The notes under the pieces are model-generated. The model was not told where the DNA came from, did not search any database, and saw nothing but the letters and a program-made list of their open reading frames with translations. This document shows, in pieces, positions 1 through 64,000 of a stretch of 64,000 bases of DNA (its first letter is position 1; each line of letters opens with the position of its first letter). Made by a program: the position numbers and the translations under genes. This DNA comes from Glycera tridactyla (Eukaryota): positions 94,054,001 through 94,118,000 of the forward strand of contig OZ286471.1 in assembly GCA_965644265.1 (NCBI GenBank), written 5' to 3'.

Positions 1-1248
1 AACGCAGCTACTGTAACCTCTAACATAGCTCATGTAGCCGTGATACATCTGATAAACGCAGCTACTGTAACCTCTAACATAGCTCATGTAGCCGTGATAC
101 ATCTGATAAACGCAGCTACTGTGACCTCTAACATAGCTCATGTAGCCGTGATACATCTGATAAACGCAGCTACTGTAACCTCTAACATAGCTCATGTAGC
201 CGTGATACATCTGATAAACGCAGCTACTGTAACCTCTAACATAGCTCATGTAGCCGTGATACATCTGATAAACGCAGCTACTGTAACCTCTAACATAGCT
301 CATGTAGCCGTGATACATCTGATAAACGCAGCTACTGTAACCTCTAACATAGCTCATGTAGCCGTGATACATCTGATAAACGCAGCTACTGTAACCTCTA
401 ACATAGCTCATGTAGCCGTGATACATCTGATAAACGCAGCTACTGTAACCTCTAACATAGCTCATGTAGCCGTGATACATCTGATAAACGCAGCGACTGT
501 AACTCTAACATAGCTCATGTAGCCGTGATACATCTGATAAACGCAGCTACTGTAACCTCTAACATAGCTCATGTAGCCGTGATACATCTGATAAACGCAG
601 CTACTGTAACCTCTAACATAGCTCATGTAGCCGTGATACATCTGATAAACGCAGCTACTGTAACCTCTAACATAGCTCATGTAGCCGTGATACATCTGAT
701 AAACGCAGCTACTGTAACCTCTAACATAGCTCATGTAGCCGTGATACATCTGATAAACGCAGCTACTGTAACCTCTAACATAGCTCATGTAGCCGTGATA
801 CATCTGTGTCAAATGATATCTGGGGAGCTACTGTAACCTCTAACATCGCTCATGTAGCCGTGATACATCTGTGTCAAATGATATCTGGGGAGCTACTGTA
901 ACCTCTAACATCGCTCATGTAGCCGTGATACATCTGATAAACGCAGCTACTGTAACCTCTAACATAGCTCATGTAGCCGTGATACATCTGATAAAGGCAG
1001 CTACTGTAACCTCTAACATAGCTCATGTAGCTGTGATACATCTGATAAACGCAGCTACTGTAACCTCTAACATAGCTCATGTAGCCGTGATACATCTGAT
1101 AAACGCAGCTACTGTAACCTCTAACATAGCTCATGTAACCGTGATACATCTGATAAACGCAGCTACTGTAACCTCTAACATCGCTCATGTAGCCGTGATA
1201 CATCTGATAAACGCAGCTACTGTAACCTCTAACATAGCTCATGTAGCC
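1..1248. repeat. Minisatellite, 54-bp unit (AACGCAGCTACTGTAACCTCTAACATAGCTCATGTAGCCGTGATACATCTGATA), about 23 copies, running off the window start
   Basis: Direct periodicity. Two 65-66 bp variant units near 797-930 and one 53-bp unit near 500. Confidence 0.97.
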
Positions 1249-1589
1249 AATACAGTAAATAACTTCTTCACAAGGACCACCTGTCTACAGAGACCACTCT
1301 CATGCAACTAGATGTTGTCTCTGTGGGCAACTGAGAATACTTGGTGAATCCTCCCCAACTTACTGCCTCTTTCAGACAGGTTTGACAGAGGATGATAATA
1401 GAGTGTAACCTCTGATGTGATACCAACCTAAATGTCACCAAAAAGTGGTCTCAATAGAGGTGGTGGTCTCTTGATGGAGGTAAACATGACTATGTCACCT
1501 AGAGAAGCTGCCCTGTGGAGTTGTCTCCCATTGAAGGTGGTCTTGTCAGGGCGTCTTCCTCATAGGTTTCACTCCAGCTAACAAACTCG

Positions 1590-2105
1590 ATGAATGTAAC
1601 ATGTGAAGGGCTTTTACATGAGTACAATGAATTTAACATGTGAAGGGCTTTTACATGAGTACAATGGATTTAACATGTGAAGGGTTTTTACATGAGTACA
1701 ATGAATTTAACATGTGAAGGGCTTTTACATGAGTACAATGAATTCAACATGTGAAGGGCTTTTACATGAGTACAATGAATTTAACATGGGAAGGGCTTTT
1801 ACATGAGTACAATGAATTTAACATGTGAAGGGCTTTTACATGAGTACAATGAATTTAACATGTGAAGGGCTTTTACATGAGTACAATGAATTTAACATGT
1901 GAAGGGCTTTTACATGAGTACAATGAATTTAACATGTGAAGGGCTTTTACATGAGTACAATGAATTTAACATGTGAAGGGCTTTCACATGAGTACAATGA
2001 ATTTAACATGTGAAGGGCTTTTACATGAGTACAATGAATTTAACATGGGAAGGGCTTTCACATGAGTACAATGAATTTAACATGGGAAGGGCTTTTACAT
2101 GAGTA
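1590..2105. repeat. Minisatellite, 37-bp unit (ATGAATTTAACATGTGAAGGGCTTTTACATGAGTACA), about 14 copies
   Basis: Direct periodicity. Confidence 0.97.
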
Positions 2106-2763
2106 TGCGTCCTTGATGCTTTCTCCCCGGATTGAATCACCGAGAAATTCATAAATTTACGAGTGCATTCCATTAAATGACGGGAGGAGGTCCAAGTTCG
2201 CAGGAGGTGGTGTGTTCCGAACGTGAACCTATAACACGTACATTACACATTCAACTGCACATGCAGGTTATGAAAATTCCAAAATCTGGTGGGATACGAG
2301 AATCCTGGAAACATTCAACATTACTGTGGTAGAATTATTCTTGTACATTTCCTATTTTGGGACACTAGAGTAGCTCAGAATCAAGAATCGACACAGCGAT
2401 TTCCAATCTCTACTTGCTGTGAAGCACTATCAAGTCTGCAGGCCCGTAGACATGGTCTATAATGTCGTTGGATGAATACAAAGTAGCAGATAGGAAGTAG
2501 CAGATAGGAAGTAGCAGACTAACTGTGCAAGCCGCGCTTTAATCTCATTTAAAGAATCGTTGATCAGGTGAACTCCCCACCTTGATCAGAAAATTTGAAT
2601 GGATGGTTGGTTACTGTTGCCATGGTGGTTACTGTTGCCAGGGCGTTACGGTTGCCATGGCACTGGATAATTTATTGTCATCTCATTGTTGACTGAAACC
2701 AGCAAGCATCTGGATGTCTCACCATCAAGTATGTGTTTTAGATGACCACATTGAGTTTGACTT

Positions 2764-2908
2764 AATAATTAATCCTGAGTGCGAGTACTTGGTCGCCGAT
2801 ACCAGGTACGACGCACGGCGCCGTCCGAGGCCCGCAGGGCCGAGGACGGCTAGCAGGGCGGAGTACCTGGTATCAGCGACCAAGTACTCGCACTCGGGAT
2901 TAATTATT
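2764..2908. mobile_element. Short palindromic (foldback) MITE-like element with 46-bp arms and a GC-rich inner hairpin
   Basis: 2764-2809 is the reverse complement of 2863-2908 with 2 mismatches. Inner GCCGTCC..GGCCC GCA GGGCC..GGACGGC. Confidence 0.75.
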
Positions 2909-3113
2909 GTTCTACCATGCCTATATTATAATGGCTATGGTCATTGAATTGTGTTGAATGGACTTTTTTCAAAAATCATTGTGAGAAACAAGAAAGAAAA
3001 CTGTATAAGACCGGGCCAAATGATCAAATTAAATTCATGAACAGCGCTCTTGATTCTAAAATAGGGTTTGTCGAGATTTGTTTTTCACAGCAAGTTGCCG
3101 GCCAAATTTACCT

Positions 3114-3721
3114 AATATATTACTGTAGTCTCGCGCGTGTACGCGCAGGTTCGGACAAACGCGCATCCCCCGTTTTGTCAAAATGTCGGAATACGCACAT
3201 GTCCTCGCGCATACGCACACCCCTGAAATTCGCTGACAAACGCCAATGAAACGCCGATAATAAACTGAAAAATCCCGGTTGAAATGTGTGAAACCCGAAA
3301 GAATCAACGAATCGCCATGTTGTATCCGTCTCCTCCGCGCATTGCATGATGGAAGATGTTGAAAAATATTAATCGTGCGTACCCTGTTCCCTCCAACCCC
3401 AATCTCGTTCTCTATTTGTGTCATACAAATATTCGATCGAAGACGGTTCTGTCGGGACTAGGGTTCGCAGGCGCAAAGCATCATGGGAGAAATAAAGTTA
3501 ATATTTACATCATCAAGAAAAATGGCGGCCGGGTGTTGGTAAGTGCTTCGTTCCACGTGATAGGGCGAAGAATAAAGCAAAAAACAGATAGTTTCGACAA
3601 GGTGCGCATTTGCACGAATCATGCATACGCGCACCCTCGGGCATACGCGCATCCCCCGTTTCGTCAAAATGTCACGATTTCGCTCACTGCGCGTACACGC
3701 GCGAGACTACAGTAATATATT
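3114..3721. mobile_element. CpG-rich MITE with about 35-bp terminal inverted repeats (..ATATATTACTGTAGTCTCGCGCGTGTACGCGCAG)
   Basis: 3114-3148 is a perfect reverse complement of 3687-3721. A 27-bp subterminal direct repeat lies at 3161-3187 and 3647-3673 (1 mismatch). Confidence 0.85.
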
Positions 3722-6700
3722 TGACATCAAAAATGAAGAATAGGTACGTCCGCACGGTACTTGGTCTCTGGATTAAACACGATTGTTGTGGCTGATACAT
3801 GGGCCATTCTCACCCCCTCCATACCATCGCGGTAACAGCGCGATTTGTTATTCGGCCATTGACTACTTGGAGGGGGTGCGCCCGCTCACAGTCACAGCTG
3901 GTCAGTCCATTAATCGCTCCCGGCGTGGTAGAACGTATAATCAAACCTGCTCAAAAGACCATCTCGCCATGAAACCCACCGGCCGTATATTATTGAATAT
4001 ATGCGCAGTGCGTGAAGGCATATTCAAATGCCATGCGCTTCTATTTGGAACAAAATCTGAGTAAAGATCTATCTCTTTATGTGTGTTAGCAAGACATCAA
4101 GGTTGACGTATCCACATTCTGGTCATCCTTGAACGCCCAAAAGTCGACCCGGTATGAATGAATACTGCCAAACACTTGTAAATCGACAAAAGCCAGAGTT
4201 AGGTGCAAATAGGCTTCTTGCCATTTGTTGTTAGTCAGCTTTCACGCATGTTTTGGACTCGGTGGTCACTGCTGGTCTCGTTAATGAGTAACATTATGGA
4301 GTGCGCATCTTTCTAGGTATGGGCGTGTATACGGCAATATACGGTACCTACAAAGGCTAGCAACCCTGAGCTGTGACCACAATAGCATTTTCCACAGTAA
4401 AAGAATATAGGTCACCTGCCTACAAAGGCCACCCTCATATGTGACCACTAGTATTTTCCAAAGTGAACAACCTCCGCTTAAGGACCAAAAGGCCTCTTCT
4501 TGATGAAGCTAAGCGTGGTTTATGTAGACACGTTCAACTGCAGTTGCACACCTTCATTTATTTTAGAGAGTAGATGACCATGAATGAGGTTGTGGTGGTG
4601 CTACCTCCGAACCAGAACCACCTTGAAATAGAATACCATAGCAAGGCACTACAGAGACATATCAAATTTCTTTACGAATACTGGTGCTAGGGGGAAATGA
4701 TGAAATTAGCATCTAAAAAAATTACTTTTAGGATGTTCTAGTTCTATTGGAGGGGACCAGTTGAAGCTAGCCATCAGTGACTGCATAGCAGGGTAGCAGT
4801 CAAGAGTTGTAGGCTGCAGGAGGAGGTATTTATTGTCTTCTGTAAGAGGCAATAATTGGTCGGAGGAGCTGCATATGGGAAATGTGAACGTGAAGCGTTT
4901 TGATCAGCTGCTCGTCTATAAATAGAAACAAAGGGCNNNNNNNNNNNNNNNNNNNNNNNNNNNNNNNNNNNNNNNNNNNNNNNNNNNNNNNNNNNNNNNN
5001 NNNNNNNNNNNNNNNNNNNNNNNNNNNNNNNNNNNNNNNNNNNNNNNNNNNNNNNNNNNNNNNNNNNNNNNNNNNNNNNNNNNNNNNNNNNNNNNNNNNN
5101 NNNNNNNNNNNNNNNNNNNNNNAGAAACTCAAATCATGATGTGTGTGTGGGGGATGTNNNNNNNNNNNNNNNNNNNNNNNNNNNNNNNNNNNNNNNNNNN
5201 NNNNNNNNNNNNNNNNNNNNNNNNNNNNNNNNNNNNNNNNNNNNNNNNNNNNNNNNNNNNNNNNNNNNNNNNNNNNNNNNNNNNNNNNNNNNNNNNNNNN
5301 NNTGTATATGGAGGATGAACATTTCTGGTGGTTCGTTTGTGGTCTTAGTGATTCACACAAACAAATGGAACACCTACAAGAACAAACTTTCAGCATGAAG
5401 ACCTTCTGATAATAAGAATTTTAGATTTTTATCAAATATTTCTATCAAAATCATCTTGGTCTCCTCATGATAGTGATGCAATGTGAAATCGTAATGAAAA
5501 GAGGGAAGGGATGGCCATGGAGGATATAATTGTTTACAGGCCGTAAACAATTATTGATTTGCCAACGATTATTGCAGCCTACAGAATATGAGGCGGGAGG
5601 AATACCGAGTGTGTCTGCCAAGTTGTACAGAACATTACTACTGGTAACATTATGAACACAAGAACATCTACACGCTGAAAATCACCTAGTGACATTAGTT
5701 ACGGATTCCATTATGTTGGATAATGGTTGATATCTGATTGGTGGATCGTACGGTTGCCGTTGGCTACAATGATGTTGGATGGTACGAAGGCAGCCATTGG
5801 ACTGTAGAGATATGCACAGGTCACGCTCCTATAGCTTCATACAAAATGCTGTAAGTACTATTTGTAAGCTGCTGTTTGATTGGTTGATTGCTTTGCTACA
5901 TTCATACTAGCTCTTGTGATTGGCTGCTTGAAGATGTGAGCTGCTGTATGATTGGCTCATTGCTTTGCTGCATATATCACAGCTTCTCTGATTGGATGCA
6001 TGAAGCAACACTGCTTTTAGCTTTAGGGTGTGATTGGTGCTGTACTTAACTAACTGTTTTTGTTACACGCATTGTGATTGGTGCTCAGGCTAACCTCTAT
6101 TTTTGTTACAAGCATTGTGACTGGTGCTCAGACTAACCTTTATCTACATAATGTTTCCATGTGGTTTCATAAATACATGTGTATCAGTATATGTACATGT
6201 ATTCTTATTTTGCTTTTACTGTTTTTGTTTGCTGGTTAACATTTCAGTAGTGCTACAAATGGGCTATATTGAGACATGTAATTCAAGTGTAAGACAGAAT
6301 GGCACACTTTCACTTGTTGAGCACCACCCTCTTGGACCCTGAACACAGATGCTGGGTGGGGAAGATTGGTGAGTGGGTGGGGGGGGGGGGTGTTAGCCGC
6401 CAAGTGGAAGCAGGTGGCCTGTTGTTTACACCTTGGACCATCATTTGAAGAGCAAAGAGAAAGTTTGGAAGTCCTGGACAGATAAGTGACAGCAACCAGG
6501 AGATAGTAAAAATCTGGGAGCCGGTGGTGGGTGTTCTATTCTTCCCCAACTCTGTACCCCACTCCCCATTCATGATATTTTACAATGATTTCTGCAACAA
6601 GCACATGCCTTTAACCCCTTTTGATTTGGTCTCTTGAGAACAGTGCTTGCTCCACTGGATCAGTTATGCAGCAGGAGGCGCATGTCACCAAAAAGGGGTT

Positions 6701-6989
6701 TCTCAAAATAGGTAGTCTCGGTATATTTGACAATGTCAAATAGAAAAGCTGCCCTGGAAAAGTGGTCTCCCATCAGAGGTGGTCTTTCATTGAGGTGTCT
6801 TTCATCCCAGGTTTCAATATATGCGTCCTATTAGAGTTCATGGTAGATAGGTAGAGGTGTGTCTGAACTGTCAGCTACTCCAAGTTCCCCATCAACTTGT
6901 GTTCAGGGTTTGTGTAGGTGATGCCTGTATGGGACAGAACATCTAGCTTTAATTGACCAGGAACACATGCCGTACATCTTGGTTGATAC

Positions 6990-7242
6990 TAGTGTTGCGA
7001 CGATTACCCGATTATATCGATTATTGCATCGTTGAGGGGTCCGATTCGATTAATCGATCATGCAAGTTGACAATTGATTAAAGAATTGCTCCTAAATATT
7101 GATACAAAGTTATGATTTTGCTGCAAATTTTGGGTATTTTTAGGCGAGCCAGGGATTCTGAACTCCGATAATTTAATCGATAATCGATCGCTGGCGAGTC
7201 TGATTAATCAATCATAACTTTTGCATCCGAGCCCAAGCACTA
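6990..7242. mobile_element. hAT-type MITE (TAGTG..CACTA ends) inserted in a SINE-like repeat
   Basis: Imperfect TIRs TAGTGTTGCG / CCCAAGCACTA. Flanked by GTTGATAC / GCTGATAC (7 of 8, TSD-like). Confidence 0.7.
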
Positions 7243-7907
7243 GCTGATACATGCCATTAAACCTCAATTAAACAACAATAAAAGAAGATGATCTGTCCAG
7301 TGAGAGCATTCATTGCTGTCATTTAGTGAGGCGCTTGGTTATATGTTTGCCTGTTGAGGGTAGTGAGAGACACACCTGTCCTTGAAAGTTTGACCTCAGA
7401 CGAGGTGAAGTCTTCCACTGTCCNNNNNNNNNNNNNNNNNNNNNNNNNNNNNNNNNNNNNNNNNNNNNNNNNNNNNNNNNNNNNNNNNNNNNNNNNNNNN
7501 NNNNNNNNNNNNNNNNNNNNNNNNNNNNNNNNNNNNNNNNNNNNNNNNNNNNNNNNNNNNNNNNNNNNNNNNNNNNNNNNNNNNNNNNNNNNNNNNNNNN
7601 NNNNNNNNNNNNNNNNNATGCCCAATAATAAAAACCACCCAAAATTTCCCTAAAATGTGGTTTCAAAAAGGAGGTTCAGTGAAACCTGTGACAACAGACC
7701 ACCCAAAATGTCCCCAAAAAGTGGTCTCTCAAAAGAGGTGGTCTCTCATTTGAGGTATATTTGACTATATTAAATAGACGAGCTGCCCCCTGTGGATGCG
7801 ATCTCCCGTCAGAGGTGGTCTGTCATCAGGGGGTCTTTCTTTGCAGGTTTCGCTATATATTTGACCATTTCGAATTGAGAATGCTGCCGAGAAGTAGGGG
7901 TCTCCAC

Positions 7908-8318
7908 TAGTGTTGGGAATTGGTTGCAAATTCACCATTGATGATTGTTTGGACTGAACCAACCGATGATTGGTTGCAATCGGTTTGGCCATCCTGCATT
8001 CTATCAGTCACTGGAGTGATTGGAGGCTTGGTTTTGGTAATCCTTACTTGAGTGGAAGAAGAATGCAACACTTAGTTTCTGCACATTTGCCCATACTAGT
8101 GCACCCAATACTGGAATTATCAAAGTGATGAGCCTGAATGCAGCCAGTCACATTGTAATTTAGCAGAATATTCAATTTTCTAGCATTTGCATGCATGAAG
8201 ATTGATCTCATATATACTGAACCGATTGTAATCGATTGCAAATTTTCCAACCAATCATCAGAATTGGTACTGATTCCAATCAATCATCGGTTATTTTCCA
8301 ATCATCGGCCCAACACTA
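7908..8318. mobile_element. hAT-type MITE inserted in a Tc1/mariner-type MITE
   Basis: TIR TAGTGTTGGG / CCCAACACTA. Perfect 8-bp TSD GTCTCCAC (7900-7907, 8319-8326). Confidence 0.88.
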
Positions 8319-9060
8319 GTCTCCACATAAGGGGTGGTTTCTGGTCAGTGGCTTATCCGTGAAGTTTGTAATGTATTGTACTATGTCATGCCAGCCTTCT
8401 CTCTATAGAAACTCACTTATTATCAAGACCACCTCCACAAAGCAACCACTTATTGTGACTGCTATAGCACGTCCACCATTCATGTCCAGTTGATAAAATC
8501 AGTTAATTGTGGTCTCAGGTTCAATTGTGAGTTATTACATCACTCAGGTCTGAAAACAGCCAAGTAATCTGCTCCATGTGTTGTGAGTCTCTATTAAAGG
8601 TGTGAAACACAATGTGTCACAGACCGAGTAATGTCCATGGTTTGAGTCCACTCCTTGATCTGTTCACTATAAGCAAAAAATAGTCTTATAGCAAGAATAT
8701 ATGGCCTTGAAGTAAAAACGCAATATCAAACAAGGTGTGAATTTTGCCAGATGTCATGAGTCTGGAGCCTGAGTGACATATGGTGAAATTCATACTGAGT
8801 TTGGTACTGTGTTTTTATCTCACGACCATTTATTATTGCTTATATCACATGACATAGATTAGGAGAGAAATCATCAAAAAGTAGTTCTCACCCAGCCATG
8901 AGGTATCTCATGCAATACTCAACACCTGATACTTCACTGAAAATGTCACATCCATGTGATAATCATTGGCATTTTGTAAAGAGATTGTATTTTGAGACAT
9001 AATCTGAATGGAAGGATAAAAAAGATGTGACTGAAAGGACATCACACATTACTCAATCAG

Positions 9061-9091
<31 letters not shown>

Positions 9092-11285
9092 ATCAATCAC
9101 CATGATTCATTCCCAGCCCCTCCTCAAAATGAGCAGTGTTGTTTACAGCAGATACATTTGTAACAAATGCCAAGGGATAGTTGATCATAAAACAGGGATA
9201 GTGAATCCTAATTTTGTAATCTGACCATTCTGCTGCGGTGGCCATATTGGAAGGTCCTCAAGTACACGAGGGAACATCAGGGGCCACTAACGTCATTATT
9301 GCAAGTGGCAGTCTGGCTACATGGTAGTTGTACGCATATAATTGCGTTCCATTCCCACTGATGACGTTATTTAGTACGGGGATTGCCGGTTTTACGCTCT
9401 TGTCCAGCTCTTCTCCTCTACGTGTTATGACCGCACATGTCCAGTGACCTTCAAGAACTGCGATCATTTCATACTCGACTTTTGGTGTCATTGACATACA
9501 GTTGTCAACAAAGTGCACCCCTGGTTAGATGAAATGGTCTGTAATCGTTTATGAAACTACTGTTGTTCCCTCTGGTTCCAATGTTTAGAGACCTTCTGAT
9601 GAAAGACCAACCCGTATTCTATTTCTTTCTCATAATAATGTCAATATACAGCTAAAATACAGTGATTTAGTTGTGAGAGAAAAGCAAGAAGTACCGGCGG
9701 GGTGAGATCGGCGTTTTTCCCAGCGAGATGCGACCCCGGCGGTGGTCTTCTCACCCAGCGGATAGGGCAAAGACCTTTCTTGAATGTAGTCCCTCTCTGC
9801 ATGGTTTTTGCCTTGAAATATTCCTGAATCTTTCTCCAATCAGTCAAATTCCTGCGCCACATGTTCTTAATGTACCTGCGTCTGACTGGTCTGACTGGTT
9901 CCGGATTCAATCCGCTGAAGTGGCCTTCATTTCCTAACGCAGACAAAGATTGGAGATTAAACTCCGTCATTGATGATATATAGATGAATATTTTGATGAA
10001 CCTCACGTTCATGCCGTCATTATCAAAGAAACGACTCTTGATACAATGGTTCAGTCCATGCACAAATTGACTTATTTGAGTATCTCTTCTTTTCTTTATC
10101 TCAACCCTATGATTTATAGCAGGACCTGAATGAAGAATATCTAACATATGTATATGAGCTATTTCTCTGATAGAACATGGTACCTCAATTGTATTGGTCA
10201 GATTAGATAAGACGCACCTCTGATATTATATTCATGTATGTTTCGGCATTATAGAAGGATGATTTAGTGAGTTAGGTTGATTTTTCGATGATGATACAAG
10301 GGAGGTCACATGCAGCAGGAATGCGTGCCACTATACGCTGCCGCCACTGATACTGCTCTTACTGTGTTGCCTCTGAAAACTTTGTTCTGGCACGCTCCAC
10401 CTGGCATTTACATTCCTGGTGAATAAGGCAAAACTACCCGAGTATTTAGACCTCAAACAACCAGCTGGTTACATAGTGTACAAATCTGTGTCATGGGGGA
10501 AGGGGGGGGGGGGATGTCCATTTCAACATCACCCAGTGATGTATAGTTGAACCTGTCTTTAAAAGCCACCTTCAGTCAAATCGAAAAGGGGTGTTTTTGG
10601 CAGGTGGGCTTTATAGAGAAGTCATTTAGTGTTTAAGATACTATCATGTTCATAGCGCATCTTGTGTTCAGGGTTTGTGAGATAGATGTCTGCAGGGGAG
10701 AGAACATCTAGCTTTCGTTACCCAGGAACACACGGCATACATGACCCTAGGGTTGATACATGCCGTTAAACCTCAGACAAACTTGTAGGCAGGTGGCATT
10801 TATGGATAGGTGGTCTCTCAAACAGGTTTGACTGTATACAGTTTGGGATTTGGCAATCTTCGGCTCTTCAGGAGTTGGGACTGGTGGTGGGGGGGGGGGG
10901 GGGAGGGGGGAGGGGGCTGGCTCAAGTCCTGAGAGCACCATCTGGGCTATATTGAGACGCCCATATTATGGTGGGATCATCCGATGAAAGGCTGTTTGCC
11001 TGGTCATCTTGTTTTTTAATAAGATAATAGGAATTCCTCATCAAGAGATCAGCGAGTTGGTCAAGTTTGGGGGTAAGATGATAGTCGGGAGAACACAGAG
11101 ATCCACTCGGTTTGATTTGATGAAAGATCCCCGCCGTGTGACTCGGATGTCACAGAGACAACAGGACTTGACACGACTGAAACCAGGACTGACGTCACAA
11201 AATAAACTCACCGGCTTTTACATCGACTTTATTATGACATCACAATTGAAGTCCGCTCAGCATTGGTTATCAACTTTTGATATAG

Positions 11286-11660
11286 GGTTCAAATTCAAAT
11301 TCAAATTCAAATTCTTTTATTTTCACACGGTACAGTACAATCATATAATATACATTACGGGATATTCAGCATGTCCGTGTACATAAAACCTATACCAATG
11401 TCATGTGATAGAAATCCTAGTATGACGAAATAGTTTCAGCTGGTGCATAACATGTTTCAGTTTAAGAACTAAAAGATGCTATGTTGATACGGCTAATTGT
11501 TATCAGTATTGTTAAATTCCCCAATTTTTGAAGGGAGTTGACTAACTTTGATTGCGTGGAATAAAGAAGTGTTAATTATTATAACAGATTAGAGTGGTCA
11601 TCCTAGTAAGTTATTCATGAAATTGGAATGTGAAAAGTCGGTCCTGTCAACATAGATAAC
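11286..11660 (-). mobile_element. 3' end of a CR1/L2-like non-LTR retrotransposon (degenerate)
   Basis: The minus strand ends AAAATAAAAG(AATTTG)n, a polyA-signal plus simple-repeat tail typical of CR1/L2 elements. An upstream decayed frame reads SLFHAIKVSQLPSKI, RT C-terminus-like. Confidence 0.5.
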
Positions 11661-11925
11661 CCTGGTTTTTACAGGGCAAGAAATTGGAATGCCCCCAAGT
11701 GAGACATTGAGTGAAATGTACATTGTACAGTGAAAGCTGCGATGAGAGACCCCGATGAAAGACCACCTCCAACAGGAGACCACTTTTACAGTGCAGCTTT
11801 TCTATTTGACATAGTCAAATTTACCACCAGACGAGAGACCACCTTTTTCGAGAGACAACTTTTTGATGACATTTAGGGCGGTCTCTGGTCGCTGGTTTCT
11901 TCAATCAGGAACACACAGCATACAT

Positions 11926-12681
11926 AAACCTAGGGTTGATGCATCCCATTAAACCTAGGGTTGGTGCATCACATTGAACCTAGGGTTGGTGCATCACATT
12001 GAACCTAGGGTTGATGCATCACATTGAACCTAGGGTTGATGCATCACATTAAACCTAGGGTTGATGCATCACATTAAACCTAGGGTTGGTGCATCACATT
12101 AAACCTAGGGCTGATGCATCACATTAAACCTAGGGTTGGTGCATCACATCAAACCTAGGGTTGATGCATCACATTGAACCTAGGGTTGGTGCATCACATT
12201 GAACCTAGGGTTGGTGCATCACATTGAACCTAGGGTTGATGCATCACATTGAACCTAGGGTTGGTGCATCACATTGAGCCTAGGGTTGATGCATCCCATC
12301 AAACCTAGGGTTGGTGCATCACTTTAAACCTAGGGTTGATGCATCACATTGAACCTAGGGTTGATGCATCACATTAAACCTAGGGCTGATGCATCACATT
12401 AAACCTAGGGTTGATGCATCACATTGAACCTAGGGTTGATGCATCCCATCAAACCTAGGGTTGGTGCATCACTTTAAACCTAGGGTTGATGCATCACATT
12501 GAACCTAGGGTTGATGCATCACATTAAACCTAGGGCTGATGCATCACATTAAACCTAGGGCTGATGCATCACATTAAACCTAGGGCTGATGCATCCCATT
12601 GAACCTAGGGTTGTTGCATCACATTAAACCTAGGGTTGGTGCATCACATTAAACCTAGGGTCGGTGCATCCCATTGAACCT
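11926..12681. repeat. Minisatellite, 25-bp unit (AAACCTAGGGTTGATGCATCACATT), about 30 copies, inside the 3' end of a SINE-like repeat
   Basis: Direct periodicity. Flanked by the family body (CAGGAACACACAGCATACAT) and tail (AACCTCAAACAAACAAAC). Confidence 0.95.
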
Positions 12682-12737
12682 CAAACAAACAAACCACTAG
12701 ATTTTTCCTATCTCCCCGTTTAAGTGTACATTTGGTA

Positions 12738-12835
12738 GCAGTCTGTGTAGCTCAGTACATAAGACAGCTTGCTGCTGTACAAGCTAGGTGGTTCATGCCA
12801 TGCTGGAGATCCAGGTTCATATCCACATCAAGAAA
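12738..12835 (+). mobile_element. Degenerate tRNA-derived SINE head
   Basis: A-box-like TAGCTCAGTA and B-box-like GGTTCATATCC. No cloverleaf. Confidence 0.35.
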
Positions 12836-13375
12836 TGATTTCAAAGAATGCAATTTTTTCATTTCATTGTTTTGTCTTGCTATGAGAAAAACAATTTGAG
12901 GAATCCCTTGCTAGAAGATTGTTACTTTTGATTCAAGCTGATAAAATCATCATATTTCAGAGGCATTTTCTAAATCCTCTGTAGCTGGTGATTGGTCAGT
13001 TGAGTGGTGCTGGGATTGACTGACTGCATACAACTCTCCTGGTGGGACTTTGATGAACTATCTGTCATGATGTACCAGTGCTATGTTTAGCTAGTTCCAG
13101 GAATGCCTGCATGGTGGCACTTTGCACTCACACAGCCTGTAACTTCAACCCTCATCACTGACCTCACTGTGATCATTGTTTTGCTTTAAAATTCGAAAGT
13201 ATGCTTTCCAATTTCTCATTATCTCGGTAGCCAAATCTTAGGACACACCTCTACCTATTTACTATGAACTCTAATTGGAAGTATCACATTCAAGGTTCCC
13301 TCTATAGATTAGCGTTTTAGCTACAGTTAATCAGTTGAGTCAAATGCTGAAGAAAAATTGATTTGCTAAAATAAT

Positions 13376-51610: not shown

Positions 51611-53241
51611 TATACCCCGCTTTTGAAAAAGCTGGGTATAATAGTTTCACCTCCGGCGTCCGTACGTACGTACGTCCGTCCGCTCACATTTCATGCAATA
51701 ACTTTGAATTGGCTGGTCCAATTTTCATATAACTTTATAACTGTGATCTATGAAAAAATTGTATTCGAGAATTTGATTTTCGTACCCAAAGGTCAAAGGT
51801 CGAGGTCACAGGAGCTATTTATAGATTTTCTTATTTTACACTCTAACTCAAGTTAGCCTCAATGGATATGCACCAAACTTACATAAAGTAATGATCCAAT
51901 GTTGGGCCACCTCCCTTTTGATGCATGTGACCCTAGGTCAAAGGTCAAGGTCACAGGAGCTATTTATAGATTTTCCCATTTTACACTCTTACTCAAGCGC
52001 GCTTAGATGGATATGCACCAAACTTACTCAAAGTAATGACCTAATGGTAGGCCGCCTCCCTTTCGATGCATGTGACCCCAGGTAAAAGGTCGAGGTCACA
52101 GGAGCTATTTATAGATTTCCCCATTTTACACTCTAACTCAAGCGAGCTCTGATGAATATGCACCAAACCTACACAAGGTAATGACCTAATAGTAGGCCAC
52201 CTCTCTCTCGATGCATGTGACCCCAGGTCAAAAGTCAAGGTCACAGGAGCTATTTATAGATTTCCCCATTTTACACTCTAACTCAAGCCAGCTTTGATGG
52301 ATATGCACCAAACCTACACAAAATAATGACCTAATGGTTGGCCACCTCTCTTTCGATGCATGTGACCCCAGGTCAAAGGTCAAGGTCACAGGAGCTATTT
52401 ATAGATTTCCCCATTTTACACTCTAACTCAAGCTAGCTCTGATGGATATGCACCAAACTTACACAAAGTAATGACCTAATGGTAGGCCACCTCTCTTTCG
52501 ATGCATGTGACCCCAGGTCAAAGGTCAAGGTCACAGGAGCTATTTATAGATTTCCCCATTTTACACTCTGATTCAAGCCAGCTCTGATGGATATTCACCA
52601 AACTTACACATTGTAATGACTTGATGGTAGGCCACCTCCCTTTCGATGCATATGACCCCATGTCAAAGGTCAAGGTCACAGGAACTATTTATAGATTTTC
52701 CCATTTCACACTCTAACTCAAGCGAGATGGATATGCATCAAACTTACACAAAGTAATGACCTAATGGTAGGCCACCTCCTTTACGATGCATTTGATCCTA
52801 GGTCAAAGGTCAAGGTCACAGGAACTATTCATAAATTTTCTCATTTCACACTCCAGCTCAAGCTTGCATTGATTGATATGCACCCTGCGTCAAAGGTCAA
52901 GGCCATAGGAGCTATTTTTAAATTTCCGCATCTCACACAATCACTCAGGCTAGCATTGTTGGATGAAGATCAAACTGATCTGGGATGATCAAGCAATGTT
53001 ACAACATCTCTCTTACAATGCATGTGACCCTAAGTCATAGGTCAAGGTGAATGTTTTAGGTGCTACTACATATGTATTAGATTTTCTTATTCTACACAGT
53101 GATCCAGTGACTTATTACATAGCCAACCAAACATCTCAATGACCTTTTCAGATATGGGTTACCCACTGTGCTCCAGTGTGCGATATGGGTTACCCACTAT
53201 GCTCCCGTGTGCGGGGTATATTGCCCCTCTGTGGCCTTGTT
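51611..53241 (+). mobile_element. Second copy of the HINE element at 34611 (about 8 satellite units)
   Basis: Same termini, microsatellite and 145-bp core (unit starts at 51936, 52081, 52226, 52371, 52516); about 410 bp shorter. Confidence 0.85.
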
Positions 53242-53268
53242 GTTTGTTCATACGATGTGATGGAATCA

Positions 53269-53780
53269 CATCATGATCTCCTGATCGAGGTCACTGGTCA
53301 TCATGATGTCCTAATCGAGGTCACTGGTCATCATGATGTCCTAATCAAGGTCACAGGTCATCATGATGTCCTAATCAAGGTCACTGGTCATCATGATGTC
53401 CTAATCAAGGTCACTGGTCATCATGATGTCCTAATCAAGGTCACAGGTCATCATGATGTCCTAATCAAGGTCACTGGTCATCATGATGTCCTAATCAAGG
53501 TCACTGGTCATCATGATGTCCTAATCAAGGTCACTGGTCATCATGATGTCCTAATCAAGGTCACTGGTCATCATGATGTCCTAATCAAGGTCACTGGTCA
53601 TCATGATGTCCTAATCAAGGTCACAGGTCTTCATGATGTCCTAATCAAGGTCACTGGTCATCATGATGTCCTAATCAAGGTCACTGGTCATCATGATGTC
53701 CTAATCAAGGTCACAGGTCATCATGATGTCCTAATCAAGGTCACAGGTCGTCATGATGTCCTAATCAAGGTCACAGGTCA
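53269..53780. repeat. Minisatellite, 30-bp unit (CATCATGATGTCCTAATCAAGGTCACTGGT), 17 copies
   Basis: Direct periodicity. Confidence 0.97.
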
Positions 53781-54396
53781 ACTTGCAGCTTTGCACACTT
53801 GACTGCTGTGTCATGGTAATACACAGGCTCTGATTCACTCATATAACATAGGATTTCACTCACAAAGACGGATGACATTTGAGGAGATATATCAGGACCA
53901 ATATCCATCGTGATTAGCAACATTCATATTTTATACTTCGATGCATATTCCTGAGAATCATCTGCAAACAATTGGCACCACAATAGAAGGCGAAGCGACT
54001 GTAGGTGAATAGGCGCCTCATGGTAGGATCAAGAAGTTTGAGCAAAACAAAAGAGTGCACACACTAAATTGCTCATTTGAGTCGGTCATTGAGTGAATGA
54101 ATATCTGCACAAAACTTAGCATGAGAGGGACAGTGACTCTCGACATGTTTCCAAAGTTTGATGGAAAGTCTAGCTTCTTGCGAATCTTTCCAAGGATAAA
54201 CTTGTTCTTTCCCATTTCAAACACATCTATCATCCCGCCCCAAGCACCAAATCTGGAGGCACTTTGAGGATGATGGCTTGATGGGTCATGTACTCATGCC
54301 TGATTGATGATTCAAAATAAATCCTAATTCATCAATTCCTGAAATAGGCGAGGATTCCTAACACTGATTAAGTCCTCCATCTTTGTTTTTTTCCAG

Positions 54397-54552
54397 GGCC
54401 AGAAGTTTGATCAGTTGAATGAGCGTCTCAGCGAGTGGAGTCAAAATGGCCTTCCCAGCATGCCCGAGCTCGTCTGTATCGGACAACGAACCTTCAAAGA
54501 AAGCGATTTTGAGTTGGCGGGACACTGGGAGGATCTGGTACAAGGAGCAAGG
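54397..54552 (+). CDS. PLEKHG5: PLEKHG5-like RhoGEF exon: GQKFDQLNERLSEWSQNGLPSMPELVCIGQRTFKESDFELAGHWEDLVQGAR
   Basis: Acceptor ctttgtttttttccag|GGC and donor AGG|gtacgt, 52 codons, phase 0-0. Matches recalled PLEKHG5 motifs [21 protein letters not shown] and LEDSWRELIDG. Confidence 0.9.
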
Positions 54553-57500
54553 GTACGTAGAGAATATAGGGAAAATATCATAACAAGAAATCATGGGGCG
54601 GGACACTGGGAAGATCTGGTACAAGGAGCAGGGGTACGTAGAGAATATAGGGAAAATATCATAACAAGAAATCATGGGGCGGGACACTGGGAGGATCTGG
54701 TACAAGGAGCAGGGGTACGTAGAGAATATAGGGAAAATATCATAACAAGAAATCATGGGGCGGGACACTGGGAAGATCTGGTACAAGGAGCAGGGGTACG
54801 TAGAGAATATAGGGAAAATATCATAACAAGAAATCATGGGGCGGGACACTGGGAAGATCTGGTACAAGGAGCAGGGGTACGTAGAGAATAAAGGGAAAAT
54901 ATCATAACAAGAAATCATGGGGCGGGACACTGGGAAGATCTGGTACAAGGAGCGGGGGTACGTAGAGAATATAGGGAAAATATCATAACAAGAAATCATG
55001 GGGCGGGACACTGGGAGGATCTGGTACAAGGAGCAGGGGTACGTAGAGAATATAGGGGAAATATCATAACAAGAAATCATGGGCCGGGACACTGGGAAGA
55101 TCTGGTACAAGGAGCAGGGGTACGTAGAGAATATAGGGAAAATATCATAACAAGAAATCATGGGGCGGGACACTGGGAGGATCTGGTACAAGGAGCGGGG
55201 GTACATAGAGAATATAGGGAAAGTATCATAACAAGAAATCATGGGGCGGGACACTGGGAAGATCTGGTACAAGGAGCAGGGGTACGTAGAGAATATAGGG
55301 AAAATATCATAACAAGAAATCATGGGGCGGGACACTGGGAAGATCTGGTACAAGGAGCGGGGGTACGTAGAGAATATAGGGAAAATATCATAACAAGAAA
55401 TCATGGGGCGGGACACTGGGAGGATCTGGTACAAGGAGCAGGGGTACGTAGAGAATATAGGGAAAGTATCATAACAAGAAATCATGGGGCGGGACACTGG
55501 GAAGATCTGGTACAAGGAGCAGGGGTACGTAGAGAATATAGGGAAAATATCATGACAAGAAATCATGGGGCGGGACACTGGGAAGATCTGGTACAAGGAG
55601 CAGGGATACGTAGAGAATATAGGGAAAGTATCATAACAAGAAATCATGGGGCGGGACACTGGGAAGATCTGGTACAGGGAGCAGGGGTACGTAGAGAATA
55701 TAGGGAAAGTATCATAACAAGAAATCATGGGGCGGGACACTGGGAGGATCTGGTGCAAGGAGCAGGTGTACATAGAGAATATAGGGAAAATATCATAACA
55801 AGAAATCATGGGGCGGGACACTGGGAGGATCTGGTACAAGCAGCAGGGGTACGTAGAGAATATAGGGAAAATATCACAACAAGAAATCATGGGGCGGGAC
55901 ACTGGGAAGATCTAGTACAAGGAGCAGGGGTACGTAGAGAATATAGGGAAAATATCATAACAAGAAATCATGGGGCGGGACACTGGGAAGATCTGGTACA
56001 AGGAGCGGGGGTACATAGAGAATATAGGGAAAGTATCATAACAAGAAATCATGGGGCGGGACACTGGGAAGATCCGGTACAAGGAGCAGGGGTACGTAGA
56101 GAATAAAGGGAAAATATCATAACAAGAAATCATGGGGCGGGACACTGGGAAGATCTGGTACAAGGAGCAGGGGTATGTAGAGAATATAGGGAAAATATCA
56201 TAACAAGAAATCATGGGGCGGGACACTGGGAAGATCCGGTACAAGGAGCAGGGGTACGTAGAGAATAAAGGGAAAATATCATAACAAGAAATCATGGGGC
56301 GGGACACTGGGAGGATCTGGTACAAGGAGCAGGGGTACGTAGAGAATATAGGGAAAATATCATAACAAGAAATCATGGGGCGGGACACTGGGAAGATCTG
56401 GTACAAGGAGCGGGGGTACGTAGAGAATATAGGGAAAATATCATAACAAGAAATCATGGGGCGGGACACTGGGAAGATCTGGTACAGGGAGCAGGGGTAC
56501 ATAGAGAATATAGGGAAAATATCATAACAAGAAATCATGGGGCGGGACACTGGGAAGATCTGGTACAAGGAGCGGGGGTACGTAGAGAATATAGGGAAAA
56601 TATCATAACAAGAAATCATGGGGCGGGACACTGGGAGGATCTGGTACAAGGAGCAGAGGTACGTAGAGAATATAGGGAAAATATCATAACAAGAAATCAT
56701 GGGGCGGGACACTGGGAGGATCTGGTACAAGGAGCAGGTGTACGTAGAGAATATAGGGGGAATATCATAACAAAAAATCATGGGGCGGGACACTGGGAAG
56801 ATCTGGTACAAGGAGCAGGGGTACGTAGAGAATAAAGGGAAAATATCATAACAAGAAATCATGGGGCGGGACACTGGGAAGATCTGGTACAAGGAGCGGG
56901 GGTACGTAGAGAATATAGGGAAAATATCATAACAAGAAATCATGGGGCGGGACACTGGGAAGATCTGGTACAAGGAGCAGGGGTACGTAGAGAATAAAGG
57001 GAAAATATCATAACAAGAAATCATGGGGCGGGACACTGGGAAGATCCGGTACAAGGAGCAGGGATACGTAGAGAATAAAGGGAAAATATCATAACAAGAA
57101 ATCATGGGGCGGGACACTGGGAAGATCTGGTACAAGGAGCAGGGGTACGTAGAGAATATAGGGAAAATATCATAACAAGAAATCATGGGGCGGGACACTG
57201 GGAGGATCTGGTACAAGGAGCAGGGGTACGTAGAGAATATAGGGAAAATATCATAACAAGAAATCATGGGGCAGGACACTGGGAAGATCTGGTACAAGGA
57301 GCAGGGGTACGTAGAGAATATAGGGAAAATATCATAACAAGAAATCATGGGGCGGGACACTGGGAAGATCTGGTACAAGGAGCAGGGGTACGTAGAGAAT
57401 AAAGGGAAAATATCATAACAAGAAATCATGGGGCGGGACACTGGGAGGATCTGGTACAAGGAGCGGGGGTACGTAGAGAATATAGGGAAAATATCATAAC

Positions 57501-59412
57501 AAGAAATCATGGGGCGGGACACTGGGAGGATCTGGTACAAGGAGCAGGGGTACGTAGAGAATAAAGGGAAAATATCATAACAAGAAATCATGGGGCGGGA
57601 CATTTGGAGGATCTGGTACAAGGAGCAGGGGTACGTAGAGAATATAGGGAAAATATCATAACAAGAAATCATGGGGCGGGACACTGGGAGGATCTGGTAC
57701 AAGGAGCAGGGGTACGTAGAGAATAAAGGGAAAATATCATAACAAGAAATCATGGGGCGGGACACTGGGAGGATCTGGTACAAGGAGCAGGGGTACGTAG
57801 AGAATATAGGGAAAATATCATAACAAGAAATCATGGGGCGGGACACTGGGAGGATCTGGAACAAGGAGCAGGGGTACGTAGAGAATATAGGGAAAATATC
57901 ATAACAAGAAATCATGGGGCGGGACACTGGGAGGATCTGGTACAGGGAGCAGGGATACGTAGAGAATATAGGGAAAATATCATAACAAGAAATCATGGGG
58001 CGGGACACTGGGAAGATCTGGTACAAGGAGCAGGGATACGTAGAGAATATAGGGGAAATATCATAACAAGAAATCATGGGGCGGGACACTGGGAGGATCT
58101 GGTACAAGGAGCAGGGGTACGTAGAGAATATAGGGGAAATATCATAACAAGAAATCATGGGGCAGGACACTGGGAAGATCTGGTACAAGGAGCAGGGGTA
58201 CGTAGAGAATATAGGGAAAATATCATAACAAGAAATCATGGGGCGGGACACTGGGAGGATCTGGTACAAGGAGCGGGGGTACGTAGAGAATATAGGGAAA
58301 ATATCATAACAAGAAATCATGGGGTGGGACACTGGGAGGATCTGGTACAAGGAGCAGGGGTACGTAGAGAATAAAGGGAAAATATCATAACAAGAAATCA
58401 TGGGGCGGGACACTGGGAGGATCTGGTACAAGGAGCAGGGGTACATAGAGAATATAGGGAAAATATCATAACAAGAAATCATGGGGCGGGACACTGGGAG
58501 GATCTGGTACAAGGAGCGGGGGTACATAGAGAATAAAGGGAAAATATCATAACAAGAAATCATGGTGCGGGACACTGGGAGGATCTGGTACAAGGAGCAG
58601 GGGTACGTAGAGAATATAGGGAAAATATCATAACAAGAAATCATGGGGCGGGACACTGGGAGGATCTGGTACAAGGAGCAGGGGTACATAGAGAATAAAG
58701 GGAAAATATCATAACAAGAAATCATGGGGCGGGACACTGGGAGGATCGGTACAAGGAGCGGGGGTACGTAGAGAATATAGGGAAAATATCATAACAAGAA
58801 ATCATGGGGCGGGACACTGGGAGGATCTGGTACAAGGAGCAGGGGTACGTAGAAGTGGCGGGGGTCTCTCATCACCATCGCCATCGTTGTTGTCGTTGCA
58901 GAACAGAGTAAATCTGCATGGGCTAATATGTCACAATTACCACCACCAATAATAGCTATGGATATGGAGAATATAGGGAAAATATCATAACAAGAAATCA
59001 TGGGGCGGGACACTGGGAAGATCTGGTACAAGGAGCAGGGGTACGTAGAGAATAAAGGGAAAATATCATAACAAGAAATCATGGGGCGGGACACTGGGAA
59101 GATCTGGTACAAGGAGCGGGGGTACGTAGAGAATATAGGGAAAATATCATAACAAGAAATCATGGGGTGGGACACTGGGAGGATCTGGTACAAGGAGCGG
59201 GGGTACGTAGAGAATATAGGGAAAATATCATAACAAGAAATCATGGGGCGGGACACTGGGAAGATCTGGTACAAGGAGCAGGGGTACATAGAGAATATAG
59301 GGAAAATATCATAACAAGAAATCATGGGGCGGGACACTGGGAGGATCTGGTACAAGGAGCGGGGGTACGTAGAGAATATAGGGAAAATATCATAACAAGA
59401 AATCATGGGGCG
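54516..59412 (+). repeat. Minisatellite, 81-bp unit = last 37 nt of the exon + donor + first 44 nt of the intron, about 59 copies
   Basis: The unit GGCGGGACACTGGGAGGATCTGGTACAAGGAGCAGGG|GTACGTAGAG... starts inside exon 54397-54552. Confidence 0.97.
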
Positions 59413-59867
59413 TGGAGAATATAGGGAAAATATAATGTATGCTCCCTGATTAGCACCCAGGTGGTTATTTGTTTGATATTCCCTGATGGGCGATAGTGAG
59501 GTATTTTGGCAAACATATGCCTTGAGTCTGGTCTGAATCCTGATACAACGATATGAAATGTTATTTTCAACAAAAAGCACATCATTCATTGAAACTGCTG
59601 AAAAAGCAGCGGCCGGCACGTGTATTGCCTTCAAGCGATATCTAGAAAGAGAGATCTTCACAAGAAATTGCACTTCCCTTGCGCCAAATACAGCTAGAGA
59701 GAAAAGATAATGTGGAAGCCTGAATGGTTAGTTAACACCCAATCTGAGATGAGATCGCTGAATGTCTGACTCAGCCTCGCTTACACACGAATAATTCCAC
59801 TTGTATCTTTACTAATCTTCAAACTATCTCTGAAACCATCGCTAAATGTACATATATTACCTCACAG

Positions 59868-59963
59868 AACCTGACAAAGAAGGAACGGACGCAGCAGGAA
59901 CGAATCTGGGAGATTCTGAAAACGGAGGTGGAGTACATTAAACGACTTGGCGTGATACGTGAT
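59868..59963 (+). CDS. PLEKHG5: PLEKHG5-like RhoGEF exon, start of DH domain: NLTKKERTQQERIWEILKTEVEYIKRLGVIRD
   Basis: Acceptor attacctcacag|AAC and donor GAT|gtaagt, 32 codons. Classic DH helix-1 motif QExIWEL(I)xxTExxYIxxL; recalled PLEKHG5 sequence is [29 protein letters not shown]. Confidence 0.93.
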
Positions 59964-62170
59964 GTAAGTATATCCTTCAACTTAACCCGCTGAATTAACA
60001 CTCGGGAAATTCTGTTGATTGAGCTGTTGAGCTTGTACGGCTGCCCTTCAAAAGCTGGCAGAAATGGGGGAGATAGATATAGATAGATTGTTACTCTTCA
60101 TTTTGATTTTCATGATTTCAAACAATCACACATTTGTTTTTACTGAGCATATACGGGGTGGACAAATACCTACAGTCAGACAGACACCCAGATACCCCCG
60201 TTGACCATTCAGTCAAATACAGGTACTAATTTTTGAGAGCTGTGGTCTGTTTCATTGAATAGTTGAATCTGTCTTAAGCAGCCACTTTCTGATTCTTGGC
60301 TAGGGCATTTTTCACTGTATTATGGGACCACCTGTATTAAGGGACCACTTTAAGTTTTCCGAGGGTGGTTACTTATATTACAGGTCATACTGTATCACAA
60401 TGAGAAGGTTCCAAATTGAGGCCTTGGATGCAAAGTTGGGAAGAAACAGAGACGGGGGGAGGGGGGGGGGCATAATAACACATCATCATGATGTAAGATG
60501 TGTCTGACGTTGGCATGGTTCTGTCTTCATTACGTCGTCGTCGTCGTCGTCACAGTTAATGAGCTGAGATTAATGGTCTTAATAGAGCAGAGTGACCTGT
60601 GATGGATCAATCAATCAAGCAATAATTAGAATGAACATGATAGTAATAAGGACAACAAGGAGAAAACCAACAGCAAATATTGAGTTAACAACACCAACAA
60701 CCAGCACAGCAACAACCTGATCATCCTCATCCTTCTTTTGTTGTCGATGTCATGATGATGATCATCATCAGCATCAGCATTGTCATTGTCATCGTCATCG
60801 CCATCACCATCATCATCACCATCGCCATCGTTGTTGTCGTTGCAGAACAGAGTAAATCTGCATGGGCTAATATGTCACAATTACCACCACCAATAATAGC
60901 CAAGTACCTATTCACACCTGAGTGAAGAGGAGTGGTGGGGCATAATGGTTTTATTCAGTGACCTCCATACAGGTATATCCTATGTGAGAAGCACAGATTA
61001 GATTTATGTAATGGCGCAGCAGGTCAAGTATTGACTGGCCAATGATGGCCGATTAAGGTCACCCATTCAACTGGGAGCCCCCCTCGGTGTTGCATAACAA
61101 TACTGTGCAGTGGAAGCTAGCATGTGTGCAGGTCTGTCCATGTATATGTGCTGAGATGGTCGGAGAGTATGATACAGTCAAACCTGCGATGAGAGACCCC
61201 CTGACAAGAGACCACTTCCACTTCCACATAGCATGACAGCTCCTCTATTTGTCATAGTTATAGACCACCTCTTCTGAGAGACCACTTTTCAGTGACATCT
61301 AGGGTGGTCTCACATCGCAAGTTTCACTTCCTCACAATCAGTGACTGTCATTTTCTGCTGACGATTCCTCACACGGCGCGCAGAGTGTCAAATGTGAATC
61401 CCAGTACAGTGAAATCTGTGACGAGATCCCCTGACAAGAGACGACTTCCGACATGCAGAGCAGCCTTTTTTATTTGACTTAGCCAAATATACCTCGAATA
61501 TACCTAGAGATAACCTCGTTTGAGTGGTCACTTTTCGGTGACATTTATGACAGTCCCGCGTCGCAGGTTTCATTGCGTCTCATTGGTCAGCTTTTTTTCG
61601 TAATACTCATTTTTTGCTGATGATCCTTCACGCTAGTGACAAATATAATCACCAATACTTCATAAGATTTTGTGGCATACATTTGTGCTCAGTATTCCTC
61701 AATACCGTTGGAACCTATAGGTGAGGGTAAAACAAGTGATGATCCCTACAGATTTACACAAATCCATTGATCCATCCGTCTATTTCCCATTTTCACATTC
61801 ACTTCTACTATCTAGCAATCCTGGATGTATCACAAACTGATACATGTAATGTGTTTCCTCATTTCAAGTACAGTCAAACCTATCACAAACTGATAATGTG
61901 TTTCCTCATTTCAAGTACAGTCAAACATGTCTATGAAGACTGCCTTCGGTCGCATAAAAAAGTGGCCTTCATATACAGGTGGTCTTCATAGGATGGTTAT
62001 TTACTGTTGAAAATGCTACCACAGTCACAGCTCAAGGTGGTCTTTATGGAGAGGTGGTCTCTAGAGCTGGTTTGACTGTACTGCGCTTTGCTAAAAATGA
62101 AGCATTGCTATCAGGCTTGAGTGTCAGCTTCTATCCAGTTACGTAGTTAGATATGCCATCATCATGTTCA

Positions 62171-62345
62171 GGTAGAGGTGTTTCTGAACTATCAGCTACT
62201 TTCACCTTTAGGTTCCCCATCATCTTGTGTTCAGGGTTTGTGTTGGTGATGTCTGCAGGGGACAGATCATCTGGCTTTCATTGACCAGGAATACATGGCA
62301 TACCTTGTCCCCTGGGTTGATAGATGCCATGAAACTTCAATCAAT
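62171..62345 (+). mobile_element. SINE-like dispersed repeat (GGTAGAGGTGTGTCTGAACTGTCAGCTAC...CCATTAAACCTCAA tail); other copies near 6850, 10650, 11900, 16605, 17580
   Basis: Collinear similarity among six loci, with an (AAAC)n or (TCAA)n tail in some copies. Class inferred from the tail only. Confidence 0.55.
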
Positions 62346-62620
62346 CACAGTGATATAAATGTGAAACTTGTCCTAATCATAAGGCTGGGGAATGGGGGGC
62401 AAAAACTGGCTGCTTAGGTCGAGTCCATGCGTGAATTATAGTGGAAAATGCTCGGGCACGATTATCAAAAATGTATTATCTTGGGCAACTTCTTGCTGAG
62501 TAAAAGTCCTGCTAGTAAAATGTTCTTTCCCTGTCATTTTGAACGGGTTATGGCTTCACCTGAGATGATCCTGAAGTGTATTCCATGCATTTTCTCGCGT
62601 CTCTTAGTCATGTTTGACAG

Positions 62621-64000
62621 GATTCAGAAAGTCTCTATCTGTCATTATTGTTGTTTTGTTTGTTTCAGCTTTTTGTCTGCTGTTTATACAACCTCCAGAA
62701 TGAACAGATTCTTAATGATTCAGAAAGTCTCTATCTGTCATTATTGTTGTTTTGTTTGTTTCAGCTTTTTGTCTGCTGTTTATACAACCTCCAGAATGAA
62801 CAGATTCTTAATGATTCAGAAGGTCTCTATCTGTCATTATTGTTGTTTTGTTTGTTTCAGCTTTTTGTCTGCTGTTTATACAACCTCCAGAATGAACAGA
62901 TTCTTAATGATTCAGAAGGTCTCTATCTGTCATTATTGTTGTTTTGTTTGTTTCAGCTTTTTGTCTGCTGTTTATACAACCTCCAGAATGAACAGATTCT
63001 TAATGATTCAGAAGGTCTCTATCTGTCATTATTGTTGTTTTGTTTGTTTCAGCTTTTTGTCTGCTGTTTATACAACCTCCAGAATGAACAGATTCTTAAT
63101 GATTCAGAAGGTCTCTATCTGTCATTATTGTTGTTTTGTTTGTTTCAGCTTTTTGTCTGCTGTTTATACAACCTCCAGAATGAACAGATTCTTAATGATT
63201 CAGAAGGTCTCTATCTGTCATTATTGTTGTTTTGTTTGTTTCAGCTTTTTGTCTGCTGTTTATACAACCTCCAGAATGAACAGATTCTTAATGATTCAGA
63301 AGGTCTCTATCTGTCATTATTGTTGTTTTGTTTGTTTCAGCTTTTTGTCTGCTGTTTATACAACCTCCAGAATGAACAGATTCTTAATGATTCAGAAGGT
63401 CTCTATCTGTCATTATTGTTGTTTTGTTTGTTTCAGCTTTTTGTCTGCTGTTTATACAACCTCCAGAATGAACAGATTCTTAATGATTCAGAAGGTCTCT
63501 ATCTGTCATTATTGTTGTTTTGTTTGTTTCAGCTTTTTGTCTGCTGTTTATACAACCTCCAGAATGAACAGATTCTTAATGATTCAGAAGGTCTCTATCT
63601 GTCATTATTGTTGTTTTGTTTGTTTCAGCTTTTTGTCTGCTGTTTATACAACCTCCAGAATGAACAGATTCTTAATGATTCAGAAGGTCTCTATCTCTCA
63701 TTATTGTTGTTTTGTTTGTTTCAGCTTTTTGTCTGCTGTTTATACAACCTCCAGAATGAACAGATTCTTAATGATTCAGAAGGTCTCTATCTCCCATTAT
63801 TGTTGCTTTGTTTGTTTCAGCTTTTTGTCTGCTGTTTATACAACCTCCAGAATGAACAGATTCTTAATGATTCAGAAGGTCTCTATCTGTCATTATTGTT
63901 GTTTTGTTTATTTCAGCTTTTTGTCTGCTGTTTATACAACCTCCAGAATGAACAGATTCTTAATGATTCAGAAGGTCTCTATCTCTCATTATTGTTGTTT
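62621..64000 (+). repeat. Minisatellite, 96-bp unit = 48 nt intron end with acceptor + 48 nt exon start, at least 14.4 copies, running off the window end
   Basis: GATTCAGAA recurs every 96 bp from 62621, and each unit contains ...TTTGTTTCAG|CTTTTTGTCTGCTGT. Confidence 0.97.
62669..62719 (+). CDS. PLEKHG5: First of at least 14 tandem copies of the next DH-domain exon start, LFVCCLYNLQNEQILND. The functional copy is probably the last one, beyond the window end.
   Basis: Acceptor gttgttttgtttgtttcag|CTT, phase 0, continuing ...VIRD. Matches recalled PLEKHG5 LFLCCLLNLQESGLLCE. No canonical donor follows any copy inside the window. Confidence 0.75.

What the first reader, a model, noticed from the sequence alone, without database searches (positions are those of the whole stretch)
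54397..64000. Splice-junction-anchored minisatellites in two consecutive RhoGEF introns
Seen: two unrelated arrays each copy one splice junction. The 81-bp donor-spanning array keeps the intact exon at its 5' edge. The 96-bp acceptor-spanning array must keep it at its 3' edge. Both units are multiples of 3, so dozens of frame-preserving decoy splice sites flank the DH domain without breaking the CDS. Known: tandem duplications across splice sites can create introns or alter exons in individual cases. Inference: in this genome splice junctions may be repeatedly amplified and tolerated, giving a VNTR-dependent splice-choice system or an intron-growth mechanism.
Basis: partly seen in the sequence, partly recalled or inferred. 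Interest (0 to 1): 0.82.

Follow-up and report, generated by a model that had tools for sequence, protein, structure and literature searches.

The report
Splice-junction minisatellites in RhoGEF introns
Two introns of an invertebrate RhoGEF gene are swollen by tandem repeats that each copy a splice junction plus a piece of exon; this repeat type is already known as a "mirage" in amphioxus and from human F7, and the transcript assemblies available show only the normal splice.

Summary
An 81-bp array (about 59 copies, 54516-59412) repeats the last 37 nt of one exon plus its donor. A 96-bp array (at least 14 copies, 62621 to the window end) repeats an acceptor plus the first 48 nt of the next-but-one exon. 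Exon limits rest on homology to RhoGEF genes of relatives and on spliced contigs from four public runs.

In one relative the same two introns sit at the same positions, measure 210 and 162 bp, and hold no repeats. The arrays are therefore lineage-specific growth of old introns, not new introns.

In all four runs the contig carrying the middle exon matches the 81-bp unit only over its exon-derived part. By depth arithmetic it carries about one copy of the 48-nt exon start. The authentic sites are the ones seen in use.

41% of the window is minisatellite, so two of five junctions inside arrays is what chance coverage gives.

This is a new member of a known kind: amphioxus "mirages" and the human F7 intron 7 VNTR. 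This scan has already noted the same thing at other loci of this genome. The proposed VNTR-dependent splice-choice system is not supported, although rare decoy use cannot be excluded with contigs. The 3' edge of the 96-bp array lies outside the window.

The parts
54397..54554 (+). Exon E1 of the RhoGEF gene (52 codons, phase 0 at both ends). It ends ...GCAAGG before GTACGT.
   Evidence: Sequence. tblastn matches E1 of relatives in L001, L002/L003 and L005/L006 (E 1e-9 to 1e-13). The spliced E1+E2 aligns without a gap to L001, where the two exons are fused. The acceptor at 54396/54397 is inferred from sequence only.
54516..58853 (+). 81-bp minisatellite, block 1 (53.6 copies). The unit is the last 37 nt of E1 plus the donor and 44 nt of intron. 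The first copy is the authentic exon end.
   Evidence: TRF. Per-copy table and donor census: 1 real AGG|GTACGT, 41 GGG|GTACGT, 8 with A at +5, 4 with GT changed to AT.
58854..58966 (+). 113-nt interruption of the array. 88 nt of it (58870-58957) are identical to 60817-60904 in the next intron.
   Evidence: Alignment A1.
58967..59412 (+). 81-bp minisatellite, block 2 (5.5 copies).
   Evidence: TRF. Short contigs of runs X5 and X6 lie on 59263-59373 and 59295-59401, crossing a unit-to-unit junction. This independently confirms the tandem arrangement.
59413..59867 (+). Unique 3' part of intron 1, ending in the acceptor CACAG.
   Evidence: Sequence. Contig matches start at E2.
59868..59963 (+). 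Exon E2 (32 codons), the start of the DH/RhoGEF domain.
   Evidence: One contig per run (284, 652, 3754 and 1689 nt) matches exactly 59867-59963 and nothing adjacent. Pfam RhoGEF profile positions 2-20, E 0.038. Homologue P0001 reaches PF00621 at 2e-30.
59964..62620 (+). Non-array part of intron 2 (donor GTAAGT), holding dispersed repeats.
   Evidence: Sequence. Very high contig depth at 61160-61400 and 61880-62360. No Rfam or tRNA match.
62621..64000 (+). 96-bp minisatellite (at least 14.4 copies, cut by the window end). The unit is 48 nt of intron 3' end with pyrimidine tract and CAG, plus the first 48 nt of exon E3 (LFVCCLYNLQNEQILN).
   Evidence: TRF. Per-copy differences. The E3 peptide matches relatives at the same acceptor position.

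Best explanation
These are two independent 'mirage'-type minisatellites.

Origin. In each case a small tandem duplication straddled a splice junction of a RhoGEF gene: the donor of E1, and the acceptor of E3. It then expanded, by replication slippage or unequal exchange, into an array inside an old and originally short intron. The arrays are by-products of a genome in which minisatellites arise very often. Their main effect is intron growth.

Why they are tolerated. A junction-spanning duplication always leaves one intact exon end at the outer edge of the array, and the splicing machinery uses that one. On the donor side this is the most upstream copy, the one continuous with the exon. That is what was shown experimentally for the human F7 intron 7 repeat. 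On the acceptor side the copy used is presumably the last one, which alone is followed by the rest of the exon and its real donor.

Shown: the arrays, the junction content of the units, the conserved intron positions, and canonical transcript contigs. Inferred: the slippage origin, the exon-definition or scanning reason for site choice, and use of the last acceptor.
For: - Arrays and unit anatomy.
- Relatives: L005/L006 have E1, E2 and E3 with introns at the same positions and phase, 210 and 162 bp long, and no tandem repeat there.
- RNA, donor side: in X1, X2, X5 and X6 the E2-bearing contig covers 59355 but not 59325. X1/X2 total depth is 3.5/3.62 at 59355 and 0 at 59325. In X5/X6 the depth at 59355 equals main contig plus unit contigs, and at 59325 unit contigs only. 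These contigs extend 117-1009 nt upstream of E2, so the E1 part is in the authentic exon context.
- RNA, acceptor side: the depth in the E3 bins corresponds to about 47-50 nt per contig, that is one exon part, while the contigs run 70-3213 nt further downstream.
- Microhomology at the left edge of the 96-bp array: intron ACAG-GATTC against exon ACAGATTC...AAT|GAT.
- 41% of the window is minisatellite.
- Literature: amphioxus mirages with normal splicing (PMC3087553, PMC3902484). In F7 IVS7 the most upstream donor is used (PMC1557585).
Against: - The runs are Logan contigs, which drop rare variants. Low-level use of decoy sites cannot be excluded.
- The runs' RNA nature is inferred from the spliced contigs, not recorded.
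- The pieces on the E1 tail and E3 head were not listed individually. Their extent is derived from depth figures.
- About 44 decoy donors are as good as the real one apart from position -3 (G instead of A). All 14 visible acceptors are complete, so why they stay silent is not shown here.
- Both periods being divisible by 3 and both units being stop-free in frame has a joint chance of about 0.01 under a simple post-hoc null. Pure neutrality does not predict this.
- If the intron 2 insertions are older than the array, two seeds both hitting junctions has a chance of only about 0.02.
Confidence: 0.8

Rival explanations
1. The arrays act as a splice-choice device. Some decoy donors or acceptors are used, giving isoforms with in-frame 27-aa or 32-aa insertions at the start of the DH domain. 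The isoform ratio depends on array length.
For: Units are multiples of 3 and stop-free in consensus. 41 decoy donors share all six intron positions with the real one. All 14 visible acceptors keep the tract and AG. In humans, tandem-repeat length is associated with splicing variation (PMC10078293, abstract).
Against: The transcript contigs of four runs from two studies show only the canonical junction context. 13 of 57 81-bp units have an in-frame TAA and one has a frameshift, so the frame is not being kept open. The insertions would fall in the first helix region of the DH domain, which has no such insert in any relative.
Confidence: 0.1
2. Junction-straddling duplications arise more often than elsewhere because of a mutational bias linked to exon edges or splicing. 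The arrays are then not neutral random seeds.
For: Two of two large arrays in this gene segment straddle junctions. The chance is about 0.02 if introns already had their present non-array length. Earlier notes of this scan report many such arrays in this genome, and one estimate of a threefold excess (unchecked).
Against: With ancestral intron lengths like those of the relative (210 and 162 bp), 55% and 74% of random 81- and 96-bp duplications touching the intron would span a junction. Simple coverage (41%) already predicts 2 of 5 junctions inside arrays. Readers notice junction arrays more readily, which is an ascertainment bias.
Confidence: 0.07
3. Assembly artefact: the junctions are single-copy and the arrays were created or inflated by the assembler.
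For: Copy number was not verified with genomic long reads. An 88-nt block identical to sequence 1.9 kb downstream sits inside the 81-bp array.
Against: Copies differ at many sites in a mixed pattern typical of real minisatellites. Contigs of independent runs X5 and X6 cross a unit-to-unit junction. The same kind of array occurs throughout the window.
Confidence: 0.03

Closest known systems
Amphioxus 'mirage' minisatellites (Adh3, globins BflGb6/BflGb9, troponin C, PGBD5)
   Same: Tandem minisatellite-like duplications whose unit spans an exon-intron boundary. Both 5' and 3' boundaries can be affected, most copies carry AG/GT signals, and regular splicing is kept (PMC3087553, PMC3902484).
   Different: The arrays here are much longer: about 59 and at least 14 copies, against 2-6 in the globin examples. 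The organism is not stated to be a cephalochordate, and earlier scan notes call the genome annelid-like. Length or somatic instability was not tested here.
Human F7 intron 7 37-bp VNTR
   Same: The first repeat element spans the exon-intron boundary, so the real donor is followed by identical pseudo-donors that stay silent. The most upstream site is chosen (PMC1557585).
   Different: F7 has few copies, this array about 59. The real donor here differs from the decoys at position -3. Site choice was tested by mutagenesis in F7 and only observed in contigs here. No acceptor-side counterpart is described in F7.
Intron gain by tandem genomic duplication (AGGT model)
   Same: A tandem duplication that duplicates splice signals inside a gene (PMC3265369, PMC4974935).
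   Different: No intron was created here. Both introns exist at the same positions in a relative, and the intron ends are not copies of the flanking exon sequence.
Human splicing-associated tandem repeats (spl-TRs)
   Same: Intronic tandem repeats near splice sites that could influence splicing (PMC10078293).
   Different: Those are statistical length-splicing associations. No length-dependent effect has been shown here.

Membership tests
Mirage minisatellite (tandem repeat of an exon-intron boundary) | Head-to-tail tandem array with a minisatellite-size unit | tested here: met
   81 bp in 53.6 + 5.5 copies, and 96 bp in at least 14.4 copies.
Mirage minisatellite (tandem repeat of an exon-intron boundary) | Unit contains exon sequence plus the adjoining splice signal and intron sequence | tested here: met
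   37 nt of E1 plus donor plus 44 nt of intron. 48 nt of intron with tract and AG plus 48 nt of E3. Exon limits come from homologues and spliced contigs.
Mirage minisatellite (tandem repeat of an exon-intron boundary) | The authentic exon end lies at the outer edge of the array, continuous with the rest of the exon | tested here: inconclusive
   Met for the 81-bp array, whose first copy is continuous with E1. The 3' edge of the 96-bp array lies beyond the window end.
Mirage minisatellite (tandem repeat of an exon-intron boundary) | Regular splicing of the mRNA is kept | tested here: met
   E2-bearing contigs in four runs show canonical context on both sides. Rare isoforms are not excluded.
Mirage minisatellite (tandem repeat of an exon-intron boundary) | Length polymorphism or instability between alleles | not tested
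   Needs genomic long reads of several individuals.
RhoGEF (Dbl-homology domain, PF00621) gene | Pfam PF00621 match above the gathering score | tested here: inconclusive
   Only the first 32 residues of the domain lie in a complete exon of the window: 14.6 bits against a cut-off of 27.6, E 0.038, profile positions 2-20. The homologue P0001:1-340, found with E2, scores 106.6 bits. Its nearest solved DH domains are ARHGEF1/11/12 and AKAP13.
Intron gained by tandem duplication | Intron absent at that position in relatives, with ends derived from duplicated exon sequence | tested here: not met
   L005/L006 have both introns at the same position and phase. L001 and L002/L003 lack intron 1, but that is equally explained by loss.
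VNTR-regulated alternative splicing | Isoform ratio depends on repeat number | not testable with these tools
   Needs matched genotypes and long-read cDNA.

The most novel reading that the evidence does not exclude
In this non-cephalochordate lineage, tandem arrays are seeded at splice junctions more often than intron length and array density predict. In-frame, stop-free units are preferentially retained because decoy sites are used at a low level, giving array-length-dependent protein isoforms with inserts at the start of the DH domain.
Probability: 0.08. Interest if true: 0.6.

Novelty: new member of a known kind. Interest (0 to 1): 0.3.

Why it matters
Each such locus is a natural experiment in splice-site choice. 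About 44 near-perfect donors and at least 13 complete spare acceptors are ignored in favour of the copy that is continuous with the exon. The locus also shows directly how minisatellite expansion can turn a roughly 200-bp intron into one of 5 kb. As a single locus it adds little to what is known from amphioxus and human F7. The value lies in the genome-wide density that this scan keeps meeting, which would deserve one proper statistical and long-read cDNA study rather than more single cases.

Tried and rejected
- **Word-index protein search.** I searched with the stop-free stretch 54397-54888, region 1-52, to catch translated transcripts of this species. No candidate was found. This is uninformative because of the length filter.
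- **Upstream exons.** I ran all open stretches of the window through tblastn against the relatives' loci. Only E1 and E2 are conserved, so I could not test whether the other arrays upstream (30, 145, 64, 75 bp) also touch junctions of this gene.
- **Coding repeat.** I rejected this because of the TAA in 13 of 57 units, one 80-nt unit, the direct E1-E2 contigs, and the absence of any insert in relatives.
- **Intron creation.** I rejected this because the introns are shared with L005/L006.
- **Non-coding RNA or SINE as source of the units or of the high-depth repeats in intron 2.** No Rfam or tRNA match was found.
- **Gradient of divergence along the 81-bp array.** None was found: mean differences are 2.5-2.9 at all lags.
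- **Excess of periods divisible by 3 among the window's arrays.** 8 of 17, p 0.17, not significant.
- **The repeat finder** added nothing beyond TRF.
Full report
**Observation.** Tandem Repeats Finder confirms both arrays.
- The 81-bp array runs 54516-58853 (53.6 copies, 96% matches) and resumes at 58967-59412 (5.5 copies).
- The 96-bp array runs from 62621 to the window end (14.4 copies, 99% matches).
- A motif search finds copies of the 81-bp unit's donor region and of the 96-bp unit's acceptor region only inside their own arrays, nowhere else in the window.
- The masked N runs all lie upstream of 46200. I left them untouched.

**Gene and exons.** Three + strand exons are involved.
- E1 is 54397-54554 and ends ...GCAAGG before GTACGT.
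- E2 is 59868-59963, with CACAG before it and GTAAGT after it.
- E3 starts after each TTTCAG of the 96-bp unit.
- E2 gives a weak Pfam RhoGEF match to profile positions 2-20 (E 0.038).
- A full-library search with E2 finds RhoGEF proteins. P0001:1-340 scores 106.6 bits on PF00621. Its nearest solved DH domains are ARHGEF1/11/12 and AKAP13.
- The spliced translation E1+E2+E3 aligns without gaps to relatives.

**Relatives' gene structure.**
- In the metagenomic contig L001, E1 and E2 are one exon. Intron 2 is 326 bp and E3 is a 51-nt micro-exon.
- In L005/L006 (assemblies GCA_013332975.1 and GCA_029980185.1) all three exons are present, with introns at exactly the same positions and phase. Intron 1 is 210 bp and intron 2 is 162 bp, and TRF finds no repeat there.
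- Both introns are therefore old. The arrays are lineage-specific additions, and 4745 of the 5313 nt of intron 1 are array.

**Anatomy of the units.** The 81-bp unit is the last 37 nt of E1 plus the donor and 44 nt of intron.

| 57 in-register copies | Number |
|---|---|
| AGG\|GTACGT (the authentic first copy) | 1 |
| GGG\|GTACGT | 41 |
| Other intact variants | 3 |
| A at +5 | 8 |
| GT changed to AT | 4 |

- Thirteen units carry an in-frame TAA, the first in copy 5, and one unit is 80 nt. Only decoy donors 2-5 could be used without meeting a stop.
- The copies show no divergence gradient.
- The 96-bp unit is 48 nt of intron (branch-point region, pyrimidine tract, CAG) plus the first 48 nt of E3. 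All 14 visible copies are complete and stop-free in frame.
- The left edge of the 96-bp array shows microhomology: intron ACAG-GATTC against exon ACAGATTC...AAT followed by GAT. This fits a slippage origin.
- Relatives continue E3 with GAT or GAG after the shared AAT. The true exon is therefore expected at the far end of the array, outside the window.

**Transcripts.** One search for runs and one laying of contigs were available.
- Eight runs from two studies hold E2 words. I laid X1 and X2 (organism A) and X5 and X6 (organism B) on 59240-62830.
- In each run one contig (284, 652, 3754 and 1689 nt) matches exactly 59867-59963 and nothing adjacent. E2 is therefore spliced at both edges, and these runs contain RNA.
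- The same contigs extend 117-1009 nt upstream of E2. Even so, they cover position 59355, in the exon-derived part of the last 81-bp unit, and not 59325 or 59318, in its intron-derived part.
- In X1/X2 the total depth is 3.5/3.62 at 59355 and 0 at 59325. In X5/X6 the depths equal main contig plus short unit contigs at 59355, and unit contigs alone at 59325.
- The mRNA therefore has the E1 tail in its authentic context, not behind another repeat unit. The first donor is the one seen in use.
- Downstream, the depth in the E3 bins divided by contig depth gives 47-50 nt, while the contigs run 70-3213 nt further. That is one copy of the exon start followed by sequence not in the stretch.
- This last step is arithmetic on depth figures, because the pieces themselves were not listed.
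- Short contigs in X5 and X6 (59263-59373, 59295-59401) cross a donor unspliced and cross a unit-to-unit junction. This fits intron RNA from a 59-copy repeat, and it independently confirms the tandem arrangement.
- Contigs drop rare variants, so minor decoy use is not excluded.

**Chance.**
- 41% of the unmasked window is minisatellite. Two of five junctions inside arrays is what coverage alone predicts.
- For the seeds, a random 81- or 96-bp duplication touching an intron of 210 or 162 bp spans a junction in 55% or 74% of cases. With the present non-array lengths (568 and 2657 bp) the figures are 25% and 7%.
- The coincidence therefore ranges from unremarkable (about 0.4) to mildly unlikely (about 0.02), depending on the order of events.
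- Both periods divisible by 3 and both units stop-free has a post-hoc joint chance of about 0.01. I cannot explain this and I do not over-read it. Among the window's large arrays, 8 of 17 periods are divisible by 3 (p 0.17).

**Comparison with what is known.**
- Ebner et al. [quoted passage not shown] They occur at both 5' and 3' boundaries, with splice signals in most copies, and with normal splicing.
- PMC3902484 adds PGBD5 and troponin C.
- Borensztajn et al. (PMC1557585) show that the human F7 intron 7 VNTR, whose first element spans the exon boundary, leaves functional pseudo-donors silent because the most upstream site is selected.
- The present arrays meet the structural definition and the normal-splicing feature. 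Instability was not tested.
- Intron gain by tandem duplication (PMC3265369, PMC4974935) does not apply, because the introns pre-exist.

**Earlier notes of this scan.** The scan has already noted the same phenomenon at other loci of this genome and on this very stretch. The "mirage" label and the F7 lead came from those notes, and I checked them against the papers. Their genome-wide statements, such as the threefold excess, remain untested here.

**Verdict.** The mechanism is ordinary minisatellite expansion seeded across splice junctions and tolerated by use of the exon-continuous site. It is a new member of a known kind, and the regulatory reading is not supported.

Noticed in passing
window 58870-58957 and 60817-60904: An 88-nt block inside the 81-bp array is 100% identical to a block in the next intron, 1.9 kb downstream. 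This could be a recent template switch, a small dispersed repeat or an assembly join.
   Followed up: partly
window 34810-36626 and 51790-53213: The same 145-bp array, followed by the same 31-bp repeat, occurs twice 17 kb apart. It is a dispersed element with an internal minisatellite, or a segmental duplication.
   Followed up: no
whole window: 41% of the unmasked window is minisatellite (period of 10 or more, at least 3 copies). Several arrays exceed 3 kb, for example 69 bp x 53 at 20935-24606 and 51 bp x 64 at 25653-28909. Whether these also touch exon edges was not examined.
   Followed up: partly
window 61160-61400 and 61880-62360: Dispersed repeats in intron 2 attract contig depth of 1e3 to 1e5 in all four runs, with many rearranged joints. 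There is no Rfam or tRNA match. This is probably an abundant transcribed mobile element family carrying the GGTGGTCT/AGACCACC motif seen elsewhere in the window.
   Followed up: partly
L001 461-832 and 1138-1188; L002 266-478: Relatives in marine metagenome contigs lack intron 1, so E1 and E2 are fused. L001 has E3 as a 51-nt micro-exon, whereas L005 has a long E3. Intron positions in this RhoGEF family are fluid.
   Followed up: partly
L004 1001-11085: The gene model P0001 (2022 aa) comes from assembly GCA_015706575.1, an accession cited in echinoderm papers. It strings together seven tandem, nearly intron-less RhoGEF paralogues. It is probably a fused annotation of a tandem gene family.
   Followed up: no
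window 47314-48286: The 64-bp array unit contains an acceptor-like TTTCAG, then 24 nt, then a donor-like AAG|GTTATT. It could be another junction-derived array of the same gene's upstream part. No exon evidence was available.
   Followed up: no
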